The translations under genes and the position numbers were made by a program. The notes beneath the pieces were generated by a model that saw only the letters and a list, made by a program, of their open reading frames with translations, was not told where the DNA came from and did not search any database. Of a stretch of 64,000 bases of DNA, positions 1 through 64,000 are shown piece by piece. Each line of letters starts with the position of its first letter. Position 1 is the stretch's first letter. Location of the stretch: positions 372,001-436,000 of the forward strand of contig JAHDYR010000066.1 of the NCBI GenBank assembly GCA_019828565.1, given 5' to 3'. The stretch comes from Carpediemonas membranifera BICM (lineage: Eukaryota > Protista > Fornicata).

Positions 1-1696
1 GAGGGCCCACTGCTTCTTGCTGGTGGCGTTCTGGCGCTTCATCTCGAGGGTGACCATGTAACCGCAGGGAAGGATGTAGTTCTTGCCGTAGAGCAGCTTG
101 GTGATGACAGTGGCCCCAGTGTCGGGGTGCTTCCACTCGACCGACTTGCGGGTGATTGAGATGCGGGCCGTCTCGGGCACGTAGATGATCTCCGAGAAGT
201 TACGGTCGAAGCCACAGCCGAGCTCCTCGTCATACTGGATCAGCGTGCCGTAGCGCTCGAGCTGGTCGATGAAGCGGGTCTCGGCGCCCTCGACGCGGGT
301 GTCAGCGGCGAACTCAAGACCCCAGTTATACGTGGCAGCGCAGATGGCGCCACCGGCGTGCTCCTCTTCGGCGAGACCGAAGAAGTTGGCAGAGAACGAG
401 AGCATGGTCTTGACCTCCTTCTGTGTTAGCGTGGGAAAGGGGAGTGGCACAAACCTTGCTGTAGCCGAAGTAGTTGTCCGCGATCAGGGTGACCATCACG
501 CCGTCAGCCGTGCGCGCACACAGCTTGAAGGCGCCGCCGTTGTGGTAGAAGAGCCCCATGCCGCTATCCTCCTCGGACCAGAACATACCGTCCCGCAGCT
601 GGCGCTCGGTGGCCTCGGACTTGTGGGGGAGGCCGGCCTGCTTCTTGGTGACCTTGCGGAGGTGGGGGCAGAGGATGATGCAGCCCGTTGTGCCCGTCCA
701 GTGCTCGATGTCGAGGCCTGCGTCGTTCTCGGGGAGGAATGGATCGCCGGCGTTACCGAAGATCGACTCGACGAAGTCAACGTTGGCGGCGAGGGAGGCG
801 GGGGCGAAGAAGCGGACCTCCATGGTCTTCTCCTGCATGTAGTTGTGGACGCCAGGCTGGACGACGGGGCGGAGGAGGTTTGACACCCAGCAGTGGGCGC
901 GGTCGCCCTTGGGCTGGGTGGAGGAGTAGGGAAGCTCCAGGATGTCCTTCGAGGTCGGGTTGAGGGCGTAGTGGAGCAGGTTGGCGAACGTCTGCTTGGG
1001 AACGGCGATCTTGTCGTCGGGGATGGGGTAGCCGCCCTCGCAAATGTGGAAGACGCCCTTGGTGGTACGCCTGTCGTTGAAGGGGTTGTGCAGCACACCC
1101 TGCTTGACGCGGTAGGACGAGATGTTCTCGTTCTTATACTCATCCCGGTCGATGGGGAGGCAGATCTGGCGGGCGATGCCGGCGCGGTCGCAGATCAGTG
1201 AGCGCTCGGGGAGGTTGACTGAGCCGCATGGCTTGACGTCGGCGAGGTATTTGTCGAGGAAGGACTGGATGCGGCGATCGGCGGGGCATAGGTGGTCGCG
1301 CATGTCGGCCGAGAGGGCTTTGTAGTGGTCGAGGACCATCTGGGCGACGCTGAGGAAACCCTCTGCATCGGAGACGGCGTTGAGCCCGAGGGAGACCAGC
1401 TTCGTGTCGATGATGCTGCGGATGTCGCGCTGGTCCTTCAGGCGCTGCTCAGCCTCGTCGGGCGAGTACTGGGCGAGGGCGCGGGCACGGTTGTACTCTG
1501 GGGACATGGAGTGGTGGAAGCTGCTGTCCGCAAGGCGCTGCTTGTTGCCGCTAACGCCAAGGAACGGATGGGGGTGGAAGTCGTGGTTGGACGTGGGCGT
1601 TCCGGCTGTATCGGGAAGAAGATCCAGGCTGGAAGCGCGCTTTCTCATACCAGGCGTATTTCTCATAGTATGTGCTTGTTCAGAGGATTTTGACAT
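1..1696 (-). CDS. PPi-dependent phosphoenolpyruvate carboxykinase (PPi-PEPCK); 3' part runs off the window; intron 421-454
   Basis: Motifs KQGVLHNPFNDRRTTKGVFHI and DFVESIFGNAGDP. Splicing the 34-nt intron GTTTGT...GCTAACACAG gives ADNYFGYSKKEVKTMLSFSANFFGLAEEEHAGGA, typical of PPi-PEPCK. First ATG at 1696. Confidence 0.88.
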
Positions 1697-2113
1697 GATC
1701 CTGAACTTTGTAGCCTCTTGCTGAGCTTTGATGTCTGTTGATCGTGGTCGATTTGGGCAAGATCTAAACGCAAGAAGCAAGTTGTATCAAAGTCACAGCG
1801 ATACTGTATCAGCATCCGCGATCAAATGCGATTTTGGTTGATCCGGTGTCTCATGCCGCGGGCCGAGGCCCTCCCACGCTCAGAGCACTTGATGAAAACT
1901 ACCATATCTTCGGATCCGATCTCGAATTCGCGCCAATCGTCGGCCAGGCTTGAGGCTGCGCAGCTCCGAACATATTCCCCGCATGATGCATTTCTGCAGT
2001 TCCGGGTGCGTTTGATTCGAGCAAAATCAACGATGCATATCAAAGTGCAATTGAGTCGATTTTGATGGAATCTGCATTTTTCAATCAAAGTAGGTTTAGA
2101 GAGATTACGATAT

Positions 2114-3358
2114 TCAAGCATCAACAAACACCGCCATCACCACGGCTGACGGCACCAGCGCCTCCGACTCCAGCGTCCCCGTTCGGCCCACAGGCCCGCG
2201 CCCCGGCACTCGGAGCTCGAGCTGCTTTCCAGCGGGCACAGGAGCCAGCCGCTCACACGCCTTGTACAGCCGGCCGACCGGGGCGGCATACGGGAGGGTC
2301 AGGACGTGGTTGCCGGTGGGCAGCCGGGCCCGGATGGTTGCGAGCGGGCCGGTGCTGGTGAGGTCGTCCTCGTCGTCGGATGCCACCAGCGGCGGGGCAG
2401 GCTCATCGTTGACGGGTTCGACCAACATGTCTCCGATCTCCTCGCGGACCGGCACGACGACCCCGTTCCGGATGATGGATGCCGGGAGCCGGGCCATGAA
2501 CTCCTCCTTCGTCACCCTGCCCTCTGTCCGCTGCACCCGGCGCCCCTCGCCGTCAGTGACCCACTCGTCCTTCGGGTTGATCCGGCCCTTGGACTCCTCG
2601 ACGTTGGCAGGGACCGCAGCCTGCCCCTTGCCGAGTATGTTCCCCCGCCCCTTGAACGACGGCGACGAGGGCGCCTCCTTGTACGACCGCAGGGTGTCAG
2701 GATCCATGGCGTCGTCCGGGAATAGCTGGTAGTCGAACAGCGTCCCGTCAGGGTACTTCTCCTTCAGCTCGGACGGGAAGTATCCGTCCATGAGGTCCCC
2801 AATGAAGGCGAGGCCGTCGTCTGCGTATGGCCTGAACGGACCTGTGTTGATGATGAAGCCGTTCACGTAGAACCGGATCTTAAGGCCTTTGCTCGGCACA
2901 AGCCGCTTCTCCTTGCTCGACCCGACCTGCTCAAACTCCATCTGCCCGCCCCCAGCCCGGGCAACGGCGTCGTTCAGCGCCCTGAGCTTCAATCCGAGCG
3001 TGATGAAGTCGGGATTGGACAGGTCGATGTCGCCCTTGTCCCCACCGACCCAGACCAGCCCGTAGTCCCGCAGGAAGACCTCCATCTCCCCGACTTGGTC
3101 CTTCAGCTTGGCGTTGTCCCTCTGCAGGGACGCCAGCAACTGCTCAGTGCCATCAGCGGTCTCAACGCGAATCTTGAGAACCTCGTTCTCACGGCGAAGA
3201 CGAGCGAGGGCGTCGTTCTGCTGACGGACAACCTCATCCCGCTTTTTGATGGCCGCTTCGAGCTGCCGTAACTTTGAGGTCATCATCGTGAGCAAGTCTG
3301 CGTCGTTCCCATGCTTGGGAGCCGAAGAGCGTGCAGGAGCGCCACGTCCAACCGACAT
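2114..3358 (-). CDS. UBXN11-like SEP + UBX domain protein (p97 adaptor)
   Basis: Coiled coil, ME.FL.DYGLVWVG, SEP-like FYVNGF..GPFRPY and DGYFPSELKEKYPDG, C-terminal ubiquitin-like fold. Confidence 0.75.
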   Translation of the reverse strand: MSVGRGAPARSSAPKHGNDADLLTMMTSKLRQLEAAIKKRDEVVRQQNDALARLRRENEVLKIRVETADGTEQLLASLQRDNAKLKDQVGEMEVFLRDYGLVWVGGDKGDIDLSNPDFITLGLKLRALNDAVARAGGGQMEFEQVGSSKEKRLVPSKGLKIRFYVNGFIINTGPFRPYADDGLAFIGDLMDGYFPSELKEKYPDGTLFDYQLFPDDAMDPDTLRSYKEAPSSPSFKGRGNILGKGQAAVPANVEESKGRINPKDEWVTDGEGRRVQRTEGRVTKEEFMARLPASIIRNGVVVPVREEIGDMLVEPVNDEPAPPLVASDDEDDLTSTGPLATIRARLPTGNHVLTLPYAAPVGRLYKACERLAPVPAGKQLELRVPGRGPVGRTGTLESEALVPSAVVMAVFVDA

Positions 3359-3718
3359 CTCCCTGAATACAGCATCTGAAACTGCGTGAGTGGCGAGTTG
3401 AGGCAAAATTGAAACAAACTCATCGAATCGAACCCGGCTGGAAGCGCAGGCTTCCTATGTGCAGTTGTAGCTTGATTAATGTTCTTGACAGGCTTATCAA
3501 CCGGCGGTGGCTGTCCAAAAGGCATCGGCGGTGCTGTTGCGATATTTTGTCGGATTTGCGCAAAAATTCTGGGGACGAGAACGGGTGAGCTGGCAAGGAG
3601 CACGGGGTTCCTAGCCGTCTGCCCAGCACTTCAAAGAGCTGTTCAAAATTTTGTCAGGTCAAAATCCAACAACAGCAACGACGGTCGATTCCTCTCCAGG
3701 ACACCGACGCAGACCTAT

Positions 3719-6444
3719 GGATGCTGTAACACTAGTTTCATCGAATATGCTTGACAGCAGCAGTCTCTCTTACATTCGCAGGCTCTTCCAGCATGTAGGA
3801 TCGCTAACTTGCTCTGAATTCGTCCTTCTGATGTTTAGCGTCATCAGACGGCCAAAGAAAGGGCATGATCTCACCATCAACCGCCTCATTGCGACCTTTG
3901 AGGTGATTGACCGGCACTTTGAGGGCACCATCGACTGGGCCGACTTCTCGTCCTTCCTGATACACCCGTCCAGGGCCATGAACGAGCGCGATAGGACCCC
4001 AGTCATGTTCGACGACCCCACCGATACACCCATGCAGCATTTGAATGGCATGGAGATGGCGGTGCTCCACCAAGACCGCCTGCTGCTGTGCGGCCCGGAC
4101 GAGCCCGTCACAGCGTTCCACCCGCGGACACACCTGCTGAAGAAGCTGCCTAAGCGCCACACAGCCGCTGTGCTGTACATGATATCGATCCCACCACCCA
4201 TCGACCGGCTACTGACCTTTGCCGCGGACAACACGGTCTGCATCTGGGAGGGAACGTCGCTCCAGTTCCTGGCGTACGGCTACACCGACGCCACGGTCTC
4301 CTCGGCCGCATACACGCCCGCGATGGGCCCGTACGACCACCAGTTGTACGTCGGCCTGGCTGACGGCCGCCTGGCGATCTACACCCTCACTGCCCCCCTC
4401 ATGCAGTGGCCCAAGCCTAGGCTGTCGCGGCCCCACTCCGACATTGTCTCGGCCATCCTGCCCGTGCCCGAGGTCGGCCTGATCTTCACCGCGTCCTTCG
4501 ACACGACCATCGTCGGCACAGACCCTGTCAAGCTTGACTCCAGACTCCAAGGCAAGGGTCACGTCAGGGCTGTTGCGGACCTCAAGTTCAACAGTGTGCA
4601 GCGTGTCCTTGTCAGCTGCGGCATGGATAGGTCCGTGCATGTGTGGAACGCCCTCAGTCTGCTCAGGGTTGCTACTCTCACCTCGGATTTCAACGTGGCC
4701 GCCATATTCAGCGTCCCCGAGTCGCCCATCGTCGTTGGGGTCGACTACGGCTGCGGTATCCGCATGTGGGACCTCCAGTCGGGCGGTTTGGTGCAGTCCC
4801 AGCAGTCTCTGAGCCTGGGCTTCTCCTGGGCCGTCCTGGACCATCCCAGGGCCCTCATCGTGGGGGCCGGGCCGACTGTTATCGAGTACACCTATACAGC
4901 CACGACCACCGTCGACCAGGCGGCCTCCACCATCGTCTCCGCCGTGCACCTCACCGAGGACGGGTCCCGTCTGTTCGTAGGCCATGGTGAGTCCGTCTCC
5001 ATGTGGGACAGCGGCGTCATGGGCGGCGAGTTCATGGTACCCGGCATAGTCACCGCCCTTGTCGGCACCGTGCATTCTAGGACGTTGTTCGTCGCGACAG
5101 AGCGCGCTGTGTCTGAATACTCCATCCCCCAGGCCTCCCTGACGCCGTGGTTGGCCGTCAAGGGCACCCAGAAGATGTTCTGGGTTGAATCGACCAAGGC
5201 GGTGTGGGTCTGCTCGGCGCACACGTCCAGCCTGTACCCCGTCGGAAAGAAGTCCGCTCTTGTCACTGTCTGGTATGTGTCCCGCCGGCCATGGTGCGGC
5301 CGACTGCCCGTGTCCTGTCGCGTAACCCCGGCGCATACTCCCTTTACACAGCTCCACCGGCCCCTCGGCCTTTGTTGAGGTCAGCGATACCCTTTTCGTA
5401 TCCACAGATTCCACGGTCGAGGCCGTCTCAGCGCTCGGCCGTCGAGTGGGCTCCGTTGTCATGCCCGGCCCGGTCACCGCGATGGTGGGGTCGCCCGACT
5501 CCGACGTCATCTACATCCTCAGCGGGCTCGTCGTCTACGCCCTGCACGCCAGCTGTCTGCTGCCCCTGACCGTCAGGCCGCTGTCTCGCGTGCCTGCATC
5601 CCCGATTATGGTCACGATGGACCCGCACCTTTTCATCCTCGGCGAGGGCGGTGTCTTGAGGATGCCGCTCGAGAGCGACTACGACCGGGCCGACGACTGG
5701 TCGAAGAGGGCTACGGGGTCAAGCATCCTACAGCCACCAGTCGTCGAGTCTGAGGTGCCCGGGGCAATGCTTGTGACCCGCAGAGTAGGTCCGGCACCGG
5801 AGCTAGGCGGACTGGCCCCTGACCTCCATGTTCACAGAGCTATCGCGGAGGCCGTCGACGTCGGAGCCGATCCGATCACTTGCGTCCACTCTGTGAGCGG
5901 TGTGGCTGTCTTTGGCACGTTTGGCGGCTCTGTGCGTTACCTCCAGCGGGAGACGTATCTGTCCCGACTCTCTCCAACCAGTTGCCCCAAGCCGGAGCCG
6001 ACCAAGCGGTGGGCCAAGCGGTCGTACAAGACACTGGGCAGCATCCATAAGGACATGAAGACGCTGGCGCCCCAAGTCACCGACAGGGTCAAACCTGTCC
6101 TAAAACTGCTCGATGATACGATCAAGCGGCACTACGTCCGGGACCCGATCCCCTTCACCCTCTGGGCGGATAGAACCATGGACGAGACGACGCGGCAGAA
6201 GCGGCAGCAGGTGTTTGCTGAGGCCCACCGTGGTCTGGGGATTGAACCAGTTACTGCGAGGTCAGCGCGAGGAGGAACGTCTCTCGCACGCATCCACCTG
6301 CCCGAGACGAAGCTGGCTGATAAGCAGGCGCACACCTCGTCGAGCAAGGCCGTCCGGGACATCCTGACGAGGTCCCAGAAGTACCAGCATAAGGTACACG
6401 CCAACGTGGTGTCGCGGACAGCCGACTATATTCGGCACCGGTAG
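3719..6444 (+). CDS. EF-hand + WD40 repeat protein (WDR49/EFCAB8-like); intron 5273-5351
   Basis: EF-hand-like IDRHFEGTIDWADF and several WD repeats. The 79-nt intron GTATGT...TTTACACAG joins the 3651 and 5446 ORFs in frame. Confidence 0.7.
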
Positions 6445-6518
6445 GCCACTTGGTGTGTGTAGGTACAGGAAATATACATGCAGCAGCGCATATTAATACA
6501 TGAACATAAATCAAGTGT

Positions 6519-8182
6519 TTACTCCTTGAGGGAGCCGCGCTCGCGCATCATGGGCATGACGCGGTTCTCAAGACGCATGTTGGTCTCGATGGGGAGGCCG
6601 GCGACGCAGCGGAGGATGTTCTCGAGGCAGGCACGCTGGGCGGGGAGGGCGTTGATGATGGGGGTCTGGTCGGGGACGCGGGGGGCCTTGCAGAAGAAGG
6701 AGATGGTGTTCATGACGGGGTGGAAGTTCTCCCACTCGCCGTTGGGCTCGCGGACCTCGAGACGGCCGAGCATCTCGCCGCAGAGGGCCATGTCCATGAT
6801 GATGGGGGCCGCCAGGAGGGAGTCCTCGCACGTGTTGTGGAGGACGATGGTGTTCTTGCCGCGCATGAAGATCTCGGAGGTGTACTCGTCCATGGCGCGC
6901 TTGGAGTCGCCGACGTACTTGAGGTACTTGATGACGATGCAGTGGTCGGGCTTCTCGATCTCGCCGGGGCGCTTGTAAAGGATGTCGTTGGAGGCAACGA
7001 TGTCGTCAACGACGTTGGCCTTGGTGATCTCCTTGCTGCGGAACTGGGCGGGGGAGGAGAGGTTGAGGCCGTCGTTGTTGCCCAGATGGTTGTAGGAGGC
7101 GATGCAGGTGGGCTTGATGCCCGAGGAGACGAGGAAGTCGGTGAGGACAGACTTCATCTTGGTCTGGCCAGACTTGAAGTCGTCGCCGCCGATCATGGAG
7201 CGGTTGCGGACGGCGTACTCGATGACGCCGGGGACGAGGGTGTTCTGGGGGGAGCCGTTGATGAAGGTGACCTTCTCCTCGATGGCAGCGATGGCGAAGA
7301 GGCTGGAGGGGGCGATGTGCTTGCTCTTCTCGGCGTCCTTGAGGGAGGCGAGGAGCTCGGCCTCGGTGGTGTTGACGCCCTCGATGATGGGGGCGAAGCA
7401 CTCGGTGTTGGCGGTCCAGAGGACGACGATCTTCTCGAGGTTGTTCTCCTCCTTGAACTTGCGCATCTGGGCCTTGATGACCTCGACGTACCAGCGGCGG
7501 CCGGTGGTGTCGACCTCCTCGCCGAGCATCTCCTTGGCGTACTCAGCGGTGATGACGTTGTTGGCGCGGTCCTCCTGGTTGGCGGCGACGAAGTTGATGT
7601 CGAAGACGGAGGGCATGGGGGTGATGTTCTCCATGTAGGGGCGGAGCTTGTGCTGCAGGGTCACGTCGAGGACGGCGGCCTTCTGCATAGCGGCGTACAT
7701 GTTGTCGTTGTTGATGTCCCAGCCACCGAGCATGAACTGGTCGGGGTTCTTGGGGTCAACGAAGGGGACGAGGCTGCGGAAGGGAGCATAGACGTCCTCG
7801 CCGGCGTGGGTGGTGCCGAGACGGACAGTGGAGCTCTCTATCATGGAGCCGAAGAAGTTGGGGTTGCAGACGCCGTCCTTGCGCTCCCAGGTGATGTTGT
7901 GCTGGTTGGCAAGAAGGCCACCGAGAAGAGTGGAGCCGTTGGAGCCACCGAAGCCGACAAGCATGAGGCCGGTCTTGGGGGCGTGCTGGCTGATGCGGAT
8001 CTCAAGCTCCTTGTGGGTAGGAGTGACAACGGCGTGGCCGTCCTTCATCTCAACCTCGGTGTTGTTGTAGACGAACCTAGAGTAAGAAAAATGGGAGCCT
8101 GAAAGCGGCAAACAACATACTTAGAGGTCTTGTAATCAGTAGTATCAGCCTTACCGGCAACGGAGAAAGTATCCACGAGCAT
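6519..8182 (-). CDS. INO1: myo-inositol-1-phosphate synthase; intron 8077-8120
   Basis: GFGGSNGS, LWTANTE, NGSPQNT, GDDFKSGQTK and SYNHLGNNDG motifs. A 44-nt intron (GTATGT...CTTACTCTAG) gives the N-terminus MLVDTFSVAGKADTTDYKTSKFVYN. Confidence 0.95.
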
Positions 8183-8564
8183 TGGTGTTTGCGCTTCGCT
8201 GGACCGACTCCGCCACAGTCGCATTGTTGGATCAGTTTCGAACGATGATGGGCGGGCATTCCTCGTGTCTCCGTGGTCGCCAACAAAGCTCATCCCCGGT
8301 CACCGCGCTCAGTGCCGCCTAATTGGGTCGAGACATCACTGTTTAGTAGAAGATTGAAGTGGGAACTGAACATTGGAAGAGTTGGCCTGGTGATGGGCGG
8401 AATGAGAGGGCACGCCTTGCTGAACCCTGGTTCTCTCACCGTGCACGGTCTTCCACAGACTGAGGTTGGATCAATTTGACTGCCGGCCAGATGACATATG
8501 ATCGAATATAAGGCAAAGTGAGTCTGTTTTACACTGTTGTACATTCTTTTGGCACTGCTACGCG

Positions 8565-8879
8565 TTAAATGCGGCTGCTGCCTGGTTCAGCACGGCTTCG
8601 ATGTCGGATGATGCGCACTGTTCGTGAAACCTGAGAAATGATCTCGATATATCGATGATGAATTTCGGTAATTATTCCTTGTAAACGCTGACTATGGTCC
8701 CGAATTGTCTTTTTGTCATTTCTCTTACTAGCTATCCGGCGTCTTCTGAGACTTTCGTCGCATATCTGCTCTACGAGCATCTCATTTTCTTTCAACTCCC
8801 GCATGTAGCGATCGAGTTCAACTTTTGCTCTGTTGAGCATGCAAATCTTGCGCTGCAAGGTCTGTTTGTGCTCATCCAT
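8565..8879 (-). CDS. small hypothetical coiled-coil protein
   Basis: ATG-initiated 104-aa ORF with heptad character; no recognised motif. Confidence 0.4.
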   Translation of the reverse strand: MDEHKQTLQRKICMLNRAKVELDRYMRELKENEMLVEQICDESLRRRRIASKRNDKKTIRDHSQRLQGIITEIHHRYIEIISQVSRTVRIIRHRSRAEPGSSRI

Positions 8880-9026
8880 GAGCTGTCACGGTGCAGAATA
8901 AGGTTCATCATGCTCTGCCCGTCTATCCATGCATGAACAGTGTAGAGATGTGAGTTCGAGTGTGGGTGCGTCTCACGGAGGCCAGTCAACCGCAAGAATG
9001 TCATCCGGACCTGACAACCAATAGTC

Positions 9027-9455
9027 ATGGCAGAAGTCGAAAGCTCGATGAACCATCCAAACGAATCCGACAAAGAGAGCGAAGAGCTCGCGCAGAAGCT
9101 ATTCCTCGAAGAGATACTGAATGCGTACGGCGGTGACCTCTCACAACTGTCCAAGGACGAACTTGAGCTCGCCTGGTCGCTTGGCGTGGATCTCAGCGCG
9201 AATCCGCCACCATCTCGCACAATAATCAGTCCTGAGAGCATCAGGACCGCCTTTGAGGGCATAGGTCGCCGTGTCCGCGGAGCAGGGGCCAAGGTCATCG
9301 GCGTCGTCGCCCCCACAGAGGTGCCCGCTGCACCTACCCGCGTTAATGATGGAGAAAGTCATGCCCGACAGCCTCTGAAGGACGGAACTCCATCGGCCGG
9401 TAGCCAGTGGCCGGCACAGGACGGGCTGGGACAGGGACTGCGGCGGAGGAGATAA
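9027..9455 (+). CDS. hypothetical protein
   Basis: 142-aa ATG ORF between other genes, acidic N-terminus; no recognised motif. Confidence 0.45.
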   Translation: MAEVESSMNHPNESDKESEELAQKLFLEEILNAYGGDLSQLSKDELELAWSLGVDLSANPPPSRTIISPESIRTAFEGIGRRVRGAGAKVIGVVAPTEVPAAPTRVNDGESHARQPLKDGTPSAGSQWPAQDGLGQGLRRRR

Positions 9456-9513
9456 GCCGGCGGCATTTACTGCAGCCATGTAGCACCGTCGTCATCCATA
9501 AAGAATAGACGCC

Positions 9514-10056
9514 TCAGCGTCTTCCCCGAATCATTCCATCGATGTCCTTTGCGGCGGAAGTTTCGATCTTGCCCGCCGTGGTCTCGAAGAAGCTGGGCAG
9601 GTCGACGCCGTGCCTCCGTTCGTAGTCCGCTGCCTGGCTGATCATCTCGAGCTTGTCTAGGTCCTTGACGAAACGGGCCTCTGGGGTCGCATGCTCCTCG
9701 TACTCCTGGAACAGGCCAACAAGGTCGAGACTGTCGCCAACCAAAGCTTGGAATGACTCCATCGCCTTCAACTCACGCTGGTGCTTGTCGAGCTCGTCGA
9801 CACCGTCGAATGGCGTGATATCGCCCACAACACTCTCTGCCAAGTCATGAACGAGCGCCATCTTGATGCAACGGGTAACATCCAGCCCTGGATGCTGAGT
9901 TCCAAGGACCATGGCGAGAAAGGCGACACTAAAGCTGTGATCCGCAACACTCTCGGGGTTTGGGACGCCAGAATTCACCCAGCCTGTTCTTGGTACGTGC
10001 TTCAGATCATGCAGCTGCTGAATAAACCTAAAAACGCCTTCTGCACCCTCAAACAT
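9514..10056 (-). CDS. HDDC2: HD-domain 5'-deoxynucleotidase, HDDC2/YfbR-like
   Basis: LK.VPRTGWV, ESVADHS, ALVHDLAES.VGDITP, VKDLDKLEM..QA..YE. Confidence 0.9.
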   Translation of the reverse strand: MFEGAEGVFRFIQQLHDLKHVPRTGWVNSGVPNPESVADHSFSVAFLAMVLGTQHPGLDVTRCIKMALVHDLAESVVGDITPFDGVDELDKHQRELKAMESFQALVGDSLDLVGLFQEYEEHATPEARFVKDLDKLEMISQAADYERRHGVDLPSFFETTAGKIETSAAKDIDGMIRGRR

Positions 10057-10216
10057 CCGATTCGCGTTTTATGTCACATGCTGTGTCAAATCTGACAATT
10101 GGAGGAATCTGACAACATCATCGGAGTTCGTCAGCGTTTGTTCGCCAGTTTGATCGACATCACCAAAGCTAAGATTTATGAACAATGCGAAAAGAAATAC
10201 CCTATGCGACGATGGC

Positions 10217-11974
10217 TCAGAATGGTTTGCCGACCGTTGATCTAGTGGAGATGACGCCCCTTGTTGTCAGCGACGATGGCGTCCCTGATGCTATCTGCAG
10301 CGGCGCCACTGTGCGGCTGAAGGGCACGCTGGGCGTCCTCGAGTATGGCCGCCCCATCGCACTCATCGGCCTAGGGGTGGTCGACGCCAGCGCCATTGCT
10401 CGTCTCTGCGCCGTCCGCGCGGAATCCGGCCTTGCCCCAACTGTCATGGACATTGACCGCGGTGTGGCTGGACCCGGTGAAGCTGCCAGGCGGGGGGTGC
10501 TCGCAAGGCTGGGCGTCATCCGGCCCTGAGTGGGAAGTGCTCGGGCCGGCGTCCGGGTCACCGTGCGGGGTGTCTGCCTCGGAGTCATCGGTTGGCTGGC
10601 AGCGGGGGTGGCGTGACCGTGCCCCGCCAGCGCTGAGAGCCGCTGGGTAGCATACCGCACAAGGACTGGGACGTACCAATCAAATGATTCGAATGTCAGA
10701 CGGACGGCTGGGAAGATGGCCACCGTCCGCTTCTGGTCGGCGATAAATGGCAGGTATTCGGCAACCTTGGTGATGTCACGGACGCCAAGCTTGTCCGACG
10801 CCATCTGCTTCGCCGTCATTGTGGACAGCGGCGTGGCTGAAGGCGGTGGCGGACGCTGGGGCGAGGCGCCCTGCATCGGTGTCGCCCGGAGGAAACGGCG
10901 GAAGCGGTCTGCCGCGAGCAGCCTGTCCCGTCCAATGTCGGCAGCGAGGGCGAGGAGATACTGGCCGACGATGGTGGCGTTCTTCTCGTTCGTTGGAATC
11001 GACTCCAACCTCGATGCTGCGTCCGGTCTGGCCACGCCTCTGGCCAATTCCAGGGCAACCGACATGATGACCTTCACGGCATCCAGCTCCTTGGGAAGCG
11101 ACTGGTATGCGACGAGAGCCGCCGCGAAGTTCCCGCTAATCTCGTGGGACACCGCCGTGTTGACGGCCAGCGGCAGCAGCATCGCGTGTTCGGTCCCGAA
11201 GTGGTGGCTCTGCTGCAAACAGTCCTTGAATATCGCTGCGGCGTCAGCAGGCCTGGCGTTCCCCAGGAGTACGAAGGCCTGGTGGGCCCTCAGGGGGACG
11301 GCCAGCGCCTCTGGAGGCTGCCCCGGTATGCAGTGGGAGAGCACCTCGCGGGCCTTGTCCAGGTGCTCTGTCATGCGGGCGATGTCCAACCTGTGGATGC
11401 CACACAGGACCATGTGAATGTGGAAGGGCAGCAGGGTCGCCTCGTAGCCCGGTGGGATCCGGTCAAGCGCACGGGTCGCGCAGATCATCGCCTTCTCTGG
11501 CTGGTGAAGTGCCATGTGGCACACCGCTCGGTGGTACCATCCCGCGGGAATGTCGGGGTTGGCGGGCTCACCAAAGGCCTGGATCGACGCACGCTGGAAG
11601 TTACCGAAAAGGTGGAGCGCCTGGGTGAACATCTTATGGTCCATGAGATGCCGGGCACTTATGTACGCCGTGTTGCTGGCTGTGACGGGGTCGAGCTCCT
11701 GTCCTTCATCTAGGGCATAACGCCGAAGATTCCCTCGAATCGAAAAACAACCCTTAAGGAACTGCGTCCGCCGTTCCCGGGATACTGTTTGGCATTCACG
11801 CGAGTGACGCTTCCAGCTCTGCGCGGCGTGCTCTTCACAGCAGTAAAACACCTTGAAGCACCGGAAACACTGAACAGAGACATCGGTGGACCCACAGCTT
11901 TCACATTCGATAACTACTGGTTCCTCTGTGTCTCTAGATTGCCCCCTTTTCTTCGGTGGGGCGCTAATTGGCAT
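10217..11974 (-). CDS. MYND zinc-finger + TPR-like protein
   Basis: CESC..QCFRCFKVFYCCEEHAAQSWKRHSREC is a MYND finger, followed by helical repeats and a low-complexity tail. Confidence 0.7.
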   Translation of the reverse strand: MPISAPPKKRGQSRDTEEPVVIECESCGSTDVSVQCFRCFKVFYCCEEHAAQSWKRHSRECQTVSRERRTQFLKGCFSIRGNLRRYALDEGQELDPVTASNTAYISARHLMDHKMFTQALHLFGNFQRASIQAFGEPANPDIPAGWYHRAVCHMALHQPEKAMICATRALDRIPPGYEATLLPFHIHMVLCGIHRLDIARMTEHLDKAREVLSHCIPGQPPEALAVPLRAHQAFVLLGNARPADAAAIFKDCLQQSHHFGTEHAMLLPLAVNTAVSHEISGNFAAALVAYQSLPKELDAVKVIMSVALELARGVARPDAASRLESIPTNEKNATIVGQYLLALAADIGRDRLLAADRFRRFLRATPMQGASPQRPPPPSATPLSTMTAKQMASDKLGVRDITKVAEYLPFIADQKRTVAIFPAVRLTFESFDWYVPVLVRYATQRLSALAGHGHATPAASQPMTPRQTPRTVTRTPARALPTQGRMTPSLASTPRLAASPGPATPRSMSMTVGARPDSARTAQRRAMALASTTPRPMSAMGRPYSRTPSVPFSRTVAPLQIASGTPSSLTTRGVISTRSTVGKPF

Positions 11975-12356
11975 TATACACAAGAGAAATTCAGAATTTT
12001 CGCTGAGCGAATCTGTTTCTGATCGGCAAAATATCCCAATCTTTCCACATCAAGGCGAGGAACCCTTGTGTGTCTTTCTCGTCCTCTACTACTTCTTGGA
12101 ACTGGATGACATTGGCGAGTCCCCCCTTCCGGTCATTACCGGCCAACATCGCGATGGCGATCTTCATATGACGTGCTTTACAACTGAACGGACCATGGCC
12201 ACATGGGATGGGACCATGGGGGCTGGGATCCCCAGTAATGTAATCGCCATTCGACAGATCAATTGATCAGACGACGAGACATGGCGGACCGGGGAGTCCA
12301 GAGCCATCCTTGTTGGTGGCACCAAACTGTCTACTACGACTCTCCGCGCATCCCAG

Positions 12357-12766
12357 CTACCCGGTGTGCTTTATCTGGATGTTGTGCTTGAGCATGAATT
12401 CCGCCAATGTCTGCTCGCGCGCCTTAAGGTCGCCGATCAGCTGGGTCTCAATCTGCTTCAGCTTGTCCCTGTTGGCCTGCAGGAAGGGGCGGACTGTGCC
12501 CACGGTGCCCTTCTGGAGGATGTCTCCACTCTGCCTCATGCAGGTGCGGTCTTCGGGGAGATCAACAAGCTCGCGGAGTACGTGGCTGTGTAAAAAATAC
12601 AAAATGCTGTGCTCGTCCTCACAAAAGATCAAGCAGCGGCAGAAACGAACTCGTGCTCGGAAACTTGTGCTGAGATTTCGGTAGCGCGATTCCTAAGGTT
12701 CTCTACAATATCATTAAGTTTGTGGTACTCGCCAACAATCTTGTTACGCTCCTCGTCGCTGCTCAT
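12357..12766 (-). CDS. PFDN2: prefoldin subunit 2; intron 12586-12650
   Basis: Splicing the 65-nt intron GTTCGT...TTTTACACAG gives MSSDEERNKIVGEYHKL...EHDHVLRELVDLPEDRTCMRQSGDILQKGTVGTVRPFL, a beta-prefoldin pattern. Confidence 0.75.
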
Positions 12767-13025
12767 GGCCTGTTCTCGACGCTGAATATTTCGGCTAAAC
12801 TGCGAAAAATTGTCCGACTCATAGTGAGGAGACCAAGAGCGAGGTTGGAATGCGGTCGCCTCACTTGGCTCTTGTGCTCACGGTCGTTCTTAACTTTTTC
12901 TTCTGTGCAAGAACTTGTCTCGCCTGATTGACAAGTGAGCTCAGGGATCAGCCGATCCACAGCTGGCACGACTCCAGAACTGTCAACAACATGACCCATG
13001 GAGTTTATGAGAGCGGTAGCATGGC

Positions 13026-14504
13026 TCAGCTCCATCCCAGATGCGCCTTGCACACCAGGTCATTGCATGCAGGGGGGAATGAGTAGACGTTCTGTCCGTA
13101 CTTGTCGGCGGGGGATGTGAGGACCTCGATCAGGGCGATAACGATACTCGCCAACTTGATAGAGCCACTGACGCTGTTGTCCCGGCATGCACTGGGAATC
13201 GGCAGGCCGCCCGACACAACAACCACGAACCAGCCCGACTTCCCCGAGACGTGTTCGACTCCGTGGCGCAGTTTAGCGCATTGCCGGCCCTGCTTGAGCT
13301 CCTCGATGGGGAGGACGCGGTGGCCGGTGGGGCTCACGTTGATGATCACCGCCCCGCACTTTAGCTTCCTCAGTGTCGACGCAGACACCTGCGCGGCCTT
13401 CTGCCCGCCTGTCGCCGCGATGAGGAGGTCCGTGGTTGCCGCCACCTTGCCCAGCTCGACGAGCTCAAACCCCGCGATCTTCGCCTCTATCGCGTGCACC
13501 GGATTGACTTCCGAGACGGTGACAATCGATCCCGCAGACCGCAGTGTGGTCGCGGCAAGCTTGCCGGCCGGGCCGAAGCCTACGATGTGTACGTGGGCGC
13601 CACCAAAGGCGAAGTCTGACCGTGCTGTCTTGACAACAGACAGCACAGCGTCGGCGGTGTGGGGGTAGACGAACGAGGCGAAGACAGTGGACGACGAGAG
13701 ATCCATGACGGCGTGCGGCAGGTCGAACCGGCTGATGTCGGCCGAGTGGCGAGCGGCCGGGTCGGTGCATATGACCGGGATGGCCTTGTTGCCCCGCACC
13801 CGGTTGATCCGTCCCATGGTTGCCATGGCCTCGATCGAGTCGACGACGACGGCATGGGCGGGTGATCCATCGATGCCACCGATGACGGCCTCGCGCATCA
13901 TCGTGTCGGCCAGATCGGCTGATACTTGTAGAGGCGCTGGGAATGCGTGGACGCCCTCCGCGGCCGTGTTGAGAGCCATGCCGACCTCTTCGTCGAACTT
14001 CCCCGTCGGCGGGGGGCATATTGCAACGTGCTCGGCCCCAAGGTCGAGCAGGACCTCGGCCAGCACGGCGGAGGCCGGACTCACCTCGGTCAGCAGCGTG
14101 ATGCGGGCGGGAGCACCTCCGTGGGCCCTCAGGTTGGCCAGATAGCCGTGATACCTCGTCACAAGATGTGGCACGGATGCCAGCAGAGCCCTCTTCTCAC
14201 TGATACGGTAGTCTCCGGTCTCTTCAGGCGGCCTGGCGCCGTTGTGCGCCATGGGGGAGTACAGAGTCTTGGTGCTCTTCGCGACGACGGACTTGATGCC
14301 CATCCTGCCTGTGTGCATCAGCTTAGACGCCGGTCCTCGCTTCCTCTTCTCGATCATCGTCGACGTGGGCGTTGGCGGCGAGGAGCTGATGACATCCGCG
14401 TCGTCCATCACCAGCTGGGCTTCACGGAGACGGGAGCCCACCTTGGGGGAGTATACGGTATTCTGGGGTATTGGAATGCTAGCCTCGTGGCCGATATCGG
14501 ACAT
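13026..14504 (-). CDS. divergent S-adenosylhomocysteine hydrolase-like protein, probably non-catalytic
   Basis: NAD-binding region GFGPAGK...VTVSEVNPVHAIEAKIAGFE...IAATGG and C-terminal VYSFP...LVCKAHL resemble AHCY; canonical catalytic motifs are not recognisable. Confidence 0.7.
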   Translation of the reverse strand: MSDIGHEASIPIPQNTVYSPKVGSRLREAQLVMDDADVISSSPPTPTSTMIEKRKRGPASKLMHTGRMGIKSVVAKSTKTLYSPMAHNGARPPEETGDYRISEKRALLASVPHLVTRYHGYLANLRAHGGAPARITLLTEVSPASAVLAEVLLDLGAEHVAICPPPTGKFDEEVGMALNTAAEGVHAFPAPLQVSADLADTMMREAVIGGIDGSPAHAVVVDSIEAMATMGRINRVRGNKAIPVICTDPAARHSADISRFDLPHAVMDLSSSTVFASFVYPHTADAVLSVVKTARSDFAFGGAHVHIVGFGPAGKLAATTLRSAGSIVTVSEVNPVHAIEAKIAGFELVELGKVAATTDLLIAATGGQKAAQVSASTLRKLKCGAVIINVSPTGHRVLPIEELKQGRQCAKLRHGVEHVSGKSGWFVVVVSGGLPIPSACRDNSVSGSIKLASIVIALIEVLTSPADKYGQNVYSFPPACNDLVCKAHLGWS

Positions 14505-14602
14505 TTTGCGTGGTTCTTCGCTCAATCATCGCATTCGCATTCTGCTTCTTTCGTGCAAACCGCACAAGATGAAAATTGTGAAATGTACGTTTACTCTTGA
14601 AC

Positions 14603-15745
14603 TTAGATAAGGGGCTCGTCGCCGTCAACAACGTTGTACCCGCCCGCTAGGTCGACCTCAGGCGCGACAACGGGAGCAGAGGGGGCCTCGACCTCGTCGG
14701 TGGAGGCAACCGCGCCGCTGTCGTCACGAAGTTGGGAGGGCTCTGAGTATTCGGCCGCAGTGAGGCTGGTGAAGTCCGTGGTGGGCACGTCGGCCTCCAG
14801 ATCGCCAGCACCACCGGGCATGAGGAAGATCTCGCCGTGGGCGATGACGTTCATGGCGCCGAGGAAGGGACCCGTCCCGGCGACGAAGAGGACCACGATG
14901 ATGTCATAAATGACGACAAAGACGGTGTACACGAAGACACCGCCGACCGTGTGCATGGGGTCGGTCTCAGTAATGCGGCCGAGCAGGAACATGAAGATTA
15001 TCTGGAAGATCATGACTACGACGATGACAGAGACGCAGGCGACAACCGATGCGATCCAAGCGCCCCAGGTGAGGAGGGTGACCTGCCAGTTGCGGACGGC
15101 GGCCATGGCGGAGACCTTGACGTGGGAGAGGAAGTCGGGGGTCTTCTGCTCAGCAGACAGCAGGAACCAGTGGGGGAAGGTGAAGAAGGGCACGACGACG
15201 GGGGGGATCCAGAAGATGAACAGACCGACGACGGGGACGCCGAAGAGAAGGGAGGCCGTCAGCAGGATGGTGAAGCCGACGCTGACCCAGAAGGTAGCAA
15301 GGTAGGAGCCCATGTTCGAGGCGGGGGTGAGGTAAAAGTCCTTGAGGGTCAGCTTCTCGCCCTTGGCGATGCGGAGCATGCAGACTGTGGCGGAACAATA
15401 GAGGTAGTGGCCGAGAAGGCTAGTCACAACTACCACGATGAAACGGACAAAGCCGTTGAGCACTTCGAGGGCGACGTCAAGGTCGATCATGAAGTGGGCA
15501 CGGGCGGTAATCTCCTGGAGAACGCCCTTGACCATCTCGAAGAAGATGAATGACATGAACGAGATGATAACGATAAAAGCAGCCGTGAAACCGTACAGGA
15601 AGAACCAATCGATGACGCCAGTGCCGATGGGCCCGTTCTTGAGAACGCGGATGATTTTTTCGAAATCAGCGACGTCTCCAATGCTTACACGCTTGATGTC
15701 GTCAGTTGAACTGACGGCCTTGTCGCGGAATACGGCAGAGCTCAT
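14603..15745 (-). CDS. multi-pass membrane protein of unknown function
   Basis: 380 aa, about 6 hydrophobic segments, acidic tail, strong codon bias. Confidence 0.7.
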   Translation of the reverse strand: MSSAVFRDKAVSSTDDIKRVSIGDVADFEKIIRVLKNGPIGTGVIDWFFLYGFTAAFIVIISFMSFIFFEMVKGVLQEITARAHFMIDLDVALEVLNGFVRFIVVVVTSLLGHYLYCSATVCMLRIAKGEKLTLKDFYLTPASNMGSYLATFWVSVGFTILLTASLLFGVPVVGLFIFWIPPVVVPFFTFPHWFLLSAEQKTPDFLSHVKVSAMAAVRNWQVTLLTWGAWIASVVACVSVIVVVMIFQIIFMFLLGRITETDPMHTVGGVFVYTVFVVIYDIIVVLFVAGTGPFLGAMNVIAHGEIFLMPGGAGDLEADVPTTDFTSLTAAEYSEPSQLRDDSGAVASTDEVEAPSAPVVAPEVDLAGGYNVVDGDEPLI

Positions 15746-16068
15746 TGTTTGGCCGTGTTTTGTCGAGAAAAATTAAGACGGAATTTAAGCCGGAATCTCG
15801 ATCTCATCAATTAGCTCTTTCTGGTTGTAGAGCGGCAGGGTTAATAGTTCACTGCGGATCGCAGCGGTCAGCCCGTGTCAGGAAGGCCGACGACATTGCC
15901 TGCCGTGGGTCTCCGGTCGACACTGACAAACTATCTCCAGCCGTGTGACTCGAAACGTATAGTTCGGGACAAATGGAGTCATGGCGCACACAAAGATCGG
16001 TCAAATTCCTTCCATATTGAGTCAACGCTGGTCCAACTGATGACACCTACAATGTTACTTTTATCTCA

Positions 16069-17673
16069 CTATTCCGGCTTCCACTTGAGGATGGGCTTGC
16101 GGGCCGCACCAGCCTCGTCGCACCGCCTGACGGGCGTGTGCATGGGAGTGGCATGCATCTCGGCGACGTCAGCCTCGGCGGCGTGAGCCTTCTGGGCGAG
16201 GCCGACGACACTCTTGGCGAACCCATCGAGCGATGTGATAGGCTCGCTCTCGGTCGGCTCGATGAGCATGGCGCCCGAGACGACGAGGGGGAAGTAGACC
16301 GTCGGGGGGTGGTGGCCCTCGTCGAGGAGGCCCTTGGCGATGTCCATGGTCGTGACGGACGTGCCCTTGAGGTGGTGGTCTGACATGACACACTCGTGGA
16401 GGCAGTTGGTGTCGCCGAACGGGGCCGACACACCGCCCTCCATCAGCTGGTGTTGCAGGTAGTTGGCGTTCAGGATGGCGTCGCGGGACGACTGGGTGAT
16501 TCCCTCCCCGCCGAGCGCCATGATGTACGCCAGCGCCCGGATCATGATGCCGACCTGGCCGGCGAAGCCCTTGACGCGGCCGAGGGATGTCTCGGGGGCC
16601 TCGTCCTCCTCCATGAGATGGTACGTGCCGTCGGGGTTCTTGACGACCTTGGGCATGGGACAGTATGGCGCGAGGAGCTCAGAGAAGACCACCGGGCCGG
16701 CACCGGGGCCACCACCGCCGTGGGGCGTGGAGAACGTCTTGTGGAGGTTGATATGCATGGCGTCGACGCCGAAGTCGTGGACGAGAGCGTTGCCCATGAG
16801 GGCGTTGAGGTTGGCGCCGTCCATGTAGAAGTAGCCGCCCTGCTCGTGGATGAGGTCCGCCATGTTCTTGATCTCGCTCTCGAAGATGCCGAGGGTGTTG
16901 GGGTTGGTCAGCATCATGCCGGCGACCTTGCCCTCGTACTTCTCGAGGATGGCCTTGAACGCGTCCATGTCGACGGTGCCCTCTTTGTTAGCCTGCACCG
17001 AGACGACCTTGAAGCCGCACATCACAGCGGAGGCGGGGTTCGTGCCGTGAGCGGACTCGGGCACGATGATGATGTTACGGCCGTGCTCGCCGCGGTGCAT
17101 CATGGCGGTCTTCATCGCCATCAGGCCGGTGAGCTCGCCGTGGGAGCCGGCGGCGGGGGCAAGGGTGATTTCCGGCATGCCGGTAATAGTCTTCAGAGCC
17201 TCGCCGAGCTCGTACATGACCTGGAGGATGCCCTGGACGGTGCCCTCGGGCTGGTTGGGGTGGATGTTGGCAAGGCCGTCGAGACGGGCGACCTTCTCGT
17301 TGACACGGGGGTTGTACTTCATGCTGCGTGAGGATGTGGGGAAGTACGAACGTGCAGGATCCGAGGGGGTAGATTCCAGTGTCGATGGAGTAGTTCTTGC
17401 TCGAGAGGGTGACGTAGTGGCGCATCACCTGAGGCTCAGAGAGCTCGGGGAGGCCGATGCTCTCTGTACGCTGAAGGCCACCAAGACGGCCGTTAACACA
17501 GCACTCTCCGAAGCGATGGGGCTCGCAACGCGTGCCACAGAGTTGAGGAAGCGTCGATTCGAAGCTGTGTAAGACGCTGAACGGTACCCGATAATTCCAC
17601 CAAAATGGAAACGGAATGAAGCATACAGAAGGGGAACAGCAACGTTCAGGCCGCGGGAGACAGCGAGAGACAT
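16069..17673 (-). CDS. gcvPB: glycine decarboxylase P-protein subunit 2 (GcvPB type); introns 17324-17351 and 17565-17626
   Basis: Spliced product [18 protein letters not shown]...[13 protein letters not shown]...YPLGSCTMKYNP; [12 protein letters not shown] lysine motif [25 protein letters not shown]. Confidence 0.93.
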
Positions 17674-18150
17674 GATCTGTCTGTGTTTGATGAGCGTTTT
17701 GTCTCCAGGAATCTGGAGGACCTATCTATATCAGAAGATCCAATTCGAGTCACTCGCGGCCTGTCACCCCAGGTATACCGGCCCATCGAATAGCGCACGG
17801 GGCATGCTTTCGTGCAGACCCGGTTTTGAGTCTGCTAGAGATGATGCTGCGACGGTGCTCAACACGTTAACGAGGTGAGGGGACGCGGGATGGGAGGCAG
17901 GCGCCGCGTGTGGCCACTACTGTTCATGGCTATGCTGGCTGGGGCAAGTGCAGGGCTACCCCGGCCCGCCCTGGCCTGCTGTGACGCGCGACAGAGCTTG
18001 TCACACTGGGAAAGGAACGCCTCACGGATTCCAGAGCTCCGGATAGATCGGCTGGACCTGGGTAATGACTCCAGCCATTGTACATGGAGGAGAGGTGTTC
18101 TTGCGTCCTGAAGGCCACAGGCTAAGATGTACGATTTAACAGGGCGGGAA

Positions 18151-18747
18151 TTAAAGTTGGCTGAAAATATCTTCCAGCTCGGCCGAGACCTCCTCGGGGG
18201 TGCGATCACCCCTCACGGTGACGACGCGCTCGCGGTAGAGCTCGATCACGGGCATAGTGGTCTCGCGATAGGTGCGGAAGCGCTTGATGATTGACTCCAC
18301 GTTGTCGTCCGTGCGGCCGCTAGTCTTGCCGCGCTCCAGGAGGCGGTCCCTCATGACGTCTTCGGGGACGTCGAGGAAGAGGACGAACTTGCACGTCCCG
18401 ACCATCTTCTCGAAGCACTCGGCCTGCTCGATGGCACGGGGGAAGCCGTCGATGAGGAAGAGCTTCTTCTCGGGGTTCTTGGCCATGGCATTCTGGAGAA
18501 GCTTAACGGTGACCTCGGCGCGGACAATGAGGCCGTTCTTGATCATGTAGCTGATCTCTTCGCCAAGCTCGCTGTTCTTGTCTGCTACCTCCTCACGGAG
18601 AAGATCGCCAGCGCTCAAGTGGCAGATTTCTGGGAAGCGCTTGACCAAAAAGGCGGACTGTGTGCCCTTGCCGCTGCCTGGCCCCCCAAGAACGAATATA
18701 ACATTGGAGTCAGCAAATTTGCTGGCATCAAAAGTGGTATTGGTCAT
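18151..18747 (-). CDS. UMP-CMP kinase / adenylate kinase family
   Basis: FVLGGPGSGKGTQ, HLSAGDLLR, FLIDGFPR, RGKTSGRTDDN. Confidence 0.92.
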   Translation of the reverse strand: MTNTTFDASKFADSNVIFVLGGPGSGKGTQSAFLVKRFPEICHLSAGDLLREEVADKNSELGEEISYMIKNGLIVRAEVTVKLLQNAMAKNPEKKLFLIDGFPRAIEQAECFEKMVGTCKFVLFLDVPEDVMRDRLLERGKTSGRTDDNVESIIKRFRTYRETTMPVIELYRERVVTVRGDRTPEEVSAELEDIFSQL

Positions 18748-19037
18748 TTTCTTGCTCAAATGAGACAGATTCGGTTTGCTTCTCTTCGAGTCAAATCGCA
18801 GTTTAACGACGATTCGAAGTCCGGCCCTCAGAACGCCAGGGGAAGTCCCGTGCACTCGGCCGTGGGCATCGCTGTGACAGCTAAAAATAAAGACAATGAT
18901 CGGATGACCGCCACGTCTATTCTCAGAAGATGGAGCATCAGTGCAGTTCGAGTCAAGACTCACGACGGTGCCCACTAGCGTCCACTGGTAGCATCTCCGC
19001 CCCAGTAACTTTACTACACAATGCGGCCCCCCGCCGC

Positions 19038-19928
19038 TCATCTCCCGCTGACACTTGTCATGGCCCGCCGCGTCATCCGGTTCCACCGCTCGACAGCCTC
19101 GTCCAGTCGAGCCCGCTTCTCCTCGAGCTCGAGGGCCAGCAGCTTGTTGTGCTCTCCCAGCCGGTTGACCTGCTTCTGCAGTGCTGTGGCCCGGGACATG
19201 GTCTCGTCAAGGGCGTCCGCCTTCTCACGCAGCTGCGCCTTGAGCTCCGTGATGGTCGCCTGGCTGACATTGCTGGCTGAGTCCATCTCATCCCTGTACT
19301 TCTGTGCCTCCTTGTCGGCGTTCCCGTGCGCCTTGGCCAAGCTCAGTCGAAGCTCCTCGATGCGGCTCTCTAGCCCCTCGACCTCCTCGCGGTGCTGCTG
19401 CTCCTGGGCCTTGGCCTTGGACTCAACCGCCTCAATCGCTGCATTACTCTGGTCCAGTGCCCGGGCGAGGTTGTTCCTCTCCCCCTCGAGCGCCTGTACC
19501 GTCTGTTCCATCGCTCCGAGCTGGGTCCGAAGGTCCTGGGCGTCCGCCTGGCACTTGGCGATGGTGCTCTGCTGACCCGCCTGGCCCTGGGCGTACTGTG
19601 CATTCTCCTGTGACAGACGGCGAACATCCCCCTCGAGGAGGTTGATGGTGTGCTGGTTCTCCTTGAGGAGGTGATCCCGCTGCATCAGCTCGTCCTTGAG
19701 GTTCTTGAGCATATCGATGCTCTCGTACTGCTGGTGGATTGAGTCCATGTCCTGACCTGTCGCCATAGCAAGCTGCTCCTCCAAATAGAAGTTGCGAAGC
19801 TGCAGAGCAACGAGCTGCTCGTTCAGCCGCTCAATTTCGTCGTGTGTCTGTCTTGCTGTGAATATTGAAGCATCTAGCGACCCATATGTGCCATAATCGT
19901 CAACAGGTGCGCGAGAGCCGTATTCCAT
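19038..19928 (-). CDS. coiled-coil protein with N-terminal centrosomin motif 1 (CM1), gamma-tubulin complex receptor-like
   Basis: TARQTHDEIERLNEQLVALQLRNFYLEEQL resembles the CM1 consensus (L..ENF.LKLRIYFLEE); long coiled coil follows. Confidence 0.55.
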   Translation of the reverse strand: MEYGSRAPVDDYGTYGSLDASIFTARQTHDEIERLNEQLVALQLRNFYLEEQLAMATGQDMDSIHQQYESIDMLKNLKDELMQRDHLLKENQHTINLLEGDVRRLSQENAQYAQGQAGQQSTIAKCQADAQDLRTQLGAMEQTVQALEGERNNLARALDQSNAAIEAVESKAKAQEQQHREEVEGLESRIEELRLSLAKAHGNADKEAQKYRDEMDSASNVSQATITELKAQLREKADALDETMSRATALQKQVNRLGEHNKLLALELEEKRARLDEAVERWNRMTRRAMTSVSGR

Positions 19929-20221
19929 GACGGTTTTCTCGCAGATCGTCGTGTCAATCAAAAATTCAAATGATTGAGCCATGGCCGGGGCTAGATCCGT
20001 GGTGGTATCCGCAGTTGCCAGTCCTGAATGTCCAATAAGACGCCTCAACAGTTTCGAGCACCCGCAGTCGGCTGCTTTACTGTCCGCTATTGAGTCAGGC
20101 CAAGCACGGCACAGACCCTTGTACGCCTTGAGCAACGGACTATACATGCGACTGCCGTGAATGTGGCCACCGCGCCTTGTCCGCCCACTCCGGGGTGCAG
20201 TCTATGCAGCGTCGCGTCATC

Positions 20222-21451
20222 ATGGCATCGGCGGTGCCTACAGAATGGGCAGAGATCAAATGGATGCTCCGACAGTTGCAAGAACCTATTATACTCTTCG
20301 GTGAACGGATAGAGGAGCGTCGCGAACGTTTGAAGATCGTGCTGGAAGAACTACAGACGGCTGGCGAGATGACGGTGCTTGAGCGGCTATATCAGGGCCT
20401 GGATAGCATTACAACAAGCAAAACAGACGATGAGTTTTACACAGAGGGCCCCCCTGAGCTGCTGACATTCCGCCAGTCCCTCGTCAGCTTCTCCCTGGCC
20501 AGAGCCCACCAGCGTGCAATGAATGAGAGAGCATTCATCAAGGAGACCGCGCATGGCCCCCCACAGCGCCCTGACTGGCCGCTGTCCCTGCAGACGGACA
20601 CCTGCGTGCCCGGGTCCGCTGTTTTCATGGGTCTCGACTGGTCCCCGGACGGCGGGGTCGTGGCCGGGTCATTGGCCGGTGAGTACACGGTGTTTAACCC
20701 GGACCTGACTGTCGCACAGTCTTGGACCCCCGCCGGTGAGGGGGGGCGCGTCACGTGCGTCAATACCCGCACCGGCATCCCGGGAGTTTCCATGCTCTCT
20801 GGGGACGCAAGCGGCGGACTTACGGTGTGGCGCGGCTTGGGGCCCGGCGAGAGTGCGAGGCTAACGCACCCGGGGCCGGTAAACCGCCTGGCAGTCCACC
20901 CGCACGGGGCGACGGTGGCGACGTCAACGGGCGCCGGGACGTGGCATCTGTGGGATGTCGAGCAGGGCGTTGAACTCTCGGGGACCCGGGCCCACCAGGA
21001 CCAGGTTCTTGGGCTATCGGTCCACCCCGACGGCTCTCTGCTGGCCACGGCCTCGCTCGACTCGACCGTCGCCCTGTGGGACCTGCGGACGGGCCACCGC
21101 GCACTTATCCTCGCGCAGCACGCGGCAGGGGCGGTAGATGTCGCGTGGAACCCGGACGGCTGGCGGTTGGCGTCAGGCGGGCAGGACGGGCGGGCGCTGG
21201 TGTGGGATGTGCGACGCGGTGTCGTGGCAGAGGAGATCCTGGCGCACCAGTCTGTGGTGACTAAGGTTGCGTGGTGTCAAGGGGCGCTCGTGACGGCCGG
21301 GCACGACGGCATGGTCTGGTTCCGGGACGCCTACACGTACGAGACAATCAGACATGTGAGGCTGCCGGGTAGGCTAATGGGGCTTGCATTCAGCGAGTAT
21401 GGTGTCGCCGTGGCCCGGCCCAGGGTTGTCTCGGTGCTGCGGTGCACCTGA
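20222..21451 (+). CDS. PRPF4: U4/U6 snRNP protein Prp4 (PRPF4)
   Basis: PRP4 motif LRQLQEPIILFGE...RRERLK, FYTEGP.ELL..R, WD repeats including HPDGSLLATASLD...WDLRTG. Confidence 0.88.
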   Translation: MASAVPTEWAEIKWMLRQLQEPIILFGERIEERRERLKIVLEELQTAGEMTVLERLYQGLDSITTSKTDDEFYTEGPPELLTFRQSLVSFSLARAHQRAMNERAFIKETAHGPPQRPDWPLSLQTDTCVPGSAVFMGLDWSPDGGVVAGSLAGEYTVFNPDLTVAQSWTPAGEGGRVTCVNTRTGIPGVSMLSGDASGGLTVWRGLGPGESARLTHPGPVNRLAVHPHGATVATSTGAGTWHLWDVEQGVELSGTRAHQDQVLGLSVHPDGSLLATASLDSTVALWDLRTGHRALILAQHAAGAVDVAWNPDGWRLASGGQDGRALVWDVRRGVVAEEILAHQSVVTKVAWCQGALVTAGHDGMVWFRDAYTYETIRHVRLPGRLMGLAFSEYGVAVARPRVVSVLRCT

Positions 21452-22222
21452 GGCGGTCGACTTGATGGTCATAAATACTCATAGCGCCGTTGTACCAGCT
21501 CATGCAGGGTTAACCTGGCGATAAGTGGGCGTCGGTGTCTAGCGTCAACATGGCAACTCTCGGCATCGGTAGTGGTGTGGTCGAATAGATTATCGCCACA
21601 CTGACCGCATTGGGGATTATAAACTGCTCTGTTTAAATCTCCGGTGGGTGACACCACAGACACTTGAAACTGACAGTGGCCAAATATGGCTCGCCAGGGT
21701 TGACCCCAGGTCCCCTCGAAACAGACACCTCGCATGAAACAACTTGACAAGACTCCCACCACGACAAAAGTTATAAGAGCGTGTGCCGTGCTAAAGCCCA
21801 GAAATATGATAAAGACTGTTTACGAATTCCGCAGGTTAAGGGCACAAGCGTATCCGCGGCACAGGTGGGGAAAGAAGAAAGAAATTTAGTGTGCTTGATA
21901 TCCGACCCCGGACTGGGCTGCTTTCCCAGGCACCGGTGGGGAAGAGGCGATGTCTGGTCCCACCTGGCTCAGTTCTTGTCACTCACCCAGCCGACTGGGG
22001 CCATCCTTTACTTGCTGGCCACTGTGCCAAGTCGAGTGCAGCGGGGAAACCTGCCGTCTTGGCCTCATGTTATGAACGCCCTGGGGTATGATGCCAGTCC
22101 TCCACGTAAGAACGAGTCATCTCATCCTGTCACTCGGACACGAGTACACACAGCCTTGAGGCCAGCCGGACAATACAAGTCGATTTACTGGTCTAGTAAA
22201 GTTTAAACATGCTATGTTACAC

Positions 22223-25200
22223 TCAAACCGCCTTGCAGACGTCCTTCACAGTCTTCCGCACGCTGCGCACGAGCAGCTGGCTGGCCTGCGCACCGACTGA
22301 GTCGCCCCGAAGCATTCGAATCTCATTACAGATGTCACCCAATAATTGGATACGGTCCTCCATTGGGTCCAGCAGCGCGTTGATCTCCCTCTGCTTCTCA
22401 CCGAGCTCCTTTGTCAGCGGGCAGGGTGGGGGCACGTCGAGGTCGTCCACTGACGGCTTGGGCGGGGCGGGGTTGCCCTCGGCCTTGGCAGTCCGGCAGT
22501 CCTTGATCCACTTCCGCTTGGCCGCCAGCTGGAGCGCCGCCTGGATCTTCTCCTGTCGGCCGTTGATGCGCTTCATGAGCAGCTGCGCCGTCCGGATCCC
22601 GGCCATCTGCTCCGTCGACGGGTGCAGGAAGGAGGCCACGACGCGCCGCACCACGGACAGCACCGCGACGATAAGGTCGGTCGTGTCTCCGGCCCGGGAC
22701 AGGACCGAGTGCCGCTTGAGGGGCCCGAAGATCAGGTTCAGCGGGGGCAAGTCAGGGGCAGGGGTCACCATCCTTAGCGCCGCCTCGACCGTGGCAGGAA
22801 TGATGAGCGCCTTCCTAGCCTTGGGTGTCTGGGGCATGGCGTCCCGCAGGTCCATCAGACCCCGGCGGACGGCGTAGTCGACCCAGCGGCCTATGGCCCG
22901 CAGCACGGCGTCGGCCCGGTCCATGTAGTGCAGACAGCCCAGCGTCGGGAGGGCCCACACCCACGTCTCCGTCAGGGGGGTCAGGCCGTCCTCGCAGGGG
23001 ATGTCCTGGGCAATGGCGGTGCACTGGATCAGGGGGCGAGGCGGGGCGCCGAGCTGCTCCTTCCCTGCGGCGAACGAGACCTTGATACTGGTGTCGAGGT
23101 CGGGCGGCCGCGACCACTGCTCTGTTGCTAGCGTGTCGATGGGCGCCGAGAGCTCCTTAGCGTGCCTGAAGTAGACGAAGCTGCAGGGATTTTCAGGGTT
23201 CGGGATCAGCGGCGTCACCCGAACACTGTGTCTGGGCACGAAGTCGGGCAGCCGTCGGTCAGGCGGGATCACGGCGGGCAGCTTCGCCATGAGGTCGTCC
23301 AGCGACTTCGTCCGGAGTCTAGTTACGAACGACTTGCCCGCCAGCGCTGTGGGCTCCCAAACGGATCCTACAAAGTGCAGGCGGACGAAGGTGTCTGTGA
23401 TGTCGAAGATGCGGCCGGGCAGAGGGCTCTTGGCATCATCGCACCGCGACTCCTGCTTGGCGACGGCGTCAAGGATGGCATCGATGGCCTCGACCCCCGG
23501 GACATACTTCGACAGGGTCTCGGGTATGCCCGTGACGTGGCATCGGAGACAGTCATAGCCATCCTTTGTGTCGCCCCGCTGCAGCAGGAAGCGGAGGTCG
23601 GCCACGGTCTTCATGAGGAGGGCGGACTGGACGGCCGACACGCCTGCCACGGCGATCGGATCATGCTGGGAGAATAGGTCGTTGCCCCGAACCATCTCCT
23701 CTAGGGGCAGCAGATGGCCCTCGACGAGGGACCCGTCCAGCAGGCCGCCGTCCGAGTACACAGCCAACAGGAGGGCAGGCACGTCGTGCACGGGCAACCC
23801 GATCATGTGGCGGAGTCGGTGGTGGTCGACGATGGTCTGGCCGGCGGCGACCTTAAGCTCGATGAGCCCCAGCAGCATGTCGACGGAGTCCCCCAGCGCG
23901 ATACAGTCCATGATGATCCGGTCGACGATGGTGTGGGCAAGCGGGTCACGGGCCTCGGCAAGGACGGCCACCGCCTCGACAGCGGACGGACGGTCGAACA
24001 TCGCCAGTCGCTCGTGGGACCGAAGACGGTCGAAGACGCGACGCACCTTGGCGACCTTGGCCTCGAAGTCAGCAACACGTCTTCTGATAAGAAAGTCCGA
24101 GAAGCCCTCGACGGGAAGAACGTGGATGGGGTTCTCCCTGGTCATCGCGACCTTGGCGACAACCCCGGGGAACGTCAGCACCTCAGGGTACGTCAGCAAC
24201 ACCTTGAGGACGATGCGGGTGAGGGCCCCGGTCGCGATGGCCGCGGACCGGAGGAGCGCTGGGTCTGTCAGCTGGGCCCGCAGCTCCATCGACCGGACGA
24301 AGATGGCGCACATCAGGGCGGGCTGGAGCATCTTCCTGCTGACGACGGACTCCGCCATGGCCAGTGCCCCCCTCGCCGTCTGCATCAGCTGGCTGGCACG
24401 TCTCAGCGCCTCGTTGAACTCAGCGGCGTTGCCGAAGTTCTCCACGGCAGGGGGGTGCGGCACGATCGTCAGGCTGAGCAGTATGGGCAAGACCCGGCCG
24501 ATGAGGGCCGGAAGAGCCCCGTGGTGCACCGTAGCAAGCCAGCCGTGCGACACGGTCTCGAGCCCGGGTGGAGTTATCGACCCGATCAGCGTGGAAACTA
24601 GCCTCTCGACCGTGACGACCGCCAGCTGCCGCGCCCGCAACACGCTGATGCGGCCGGTCTCAGTGGTCGTGGCCAGGAATGCGAGCCAGTCAGTCAGCGT
24701 GGCCAGGGTCTCCGTACTGGGCGCCATGGTCGCCATCCTGTCGAGCAGCATGGTCACGGGAAGAATGACCGTCCCGTAGCGGCTGCTGGGCAGTGGCTGC
24801 TTCGTGTTGCGGAGGACGAGGCCGGCAAATGCCCGGGTCGCCAGGAGCAGGGGCTCAGGGTTGTCTGGCATGCGGCAGCGGCAGATGCACTGGATGAGCT
24901 CTGGTGTGCAGCACAGGAACGGGAAGTCCGTCGTCAGATGACACACCGCCGCGAACACCTCCACAAGCCGGTCCGACAGCGACCCGCTTTGCAGCAAGGT
25001 CTCTGGTAGCAGCGGGATCGATCTGACCACCTGCCCCAGTCGGCAGGCGCTGTCGTGCCGCACCGTCGGCCCCAACTCCTGGATGGCGAAGTCCAGGGTC
25101 AAGATGACCGTCTCCTTGACCGCGTCTACGATAGCCGGGCCGATGCCGACGGCGACGAGGGGGCCGAGGAGGTCAGACCCCATGGCGATGCGGCCCTTCG

Positions 25201-27046
25201 CGTCGTGACCGTCATCCATGAGCCGATCGGACAGTAGAGACCAGGGCCACGCGTCGTCAGCTGCCAGTCTGTCGGCCACGATGAAGGCGGCTATCGACTC
25301 GACCGAGTTCGTCAGGAATGTATCCGGGGATAGGGTAATGACGTCCTTCACCAGACCGCCGAGACGGGCTGTCACGTCCCGGTCAGGGGTGGGGAGGGAG
25401 ATAATGCGGCGACACAGCTTGTGGACAAACGTGACGATCGACGCGACGACAGCCTTAGCTTGCTTGACCCGCTCGGCGACGACTTTCTCGGGATTGGCGA
25501 CGGGGTCATCTGACACGAGGATGTGGTGGGCCGCCTGCTCGCGGACATGACGCAGGAGGGGTGTCTGGTTGTCGATGATGGCCTGCTCGGCCCGAACGGC
25601 ATTGTAAAGCACCGCCATGAGCGGGTCGGCTGCGGCAACGATCGCCTCGAGCCCCGAGTTCGTGCCGACCAGATGCCCGACGTTCCTCATCATCTCGGGC
25701 GTCACGTCGCCAGCGAGCAGCTCTGCAGTCGGACCGCTTGTCGGCTGGGACAGTCTGATGTATACCGGCAGGTCGTGCGGCCACCGGCGACCGATCCCAC
25801 GTCCATCCCCGACGGCTGTGTCGGGGGCGACGTCCTTGGGGACCATGTAGTCCGGTAGCACCGTCCCCGCCACGTCCGTCCCCGGCGCACCGACGCCGCC
25901 AGGGTCACCCGACGCGAGCTGAAGGGTGTAGCGGCCGGGGACCCGAGGGACGGCGCCGTCGGGCGTCAGGTGCAGCGATAGGTAGCCGAAGCAGACTCCG
26001 ACAGTTTGGGCGAATGCGGTCACCGCAGAGCACCCCGCGGTGCCGCGGCGCTTCTTGATGACCTCGAATGGCTTGGCCGGTAGCTGTCGACTGAATTCCC
26101 GGACCCGCTCGGCTGTGAGGGGATCTCCTCGGTGCAGGATGTGGAACACAGCGTGCAGGGCGACCGGGGTCTGCGGGGCATCATAGTAGATGGGGACCGA
26201 TACGATGGGCGGGGCGTCGTGGTCGGACAGAATCTCGACCAGCACGTCCTCTGAGGCTCCTGACTGGACGGCGACCTCGTATTCCTCCGCCACGGCCGCC
26301 ACGTCGATGCTGGCGAGAGACACGAACTGCGACGAGTGGAGTTGTGTGGTACGGGTGATGTAGGGGAGCCAGTTTGCACTGACAGGGACCAGGTTGCCGT
26401 CAAGGTCGGCCAGGGCCACTGCTATGGTGATCTCTGGCAGCGACAGGCCAGAACGCCACATTCCCTTGAGAATCTCGTCCAGACTGACTGCGATAGTGAC
26501 GAAACTCACGGGCTCGCGGCCGTCTAGGCGCGGCATGCAGCTCTGAAACAACCTTGGCTGCCCTCCGATCACTGGGGCGGGCAGGAGCCTGTACGGGCCC
26601 TCATAGTCCGCCGCCCTCCCCGAGTCGATCACCACGGACTGCCGGGCCAACGCAACCACGTCCCCGTCCCAGTCGGGGAGACTTAGCGGCGTGCGGGTGG
26701 TGAGGATCGCTGGGTTGGTCTGGTACCAGTCCGGGATGACCGAGAACGTCGCAGTCGTCGTGCGGTCGGTGGAGAAGACACCGGTCTCCTGGGGGCTCAC
26801 CGTCTCGACGATCAGCTCTAATGGGACACCATCCGGGACATATTCGAATATAACAGCGATTTCTGGGACCTTGGAGTCGATTACTTGCAGTATGGTGGCG
26901 CCGTCCAGTAGGAGGGCCTCGCTGTTGTAGTTCTCGCCCACGAGGCGCACCGTAAGGCCAAAGGTCGAGCTTTCTGGCCTTTTGTACCTCATTGCAGCAG
27001 AAAGTTGCTGCAGAGTCGCCTTGTAGACCACGCTCAGACCGGGCAT
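22223..27046 (-). CDS. large protein (1607 aa), possibly a divergent DOCK-family GEF
   Basis: Uninterrupted ORF. FVRLHFVGSVWEPTALAGKSFVTR resembles the DHR2 lobe motif YFRVGFYG...GKEFIYR. The CDS is secure; the family call is weak. Confidence 0.45.
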   Translation of the reverse strand: MPGLSVVYKATLQQLSAAMRYKRPESSTFGLTVRLVGENYNSEALLLDGATILQVIDSKVPEIAVIFEYVPDGVPLELIVETVSPQETGVFSTDRTTTATFSVIPDWYQTNPAILTTRTPLSLPDWDGDVVALARQSVVIDSGRAADYEGPYRLLPAPVIGGQPRLFQSCMPRLDGREPVSFVTIAVSLDEILKGMWRSGLSLPEITIAVALADLDGNLVPVSANWLPYITRTTQLHSSQFVSLASIDVAAVAEEYEVAVQSGASEDVLVEILSDHDAPPIVSVPIYYDAPQTPVALHAVFHILHRGDPLTAERVREFSRQLPAKPFEVIKKRRGTAGCSAVTAFAQTVGVCFGYLSLHLTPDGAVPRVPGRYTLQLASGDPGGVGAPGTDVAGTVLPDYMVPKDVAPDTAVGDGRGIGRRWPHDLPVYIRLSQPTSGPTAELLAGDVTPEMMRNVGHLVGTNSGLEAIVAAADPLMAVLYNAVRAEQAIIDNQTPLLRHVREQAAHHILVSDDPVANPEKVVAERVKQAKAVVASIVTFVHKLCRRIISLPTPDRDVTARLGGLVKDVITLSPDTFLTNSVESIAAFIVADRLAADDAWPWSLLSDRLMDDGHDAKGRIAMGSDLLGPLVAVGIGPAIVDAVKETVILTLDFAIQELGPTVRHDSACRLGQVVRSIPLLPETLLQSGSLSDRLVEVFAAVCHLTTDFPFLCCTPELIQCICRCRMPDNPEPLLLATRAFAGLVLRNTKQPLPSSRYGTVILPVTMLLDRMATMAPSTETLATLTDWLAFLATTTETGRISVLRARQLAVVTVERLVSTLIGSITPPGLETVSHGWLATVHHGALPALIGRVLPILLSLTIVPHPPAVENFGNAAEFNEALRRASQLMQTARGALAMAESVVSRKMLQPALMCAIFVRSMELRAQLTDPALLRSAAIATGALTRIVLKVLLTYPEVLTFPGVVAKVAMTRENPIHVLPVEGFSDFLIRRRVADFEAKVAKVRRVFDRLRSHERLAMFDRPSAVEAVAVLAEARDPLAHTIVDRIIMDCIALGDSVDMLLGLIELKVAAGQTIVDHHRLRHMIGLPVHDVPALLLAVYSDGGLLDGSLVEGHLLPLEEMVRGNDLFSQHDPIAVAGVSAVQSALLMKTVADLRFLLQRGDTKDGYDCLRCHVTGIPETLSKYVPGVEAIDAILDAVAKQESRCDDAKSPLPGRIFDITDTFVRLHFVGSVWEPTALAGKSFVTRLRTKSLDDLMAKLPAVIPPDRRLPDFVPRHSVRVTPLIPNPENPCSFVYFRHAKELSAPIDTLATEQWSRPPDLDTSIKVSFAAGKEQLGAPPRPLIQCTAIAQDIPCEDGLTPLTETWVWALPTLGCLHYMDRADAVLRAIGRWVDYAVRRGLMDLRDAMPQTPKARKALIIPATVEAALRMVTPAPDLPPLNLIFGPLKRHSVLSRAGDTTDLIVAVLSVVRRVVASFLHPSTEQMAGIRTAQLLMKRINGRQEKIQAALQLAAKRKWIKDCRTAKAEGNPAPPKPSVDDLDVPPPCPLTKELGEKQREINALLDPMEDRIQLLGDICNEIRMLRGDSVGAQASQLLVRSVRKTVKDVCKAV

Positions 27047-27369
27047 CGTTTTCGCAGAATACGCTCTTTGCCATGTTTGCCACTGTGGGCGCCCTTCCAG
27101 GTCTGCACTAGCTTCATCTCGACGAGTTCAAGCGCATGTGAGCGATTTAGCAAGGTATATACCGACTGATGAGGTGAGATAACCCAACGGGGTAACAGAA
27201 AGGTAAATGTTGAACCGAGCTCAATTTCTCAGGATCCAGTGCAGAACGCCATTTAGGACAGCTATTCAGCCTGTGCCACCCGTTCCTCGGAGTAGCTTGG
27301 CATCTCCCGACTCTAAACCAAAAGTCTCAATGTGTTCAATAGCACCGGGCATCCTTTACAACTAACCAC

Positions 27370-27842
27370 TTAGAGGATCTCGCAGCGGCCGCCGGCAGCG
27401 AGGATCTTCTGCTCAGCCTGCTGAGAGAAGTAACGGGCGCGGACAATAAGGGGGCAGGTAAGGTTGCCCTTGCCAAGGACCTTGAAAGCACCGTGGTGGG
27501 TCACGTCGAGGACGAGAGCGTTCTCGGGGGTGCCAGCAAGAGCCTTCTCACGGACCTCCTCGGGGACGAGGGTAAGCAGCTTCTCAATGTTCACAGTGGG
27601 GCAGTAGTCGCGGTTCTTGAGCATGTGAAGGTGGCGCATGCCGAGCTTACCGAAGTAGTGAGGGTGGTAACTTTGTAACATCGTATTCATGGAAAAACGA
27701 ACCGGTCGAAGAGAGTACGGTGGTGGGTAAGGCCACCAGCGTTACCGTGGCCGCCGGGGTGCTTGCGGGCGCGGCCAACACGGCCATGACCAGCGGAAAC
27801 CTGACCGCGGTGCTTACGGGACTTGTGAGCGACAGTAGGCAT
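27370..27842 (-). CDS. RPL27A: 60S ribosomal protein L27a (uL15); intron 27671-27702
   Basis: [40 protein letters not shown]|[12 protein letters not shown] after removing a 32-nt GTTCGT...TTACAAAG intron. Confidence 0.96.
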
Positions 27843-28113
27843 ACTTAAGGAAGCTAGCTCTCGGCACTCTTTTTTCATGCAACTTTTTTTTGCAAAGAAA
27901 AAAGCTGGAATGAAAGCCGAGGTTCTTTGCCCTTAAAGCCGACCGGGGCATGAATGACCCAACTCGGAAATTGAGGAGATACGATTTTACCCGCCATTGG
28001 TTGCCTCTCATCCGCGTTTGGCCGAACATCCTGATCCCGGACTCGCCAGTCGTTGCGCCAACCCACCAACACTTCCCGCACATAGATTTATAAACCGCGT
28101 ATACACGTATAAA

Positions 28114-29934
28114 CTAAGCTAAACCCATGAAATCGGACTCGTCGACAGTCACCTGCTTGCGGTAGACATCGATGCCGGCCTCCTCCGCAATGACCATCCC
28201 CCGCTCCTGCTTAGCTGCATCACGCTCAGCCTCATCTGAGAAAATCGCGATATCTAGCTTGAGAATCTTCGGGATGCGGGACCAGAGCTTAAAGGCGGAC
28301 GACACGCCGATGACAAGGATGAGGAGCGGCGTCAGCATGGCGAACCACGTGCTGAAGAATGGCACGCTGCCCGCTGGGTCGAGCACTGCGCTGAACGCCG
28401 TGTTCCTGGACGCCATGTTGACTCTGAGGAAGTTGAGGGCGAGCACGGGTGTGAATCGGGGCAGATACATGGCCATGCGCATGAGGGAGTCCGACCCGGT
28501 GCCGTGGGGGGTGATCGTGATGAACATCCAGATCCGGAGGTGCAGGACGGTGTAGCAGGCGGCCGTGACGACGTACAGCAGGGCGAGGAACACACCCACC
28601 TGCATCAGCAGCTCGTTCCAGGACAGCACGCGCAGGTACCAGTACCACGGGGTGACGTAGACGAAGGGGGTCCGGGCGGGCAGCACCAGCAGCAGCTCCC
28701 CCAGCACGACTAGCGCAGACAGGACCCCGGCGGCCACAGCGACAGCACGGGCCAGCCAGGGCAGGACGACGACCTCGCACGGCCGCATGATGACGACTGG
28801 GACCCACCCGAGTAGTGGCGGGGCGCGGTACGCCGCACCGGGCCCCACGCGGCGCTCGAGGGACGCGATGTGGCGGAGCAGGCGGGTCCTCTTCTGGCGG
28901 CACCGCGTGTACTCCTCTATGGCCGCCCTGAGCTTGCGGGAGCGGGTGGTGAGTCGCCGGGCGGGTGTGGAGACGTCGACAGCCTCAGCACGCCCGATAC
29001 CCGGGATGAGGCCCTCGATGCCGTCCACGAGTCGACCCGTGATGCCACTGCGGGCCTTGCGGGTGCCGTGGTCGTCGTTTTGCGGGGCCAGGATTGAGTT
29101 GAGCAGGGCGTCGGCCCGCTGGGGGAGGACCCTGGTCCGGACCCGGTTGACGGTGCTGCCCAGTTCCTTCAGCAGCCGGGAGTCGCCGCTGCTAGCCTCC
29201 AGCAGCGACAGGTCGGGTGCCTTGGCCAGCATGTGTTCGAGCCTCTTCCTAGCACCCTCGGCGGTGTCCGAGGACTCCCGGGACAGCAGCTCCTCGGCCT
29301 TGCCCATCTGGGCCCGCAGCTTGGCCTCTGCCTTCTCAAAGGCGGCGTGGACCGGGCCGAGCTCGGCGTATGCCCGCTGCAGGGAGACTCTGAAGGACGC
29401 CCAGGACCAAATGGCGCGGGGCAGGGCGATGAGGCCGTGGCCGAGCATGACCACGACACAGAAGAGGCCCCAGGTGTTGGCAGTGACGATGAAGAGGTTG
29501 TATATGTTGCCAAATGAGATGATGCCGCCGTAGAGCAGGAAGACGAGGATGACGACGAACAGGGCCCCCATCGACCCAAAGAACATGGCGTTCGCTATCA
29601 AGGAGTACTTGATTCGCTCCCAGTAGGTGGGGGCGAGGGACCTGGCGTACTGGATGTAGAACGGGCCGAGCACGTAGGTGTAGCCGAGGACGAGGATGTA
29701 GAAGAGGCGCCAAAAGATCGAAAAGATCGTGAACTGGGGATTATTCCCCTCATAGGACAGCGATAGGTCAAGTGGAACTGAAACTAGAACGAAACTGAAG
29801 ATAAAAAGCCCAATACCGCAGTAGGCAAGGACATATTTCGGAACCGTGCGTCGTTCGCCGTAATAAAGCGGTACAAACAACGCAGCTACCAGAAGTAGCG
29901 GTAAAAGTGCAAGATTAGCATAGCTGAGCAGCAT
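28114..29934 (-). CDS. LMBR1-family membrane protein (LMBRD2-like)
   Basis: 5+4 TM layout, VPLDL, ANTWGLF.VV.MLGHGLIALPR.IW. Confidence 0.8.
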   Translation of the reverse strand: MLLSYANLALLPLLLVAALFVPLYYGERRTVPKYVLAYCGIGLFIFSFVLVSVPLDLSLSYEGNNPQFTIFSIFWRLFYILVLGYTYVLGPFYIQYARSLAPTYWERIKYSLIANAMFFGSMGALFVVILVFLLYGGIISFGNIYNLFIVTANTWGLFCVVVMLGHGLIALPRAIWSWASFRVSLQRAYAELGPVHAAFEKAEAKLRAQMGKAEELLSRESSDTAEGARKRLEHMLAKAPDLSLLEASSGDSRLLKELGSTVNRVRTRVLPQRADALLNSILAPQNDDHGTRKARSGITGRLVDGIEGLIPGIGRAEAVDVSTPARRLTTRSRKLRAAIEEYTRCRQKRTRLLRHIASLERRVGPGAAYRAPPLLGWVPVVIMRPCEVVVLPWLARAVAVAAGVLSALVVLGELLLVLPARTPFVYVTPWYWYLRVLSWNELLMQVGVFLALLYVVTAACYTVLHLRIWMFITITPHGTGSDSLMRMAMYLPRFTPVLALNFLRVNMASRNTAFSAVLDPAGSVPFFSTWFAMLTPLLILVIGVSSAFKLWSRIPKILKLDIAIFSDEAERDAAKQERGMVIAEEAGIDVYRKQVTVDESDFMGLA

Positions 29935-30153
29935 TGTTCGTGTTTGCGGTTCGTTTCTTTCGCTGGCCGCGACGAAGCTGCGAGACTCGAAAGTGCATTT
30001 TACGGCTTTTCGACCCCGGCACGCAAAGCACCCCGCTGAACTCCCAGTTGTACGCGTTGCGGTGCGGCAGGTGACCCTGGCCCATAGCAGGGTCAGCTGC
30101 ACAAGGGAAACAGTCCATACGCGCTATGTTTATGCTGCTTGTTCCTGCGGCCG

Positions 30154-31775
30154 TCATTCAGCAACACCGACGATCTCGATGGTAGTGGCGCCCAAGAACT
30201 CCGGTGTGACCCACTCGACCGGGGTCGGGGCCCCCACCACCGTTGTGGGCCCGTGAACCCCGAGCTCCTCGTCCCAGTTCATCCCCAGCCCGAACCACCG
30301 AACCCCGGCCTTCACCCAGCAGCAGTCGTACTGGGTCCTCATGTCGGCCATGACGGCCAGGAGCTCCCATCTGACGAGGGTCCCGCCGCTGGCCCATGTC
30401 CCGCACGTGGTCCCGTCTTCACGGATAAACGCCCAGACGAACTGACTGATGGCGACGCCCTTGATCGCCCAGGGCAGGTTGAGTGGGACCGCCGCGGGGC
30501 ACTCGGTCAGGCCATGGAGGAAGCGGCCGCCAAGCATGCCGACCTTGCCAGCGTACAGGAGCCGGTCGCCGCTGAGGAAGACGGTGAAGTCGGACATGCA
30601 CCAGGCCCGGACCGCAGGAAACGGAGCCTGGGTATAGTTCACGATGTCGTCCGTCGCCTGCCCGAGTCCCAGCTGGCCGTGGTGGTTGCGGCCGGCCAGC
30701 AGCGTCAGGTCGCGGCAACGCACGGCCGTGTAGTCGGGGCAGCTCACGAGCTCCTCGGGGGTGAAGCGGGGCGGTAGGGTGACCTCCGTGAAGAGTCGGA
30801 CCTGGAGCGCGGTGTCCGTGCCCATGCCGAGTCGACCATGACTGTTGTCCCCCGCCACCACGGTGCCCCAGGCCGTCACCAGCATCGTCTCCGTCGCCGT
30901 GAGGAAGATGGACTGGATAAGCCGGTGCTTCTGTTGCGGTAGAAGGCTGGCCTCCCCCTCGGCGACACGGGGGGCATCGAACCCGAGCCGCGTCGGGTAT
31001 ACTGGGTGGTTGTGCCCCAGCCCGAGATTATACAACTCGTTGCTGCCCCAACCATACATGCCCCGGGGTGTAAGGGCTATGGCGTGGGCCCCGACGGTGT
31101 GGAGCTCGACGACGGGGGGACCCGGACCCACTGGTACCTGGGAATGACGCCCTCGATGGATATGACCCCGGTCATGCGGTTCTTGTTGTCGCCACGGGCA
31201 TAGAGTCGGCCGGCGTACCGTCTAAAGTGCACCATGGATAGGTGTACAGCCGCCCGGCAGTACTCGCCATCCTTATCAGCAACATGCATGGAGAAAAACG
31301 TCTTCCGGCATAGGAACCACAGACACTTGTCCTGGGCCGTGTACCGCTTGTTACAGCGGTTGACACGAACGTCCTCCCTGTTGTCCAGGTCCGGGTCGGC
31401 CCCAGCCTCCAGCATCAGCGCCCACACCGTGCCCTGAAGCAGCGTGTACAGTCGGGCGGGCAGGTTCTGAGTGCCACTAAGCGGGATGTTCATGCTCAGC
31501 TCCGGACCTGGCACTGTCAGCATTCCAATGGCCAGGGCAACATGGGCAAAGGCCACTTCATTCTCGAGAGTGATGGAGCGGAGCATATCCAGCAACTCTT
31601 CGATGTTTGGCGTGTCTACTGGCTTGATATGTCCCGCATGTTGTATCAGACACTGCTTGTGGTGCTCAAGGTGGTACGCTCGCGACAGAATCGACGGTAT
31701 GTCGCCGGGAATGCGCGACGTTTCGGAAATTGCACGCTGGATGACTTGTTTCAACAACTGTTCAGCGGCTGTCAT
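30154..31775 (-). CDS. RCC1/BLIP-II repeat protein, split by a -1 frameshift at the G6 run 31114-31119
   Basis: Repeats GWGSNELYNLGLG, AGDNSHGRLGMG, AGRNHHGQLGLG. One extra base joins the two ORFs as QWVRVPPVVELH. Confidence 0.7.
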
Positions 31776-32428
31776 GTTTGAATTCAAATTGGTTTAGGTT
31801 ACAATGGATGAAAGTTGTGCTTCCAACAACTGGTCGTCTGTTTGGGTAAGGAGTCAACCACGGTCAAACGACCCGCCAGCCGTGGATGATCCCAGCAAAT
31901 GACCGCATATGGCAGGTGTTTGGAGCGGCAATAGGGCATGGCCGTTCTATCGGCGCGTAAGAGGGAAGCCTGCCGACATCTCTGCCAGCCGGCCAACAAT
32001 GGACTGGGAGGGTGGGCACGGGACAGGCGGCCTTGTCGAAGGTACAGCGGGTGCCGTGACGACGACCGCGCTCTCTTCGCCCATCACCGCCCAGACGCCC
32101 AGATAAAATGGACCGATCAGATCATGCTGACTCTGGGTCGAGCAATGGCGATGGTATGGATGCCGGCGGATGTGCGTGTGTAGGGAGCGATATAGACCCA
32201 GCGGCGGTAGCTATTCACCTGCCACTTTGATTATCTCAAATTTGATTCACATGCACTTTTCTTGTTTTGAATCTCATGATCCCAGGTCCAAGATGCCGAA
32301 AATCTAACAATGTTGGAAGTCCAAGTGCATGACCAGCAGAGGGTGATGGTACAGCAAGTTGTGTCTGATCGAGTCAAACCAACACCAGTGCCGCAGGACA
32401 AGGCTCAAAATCCGAGCTAATTCTTACC

Positions 32429-33538
32429 ATGCCACAGTTCGGCGATACGGCTGGAACATTGCAGGGAATTACGCTCTATGACATTATATACGGCTGGGAC
32501 ATTCCGCCATGGGCCTATCGGATGCTTGCAGGCATTTCCGGAACTTTGTCCTTCATGGGGAGCAGCTACATCGTTATCAGCTGTCTCCTGTTGACCTTCG
32601 GCATTGTGAAGCAAAGGTATGTTACTTCCGCCACCCTTTATGCAGCACGCAGACGACGAATGTCAGCCTCGTTCTATCCCTGTCCCTTGCTGATTTTTTC
32701 AGCTCGTTCAGCTGTTCGCCCCCCATCCCCCCATTCTCACACAGACATGACCATCTTCTTCAATCTCCACAACAGGTTTTGGATTGTTTGCAAGCTCCAG
32801 GCCTTCTGGATGCAACTCTTTGAGCTTGCCTCAATTTTTAACACGGGCGCTATCGCGTTCTATTTGCTGAACTCCATCATCTTCCGACTCAAAGGCAGGG
32901 TGCTGTCCGTTGTGAACGGCTTCTGGATCATTGTCGCGTGGACCATCCCCATCATCATGGCCGTCACCCTCTTCCCACTGGGCGGGTACGGCCCCTCGGG
33001 CCCCTGGTGCTGGGTGAACGTCGTGGAGTTCAAGTTCTTCTTCTTCTACAACTACCTGTTCGTGATTGTCATCCTCAACATCCTCATCTACATCGCCGTC
33101 TTCACCTACCTCTCCCTCCTCGGCCGGAAGGTATCCCGCACCAACCGGCACACGGTGAGGTTTGCCCGGTCTCTACTGGCGTACATGGTCGTGTTCTTCG
33201 GAGTATGGTCTGTCCCAGTCATCTACCGTCTGCTGTCCCTCGCAGTCGACGTCGACACCCCCCTGCTAGTAATCCCCATGACCATCCTCAACCCGTGCGG
33301 CGGCATCTTCAATGGCCTGATCTACGGCTACTTCGCTAGGGTCCACCAATCCTGGTTGAAGTGGATCGATCGAAAGCGACGCACAATAACAACACAGAAC
33401 CCTCTCAGCAACAAACGGCCCATCCCCCGGAACTCCAGCGCCATATCGGTCGACCCGCTCGGCGTAGACATCCCTGTTGTTGCGACCGACTACCCGATGA
33501 CACCCGAGGAATTCGGCCACGTCGAGAACAACGTGTAG
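32429..33538 (+). CDS. cAMP-receptor-like (CAR/GCR1 family) 7TM receptor; introns 32617-32645 and 32714-32744
   Basis: LSFMGSSYIVI (TM1), spliced exon 2 LVLSLSLADFFSS (TM2), CKLQAF.MQLFELAS, YGPSGPWCW, GIFNGLIY. Confidence 0.8.
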   Translation: MPQFGDTAGTLQGITLYDIIYGWDIPPWAYRMLAGISGTLSFMGSSYIVISCLLLTFGIVKQRYVTSATLYAARRRRMSASFYPCPLLIFSARSAVRPPSPHSHTDMTIFFNLHNRFWIVCKLQAFWMQLFELASIFNTGAIAFYLLNSIIFRLKGRVLSVVNGFWIIVAWTIPIIMAVTLFPLGGYGPSGPWCWVNVVEFKFFFFYNYLFVIVILNILIYIAVFTYLSLLGRKVSRTNRHTVRFARSLLAYMVVFFGVWSVPVIYRLLSLAVDVDTPLLVIPMTILNPCGGIFNGLIYGYFARVHQSWLKWIDRKRRTITTQNPLSNKRPIPRNSSAISVDPLGVDIPVVATDYPMTPEEFGHVENNV

Positions 33539-33792
33539 TTTGTTTTTATGTAATCTAGGACGTGTCAGCGTGATACGTCAGTAAACGGTGTCCAAACGCC
33601 TCGTCAGTAGTTGTGTATCACATAAATGGCTCATGTTTATAAATCACTGCCCCCAAAATCGCCATGATGCCCTCATGTCCGCTACTCTCCTGGTGTATGA
33701 CAAGTGGAGCGTCAAGCTGGGACTGTTCAGCCCCCTGGAGCTTCTGCCAGTCGATCTGCCGGCCTGAGCCAGCTGTTTACGTTGAGTACGTA

Positions 33793-33867
33793 AGCCCGAT
33801 TGTACAGACGAGGGCTGAAGTGGGTGAGTGGAGGTAGTGTGCCGCGCAGGATTAGAATTGTTGAGTC
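33793..33867 (-). mobile_element. solo left-end fragment of the Fanzor transposon
   Basis: 33792-33869 is identical to 48519-48596 and to the reverse complement of the start of the copy at 63362; TA lies on both sides (33791-33792, 33868-33869). Confidence 0.9.
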
Positions 33868-33925
33868 TATGCGAGTCGTAGACAATAAACCATAAACTGC
33901 ACCAACGACGAGGTGAATATCAGCC

Positions 33926-34243
33926 ATGTCGCTGATATTCCTAATCCAAACTACGCAAGATGAGAGTAGTAGACGGTATTACCACTATGTCTCTTTAGAA
34001 GACTTCGCAGAGGGTGCTGTCACGATATATGAAGAAAACTTGGCCAAGCGCAACGAGGGAGTCAAATCCCGAGTTATCTATGATCTTGGAGACATTTCAA
34101 ACTTCTATGCTACTATTCCCGATGCGGCGCTGCTCATCCGTGAGCCCCGGCTGGACAACACCTACGTCCCCCAGGGCCCCCACTTCATCGTCGATACCGT
34201 CGTGCGGTACATGCGCCGCAAGGCATCCCAGTCCGTCCGGTAG
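33926..34243 (+). CDS. ERH: enhancer of rudimentary homolog
   Basis: IFLIQ....SSRRY.HY.S....EG...IYEE.L.........IYDL.DI..F...PD...L......TYVP, 105 aa. Confidence 0.75.
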   Translation: MSLIFLIQTTQDESSRRYYHYVSLEDFAEGAVTIYEENLAKRNEGVKSRVIYDLGDISNFYATIPDAALLIREPRLDNTYVPQGPHFIVDTVVRYMRRKASQSVR

Positions 34244-34717
34244 TGGAATATGCGGTCTCGCTTCACACTCCATGCTCGAACGTCATCTTATCATGCCGCC
34301 CCAATGCTATGTTGTGGTTCAGCGGCTACGAACGACTGAGCTGCTTTTGCGTACATCATATGTAGCGCTTGAGCAAGCCTATCACTAAACATTTTCCCCG
34401 GCATTTTTTGTGTGACTCCTGGATTCGGCGATGAGACGATCTCGTGTTCGCGGATCAATTTCGAGAAAAGCAGAAAAGTCACTTCGTATTACTATGGCTC
34501 CGTAGGGCGTCTATACAACAGCCCCAGGACCCCCTTTTCAGCGTGGTAAGCGGCCGTTTGCGGGACTCGGCAGTGATCTTGACATTTGGGACTGGACGCA
34601 TCTAGCATCCGATAGAGGTAGAATGGACCGAACTCCACGACGCGTGTCATGCCAACTGTGTTGTGTCATCCCCCTAAATTGTTCCCTAAAATTCTGTCAG
34701 TGGAATACTACAAAAGA

Positions 34718-36112
34718 ATGGTTAGCGCCGTCCTCGCTGCTCTGAAACCGTTCATTAGCCTCCTGCCAGAAATCCCGACGCCTAAGAAGGCCATTCTCTT
34801 CCGCGAGAAGGTTTTCTGGACCTGCGTCGTCCTTACCCTTTTCCTAATCCTCTCGCAGGTGCCCCTGTACGGTATTCAGATTGCTGCTGGCACTGATCCC
34901 CTCTATTGGCTTCGTGTTATGCTTGCCTCCAACCGCGGTACCCTCATGGAGCTTGGTCTTGGCCCCGCCATCACCTCTGGCCTCATCCTCCAGCTCCTCA
35001 ACGGCGCTGGCATCCTGACCTACGACCAGAACAACAAGGAGGAGCGCGCTCTTTTCCAGGGCGCCCAGAAGCTCATCGGCTTCCTCATGACCCTCTTCCA
35101 GGCCTGCGCCTACACCCTCGGTGGCATGTACGGCCCCGTCGCCACCATCGGCGTCCCCACCGCCGTCCTCATCATTGCCCAGCTCACCATCACTGGCGTC
35201 ATCGTCAACCTCCTCGACGAGATGCTTACCAAGGGCTACGGCATGGGCTCTGGCTCCTCCCTCTTCATCGCCTGCAACGTCTGCGAGTCCATCGTTTGGA
35301 AGTCCTTCTCCATCACTACCATCGACATTGGCCGCGGCATTGAGTTCGAGGGCGCCGTCATCGCCTTCTTCCACTATCTTATCACCCGCCCCAACAAGCT
35401 CGAGGCCCTCCGCATCGCCATGTTCAGGTCTAACCTCCCGAACATGATGAACCTCATTGCCACCGTCGCCATCTTCGCCGTTGTCATCTACCTCCAGGGC
35501 TTCCGCGTTGAGCTCCGCTTCAACCACCGCCGCGCCCGCAACATGACGGTTGCCTACCCCATCAAGCTCTTCTACACGTCGAACGTCCCCGTCATGCTCC
35601 AGTCCGCCGTCATCTCGAACGTATTCATGTTCTCCCAGTTCCTGTTCAAGCGCTTCGGCTCGAACGTGTTCGTCCGCCTCGTCGGCGCCTGGAACGAGAC
35701 CGAGCAGGGCCAGCTCTACCCCTCCGGCGGCCTGATCTACTTCCTCTCCCCTCCCGCCTCGATGTACGCCGCCGTGCTCTCGCCCCTCCGCACCCTCGTC
35801 TACATCGTCTTCATGATCGCCACGTGCGGCCTCTTCTCCCGCCTCTGGATCGACTTCAGCGGCGGCTCTGCCCGTGAGGTCTCTGAGAACCTCAAGCGCG
35901 AGGGTCTGATGCTCGCTGGCCACCGTGACGACTCTATGGTTCGCGTGCTCAACCGCTACATCCCCGTCGCCGCTGTTGCTGGTGGTGTGATCGTCGGCGC
36001 GTTGACTGTCGCTGCGGATCTGATGGGCGCGATCGGGTCCGGCACCGGTATCCTGCTGGCCTCGACGACCATCTACTCCTTCATGGAGCAGTTCGCCAAG
36101 GAGTCCCTGTGA
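34718..36112 (+). CDS. SEC61A: Sec61 translocon alpha subunit
   Basis: KPFISLLPEI, ASNRGTLMELG, YPIKLFYTSN, GAIGSGTGILLA. Confidence 0.97.
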   Translation: MVSAVLAALKPFISLLPEIPTPKKAILFREKVFWTCVVLTLFLILSQVPLYGIQIAAGTDPLYWLRVMLASNRGTLMELGLGPAITSGLILQLLNGAGILTYDQNNKEERALFQGAQKLIGFLMTLFQACAYTLGGMYGPVATIGVPTAVLIIAQLTITGVIVNLLDEMLTKGYGMGSGSSLFIACNVCESIVWKSFSITTIDIGRGIEFEGAVIAFFHYLITRPNKLEALRIAMFRSNLPNMMNLIATVAIFAVVIYLQGFRVELRFNHRRARNMTVAYPIKLFYTSNVPVMLQSAVISNVFMFSQFLFKRFGSNVFVRLVGAWNETEQGQLYPSGGLIYFLSPPASMYAAVLSPLRTLVYIVFMIATCGLFSRLWIDFSGGSAREVSENLKREGLMLAGHRDDSMVRVLNRYIPVAAVAGGVIVGALTVAADLMGAIGSGTGILLASTTIYSFMEQFAKESL

Positions 36113-36325
36113 GCTTTTTAAACATACAATCGCACTGTTTGCTGTGACACGCCAGCAAGCTGACGGAGTTGTGGTGATTAAAGGAGACAACACTGCATGT
36201 GATGGCGAGTACCGGTTCTTGCTCGTCAATAATCGACAGCATCTTTCATAAAACACACACATCTTTCTGATTGCAAGCCTCATCAAAATTTTGTTGCCGA
36301 CTTCTGGACGCAATCGAACGAAGCG

Positions 36326-37072
36326 ATGGACAGCGAAGGATCGAACATGCAAAGGATACACATGCTCTCGAAGCGTCTGAGCAACTTGTCGTCAGATTTA
36401 GAAGGCAAAAAGTCCAGGCTGATGCACACAATCGAGCAACAGATCAAGCAGCTCTCTCAGAAGGTCGATCAGATGGAAATTGAGCGCGAGGAGAAGTACG
36501 CAGCGATCATGGCCTCTGTTGAGCACTTTGAGAGCGATGTTGGTACGTCTATGGCCGAGTTGGAAGACGTCTCCAAGGCGAACAGCGCTGACATCCAAAC
36601 CCTGGATGACACACTCCAGGGCACCCTCAAGGACATCAAGAACAGCAGGGGTGAGTACGAAAACCGTCTTAAGAACGCTCTGGGGACGCGGCTTGACGCT
36701 GTTCGTCGGGAGTGCACCGATGACGGCGAGAACTTCGTCTCTACCGTTGCCGAGCGGAATAAGCGCATGGACGCCGAACTGGACCGCATAGAGGCTGCTC
36801 TCGAGGAGAACCAGCGTGCATGGGATGAGGACTGCGACGCCGGGTTGCAGGAGGTCGGGGCCCAAATTGAGGCCGTGACCGCGGCCATTACCCAGAGCCG
36901 CGAGGAGCAGGAAGGCGCCGAGACTCGCTGGCTGAAGAATTTGGACGAGATGAGCGTGCGCATGCGGGATGCTCTGAAGGCTGAGGCTGCCGAGCGGGCA
37001 GAGGTCGAGGAGACGCTCGTCAGCTTGCTCGAGACTACGTGCATCAAGATCAAGGAGGCCGAGGCCTTGTAG
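36326..37072 (+). CDS. SF-assemblin/beta-giardin family striated-fibre protein
   Basis: 248-aa segmented coiled coil ending ...E..ER...EE.LV.LLE.TC.KI. Confidence 0.6.
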   Translation: MDSEGSNMQRIHMLSKRLSNLSSDLEGKKSRLMHTIEQQIKQLSQKVDQMEIEREEKYAAIMASVEHFESDVGTSMAELEDVSKANSADIQTLDDTLQGTLKDIKNSRGEYENRLKNALGTRLDAVRRECTDDGENFVSTVAERNKRMDAELDRIEAALEENQRAWDEDCDAGLQEVGAQIEAVTAAITQSREEQEGAETRWLKNLDEMSVRMRDALKAEAAERAEVEETLVSLLETTCIKIKEAEAL

Positions 37073-37429
37073 GTCGTCTGTAAAACTACGCATCTTAGCC
37101 TGGCTGGCGTTTGGTCGGCGTCTGCCGTCAATGATGTGTCGACTGGTAATAAGCGAGGCAACGGGCGGGCAGAGCCAGCACTGGCGACATGTGTTGTGCA
37201 GACGCTCTTTATGCAGTTCTGCCCCCCCCGTCATGTTTGGACGGTCACTGCCGCGAGCTCATCCAACCTCGACTATGCAACCATAGCTCGACCCAGCATT
37301 TTTCTGGACTATGGACTGTTACAATTACGCCGAACATGACCTACTGCGCATACACCCGGCATTACCGGGCCAAGTGGGTCTGAGCTGCCAGCCCCGCACT
37401 TTAGTCCTCGTCATTCCGAAAGCAGGCAA

Positions 37430-38471
37430 ATGGATACACGCATGGAGACAGAGCGTCCATTTGATTACCGGAACAGAGGAGCAGGTAACACAGACCTGCA
37501 TACAGAGACAGAATTGTCGCATGGCGAAACACTCTCCCTCGGCGAAGCGATCAATGCTGTCGAAGTTGACGAGGATCGCCGCTTCGTTTGCGAGTACTGC
37601 AACTCGGCATTTAGGCAAAAGAGCCATCTTACTCAACACATGTTTGTCCCGCCTTCGGCCTGGTGAAGTCCCGGCCATTCCCTGCACCTTCCACAGCAAA
37701 TCAGTGCACCTGAAGGAGAAGCCCTTCCACTGCGAGCAATGCCAGCAGAGCTTCGCGCTCAAGGGTGATCTCAACCGCCACATCCGCAGTGTCCATCTGA
37801 AGGAGCGCCCGTTCCGCTGCGACTATGACGGGTGCGACCGGTCCTTCTCCACGGCACGGCACCTGAGACGGCACCAGCTCATCCACACGGGCGAGAAGCC
37901 GTTCGCCTGCCCATACGACTCGTGCGATTACCAGAGCACGCGGCTGTGCAACCTCTACGGCCACATCCGCCGCAAGCACCGCGACGACGCGGACGTCCTG
38001 ATCCATCGGGCGAAGACCAAGTACTCCAAGCGCAAGTCCCATGCGCCTGAGGAGCCCTACCAACCCGTGAAGGTGGAGCAGGTTCCTGACAACCCCGTCG
38101 AGGTCGTCCAGGGGATGTGGGTCCACAACCCTCCCGTCCAGCAGTGCCAGTGCCAGGACAGGTCTGAGTGCACCAGGGTCAGGCTGCCCTCCAGCGAGGC
38201 GTACGGCAGCTGCCTGCTGGGCGAGTCGAGCGGCGCCACGTGCCACCTCTGCTCACTGGCGGCTGAGCCCCTCCCTGTCGGCACTGACCCAGTCCCCATG
38301 AACATGGAGGTGCCGCTGCCCGGCCTGGCGATGGGTATGAACGCGTTTGACTTCAACCAGCCGGCAGTCTTCGACCCCCCCGGGCTGGACAGCAACATCC
38401 CGATGAGGATCCCGTCTGCGGTGCGGCTGACCGGGTTTGACCTTATGGACGGGTTTAACGGCTACTTCTAG
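37430..38471 (+). CDS. C2H2 zinc-finger transcription factor (4 fingers); intron 37642-37696
   Basis: Spliced finger 1 FVCEYCNSAFRQKSHLTQHI-KSVH, then FHCEQC, FRCDYDGC, HTGEKPFACPYDSC. Confidence 0.88.
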
Positions 38472-38817
38472 GCCCATATCCCGTATCCTTTCGATTTAGC
38501 GCGTTTTATAAATATCCAACGAGTCACCGAGATCCATGGTTGAAATCGAGGAATTGGGGCGGCGGCGGTGTTCACTCGCCACTCTGATGCGGCCCGACGC
38601 CTTTTTCTGGGATCAAATTTGTATGTGCTATTTTCAGCGTTGCCACAATACTACTGTACCCCGACTCTGGCGTCCCGGGCCGAAACACACAGGGCCCGAA
38701 GCAGTACCCCGAGACTTGCGATCGGCGTGGCCAGGTCGCGCGCGGTCCTCGGGGCAGCGGATAATGACGATTTCAAGATATGGCGCATGCCGCGAGGACT
38801 GAACAATTTCTGTATCC

Positions 38818-41520
38818 ATGAGAGAGAAGACGTTCAATGGCGTATTCTTCAACAATAGTAACAACGTGGGAGTGAAATCAGATGGCAGAACAGTGAGCGC
38901 CATCCAATTCGAGATCCCCATCGCCACAGCGTCAGTGGGACTGATCAGAGAGACCGTATACTCCCATCTGGTGCGGAACTCGTACACATCCGCCACAACA
39001 AACCCCGCATGCCATAGAAAAAAGCTAGAAATGATCGACAGACTTCCGAAACTACTCACACCACTCGGCCCGCTCACGCCGCTGACCCTCGCCATACACT
39101 GTGACCTCCAGCGGCTCAAGCTCGTCTCCCGGACGTCCTTCTTCCTCGACAACACGGACCAGGCTGCCCACGTCCGCACGCTCGGCACTGAGACAGCGGC
39201 AGGACAATCGACGAACCCCAGCACGGCCATCGCCACGCTTGAGGTCATATCAAAGGTCGCAGTAGGCGTTACAGACCCTAAGCTGATCCTGATTTACTGC
39301 TCGAAGGTGCATGACCCCGCCGTCGCCCACGCCGTCATTGCCAAGAACATCGCTTCGACGCCTGTACTCATGGTCTCCAACGACCGGTCGGACCCCTGGA
39401 TGTCGGCCTTCTCCATCTCCGACAAGGGCAGCATCGGGGTCGGGGTGGCTGAGACGGACTCAGACCCGTTTAACGCCGCCCTCGCAGCATCGTTTGAGGC
39501 TTGCCACAGTGCTGGGAAGGACCCTGGCAAGCTATCGTCCGATCAACCCGGGGCCGTAGTCGTCTTCAACACGATGCAGCAACACGACGATGTCATCGAC
39601 GGCGTCCGACAATGCTTCGGTGAGGCGTCTCTGACCGGTGCCGCGGAGGACTTGCGCGACAACTGGATCGTGTCCCAAAGTGGAGTGTACCATCGCGCAG
39701 TGGCGGTCGTGGCGATGTGGACCTTGTGCGAGGCCATGATTGTCAGTCAGACAGGTTTCGTCGCCACTGACTATGAGGGCACGGTGACCGGGGTCTCGCG
39801 CGACGGCCTGACGATCACTACCATCAACAGCCTCCCCGCGGTCGAGGTGTACAACAGATGGACCGGCAACGCAGCCAAGCGGGATCTCCTGTCACTCAAC
39901 CCCCTCGGCAAGGTCCGGCCTGATTCCCATCAGGTCATCCTCCCCTTCCGGATCACCCGCGTGACCGAGTCCGGCGGTCTGGAAACTATGACTCCGTTTG
40001 AGGAGGGCGACTTTGTCAAGCCGATGGTCGGGTCGGCCGATAAGATCCGCAATCGCCTTCTTAGCATCATGAACCCCGTTACGGAGCGCATGCACACCGT
40101 GCACGGCGCCATGGTCTTCATCAGCAATGGCCTCCATCCCGTCGTCTGTGACGTCATCCCGCACTTTAAGAACCAATTTCGGAAGGCGGGCGGGGGCGTC
40201 TCCGTACAGTTCCCGCGGGGGATCTACGCGAAGTTCGATCACAGTCCCATGAACTTCATCGGGCAGACGGTGATCGATCCGATTAGGACAACCGACCCCG
40301 ACGACATCGATACCCTCACCGGCCTCGGCCTCAGTTCAACGGGATGCATATCGAGAAACGAGTCCAGTCAGTCGCTGCAGCTTATGGTGGGGGAGAACGA
40401 CCTCAGCAGCGACTCTGCGGAGTTCCAGCTGATATCGCCTAGGTCAGCTTCCCCCTACCCCTCCATAGGGTCGCCCCGGGAGTCGGTGGCCATGAATTTC
40501 AGGTCACCGGGCGAGAGGAGCGGGATCATTCGGTCCACGTCTCTCGGGGGGACAGCCAGCACAATGCCGTCGCCGATGGTCACACACCGTTCACAGCTGT
40601 CGGGCTCGCTGAACAGGCCGACCATCATCGCCCCGCTGCAGGAGGTCGGGCAGCCTGTGGAGCCGCTGACCTTGCTCGACGAGGACGGCATCGAGCGCGA
40701 CCCCGCGGACGGCATGGGGTTAGACGAGGCCCAGTACAACGACCTCTCGTTCACCGTGCTGGCGTTCGGGGACTCCAGGGAGCTGCTGCCGACGAACGAC
40801 GTGACGATACTCTTCACGAACATCCAGTCGTCCTGCTCACTATGGCAGCATAGCCCCAGAGCCATGATGGAGGCCATGGAGGCCCACAACCACGTCCTCA
40901 GGTCGACCCTGGCGCGGTGCAGGTCGCAGTGGCCGGGTACGATCGTCAAGATCGAGGCCGACCGCTTCATGATCGCCTTTGTCAGCCCTCTGTACGCTGC
41001 TTGCTTCAGTGCCGTGGCGCAGATCGCGCTGATGACTGCGGACTGGCCCCACATCGACCATGGCGACTACTCCATGGTCAAGAGCAGCAAGCCGCGCCAC
41101 TGTCCAGTGTGTTTCAAACACGGCGCCCCCCTCGGCAAGCACTGCCGGAAGGCGCCGACACACGACTGCCCTCTGCACAAGCGGCGTAACGTGCCCGTGT
41201 TCCGTGGGCTGAGGGTGAAGATGGGCTTCCACACCGGTCGGCCCGAGCCGATGTACGATCTGGCGTCGAATAAGGTAGACTACATCGGCATCGACGTCAA
41301 CCTCGCCGCACGTATCTGCTCAGCTGCGGAAGGCGGACAGATACTGATGAGCAAGCGGTCTGCCGAGCTCATCCAAGACGAGGACTTCACGGCCATCGGG
41401 GGCGCACAGCTGGAGTCGAGGGGCGTCTACGGCCTCAAGGGAATCGGCGAGGAGACACTAGTCGAGCTGCGCGTACCGTGGCTGGCCAGGGACTTCGATG
41501 GCAGTGCTGGTCAATGCTAG
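38818..41520 (+). CDS. FIST-domain sensor fused to a class III nucleotidyl cyclase domain (true start may be 39031)
   Basis: FIST-like TVTGVS...ITTINSLPAVEVYNRWTG...LNPLG; cyclase VTILFTNIQSSC.LW, GLRVKMGFHTG, DYIG.DVNLAARI.SAA.GGQIL, LKGI. Confidence 0.8.
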   Translation: MREKTFNGVFFNNSNNVGVKSDGRTVSAIQFEIPIATASVGLIRETVYSHLVRNSYTSATTNPACHRKKLEMIDRLPKLLTPLGPLTPLTLAIHCDLQRLKLVSRTSFFLDNTDQAAHVRTLGTETAAGQSTNPSTAIATLEVISKVAVGVTDPKLILIYCSKVHDPAVAHAVIAKNIASTPVLMVSNDRSDPWMSAFSISDKGSIGVGVAETDSDPFNAALAASFEACHSAGKDPGKLSSDQPGAVVVFNTMQQHDDVIDGVRQCFGEASLTGAAEDLRDNWIVSQSGVYHRAVAVVAMWTLCEAMIVSQTGFVATDYEGTVTGVSRDGLTITTINSLPAVEVYNRWTGNAAKRDLLSLNPLGKVRPDSHQVILPFRITRVTESGGLETMTPFEEGDFVKPMVGSADKIRNRLLSIMNPVTERMHTVHGAMVFISNGLHPVVCDVIPHFKNQFRKAGGGVSVQFPRGIYAKFDHSPMNFIGQTVIDPIRTTDPDDIDTLTGLGLSSTGCISRNESSQSLQLMVGENDLSSDSAEFQLISPRSASPYPSIGSPRESVAMNFRSPGERSGIIRSTSLGGTASTMPSPMVTHRSQLSGSLNRPTIIAPLQEVGQPVEPLTLLDEDGIERDPADGMGLDEAQYNDLSFTVLAFGDSRELLPTNDVTILFTNIQSSCSLWQHSPRAMMEAMEAHNHVLRSTLARCRSQWPGTIVKIEADRFMIAFVSPLYAACFSAVAQIALMTADWPHIDHGDYSMVKSSKPRHCPVCFKHGAPLGKHCRKAPTHDCPLHKRRNVPVFRGLRVKMGFHTGRPEPMYDLASNKVDYIGIDVNLAARICSAAEGGQILMSKRSAELIQDEDFTAIGGAQLESRGVYGLKGIGEETLVELRVPWLARDFDGSAGQC

Positions 41521-41653
41521 TTTCTAGATCGCACTTCCGTGAATGACGTCTGTTGTGTCATAAACAGTGTTCTAGCGACATGTGGTAACCTGCGTGTTTA
41601 TCCGGAGCCATGCGATGAAGCATGGCCATCATGCCGTTCCAGTCCAGACATGG

Positions 41654-42628
41654 TCATGTGTACGCTTCGACGATCTTCCCCAGCATCCCCCGCAACGTCT
41701 TCATGCGGCCTGGCCCGATCGTATGTGGCACCGTCTTGGCAAACAACGTCACCAGCTGGCCCGGGTCGACGTCTAGCCTCCGACTGAGCCGAGCCATCGC
41801 CTCGTCGGGGTCCTCGGGGATGTCGGCAGCGATCAGGAGGGCGATCGCGGCGACTGTCAGGTTCATGATGTCTGGCCGTCCGAGCATGACGTCCCACAGC
41901 CTGCACGCCGTGTCCAAGGGCACTGCCTGCACGAACATGGATATGAGCCACCGGGTGAGGAAGAGGTCGCTCGGCACGCCCGCACGGTGGAGCCGGCTGT
42001 GCGTATTGGGGGCCGCGATCTTCAGAGTCCGGTCGAAGAAGCCCATGTAGTGGCTGACGAACCCTGGGTCGAGCCGTAGGAACGTAATAAGGTGTCCGTC
42101 ATGCATGATGCTCGACATCAGCATGAACGCCTGCCACGCCGGGCTGTAGAGCAGGAAAACTGCGGCGATCAGGCTCATTCCCTGGACATACCCGACATCG
42201 GGGCGGAACCGGACGAAGGCACGCAGGACATCCGTCAGGGAGTCGAACAGAGTGCCTCCCGGCTGGAAGAAGGCCAGCTCGGGCAACGTTCGGCCCACAT
42301 CGGTCGGGATGAGGTTACGGGAGGCCTCCTGGCCCCTCGTGGCGTCCGGGTCTCGGGCCAGACATATGTCGAACAGCGTTTCGGTGATGTGGAGCGGGTT
42401 CCCTACAAGAAGCGGCCACACCTCGCCACGTATGGACGCAGGCACGCCCCCATGGATCAGAGCATGCTGAATATCCCGCGAGGATGGCGGCTTGCCGCTG
42501 CGAAGATTCGGGATCAGGGTAGTGTGCCAGTGCTGCCGTTGGAAGGCAATCGCACGTTCTCTCTTCAGAATGGCTGCTTCTTCATCGTTAGTATCTTCGT
42601 TCTTGACTGTCGCGGAGCTCTCCCGCAT
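41654..42628 (-). CDS. TBC-domain Rab GAP (TBC1D12/14-like)
   Basis: GVPASIRGEVW.LLVGN.L.IT, I..DVGRT, FRPDVGYVQGMS, RLWD. Confidence 0.88.
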   Translation of the reverse strand: MRESSATVKNEDTNDEEAAILKRERAIAFQRQHWHTTLIPNLRSGKPPSSRDIQHALIHGGVPASIRGEVWPLLVGNPLHITETLFDICLARDPDATRGQEASRNLIPTDVGRTLPELAFFQPGGTLFDSLTDVLRAFVRFRPDVGYVQGMSLIAAVFLLYSPAWQAFMLMSSIMHDGHLITFLRLDPGFVSHYMGFFDRTLKIAAPNTHSRLHRAGVPSDLFLTRWLISMFVQAVPLDTACRLWDVMLGRPDIMNLTVAAIALLIAADIPEDPDEAMARLSRRLDVDPGQLVTLFAKTVPHTIGPGRMKTLRGMLGKIVEAYT

Positions 42629-42793
42629 CGCCTCGGAATCGAGAGCGCACGATTCGTAAGTGCAGCTCGCTTCTCATCAAATCCTCGCATCGCACGGGTT
42701 GACCCAGCAAGCATGCTAGGGACGAGTGGGCAGGGCTGGTTGGCTCAGTTTCGCCGTGGAAATCACCCGCAGTTTATGCACTGACGAGCCAGC

Positions 42794-45700
42794 GATGGCC
42801 TCAGGTGTGAGCGACGACGATCTGCGCACGTTATGTTATTCAGTATACAAGTACGTAGTTGATGATCTCGATTCGCTTGTTGTTATTCCCGGGGAGGAGA
42901 AGTCTGAGGCAGATTGGCATATGCTGACTAAGTTCTTCGCTGAAGAGCCGCCAATGAGCAAGGAGCGTTTCGTACCATCTTGTTCAGTAGGCACACGATC
43001 AATTCCGCTCATTGGAAAGCTACTTGAGGACTCGCCAGTCAAGCACTGCACGATCCCGCGTCGGCTCCAGTTCCTGGTCGAGAAGAACATCATCACCGCC
43101 CTTGTAGAGCCTGCTATGGCGAGCCTGCAGGCCCCCTCGTATCCTCTGCTCTTTGTGGCCCTCGCCGTGCTGTCCCGGACGGACCTGACCCGCACCCTGC
43201 CCCCCCTCGCCACCGTCGTCGAGCGGTTCGCGGCCCTCGTCAGGGTAGTTGTTACGGATGCTAGCGTCAGAGAGGGCTTCACTATTCGCACGCTGCTGGC
43301 GACGTTCATCGCCAACGCCGCCCGATGCCGGTCGGATCCCACCGCCTCTGCCCTCCTCACCAGACTGGTCACACCGAGGGCAGTCGGCTTCCTGGCCAGC
43401 ACTGAGGACCCGGATCTCCTCCTGGTCAAGCAGTATCTGCAGTCCCGGGGGATCGAGCCGACGAGGGCCACCGCTGCAGACGTCGTCACACAGGGCCTCA
43501 TCCTGCCGATGTGCAGGTGTCGCGACAGGACGGACCCGGCCGCCAGACGGTGCGCCAGGGCCACCCTCGAGATGCTAGTGGACCTGACGCAAGCCCCGTC
43601 GACCGCTGTGACGCTGGTGTGGTTTATGGCATTCGCCCAGCTCGCGGGCACGGACCTGTTGCCGTTCATCGCCCAGACAGCAGATCCCGTATCTACCCAG
43701 ATCTTGGGGTGGATAGCACTCAATATCCGGCACTATCTCAGGCAGGCAGCCGATGCCGGATACCGCGGGCCAATTCCAAACATCCTCTCCGGCATCCGCG
43801 TGCGGCCCCTGTCGGACTTCCCCGACCTGGGCGTTCTCTTGATGTACTTCTCCGGCCAGCTCTTCGTACCAGGGCTGGCGGCGGGCTCGCTGACCCCAAC
43901 CGAGCACGTGGCCCGTGTGCTGGGGCTATACTGCGTCGACACGGGCATCGGGGTGCTGCAGGACTTTATCAGAGCCGGCGACTTCGGCAAGGTCGATGTC
44001 AGTGCCGACGGCAGTGTGACAATCACTTCCACCGGCGACCAGGTGCCGGAATTCGTGGTCCTCGCCGACGTAGAAGGATCCGCGTTGACCAGGTTTGACC
44101 TATGTCGCGTGACCGGTCGAGTTGTACCAAAGAGCAAGGGCACACTCACCCTCACCCTCGCCATGCCGCCCCACACCCCGGCCGGGCGGTACGTCGTCCA
44201 CGTCCCCCACGGGGCAATCGCAGCGTCCCTCGGCATCGTGGGCGCCCTGCAGAACATGCTGGCGAACCGGCCCGAGTTCGACTCCCATCTCGCGGCCATT
44301 TACACCGGAGCGACTGCCAACCCGGCCTCCCTCCAGTACGACAGCGTCCCCGGGGCCCTGGACCTCGCCGGAATCGCCCACACTGCGCCCGAGGCGGCCA
44401 TGGCGTGGGCGTCGCTACCCCTCGCCTGTCCCCACGGCGTCCACCTCGACGTCGGCCGGGGCACCCCCACGATGGCCCTGGACACCGGGGCGGACCCGGT
44501 CGACGTCCCATGCGGGGGGGAGGCTGACGTCTGGCCGTACACGTCCCAGCTGGCAGCCGTCATGTCCGCCGTGGCGTCTCCGCTGACGCTGCTCGAGGGC
44601 CCTCCCGGCACCGGTGTTTGTCCCCCTGACCATTGCTCACACAGAAGACCGCGACGGCCGCCATGATGGTTCGCTGCCTATTTAGGACTCTCAACAACGG
44701 AGCCACGTTCCCGGATGGTCTGAACGAGGCCCTAGCTCCAGTCGATACGTATAGAAAAGTGTTGCTCCTGGCCCATTCGAACTCTGCACTCGACCAACTC
44801 TGCCAGCATTCCCATGCACTCGGGGTGCCTGTGTTACGCTTGGGGGCCAGCACCGACTGCACAGAGCTGACGCTGGACGCCGCCGCGGACAGACTCGGAC
44901 AGAGGCTGAAGGCCAAGTACTCGAAGTCACTCGACTCACTGCTCCAGGACCGGCGCCGGCTCCACTCGGCCATCATCGCAGCCAGCCCCGTCGTTGCTGT
45001 GACGATCAGCGCCCTGCCCCGCCGGCTCCCCGCCCTCCGGCCCGGCCCGGCCAGGCTGGGTGCCGCCGTGCTCGAGGAGGCCGGCCGGGTTATGGACCCT
45101 GAACTGACCCCGCTGCTGCCCGCCGTGACCCGGCTCGCCATGGTCGGTGACTCGAAGCAGCTGGCCCCACTGGTGCTGGATTCCGGGCTCCGCGACCGAA
45201 ACCTGGACCTCGCCCCGTTCGAGCGGCTGGCCCGGACGGGTGTCCACGTCATCCGGGCCGACAGGCAGGGCAGGGCGTGCGGGCCGCTTGCAGACGTGTT
45301 CCGGGGGGCGTACGAGCGACTTGAGGACCTCCCCTGCTGCCCGAAGCAGTCCGCGCTGCTCTCTTATCCGCTGTCATTCGTCGACATCCGGTCGGGCGGC
45401 CAGCGTGAGGTGAGCTCCTCTGAGGTCTACGCCGTCGGGCAGCTGTGGGGGAGGCTCCGGGAGCTGGGCCTGTCCCCAGGCATGGTCGCCGTGATCACCC
45501 CGTACAACAAGCAGAAGGCTGCGCTGCTCGAGTCCAAGGACCTGGCCGACACGGTCAAGGCCGGCCTCCTCGTGGCGACCGTGGATGAGATGCAGGGCCT
45601 CCAGCGAGACCATGTCATCCTCACCATGGCCGCCGCCCGGCTGACCGACTTCATTCGGGCGAGCACCCGCCGGGTCGTCGCGGTGAGCAGGGCGAGGCAG

Positions 45701-45919
45701 TCGCTCACGATCGTCTGCGACACCGAGGTGCTCCGGGGTGATGCGGGCTGGGCCGCCGTGCTATCCAGGGCCAGGCCGCTGTCGCTGAGGAGCGAGGCGG
45801 GCTACGAGGAGTTCCGGGCGACTGAGGGCCTCGAGGAGGTGGAGCGGCAGTTGGCGGGCGTGTCCGTGTGGGAGGACGTCGGAAAGAACTGGCGCCAGCG
45901 GAAGGGGAAGAAGGGATGA
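42794..45919 (+). CDS. AQR: Aquarius-like (AQR/IBP160) SF1 RNA helicase; intron 44616-44644
   Basis: Removing a 29-nt intron restores Walker A GPPGTGKT; also AHSNSALDQL, LEEAG, GDSKQLAP, QGRA, TVD..QG, VVAVSRAR. Confidence 0.75.
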
Positions 45920-46170
45920 ATACACCGGCGTTGGATGCCGACGGACAATTTTAAAAATTTTGCACATTTGATTTCCTTCTGAGGCAGAATATCATGAACC
46001 CACAAGGATTAATACCGCCACTGGATGCAAAGCTGGAGCTCTGTCCCGGGGTGTTCACTCGGGCCAAGCAGTGATGGCTATGAAGAAGATTGGCAACCAA
46101 CTCAAAAGATAGGGGAGGGGAGTGACAGGGCAGAATATAACACATTGATTGACGCTGGTGTACAACCTTA

Positions 46171-46210
46171 TAATGTGCCGCGCAGGATAAGAATACTTGA
46201 GTCCAAAACA
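46171..46210 (+). repeat. imperfect direct repeat of the transposon left end (pairs with 48562-48601)
   Basis: taatgtgccgcgcaggataagaatacttgagtccaaaaca vs tagtgtgccgcgcaggattagaattgttgagtctaaaaca, 35/40 identical, ungapped. Confidence 0.9.
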
Positions 46211-46317
46211 CACAGTGATCCAAGCAGCATCAGGATCGCAGTGTGGTTCATCATACTCTATCAATCGTGCGCTGCATATCACGCGCGCTGCAGCGCGTGC
46301 TTGCTCAACTTAGCAAG
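46171..46317 (-). ncRNA. putative Fanzor omegaRNA (scaffold; guide boundary uncertain)
   Basis: Three stem-loops directly after the stop codon: CTTGCT/AGCAAG (46300-46317), CACGCGC/GCGCGTG (46280-46299), CACAC-GATCC/GGATC-GTGTG (46209-46245). Position matches known TnpB/Fanzor omegaRNAs. Confidence 0.6.
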
Positions 46318-48211
46318 TTAATGATAGCGAGGAAGAGCACCTCTCTGGGAGTCGTAGTGGAAAGGAGATTGCTCTATCTGATCTGAAGTTGCATCGTAGG
46401 TGCACCAAAGGATGTTCTCGCTGGCGCTCTTATCTCGGTGAGAGAGATTGAGAAGTATGTCTCTCTGCTCGGGATGCCGACGTCGCCGTTCAACGCGCCA
46501 TGGAGCTCCCTCGCACGCGGGATTCTGGCAGAGCATGGTGCGGCGTGTGTGCATCACACGTCTGAAGTGTGCTTTGCAGTATGGGCACACGATGGAAGTG
46601 CGGAATTCCGAGACCATCGTGACACTCACGACGACGTTGTGCCGGAGCATGATGCCAGGAAGAGCTCGAGCAAAGTGGCGGTACGGAGCACAGGAGGGAG
46701 TGCCGGCGGAACCAAACAGTGCAGCCCCATACGCGACTTCGAGTTGAATGGGCTCCGGGGGCGCCCGCCGAGATCATCCAGGAGTTTACGTCCAGCCCGG
46801 GCGAAGTGCTTCTGGCGCAGACAGTGATTGGCAAAAGTCGCACGGCGGAAACACTTTCTCGTCCCCTCGTTAATGATCTGAACGATGTTCTCATGGACAA
46901 ACCTAATCGACTGTTTGAGAGCCTCTAGACTTGTCGTTTTGAACGATGCTGCGCTCATATTCACGCGGAAAGAGGGGGTGGCAGTGTAGCCACACTTAGC
47001 GAGTACGCCAGATACACTCTGCCCGTCTGGGCGGCGGATCGTGTAGCCGCCCAGCGACCGAGCACCAGGGTCGAAGCCCATGAGAGCTTGAATGTCCGGG
47101 GCAGGAGTAGCCTCGGCGTCATCCTGACCGAGCCGAGCCCGCTTGTTGCTGCTACCCTTTTTGTACGTGGGCCGGTCAGCCACCCGACCGCCACGGTATT
47201 TCTCGCGACCCACCCAACCCGTCACAGCAACAGAGACCCCGTCTGTCTTCACAGAGAGCACTCTGCGGAGCTTGGTGATGTCGCCGTGATCACGCTCGTA
47301 TCTATCAACCTGCTCAGTGGTCAAGTTCTTAGTTGCTGACCAATTCACGTGCTCACGCAGGCGCCTCTTCATCGCTGGGGTGAGCACTGTCACTCCGCGA
47401 TCGATGGTCATGAACCCAGGCCTGACCGGTGCCATCGGCACGAACGGGACGAGCTTCGGCTCTGGCAGGGCCTGACTGAACTCGAGGTTCACGGCACGAG
47501 TGAGTGTGACCAGCTTGGTCACTGCAGCACTCATGCGCGTGACGCACGACAGCACGCCGACGAGGGCCTCGGCCACGGTATCAGTGCGACCCACCCGTTG
47601 CTCCTCGGGCAATGCATGCGATGATGATACCTGCCATGATCGGCGGCTATGGCGGCAACCTCAGTGTCGAGCTCGCCTAGGGTGTCGAGAAAATCCTGTA
47701 GAACACCCGGCCGATCATGGAGGAGCAGACGCACCCGTTCTAATCCAGCACGAAGACGGGTCAGGTACGCGTGTGACGCGCGCGAGAGCCAGACCCGGGT
47801 GGATGTGGAGTACTCACCCAACCAGCTCTGAAATGGAAATGCAATTCCAATGTAGGCTTCCCTGAAGTCCTGGACGAGTGGGGTTATGTCAGGGTACCTC
47901 CGCATCGCCAGGTCGCCAATCCACCTGCACCGATCCGCTGCCTTTGCCTTCGACACCTTTTGCTGAGCAATGCTGACGATCTGCTTGAGGACCTCCTCGT
48001 CGAACAGGTTGACCGTCCTCGGTGGGGTCAACGCGTGCGCAGATGCAGAGACGCACGCAAGCAGGCAAGTGAATGTGTACTTAGCCTGCGTGAAAGAACG
48101 CATGCCGGGTTCAAGGTTTCCTCGCCGCGGCGCGTTGTTATCGCCTCCGCCGTTAATCTCGCCAATGGCCTTGTTAACGGAAGCCTTCACCGTGTATATC
48201 TTGGAAGGCAT
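46318..48211 (-). pseudogene. Fanzor (Fanzor1-like) RNA-guided RuvC nuclease, ~631 aa after correcting two -1 frameshifts (real lesions or assembly errors)
   Basis: SVKTDGVSVAV; RuvC-I GFDPGARS (D 47070-47072); SFKTTSL...FRRATF...QK; VAYGAALFG; RuvC-II VSEFRTS (E 46606-46608); Zn finger CPYC/CQNPAC; RuvC-III HRDKSASENI (D 46432-46434). Confidence 0.9.
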
Positions 48212-48362
48212 CGGAGTCTATTGAGCTGCCTGCATCGAGCATTTCTTTTCAGGGTTCATCAGCTGGCAGCATCCCTCAAAACACAAGAAACCGCATCATA
48301 CAACACAAAGCGTCTTTACTACCAGCTACAACCGCTTTCCACCACTAGTGTCTCTCACAACA

Positions 48363-48380
48363 GACGACGACGACGACGAC
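48363..48380 (+). repeat. (GAC)6 microsatellite in the Fanzor element 5' region
   Basis: gacgacgacgacgacgac; a longer, degenerate version lies in copy 2 at ~63575-63601. Confidence 0.8.
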
Positions 48381-48664
48381 GTCATGAGCTTCAGACGCCA
48401 GCAATGGACGACAGATGAGCGCGTAACAGACGAGCACATACGCGAAAGAAGGCAGCAGCGTTCGACACAGACGATGGACGACGCATCTTTTCGTGCAGAC
48501 CGACGACTGAAAGCACGAAAGCCCGATTGTACAGACGAGGGCTGAAGTGGGTGAGTGGAGGTAGTGTGCCGCGCAGGATTAGAATTGTTGAGTCTAAAAC
48601 ATCTCTAAAACCACTTGTAATGAACCTTATTCTGCACATTCATCGATCGGAATTTTGGACTGTT

Positions 48665-50017
48665 ATGCTGAATCCGCAAGAGGAAACCGAAAGACTCCGC
48701 GAGCGTAACATCTACAAGAAGGATATAACTCGGGATGAGCGTTTCCTTGCCACTGCAGCCGAGGAGAAGGCGAAATGGGAACAAACCGAGCAGGAACTGA
48801 AGAATAGAATCGTTTCCGAGAAGGAAGCCGCATACGCCGCCGAATTAGAACGTCTAGAGAAGCAGAAGGCGGAGCGCATGGATAATGCTCGGTTGGATCT
48901 GTCTCGTGAGCAGAAGATTGAAGCCAAGATGGTTGAGAGGAAGGAGAACCAGCAGAAACTCATCAGCGACCTCAAGATGAAGCAGACTATTGAGGAGGAA
49001 GACCGTTCTGGCCGCCTCCAGCGCTCGAAGGAGGAGGCTCTGGAGCAGAGGGACTACCGCATCAAGGAGCAACACGAGACGGCCGTCGAGAACAGGGCCA
49101 TCGAGGAGCGACGCCTGGAGAAGATCAAGGAACGCGATGACCGCCTCAAGCAGCGTGCAGCCGAGTATGTGACCGACATCAAGAAGCAGCGTGCCGACCT
49201 AGACCGTGCTGCCACGGAACGGGAGGCACTGCGCCTTCAGTCCATCAGAGACCGCGAGGCTGCCCGTGACGAGGCCCAGCGCAAGGCCCGGGATGAGCAG
49301 GCCCGCAGAGAGCAGCTCGAGGAGCAGCGGCAGCGGGCCATCGACGAGAAGACCGTCATCCGGACAAAGGCCGAGCTCGAGGCGCACGAGAAGGACATCG
49401 AGGCCAGACGCGTGGCCAAGGAGGAGTTCGAGGCCCGCAAGGAGGCCGAGCTCACCGTTAAGCGGCAGGCACTGGCCGAGTCAGCCAAGAAGCAGCGCGA
49501 GGAGGCCGCCAGACGGCAGGAGCTCGAGGCCAAGCGCGAGGCCATCCAGCAGGCCAAGAGTGAAGAGCGCGCGTCCAAGAACCGCGAGTACGCCTCGAAG
49601 CTGACCGAGACCAAGGCCACCATCGCCGCCAGCGAGGCCGAGCGTCTCCGCATCATTGCTGCCCGCAAGGAAGAGGCGTTCAAGCGGCACCAGGAAGAGG
49701 CGGCCGCCCGTGCGGAGGCCAAGAAGCAGCAGGCAGTGCTGCAGCGGACCCGCGAGGGCGCCATCATCCAGCTGGCCAAGGAGCGCGATGCCACAGAGCG
49801 GGAGCGCATCATCGAGCTCAAGCAGAAGGAGGCCGAGCGTCTTGCGGCGATCGAGGCATCCCGCGAGGAGCGTCGCCAGCGTGCTCAGGCCGAGAAGGAG
49901 GCCGAGATGTCCCGTCTCATGGAGCAGCAGCGCGAGCGCCTCAAGAAGGAGAAGAAGCGCGAGGAGGCCATCGAGGCCAAGATCCAGAAGCGGAAGGGAA
50001 AGTTCGCCAAGAAGTAA
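48665..50017 (+). CDS. E/K/R-rich coiled-coil protein (possible flagellar/cytoskeletal)
   Basis: ~450 aa charged helix starting at MLNPQEE. The ORF-track extension to 48527 is transposon sequence. Confidence 0.75.
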   Translation: MLNPQEETERLRERNIYKKDITRDERFLATAAEEKAKWEQTEQELKNRIVSEKEAAYAAELERLEKQKAERMDNARLDLSREQKIEAKMVERKENQQKLISDLKMKQTIEEEDRSGRLQRSKEEALEQRDYRIKEQHETAVENRAIEERRLEKIKERDDRLKQRAAEYVTDIKKQRADLDRAATEREALRLQSIRDREAARDEAQRKARDEQARREQLEEQRQRAIDEKTVIRTKAELEAHEKDIEARRVAKEEFEARKEAELTVKRQALAESAKKQREEAARRQELEAKREAIQQAKSEERASKNREYASKLTETKATIAASEAERLRIIAARKEEAFKRHQEEAAARAEAKKQQAVLQRTREGAIIQLAKERDATERERIIELKQKEAERLAAIEASREERRQRAQAEKEAEMSRLMEQQRERLKKEKKREEAIEAKIQKRKGKFAKK

Positions 50018-50144
50018 CTAAGGTGATAGGTAAAGTGTACTGTATTGAAGGAGTAGGACAGCGAGCGGGGCGTGGCACCGCCTCCATGTGGCCGTGGATA
50101 CCGTGCAGTTTTAGGATGAGATTTTCGAACGGCGGCCGAAATTC

Positions 50145-52391
50145 ATGGCCGGTCTTGAAGCTCTCGAACCAATGTTCGAGGAATTAGATCCACAGGAGGT
50201 AATTACTGGGGAGAAGCTCCATTTGATGCCCCCAGCACCAAAGGCAAAGGAAATGACGTCCTCTTTGGTGCCAGAGCCCGTTGAGGAGATTGAAGAGCGC
50301 GGCAAGTCACCTGGATCGGAACATGGTATCGGTATAGACAAGATTAGAATCTCAAAGCGGCCGAAATCAACCGAGCCTGGCCAAGGACTGACGCAAGTGT
50401 ACAAGACAGACGACTCCTACTCGTTTCAGCCCCTCCCCAGACCCCAGGCCACTGGAAAGGCACTGCCGCAGGAGTTCCAGGCAGTCCGGGCGAGCATAGT
50501 CCACGAGTGCACCCAGATCTTCAAGTCGGCCTCGGCGATACGAAACAAGTCATTCCGGGCGAATGCGGTCGACGAGCTCGACGTGTCCCGCCTCATGAAT
50601 CTCAACCAAGAGCGTATCATCGGTGTCCGCCGCATGCTGGACGGCCTGGTGTCGATGTCGGCAGATCCAGACCCCCTCCTCGAGGAGGACATGTCCGCTG
50701 TGGCTGACCACCTCGGACACAGGCTCGCTAGAGTCATGTGGTACCATGATAACGCATCCAAGGAGGCCGCCAATCGGATCGAGCGGCGCCGTGCGAAGAC
50801 CGTCCGCAGCAGCAGTGCGGGCCCGTCCCGGCCGAGGACGGCGCCCCTCGGCAGCGCCAGGGTGCCCTTCCCGGCGGGCATGCTGAAGCAGCTGGGGTCT
50901 GCTGCGAGTACACCTCGGGGCACCCCCGTCGGGGCGATGCAGGTGCCGTATACTGCGGACGACCTCGAGTCGACGTTTGAGATGACCCACAAGCCGCTGT
51001 ACACCCCCCCGCAGCGCCCCGGGTCATATAAGACTGAGTCTCTGATCCTTCGCCGTCTTTCAACGACACCGACATCCGGCCGCAGGTCGAGGGCATTAGC
51101 CCGTGACGACTCCGCGGCGTCCATTGGAGAAAAGCGCAGCTCTACGCCTGGGGGCGACTCGACGCTCATCGGGGAGCTCATGGAGTCGAACCGTATCCCC
51201 CCTGAAGTCCAGCAGCAGGCCGCCATGACCGTGGACCGCGTCAGGGCCGCATCCAGCCTGTCGGGGCACCTGGCCGTCCCGTCGGGCGCCATCGTCGGCC
51301 CGGCTGGCGAGGGTGCGGGCTTCATTGGGAGCCGCCCCTCTGAGTTTGAGATCGAGTTCGCCAGCGGCATGGTCCCGCCGAAGCAGACGCCGTGGGAGCA
51401 GCGCGTCAAGGGGGAGAACGCCGCGGACATGAACATCCTGCACTCGCCAGGCACCGCCATTGCCCGGGCCGGCGGACGAAACCGGACGCCCCCCCGCCGC
51501 CCAGCCCGTCCCGTGCCCCCGCGACGGTACGTCATCTCGGCAGACCAGCGGCCCACGACGGACACGAAGATGTCTTCCTCCATCAGACGGCCCAGGCCCC
51601 CGCCGACAGCCCCAGATGGCCGGCCCGCGTGGAACCGGCCGATGAGCAGGGGTGGCCCCCTTGTCCAGCCCAGCACCACCGCCCGCCCCACGGCACCCAG
51701 ACGGGCCCGGAGTGCGCCTGGCATGTCTCGGGCCCGGGCCCAGCTGGAGAGCTCGCAGCGGCTGTCGAGACCCCGAACCCCAGGGACTACGACCAAGAAG
51801 GAGGTCAAGACGATCGCTGACGACGAGCTCGCGTATGAGAGGCGCCGCCGCAGGTCCAAGCGCACCGAGAGTGCAGGGCGCCCCGCCCTCGAGATCCAAT
51901 ACGACTCGGAGTCGGCGGCCCTGGCTCCCGGGTGCGGGCGGACGACGGCCGCCGAGGACTTCAGACCGATCGGCCTACGCATTATCGAGGCCGTCGCCGA
52001 CCGCATGGACAACCCCCCCGAGGAGCCGAGGACGCTTGACCCGTCCGAGTTCGACGCCCGGCTTGAGGAGCTCGCCCTGCCCGCCCCCGAGCCGAGGAGG
52101 GTCGGCGGCGGGTTCGAACTGCCGGACCCCGTGTCGCGTGCTGTGACCACTATCACCCATGGCCGCTGGTCCCGCATGAAGGAGACCGAGACTGAGCCCA
52201 CCCCCGCCCGGCCCGGCGCAGTCCAGGACGTCCGTGTTATCAGGGCGAACGGACGCCGTCTGCTGGCCGGCAAGCCCATCGCCGACTTCTGCCGTACGCG
52301 GCATCGGGAGCCCGGTCCCGGCCGGGGCAGCGGGGTGGATGAGTGGGCAGAACTGTCGGTGGCCCGGGCGAGCGGGACCATCGTTGTGTGA
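50145..52391 (+). CDS. hypothetical, largely disordered protein
   Basis: 748-aa ATG ORF, P/R/S-rich, host-like codon usage. Confidence 0.65.
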   Translation: MAGLEALEPMFEELDPQEVITGEKLHLMPPAPKAKEMTSSLVPEPVEEIEERGKSPGSEHGIGIDKIRISKRPKSTEPGQGLTQVYKTDDSYSFQPLPRPQATGKALPQEFQAVRASIVHECTQIFKSASAIRNKSFRANAVDELDVSRLMNLNQERIIGVRRMLDGLVSMSADPDPLLEEDMSAVADHLGHRLARVMWYHDNASKEAANRIERRRAKTVRSSSAGPSRPRTAPLGSARVPFPAGMLKQLGSAASTPRGTPVGAMQVPYTADDLESTFEMTHKPLYTPPQRPGSYKTESLILRRLSTTPTSGRRSRALARDDSAASIGEKRSSTPGGDSTLIGELMESNRIPPEVQQQAAMTVDRVRAASSLSGHLAVPSGAIVGPAGEGAGFIGSRPSEFEIEFASGMVPPKQTPWEQRVKGENAADMNILHSPGTAIARAGGRNRTPPRRPARPVPPRRYVISADQRPTTDTKMSSSIRRPRPPPTAPDGRPAWNRPMSRGGPLVQPSTTARPTAPRRARSAPGMSRARAQLESSQRLSRPRTPGTTTKKEVKTIADDELAYERRRRRSKRTESAGRPALEIQYDSESAALAPGCGRTTAAEDFRPIGLRIIEAVADRMDNPPEEPRTLDPSEFDARLEELALPAPEPRRVGGGFELPDPVSRAVTTITHGRWSRMKETETEPTPARPGAVQDVRVIRANGRRLLAGKPIADFCRTRHREPGPGRGSGVDEWAELSVARASGTIVV

Positions 52392-52977
52392 TGTACTTTA
52401 GCGCTTATTCTTATTAGAAGGTGATAACCATGGCGGTTTGCCCTTGTACCGATTCTTAAATCTTCGATTCGATCTTTGATGCGGGGAATATGGCTCCATC
52501 ATTCGACTCGCTCGAGGCAGGGACCCACACGATTCCATGTTCTAGCCCGTGAGATAGTTGTTGAGCGAATACCATGTCCGTGGGCGATGTTGACCGCGCT
52601 TGACAGGATCAGATACTCGACCGGGCTGTCAGACTCGAGCAGCTGGCTGTGTTCTCGCAGTTCAGCCAGCTATCCAGGGTCTTCAGTCAATCTTACCGAG
52701 ACCCGGATTCTGCCCGATCCTTCAAGGTTAAGCCTTGATTCGGAGGCGAGTTGCTCGAGTTTTGCCTTCAAAGAGGTCGAAGCAATGGTCATCCCCTATC
52801 GTCGCATCAGCGGCCTAGGAAGCTCCCAGCCGATCACTACGAGTTTGTTTCGCCACCTCCACTTGTTATACAGCAACTCCATTAGATAATACTATCCATG
52901 GAAGAAGTATCATCAATAACCACGTCAGCACCCGAGTTGCAGACCATCCAGCATCGGCAATCACTTCTAGGAGTCCT

Positions 52978-53790
52978 ATGCCTGCTGTACACATTCCAGA
53001 CGTCAGTCAAGAGCCGGCGCTCCCGGCAGAACTCTCGGAGATCGACATCCACGGGGCCTCAACCGTGTACGTCATGTCCCCTAGCGGCACGCTCGTCCCC
53101 ATCGAGACAGGGACGTTTATTCACTATCACAACGCCCGCGCCAGGCACGTGCGGGGGCCGCAACGCTCTGTGGGCGAGGTGCCGACGCCCAACGCCCTCA
53201 GCTCCGTGACGTCGCGGCAACGGGCACACTCGCTCGCCAGCACTCCGAAGAAGCCGTTCGAACAGCTGAGACGGCGGATGGATGCACTTCGGCACGACGA
53301 CCCCGGTGGCCTCGAGAAGATGCTCTCTTCGGAGAAGGAGTTCCTCGCCGTCGCACGGTCGTACACCGACTCCGAGGAGCTGTGCCAGATGATCGGGGCG
53401 ACCAGCATCCACAACAGCCCCGCCGAGATGAGGCCCGAGACGCTGTGCCCGACCCCCAAGACCATGCTGCGGGCCGGGGCCGGCGTCCAGATGGCGTACG
53501 CCCTCGACTCCAGGGACGACTCCCCGGGCAGGGTCCCCAGGGGTTTCGTCTCGATCCCCCCTGGCCAGCCCGAGGACACCGAGACACCGATCGCCGCCCC
53601 AGCCCGGGACGTCCCCTTTGACCTGCGGCGCCCGGAGATACACACGAGTGCCACACTAAACTGCTCGGCGTGTGGAGCGTTCAGCCCGACGTCAAGCGAA
53701 GTGAGTCACAGCGCGGCCTCGGTCACCGGCGCCTACCGCCCCCGCCACCTCCAGACCGACCTGGACGTGGTCCATGCCTCGCACGGGTGA
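52978..53790 (+). CDS. hypothetical protein
   Basis: 270-aa ATG ORF with host-like codon usage. Confidence 0.55.
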   Translation: MPAVHIPDVSQEPALPAELSEIDIHGASTVYVMSPSGTLVPIETGTFIHYHNARARHVRGPQRSVGEVPTPNALSSVTSRQRAHSLASTPKKPFEQLRRRMDALRHDDPGGLEKMLSSEKEFLAVARSYTDSEELCQMIGATSIHNSPAEMRPETLCPTPKTMLRAGAGVQMAYALDSRDDSPGRVPRGFVSIPPGQPEDTETPIAAPARDVPFDLRRPEIHTSATLNCSACGAFSPTSSEVSHSAASVTGAYRPRHLQTDLDVVHASHG

Positions 53791-54008
53791 TACAGTAAAC
53801 TACACATAACCAACTAGAACCGTAGCACCGTGTACTGTGGGTTGCCATTGATTGCTTCATGGTCTGGTTACAGTGCTCGGGCCCCTGCCCATCAAGCTGG
53901 GCAGTATGGTCTTCGCAATAGACCTGGCCGGCCATCCTGCCCCAGGTCGGCGCCAGTCTCGGGGCATTCTGGACAAGTACTTTTGGAGAATCATCAAGAG
54001 TGCTGAAG

Positions 54009-55421
54009 ATGCCTGTAACACGCTGCACGTCTCTGTACGTTGCTCTTTTCTTCTGCTATTTGTCTGTATGCCTCCAACTAGCGTTCGGTGCGAACTGGAA
54101 TGAGGTAGCCAAGATATCTGCGTCGGACTCCGCGAGCTACAGCATGTACGGCTTTGCGGTTGGCGCTGACGCTACCACTGTCGTTGTTGGTGCTTACCAG
54201 AACAACAAGATGGGGCAGGACGCCGGTTCTGCCTACGTTATCACTCAGAACAAGGCCATGAACTGGACCGAGGCCGCTGAGCTCTTCGGCAGTGACACCG
54301 GCAGCGAGTCCATGTTCGCCTACGCAGTGGCAGTCGACGGCGATACCATCGTGGTGGGAGCGCCCAACCAGGACGGCGTGGGCGCTGTCTACGAGTTCGT
54401 CCGGGGGTCGGACGGCACGTGGCCCAGCAAGGAGACGGCCAAGCTCCCGTCGCCCGACGTAACCGCGGGGGACTACTTCGGGAACTCCTTGGCCATCAAG
54501 GGCGACACCATGGTCGTGGGGTCGCCCCGTGTGGCCGGTGACGACGGCCGGGTGTACGTCTACACCAGGGCCGGCGGGGTATGGTCGCTGAAGACCACAC
54601 TGCTGCCCCCTGATGGCTGTGACGGCTTCTTTGGCTCCGCTGTGGCGTTTGATGGCAAGACGATCGTGGCCGGTGCCCACGACGATTACAACGCCGGTAT
54701 GGTCGTCGTTTTCGTGACCGGGGACAGCGGCGCCACGTGGTCACGTCAGGCCGTCATCCATGCCCCCAGCGGTCACTCGAACGACTTCTTCGGCGGCGCC
54801 GTGGCCGTTGACGGCGACCACCTCGTCGTCGGGGCATCCCACCACTCGGGCGACCGCTCCCTCTCCGGCGGAGCCTACGCCTTCATCCGGTCCGGGTCGT
54901 CATGGGCCCTGAAGCAGACCCTGGAACCCGACACCGTGGCCGACGGGCAGATGCTCGGCACGTCCGTGTGGCTGTCCGGTGGCATGGCTCTCGTCGGCAT
55001 GCCCGGCTACAGCAACAACCAGGGCGCCGCCGTGGCGTTCCAGCTGGTGTCCGGAACCTGGACCCGCACGGCCACGATCACTGCCCCCGGCGGTGACGTC
55101 GGCGACCTCTTCGCCTTCTCCCTCGCCGCAGTGCCCGACGCATCCGTCGCATTCGTCGGGGCGTACGGCGTCGGCCACGAGTCGGGTGTGCTCGGCATTT
55201 TCTCGGCGCCGACGAGCCACCCGAGCGGCGGCGGCAGCGGGCTTCCCTTCACCGCCCTCGTTGTGATCGGTGTCGTTGTCTTCGTCGTCGTCCTGCTCCT
55301 TGTTGTCCTCCTGATGGTGGTCGCGGTGGGTCTCGCCCTCGCCCTCATCGGGACGACGAACCTGGTTCACCGTCGCGCCGAGCCCCGCCGCGGATACGAG
55401 TCGATGGAGTCACTCGTGTAG
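54009..55421 (+). CDS. FG-GAP repeat beta-propeller type I membrane protein
   Basis: Signal peptide, 6-7 repeats of FG.AVA.DG...VVGA, C-terminal hydrophobic helix and short tail. Confidence 0.85.
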   Translation: MPVTRCTSLYVALFFCYLSVCLQLAFGANWNEVAKISASDSASYSMYGFAVGADATTVVVGAYQNNKMGQDAGSAYVITQNKAMNWTEAAELFGSDTGSESMFAYAVAVDGDTIVVGAPNQDGVGAVYEFVRGSDGTWPSKETAKLPSPDVTAGDYFGNSLAIKGDTMVVGSPRVAGDDGRVYVYTRAGGVWSLKTTLLPPDGCDGFFGSAVAFDGKTIVAGAHDDYNAGMVVVFVTGDSGATWSRQAVIHAPSGHSNDFFGGAVAVDGDHLVVGASHHSGDRSLSGGAYAFIRSGSSWALKQTLEPDTVADGQMLGTSVWLSGGMALVGMPGYSNNQGAAVAFQLVSGTWTRTATITAPGGDVGDLFAFSLAAVPDASVAFVGAYGVGHESGVLGIFSAPTSHPSGGGSGLPFTALVVIGVVVFVVVLLLVVLLMVVAVGLALALIGTTNLVHRRAEPRRGYESMESLV

Positions 55422-55551
55422 TTTATTGCCTTAAATATTCCCAATGAGCGATGGGGCATTGACACGCAGCTTGACTCTCTCGGTCGGTCGCTTGGTCGAT
55501 TCGCAATTTGTCACTTTGTTACGCGGACTACACAAAGCCCCAAAGAACCGG

Positions 55552-56250
55552 ATGGCTATAAACAGTGGTAGCGGCATCACTCACGTGTTCCTTGATGTAG
55601 ATGGGACTCTCCTGAACACGGTTTCATGGGATCTCATCCGCGTTGCGCTTGGTGTGGAGACGGAGTCGAAAGAGCTCGAGAAGAGGTACCACGCCAAGGA
55701 GCTGTCATATGACGAGTGGGCGCTTGCAGATAGCAGTTTGTGGATCGGAAAGGACTATGAGAAGGCTGTAGAATGCTTCGAGAATCCTTCGTTCAATAAG
55801 AACGTCGTCGAGGGCTGCCACCGTATGGCTGAGGAGGCCGGTCTGACCCTCATCCTGCTCTCAGGCGGCATGGACGTTAACTGCCTTGCCCTGACCCGGC
55901 ACCTGCCGATCTCCTGCTTCTTTGCGAACCGCCTCCGTCATGAGGGCGGTAAGATCACGAAGGTCGAGTACACTGTGTCCCTGAAGGCCAAGGGGGACAT
56001 CATCAGGGAGTACATGGAGACATACGGCCTCAAGAGCGAGCAGGTGGCGCATGTTGGCGACGGGTGCAACGACATCTCCGCATTCGAGGCAGCGGGCCTG
56101 AAGATCGCCTTCAGGTCGAGGGACAAGGCGCTCAAGGAAGCTGCGGACATCGTTATTGGAGAAGATTTCCTCGAGGTGGCACAGGCCATTATTGATCGGG
56201 CCGACACGAGTCTCCAGGGCGGTCAACGGCTGCTGCCCGTTGAGGAGTGA
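55552..56250 (+). CDS. HAD-superfamily phosphoserine-phosphatase-like hydrolase
   Basis: FLDVDGTL...SW, LSGG, KGD, VGDGCNDISAFEAAG..IAF. Confidence 0.8.
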   Translation: MAINSGSGITHVFLDVDGTLLNTVSWDLIRVALGVETESKELEKRYHAKELSYDEWALADSSLWIGKDYEKAVECFENPSFNKNVVEGCHRMAEEAGLTLILLSGGMDVNCLALTRHLPISCFFANRLRHEGGKITKVEYTVSLKAKGDIIREYMETYGLKSEQVAHVGDGCNDISAFEAAGLKIAFRSRDKALKEAADIVIGEDFLEVAQAIIDRADTSLQGGQRLLPVEE

Positions 56251-56357
56251 TTCTGTAAACAATCGGGTGGATTCGGAGTGGCGGGGCCGGCGGTGAGGCC
56301 CCCTGTCCGTGTGGGTCGTCGGTGCAGCTTAGCCCGCTCTCAATCACATTGTGTCGG

Positions 56358-58291
56358 ATGGAGCTAGAGGCGACACTGCTGCTGTACGTTTAGTACTCCA
56401 TTGATGGTTATACAGAGATAATGTTCCCCTCCACACCGAGAGGACAACGCTGGAGACGCCCGTGTCCCACGAGGAGCTGCTCATCCCGAACGACGTCGCC
56501 GAGCACGCGGACGAGTTCAAGGACGGGTTCTCCTTGCTTAGCGAGTACTCCAAGTCGGTGAAGCCTGGCGAATACTCCCACACGCCGAGCTATGGGCCGA
56601 TGCAGACCATGAGCGCCGTGCTCATCGGCAAGCCCGGCCTGGATGGCGGCGTGGATGCACGCTCCATCGCCTACCCAGCCCTGTTGAAAGATGCGATCGT
56701 CCTGCCGATCGACTTCCTCCTCGGTACCGAGTTTGAGAAGCTTTCCGACGCCATGCTCGTCGACTTCAGCCGCTGGATTAACGGCCGCTCAATCAGCACT
56801 AGCCTGCTTCACCACGCCCTTTTCCAGCGGCCCAGTCTGGCTGGTCAGGTCAAGGGTGCCTGGCTGTTCACAGTGGCGCTTCTGAAGACCGTCAGCATCT
56901 GGCTGGATGCCGTCAAGGCATCGACCTTCATCGAGTACGAGGACTTCTGCACTCAGACATACCAGTACGAGTTCCCCGGCCACCTGAGCGAGGTGACACT
57001 CCCACGGCTGCGCGCTGCCGTCGAGGACGACGGGACGACGCCGAGGATCATACCCAAGACACTGATGCTGCTCGCACTCGCAGAGCTGGGCGAGGCGGTG
57101 CTCGAGAACAACCGCGACCGTATCCCAGCGGCGTGTCGCGTGTTCCGGGACTCCCTGAAGTCCGTGACGGTCGGGACGGAGCCGATCATCGACATCATGG
57201 CGCTCGGACACGCCAAGACCCCCATGATCTCTAAGCACTTCGCCGCCCGGCTCGCCGTCTCAGCTGTTGAGGACATCACCTATGGCAGCCGCGGGGAGTG
57301 GCGCGAGGAGCTTATGGTCGCCGCCGAGGGCGTTGTCGAGGCCACGCAGGACGGGCTTCGGTTCACGCCGAAGTCCTTCATTGACTTCGCGGAGTCCTTC
57401 TACGTCTGCCGCGAGTCCCCCATCTTCCGCTGCGTCTTCCAGCGCTGGTTCACCGCTGAGTCGCTCTGCGGCGGGCAGTTTAGGGTCGAGGAGCTCGCCG
57501 CGCGGGAGTTCAGGACACACCGGCCCGGCCCTGCGCTGTCCCTCTACCAGGGCAACCTCTCGCAGCTGCTGTCCCAGGTGGCCCTGTGCGCCGGGCTGAC
57601 GCTCTCCAGGGCAACCCGCGTTATGCGCCACACCCTCGCGTTATCCTGCGAAATCGCACACATGCACTCAGCCGACCAGTACGGCCTCCACGCCCGGGGC
57701 ATTGTGGTGCGGCTGGCCCTCGGCATGCTTGTCGGGAAGGGGAGGCTCGGCAATGTCCACGACGGCGTCGTCACCCCCTACGCCTTTGTCCTGCGCCGCA
57801 TCGCCGGCCACGCCACGGAGACGGCCGACGCCGACCCTCTCGCCGCCCGCTTCCTCGCCATGACAGCGGCCGTGGCCAACGCGCTGGCCCACTCCTGTGT
57901 GCTGGCGGACCGCATCAATGCCCGTCCCGTGCTGGCCGGCCGGGACTTCGAGTCCGTGTTCGAGCAGTTCCGGTGCCTGGACGGCGGGCTCTACCGCGAG
58001 TACACGACTTTCATCAAGACCATACCCAAGGACCCTGTCCTCGCCTGCTCGCAGTGCTCCAAGCTGTGGGAGGGCGTCCAAGAATCCTTCCCGGCTGACT
58101 GCAGCGACGTCAAGACCACGCTGCCTGACGTCACGGCGGACTACTACCGCCATGTGATCAGCGACCTGGCGACGGCGGTGAAGGGCAACGCGCTGGCCAT
58201 GATGGTCATCTCGCGGGGGCGCACGCGGTCGGTCAAGTTTGACTGGAAGATGTGCGACTTTGTGCCTCGGCTCGCACCAATGAAGCAGTAA
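56358..58291 (+). CDS. NatC auxiliary subunit NAA35/Mak10-like; intron 56384-56415
   Basis: VKPGE......Y.....MSAV.IG.P.LDGG, W.NG.S...SL and EYEDF resemble Mak10 motifs. A 32-nt GTACGT...TTATACAG intron supplies an ATG start. Confidence 0.6.
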
Positions 58292-58367
58292 ATCAGCATT
58301 TTACGGCCGCTGGCGTGGTCTGGTCGATTTCGGCTAAACTGCGCGACAACGATACTGAATTCTTAAC

Positions 58368-60221
58368 ATGGCAATAAGCGAGCCAGCATCGCTGCGTGGA
58401 GGACCGCAGATATCAAATCGTGTGAACTCCACAACGCTTGACAAGCGGCTCACGAACATCTACGACTACTACTCTGGCGGAGGTTTCTCCTCAATAATGC
58501 TGAAGCAGTGCCTTGACATCATATCTTTCATCTTTACTTTGACCCTTATCTCATTCGGCATTTTCCGGGTGGACTGGCTTAGCATCATCCGTTGCACCAT
58601 CAGTGACAGCTGCACGGGCAAGCTGCTGCGGCATGACTTTCCCCTCATCCTCATCATCCTCGCCGTTCCCTTCGTCCCCATCTGCCTGGGATACCTCGGC
58701 TTCCTCCTGGTCCGGGCGGCCAGGACGTACAAGTGGGGGCGGTGGGTCCGGGCCTTGTTCGTCCAGCTCTGCATCGATGAGGACTATCTCGCCAACACTC
58801 CGTGGCCTGTTATCGCAGACCGACTGATCCATAGCTCGTTCCTGGACAGGACCTCAATGACCCGGGGAGGGGAGGAGCGCGTGGTGCCGCTGACGATGGC
58901 CGAGATCACGGCGAGATTGTGCCGGACGGACAACTTCCTGATAGGGCTCGTCAACAACAACGTTGTCCCGCTGCCTCGGCCCTCGTTCATCGCGCTCTTC
59001 CACAAGGTAACCCGACACCGTAAGAACCCGAGGCACCGGGCCCCAGCAGGGTATGCCGCAGCTCCAGCAGACGGCGACGACCTGACTGGCGTCGACGGCA
59101 TGCTGGACTCGGGATCGCTGGACCAGCCCCTCACCCCGGACGACTCCGCGGCCCCTGGTGTGGCTGAGGACCTGTCCGTCGGATCCCTCCCACCCATAGA
59201 GCCGCTGCCGATTGCCCTGCCGTCCATCCTGGCCAGCTCGATGTCCGAGCCGACCCAGCTGCCGGTTGACTCCGTCTATGGCGTGACTTCGCTCTTCTCG
59301 ACGCGGCCCAACGTCTACTTCACCCAAGTAGGGGAGACCGCCCTCCGTCTGGCCTTCCTCAATAAGATGATGATCACAAGAAACATTGGCACGGGCTACC
59401 CTGCGAATATCATACCACCAAGTTTCAGGAACGACCCAGTCTCGGCCCGACGAATCGTCGTCACCCGGTTCCGACTGTACGGCCTCATCGCCCTGCCTCT
59501 GACACCGTTTATCTTCGTATACGCCCTGATCTTCTCCGTCCTGGGCCATGGCTCCGAGTTCTACGCCAACCCCGCCACCCTGGGCACTGGTCGGTGGTCC
59601 CGGTATGCACTGCTCCGTTTCAGACGGTACAACGAGCTCCCGCACAACTTTGCCCGGCGGGTGCGGGAGTCGTATCAGCACGCGGACGACTATGTCAACC
59701 AGTTCCGGAACCCGGTGGCTGACCAACTGGTGCACTTCGTCATCTACGTCCTCAGCGGGGCCCTCGTGTTCTTGCTGTTCGTCACGCTGGTCGACGACTC
59801 CCTCGCGACGAGCGTCACAGTGCTCAATAGGAACCTCCTCTGGTACACAGGGGTCCTCAGCGTCGCAGTGATCGGGCTGCGTTCCCTGGTGGCGACCACG
59901 GGAAGCACGACGGACCCAGTGACCGCCCTGAACAAGGTGGCAGAGTGCACCGGGTTTATGCCGCCCCAGTGGGTCGGTGAGGAGCACACCAAGCACGTGC
60001 TGAAGCAGTTCAGGCGGCTGTACTCTACACAGATCCAGGTGCTGCTGGATGAGCTTCAGGGAATTATAGTACTGCCGTACACGCTGCTGGTGGTGATGCC
60101 GCGCGCCGCAGACTCCATCGTGGAGTGGGTGGCGTACCACGAGGAGGTCATTGAGGCGCCTCCCATCGGAGGAGTCTACCAGCCTCGGAACTACGATCAG
60201 GGCGGTAAGTCCATGATTTAG
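58368..60221 (+). CDS. ATG9: autophagy protein Atg9 (lipid scramblase)
   Basis: LD..L.NIYDYY..GGF, ITARL.R.DNFLIGLVN, RWS.YA...FR.YNELPH.F..R...SY..A..YVNQF, LL.EL.GII..PY.L. Confidence 0.9.
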   Translation: MAISEPASLRGGPQISNRVNSTTLDKRLTNIYDYYSGGGFSSIMLKQCLDIISFIFTLTLISFGIFRVDWLSIIRCTISDSCTGKLLRHDFPLILIILAVPFVPICLGYLGFLLVRAARTYKWGRWVRALFVQLCIDEDYLANTPWPVIADRLIHSSFLDRTSMTRGGEERVVPLTMAEITARLCRTDNFLIGLVNNNVVPLPRPSFIALFHKVTRHRKNPRHRAPAGYAAAPADGDDLTGVDGMLDSGSLDQPLTPDDSAAPGVAEDLSVGSLPPIEPLPIALPSILASSMSEPTQLPVDSVYGVTSLFSTRPNVYFTQVGETALRLAFLNKMMITRNIGTGYPANIIPPSFRNDPVSARRIVVTRFRLYGLIALPLTPFIFVYALIFSVLGHGSEFYANPATLGTGRWSRYALLRFRRYNELPHNFARRVRESYQHADDYVNQFRNPVADQLVHFVIYVLSGALVFLLFVTLVDDSLATSVTVLNRNLLWYTGVLSVAVIGLRSLVATTGSTTDPVTALNKVAECTGFMPPQWVGEEHTKHVLKQFRRLYSTQIQVLLDELQGIIVLPYTLLVVMPRAADSIVEWVAYHEEVIEAPPIGGVYQPRNYDQGGKSMI

Positions 60222-60882
60222 TAAAGCCTGGGAGGTTACAAGCACTGTCTAGCAGGGGTTGGTTTATACGTTGCTTGGGTATTAATTAATCTTTGTTGGG
60301 TGATGATCAAGCATATTGATGTGTCGGAGAGGAGGTTGATATTGTTAAAGAAGAGATAGAAGCCAGAGATGTGTGTGTGCCCTGTGTAAGAAGAGAGGGA
60401 TCGTTCAGATTTCCAAGGAATAGAATCTTCACTGTGAATCGGTGCGCCCTGCGGACTTTAGGATTCGGGCAAAGAGTGTCATCTTCAAGGACCAAGAACA
60501 AACGCATTGGCAGCCTGTAGGGCTCTATGGTGCACAAATGAGGCAAGAGTGGCTAAGTAAGGTATGGATGGTGCGCTCAGCGATCTTGGTGGTATGGTTT
60601 CCGCAATGCTGTTCAGTAGTAGCAAAATAATCCTCCTTGCGCGCTATTACAAACGATTTGTGTTCTTTCGACTGATGACGAACATATGATGACTCAAAAT
60701 CGACTTCGACACAAAGGTGTCGTGATCACGAAGAAAGATTCTGTTTGACGCACGTGATAAATGAGGTCCCTTGAGTGTGCATGCAGATACCGGTGCAAAT
60801 CGTCCATAAATATCAATGATCGTCAGGGCCAGATGAGGTCGAGATGCATTCGAGGTAATCGGCACGTACCTTGCGATATACT

Positions 60883-61686
60883 TTACTGGATCAGGCTGCT
60901 GCGGCGGCCCATCTTCTTGATGAGCTTGCCGTCGTCACTGCGATCAGATCTAGGGCGCCGTCCCTTATTAGGAACGAAGGAGCCATCGACCTTGGCAATA
61001 ACAAGTGTGTGGTCGCCTAAGGGAACCATCTGATGCACCGTGCAGACAAAGGCGCAGATGGTCTCCGTGACGACAGGTGCGGCCGCGGTGGCGGCCTTCG
61101 CCTCCCTGATTGTGAGGCGGTGGTCCGAGAGCAGCCCGGTCTTCGTCGCCGCGTCCGCGTCCGCGTCGGCTTCCTCGATGGCAACGTCCCAATACTCATC
61201 CATCACGGTCTCAATGTCGTTGAGGTCGCGGTCGATGTAGTTGACGCTGAAGGCGGCTGCCTGCTCGATGATGATCTTCGCAACACGCCTGCGGTTGCCG
61301 ATGGGGAATGCGATAAATGCGGGATCGATAGAGCAGAGCATGGGAACACGGGGGATTGCGATGGGGATGCCCTTCTCGTCCTCCACCACTGGGTAAGGGG
61401 CACGGGGAAGACGAACCTATGAGTGGGAAGCGGGAGTTGTCTCGGTTGCTCCACGCTACAGGGAAATCTACTTGTTTCAGTGGACTGGTTGCGCTCTTCC
61501 AGTCTGTGTAACTCGGAAAAGATGGGGACTAAGCGCCGTGGGGGACGTACCAGAATAATCAATGTCAACGCCACCTTCCTCGTCCAGCTCCTCGAGACTT
61601 GGAAGCTCAGTGATGTTCATAAGAGCCATTAGGTTAGAGTTCGACCGTCTAAGGGCTGCGCTACTCCATTTTGACGCCGTATCCAT
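60883..61686 (-). CDS. flavin-reductase-like (FMN-binding split barrel) protein; introns 61389-61416 and 61504-61550
   Basis: SIDP.FIAF, FSVNYI, APVV.E.ICAF.C.V...V.LGDHTLVIA.V; two consensus introns join three exons in frame. Confidence 0.65.
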
Positions 61687-62284
61687 CGTGCGATTCGTTT
61701 GTGCTGACCCGTCGGGCAGTTTAGCCGATGTCGGCAGAACTGTTGGCGCACGCACCTGGCATGGCTGGGCAGTACGCCGGCGACACAGTGCCTTCTGACA
61801 GTTTCCAAAATTTCATTCTGATTGATATTTGATTTATATAGCCCATTATACTGCGGAGGGTTGTAGCTGCTTTGATTGTAAGAATTTTGTGTTGAAGTAC
61901 CAAGCCCAGCAACACGGATGTTTACAATCAGCACCTCAACGGCAGAACTACTTCTACCCCAATGGCTGTGTCTCCGCCATGGCCTCACTTTAAGACACAC
62001 CATTCCGACTCGACAGGCCGAGGCTCTCATGCCGGGGTCCGTGGGGGTGTCGACTCGGTCGCTCAAAGAAACAACTCCACTGCATTCGAATTAAAGGCTT
62101 TCTGCTTCGCCCACCCCTGTTCTCACTTGTGGCACCGTGCTCTCACCCGGTTGAGTCTCCGCGGCTTGGCACCGGCAGATAACCTTCGGTCAGTCCGACC
62201 TGCATGCATGCGCGCCATTCCTTGCCATTCGTTTGGTCCGCCGTGGTCCGGCCATGGCCGCCTGACTTGACTCCGGTCGTCAAT

Positions 62285-62959
62285 ATGCTCGGGTTTGCAC
62301 GGGACCTGTATGACTACATCACATTCAAGCCAGAGATGAGAGTATGCTTACTAGGCGAGTCAGGCAGTGGAAAGACGCTGTTCGCTTTGACGATGGCGGA
62401 TTATTTTGAGCCGAAAGAGCGACTTCAGCGTCAAACGAAGCCCACTGCTGGATTGAACCACATTAGGATAGCTACAGAGACTTATCGCTTCTGTATATGG
62501 GATCTTCCGGGGAATAAGGCCTTCAGGTCGATGTGGCAGCGCTACTCGAGTGACGCTCATGCGACAATCATCCTCGCCACTGCCGACTGCCCGGCCAAGG
62601 ACGTCCGCACGGTGTACGACTGCCTGATGCATATCCCGGGCCGCATAGCGATTATGGTCCGCGGGTCGGCGGACCCCCTCATGACAGTGTGGGGTGACAT
62701 CGCACAGACGGTGCCCCTCGTCGACCCCGCCGCCATGGTCATGACTACGGCACTGCTACCGCCCATGCGGCCAGCTGGGGGGCTTGGGGCTGTGCTGGGG
62801 TCTATATCCCACTGCGGCGCCGAAACCCTCCCCCCTCCTGAGATTGAGGCGGTGAAGGGAACACTCGACGGCGTCCCTGTGATCTTAGTGGGTGTTAGTG
62901 AGGGTCAGAAGCTGTGCGACGTCGGGGAGCGGGTGCTGGCCTGGCTTTCCGAGGGGTGA
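62285..62959 (+). CDS. divergent Arf-like small GTPase (ARFRP1-like)
   Basis: LYDYIT.K.E..VCLLGESGSGKT, PTAGLN, WDLPG...FRSMW..Y; the NKxD motif is not evident. Confidence 0.65.
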   Translation: MLGFARDLYDYITFKPEMRVCLLGESGSGKTLFALTMADYFEPKERLQRQTKPTAGLNHIRIATETYRFCIWDLPGNKAFRSMWQRYSSDAHATIILATADCPAKDVRTVYDCLMHIPGRIAIMVRGSADPLMTVWGDIAQTVPLVDPAAMVMTTALLPPMRPAGGLGAVLGSISHCGAETLPPPEIEAVKGTLDGVPVILVGVSEGQKLCDVGERVLAWLSEG

Positions 62960-63363
62960 TGGGAAGAGGGTCGTTTCTTTTGGTTTAAAGTTTTAGATGC
63001 GGTATTGGTGCCAGTAACGAGTCTAGCAAAGGGTGAGGTGGTCTGGGTCTGCGTACAGGACCAGACCTTCGCCCCGCAGATTATGTCAGAAAACAAGTAG
63101 CGTTTAGAGGGTTTATGTGGAGGATTCATGTAAAGGTGACTTAGGCTGTCGACCCCCCTGGGATGAACTCCAGAGGACTGAACAGGTTCAGTCTGACGGC
63201 CCACCTGTCGTACACCAGAAGGGTAGCGGACATGAGGGCGTCGGCGATGGTAAGAGCGACGGTTCTGGGTGGGATCTTGGTTCTCGCTCCAGCAGAAACT
63301 AGGAATGCGGCAGCTTTGGACGCGCACATTGGGATGTTGGAGCCATCCGGCCGCGGAAATTTA

Positions 63364-64000
63364 GACTCAACAATTCTAATCCTGCGCGGCACACTACCTC
63401 CACTCACCCACTTCAGCCCTCGTCTGTACAATCGGGCTTTCGTGCTTTCAGTCGTCGGTCTGCACGAAAAGATGCGTCGTCCATCGTCTGTGTCGAACGC
63501 TGCTGTCTTCTTTCGCGTCTGTGCTCGTCTGTTACGCGCTCATCTGTCGTCCATTGCCGGCGTCTGAAGCTCATGTCGTCGTCGTCATCGTCATCTTCGT
63601 CTGTTGTGAGAGACACTAGTGGTGGAAAGCGGTTGTAGCTAGTAGTAAAGACGCTTTGTGTTGTATGATGCTGCTAGCTGATGAACCCCGAAAAGAAATG
63701 ATCGATGCATGCAGCTCAATAGACTCCAATCCCTTCCAAGATAAACACGGTGAAGGCTTCCGTTAACAAGGCCATTGGCGAGATTAACGGTGGAGGCGAT
63801 AACAACGCGCCGCGGCGAGGAAACCTTGAACCGGGCATGCGTTCTTTCACGCAGGCTAAGTACACATTCACTTGCCTGCTTGCGTGCGTCTCTGCATCTG
63901 CGCACGCGTTGACCCCACCGAGGACGGTCAACCTGTTCGACGAGGAGGTCCTCAAGCAGATCGTCAGCATTGCTCAGCAAAAGGTGTCGAAGGCAAAGGC
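63364..64000 (+). mobile_element. Fanzor transposon copy 2 (inverted relative to copy 1, truncated by the window end)
   Basis: Near-identical reverse complement of 48594 to ~47940, preceded by TA (63362-63363). Start codon ATG>ATC at 63729-63731 and a 24-bp deletion in the leader. Confidence 0.93.

Follow-up and report, generated by a model that had tools for sequence, protein, structure and literature searches.

The window analyzed here comprises 64,000 nucleotides of the genome of the metamonad Carpediemonas membranifera. On its minus strand it carries a complete copy of a 2442-bp element with TG...CA-type termini, belonging to a family termed A (positions 46174–48615). Its boundaries follow from the target-site duplications tested on 34 genomic insertions, and replace the ends at 46171 and 48596 that were proposed in a previous reading made from the sequence only. 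The element contains a Fanzor1-like ORF (46318–48211, minus strand), whose reading frame is disrupted by frameshifts near positions 47619 and 46761. The motifs that the sequence-only reading had described in three minus-strand frames were all found, in the order given there, between the ATG at 48211 and the stop at 46318 (1894 nt). TDGVSV is located at 47235–47246 and is followed by the RuvC triad (46432–47072, minus strand), with the RuvC-I D codon at 47070–47072, the RuvC-II E codon at 46606–46608 and the RuvC-III D codon at 46432–46434. A C-x2-C/C-x4-C zinc finger is located between the latter two.

Family A was found in at least 21 full-length copies in the C. membranifera genome, 93–98% identical, together with many deleted copies; these counts are lower bounds. 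Two sister families, B and C, are 44–53% identical to A and retain the D-E-D triad. The left-end sequence was found again in the window, as noticed previously, at 33785–33869 and from 63360 onward. The latter belongs to a sister copy, L002 (63096–64000, plus strand), which runs off the window and has a body 0.9% divergent from that of the window copy. It has its own 5-bp duplication at 63091–63095 (4/5 match) and a target motif at 63074–63085. The former is part of an aberrant insertion (33666–33869, minus strand) in reversed order, where a repeat termed R and 51 nt of the element are followed by 3'-terminal sequence from a second LINE subfamily; its target motif lies at 33891–33902. The genome search suggested by the sequence-only reading gave a copy number and an intact ORF, but no autonomous partner, and the description of the family as Fanzor1-like, multi-copy, recently mobile and non-autonomous in a metamonad host was supported.

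The natural copy L010 on contig C18 has an uninterrupted ORF of 634 aa from an MPSK start and was used as reference for ORF comparison. Relative to L010, the window copy was found to have lost 4 nt near 47619 and 1 nt near 46761. The earlier proposal that adding two bases would give one ORF is thus correct modulo 3 only, and does not describe the actual breaks. Both frameshifts are shared with L002, and one each is also present in L020 and L008. They are therefore inherited mutations, and assembly errors were ruled out as their source. Loss of the ORF nonetheless did not prevent duplication of such a copy to a new site, and since frameshifted copies are re-copied, the Fanzor protein is unnecessary in cis for copying. 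Within family A, pN/pS was 0.49–0.76, which suggests mild purifying selection on the ORF. Internal deletions with filler sequence were frequent among the copies; spliced introns were rejected as their source because the GT-AG pattern was absent.

The protein encoded by family A

In L010 the triad corresponds to D384/E539/D597. D384 and E539 are invariant in 21 copies, and D597 is kept in 19 of them. E539 is located 152 residues after DPG and six residues ahead of the first zinc-finger cysteine (C546). A catalytic E placed six residues before the zinc finger and 120–160 residues after DPG is a mark of Fanzor nucleases (PMC13565253; PMC10711439). The last D lies 26 residues past the zinc finger in L010, compared to 4–8 in the prokaryotic pro-Fanzor pattern.

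The profile and structure searches proposed with the sequence-only reading placed Fanzor1/TnpB-like models nearest to the protein, but with E values of 0.08–1.2 (profile) and ≥ 0.014 (Foldseek). In the profile searches the TDGV strand, DPG and the finger were collinear with GtFz1 and PpFz1. The AlphaFold models were poor (pLDDT 41 and 34); the five top Foldseek matches of the poor full-length model were SpuFz/PpFz, for the C-terminal model the best match was Cas12f, at a non-significant level, and a wide structure search (VIA) with the poor AlphaFold model returned helical bundles only. In the ESM Atlas the protein matched clusters from large DNA viruses (NCLDV) with a feature score of 0.98 and a TM of 0.59–0.64 over ~500 residues, and these viral clusters carry a Cas12f1-like TNB domain.

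No significant sequence relatives outside Carpediemonas were found in 1.8 and 5.8 billion proteins, and none outside the species in protein databases, metagenome or viral contigs. All named protein matches were from C. membranifera; the annotation of one reads cytosine deaminase. The protein resembles Fanzor1 (SpuFz1 8GKH/9CEU, PpFz1 9CF0, GtFz1 9CER) and the NCLDV TnpB-like clusters in its length of ~630 aa. With these it also shares the TDGV strand, the DPG of RuvC-I, the E six residues before C-x2-C, the C-x4-C second pair and a structured 3' non-coding region that reaches the element end. Unlike both groups, it has significant sequence matches only within Carpediemonas. The Carpediemonas protein is in all likelihood a Fanzor, and from this family membership we infer that it cleaves in an RNA-guided manner. 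Because the lineage is without detectable sequence relatives, the intact copy L010 is a candidate nuclease whose TAM would be unusual and possibly relaxed.

Element ends and target motif

The window copy is flanked by TTATA beyond the Fanzor 3' end (46169–46173) and TTACA beyond the Fanzor 5' end (48616–48620, both minus strand), a target-site duplication matching at 4/5 positions. An exact 5-bp duplication was found in 21 of the 34 insertions (chance 0.8%), and four more were off by one base (chance 9%). Perfect duplications were also found around solo units that consist of the terminus, a LINE piece and one R, and around L029 and L049 despite their missing inner repeat and purine tract. Two junctions devoid of inner repeat and purine tract were found at two loci each (L053/L055 and L051/L056).

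At the termini, the inverted repeat is a 4-bp match at most. Direct repeats are present instead: the 34-nt repeat R has an inner copy at the Fanzor 5' side (48565–48598) and a terminal copy at the Fanzor 3' end (46174–46207, both minus strand). A degenerate pattern for R had 158 matches across the genome, compared to 0 in the control. The TA noted previously before the left end is part of R and no target site. A TA target site or a TA-ending TAM was therefore rejected, the duplication being a variable 5-mer and not the TA of Mariner-like Fanzor1 carriers. Outermost at the Fanzor 5' end is a short terminal module (48609–48615, minus strand), which is AGTGGTT in the window copy, TGTGGTA in the family consensus and TGTAGCG in a variant. 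At L055 the module is found outside the target; TGTGG is missing from that target and was thereby ruled out as target sequence. A purine-rich tract (48544–48564, plus strand) immediately precedes the TG of the inner repeat. Family B has such a tract at the corresponding place, in both families on the Fanzor-antisense strand, and its location before a 3' repeat makes it a putative polypurine tract.

The sequence-only reading had implied a TA-inserting DNA transposon. This was not supported: the near absence of an inverted repeat, the missing TA site and the direct repeats, as well as the variable 5-bp duplications, the purine tract and the LINE-derived pieces, indicate a carrier of retroelement type. 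Nearest to that picture, and to the known Fanzor1 carriers, would be a cut-and-paste transposon moved by a trans-acting Ginger/IS481-type DDE transposase, with chimeras and deletions resulting from gap repair. Ginger/IS481-type transposases have TGT...ACA ends, and 5-bp duplications also fit them. The frequent internal deletions with filler and the purine-tract-less variants at two loci could be explained in this way, and homing is more easily explained if an element excises (PMC13565253). We nevertheless consider cut-and-paste highly improbable. The inverted repeat is just 4 bp, and the model does not explain how both direct repeats change in concert, why R is restored at the terminus past foreign sequence, why two families have the purine tract, and why many LINE junctions are fixed on one side.

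A promoter-like host motif with the consensus GTGCAGTTTATG (PWM from 33 sites) is located 10 nt from the element terminus (48626–48637, minus strand). The distance from GTGCAGTTTATG to the terminus was 10 nt in 24 of the 33 sites and 9–11 nt in 31 of them. The motif followed by N10 and TGT had 63 matches genome-wide, compared to 1 in the control; the matches were mostly to this element family, and some were to other TGT-starting sequences. The flanks had previously been called unrelated, but most of them hold a variable piece of one LINE together with the common target motif. The motif is also present inside R, in the family B repeat and in one resident gypsy LTR. In the inner R of the window copy the variant is on the plus strand (PWM 9–12 bits).

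Host genes are often close to these sites. Of 58 host ORF starts, which include those of genes flanking insertions, 16 have the motif on one or the other strand within the preceding 70 nt, compared to ~3% per strand at random. In 17 of 36 insertions the start of a long host ORF lies 5–35 nt past the far end, compared to 6% at random. These positions argue for the motif being a promoter element, with insertion probably taking place near transcription starts. No fixed sequence (TAM) next to the insertion point was common to the empty sites.

LINE-derived pieces and a proposed route of copying

Beyond the inner R, most copies have a LINE piece and then the short terminal module, usually TGTGGTA. 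In the window copy this LINE, termed LINE-A, is represented by a minimal remnant of its 3' tail (48599–48608, minus strand); in other copies the LINE-A sequence at this place can reach about 470 nt. The end of sister copy L002 holds a 255-nt LINE-A 3' piece (63103–63357, minus strand) with 99.6% identity to the longest LINE-A piece. The latter encodes a CCHC knuckle, VHN and D-x-DVT restriction-like endonuclease (RLE) motifs, and Atlas matches to LINE-A include zf-RVT clusters. Judged by its motifs, LINE-A is a non-LTR retrotransposon of the RLE type, of which the pieces represent the 3' end. The LINE-A piece had 36% matches to ORFs of 1391–1505 aa in the genome, no Pfam or PDB match and no visible RT domain. 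The genome search revealed no full-length LINE-A, and an RT-family search for a LINE-A master was dominated by other RTs.

Junctions were compared at 64 loci, picked by similarity to the element or to the LINE piece. All LINE pieces retain the LINE 3' end and are 5'-truncated, the shortest being a few bases and the longest ~470 nt in length. At the LINE-to-R junctions the R side is fixed, with 1–3 nt of microhomology or 1–5 untemplated bases and sometimes stuttered restarts. The piece length varies even between closest relatives, being 8 and 255 nt in the two window copies and about 30 and 136 nt in L005 and L015. A few LINE junctions occur at more than one locus, so that LINE pieces can also be inherited. 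Chimeras were found among A, B, C and LINE sequences, and four-gamete incompatibility was 52–72%, which together indicate frequent template switching or conversion.

The LINE pieces could have been acquired after integration. In that case a mini-LTR element would be inserted by an integrase, and LINE-A, as a sequence-specific RLE retrotransposon, would later insert in a Tx1-like manner where R meets the terminal module. The junctions have a fixed upstream side, variable 5' truncation, a 3' tail with stutter and missing target DNA on the upstream side, all typical of target-primed reverse transcription (TPRT) as in R2, and a TCTAAA hexamer flanks the piece and resembles a duplication. Such insertions would need a near-complete occupancy, as there are only 3 exact uninterrupted, LINE-free ends genome-wide. 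Moreover, the terminal module can directly adjoin mid-R or unrelated sequence, some LINE pieces continue into ends of family B (L048, L053, and L055), and a full-length LINE-A was not seen. We therefore find later insertion unlikely.

A further alternative is pure TPRT by the RLE LINE protein, with the element as a SINE-like passenger recruited by template jumping and the duplication resulting from staggered RLE nicks. This is in agreement with the LINE 3' end adjoining the target-side terminus in most copies, with the jump-type junctions and with the chimeras. In light of the tested duplications it appears very unlikely, because the two termini are of the TG...CA type and the duplication is constantly 5 bp, truncation of the far end is very rare, and neither the purine tract nor the concordance of the ends is accounted for. 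In addition, other TGT-starting sequences have the same spacing to the motif, and the longest LINE-A piece has neither terminal module nor motif.

Concordance of the ends was observed in the distal part of R, where the two ends have the same diagnostic base in 20 of 23 elements (p = 0.0006); between copies adjacent on the tree this base changes at both. At L059, ~660 nt of foreign DNA are followed by a partial R and then by the correct duplication. In L024 and L016 the terminal R that follows foreign inserts is a variant of the element's own inner R. A terminal R rebuilt in this manner is the outcome expected of strand transfer to a copied inner repeat. The ends differ in their last 7–12 nt and in the proximal part of R, and one of them holds the LINE piece. 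The route is therefore not the standard LTR route, and unlike in a normal LTR element the two ends are never identical. L051, a single case without inner repeat, ends 10 nt from the position of the motif in the terminal repeat. The point where L051 stops coincides with the predicted start of an antisense RNA. In contigs from two sequencing runs, element depth (summed over copies) was far above that of the flanks and flank depth was uneven; the latter suggests an RNA origin of these runs, the type of which was guessed.

RT elements are abundant in the genome, among them a gypsy family with 81-bp LTRs. This family had 0 matches at the motif spacing and was rejected as an inserter at the same site. 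No helper was found, the gypsy elements tested being one family. Two resident gypsy LTRs resemble R only in the promoter motif and in 4–6 terminal bases, and no TGG-type primer-binding site was seen by eye on either strand.

The explanation that we consider moderately probable is a non-autonomous retroelement with lopsided LTR-like ends and Fanzor1 as antisense cargo, copied by jumps of a reverse transcriptase acting in trans and inserted at promoters by a gypsy-type integrase. An RNA antisense to the Fanzor gene would start inside the terminal repeat and end just past the inner repeat. The trans-acting reverse transcriptase would begin the first strand with the 2–7 nt terminal module, and then usually jump to the 3' end of LINE-A RNA, copying a variable length of it, and from there to the 3' end of the element RNA; for both jumps the anatomy of the junctions is directly observed, while the enzyme is presumed. 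Second strand synthesis, primed at the purine tract, would copy the inner repeat, a chemistry suggested by the observed concordance of the ends, and strand transfer onto this copy would presumably rebuild the repeat at the far end. Finally, a gypsy-type integrase tethered near the promoter motif may insert the product 10 nt away with a 5-bp duplication; here the footprint is seen in the insertions and the enzyme is suggested by it.

Summing this reading with the two LINE-based alternatives above, the carrier is very probably RNA-based in some form. More tentatively, each copy may be stitched together by template jumps across three element RNAs, namely those of a helper terminus, an RLE-LINE and the Fanzor unit, and be inserted by a gypsy integrase at host transcription starts. 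If this hybrid route is true, each new copy gains a host gene 5' end as a new Fanzor guide, and the result would be a retrotransposon-borne OMEGA system that homes without a fixed TAM or acts on host promoters.

Comparison with known carriers and candidate guide RNA

With non-autonomous LTR retrotransposons of the TRIM/LARD type and promoter-targeting Ty3/gypsy elements such as Tf1 and Ty3, the Carpediemonas element has in common the TG...CA ends, a 5-bp duplication, a purine tract, short direct repeats, solo repeats and an unvarying distance to a promoter motif. It differs from all of them by having repeats of 34–41 nt that are never identical, no visible primer-binding site, a variable LINE piece at one end and an antisense RNA-guided nuclease as cargo. 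The TG...CA termini and a 4–6 bp duplication (21/34 exact) are those of an LTR retroelement, but the LTRs are not identical and only their distal part is concordant. To R2/CRE/NeSL, Tx1 and U6/L1 chimeras the likeness is in the CCHC knuckle and restriction-like endonuclease motifs of LINE-A, and also in the 5' truncation, microhomology and untemplated junction bases. Unlike these, LINE-A is found almost only as short pieces in the element end, with no full-length copy, and whole units carry an integrase-type footprint. Short terminal direct repeats are also present in Replitrons and Cryptons, and Fanzor1 occurs in Cryptons. Unlike in these, HUH and tyrosine recombinase genes are absent from the loci read, and neither the LINE pieces nor the constant 5-bp duplication match them. 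Compared to Fanzor1 in general, the Carpediemonas carrier is not a known DNA transposon and its empty site is without a constant TAM.

The element is thus a divergent Fanzor1-like gene on a carrier undescribed in the literature, which works like a non-autonomous LTR element and fails the test of identical LTRs. A literature search found no published mention of this family. Carpediemonas was not mentioned in the texts and supplements of Fanzor papers searched, the supplements of Jiang 2023 aside, and transposon terms were absent from the text of the Carpediemonas genome paper. According to a 2026 review, no retroelement-type carrier is known for Fanzor nucleases. If our reading is true, three Fanzor families on a carrier with a retroelement footprint would contradict the review on this point, and the question of what Fanzor is for would become testable without excision. 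The mixed LTR/LINE anatomy of the carrier is unusual in itself.

The region between the Fanzor stop and the element end (46174–46320, minus strand) is a candidate omega-RNA scaffold. It is predicted to fold into two hairpins followed by a long stem closed by the terminal repeat (-52.1 kcal/mol, z -2.06). Family B has the same layout with a different sequence. A ribozyme or known RNA family at this 3' region was rejected, as there was no Rfam match. Because the distal repeat base-pairs into the scaffold stem in both families, R is more likely scaffold than guide. The guide would then be the flank beyond the terminal repeat, which often is a host gene 5' end.

R could alternatively be a fixed guide, so that the nuclease cuts the element's own inner repeat or solo repeats, either in self-targeting or to process intermediates. 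R is indeed located after the hairpins of the scaffold, and the opposite end of the element offers it a perfect target. Against this stand the pairing of the distal repeat back into the scaffold stem in both families, and the guides of characterised Fanzors, which lie in the variable flank (PMC13565253). Self-targeting is accordingly regarded as rather improbable. With the flank as guide, the nuclease might cut the empty allele in an RNA-guided manner and spread insertions by homing, the simplest and most likely role, which we find about as probable as not; homing is weakened by the empty site being without a fixed TAM. The placement of insertions at promoters is underlined by the 17 of 36 insertions with a long host ORF near the guide-side end. 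The far end past which these ORFs start is the side that supplies the presumed Fanzor guide.

Target motif and gypsy LTRs

The window element (46174-48615, minus strand) is inserted at the target motif upstream of a coiled-coil host gene (48657-50017, plus strand), the ATG of which is located approximately 20 nt from the motif. This promoter-like motif was also found inside the 81-bp LTRs which, in pairs, bound gypsy elements of 9-10 kb. Such pairs are present in the host genome assembly on contigs C63 (203872 and 212880), C48 (14282 and 24551), and C1 (1382215 and 1391257), and an 81-bp LTR was found on the minus strand of locus L027 (3344-3424). The terminal variant TGTAGC matches the end of the 81-bp LTR over 6 nt. 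Among the gypsy elements carrying these LTRs, none was found at motif spacing.

LINE pieces

The longest LINE-A piece, approximately 870 nt, is located in locus L061 (7021-7886), where it begins directly past the 3' LTR (6938-7008) of a different gypsy element. This LTR also contains the target motif, while the LINE-A piece carries neither the 34-nt direct repeat R nor the terminal module. L061 further contains a 238-aa ORF (5877-6590, plus strand) with SET-domain-like motifs, as judged by eye, immediately followed by a chromodomain fragment and a gypsy LTR.

The LINE-A 3' tail (window 63103-63120) is composed of irregular TAAACCC-like units resembling telomere repeats. Full-length LINE-A masters may be located in unassembled chromosome ends. 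For the second LINE subfamily, the 3' end was found together with the flank present in L027 in a tandem array of approximately 1.67-kb units (C8:147290-157545), and a stretch of this sequence is captured at locus L059.

Rearranged insertion loci

Locus L062 (5000-9650; C8:931006-935637) contains a 2.08-kb triplication in which a gene fragment is repeated together with the target motif, the terminus, and the LINE piece, with the Fanzor body in the last unit only. Loci L007 and L058 have an identical left flank with LINE pieces of unequal length, and the right flank of L007 is common to L009. The flank sharing between L007, L058, L009, and C4:667016 can be read either as ectopic recombination between copies or as repeated hits on duplicated promoters.

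Other Fanzor copies and families

Two further Fanzor families, B and C, were found with 44-53% identity (loci L014, L048, L055, and L022; proteins P0014, P0045, P0048, and P0012), P0012 looking like a C/A chimera. Family B has its own direct repeat and purine tract, and shares the target motif of family A. Protein P0002, a 97%-identical copy of the window Fanzor, is named "cytosine deaminase" in NCBI/UniRef, which looks like a mis-annotation. Sequencing runs X5 and X6, labelled as two other organisms, contain low-depth contigs with at least 95% identity to the element, which are probably due to carry-over from the same species.
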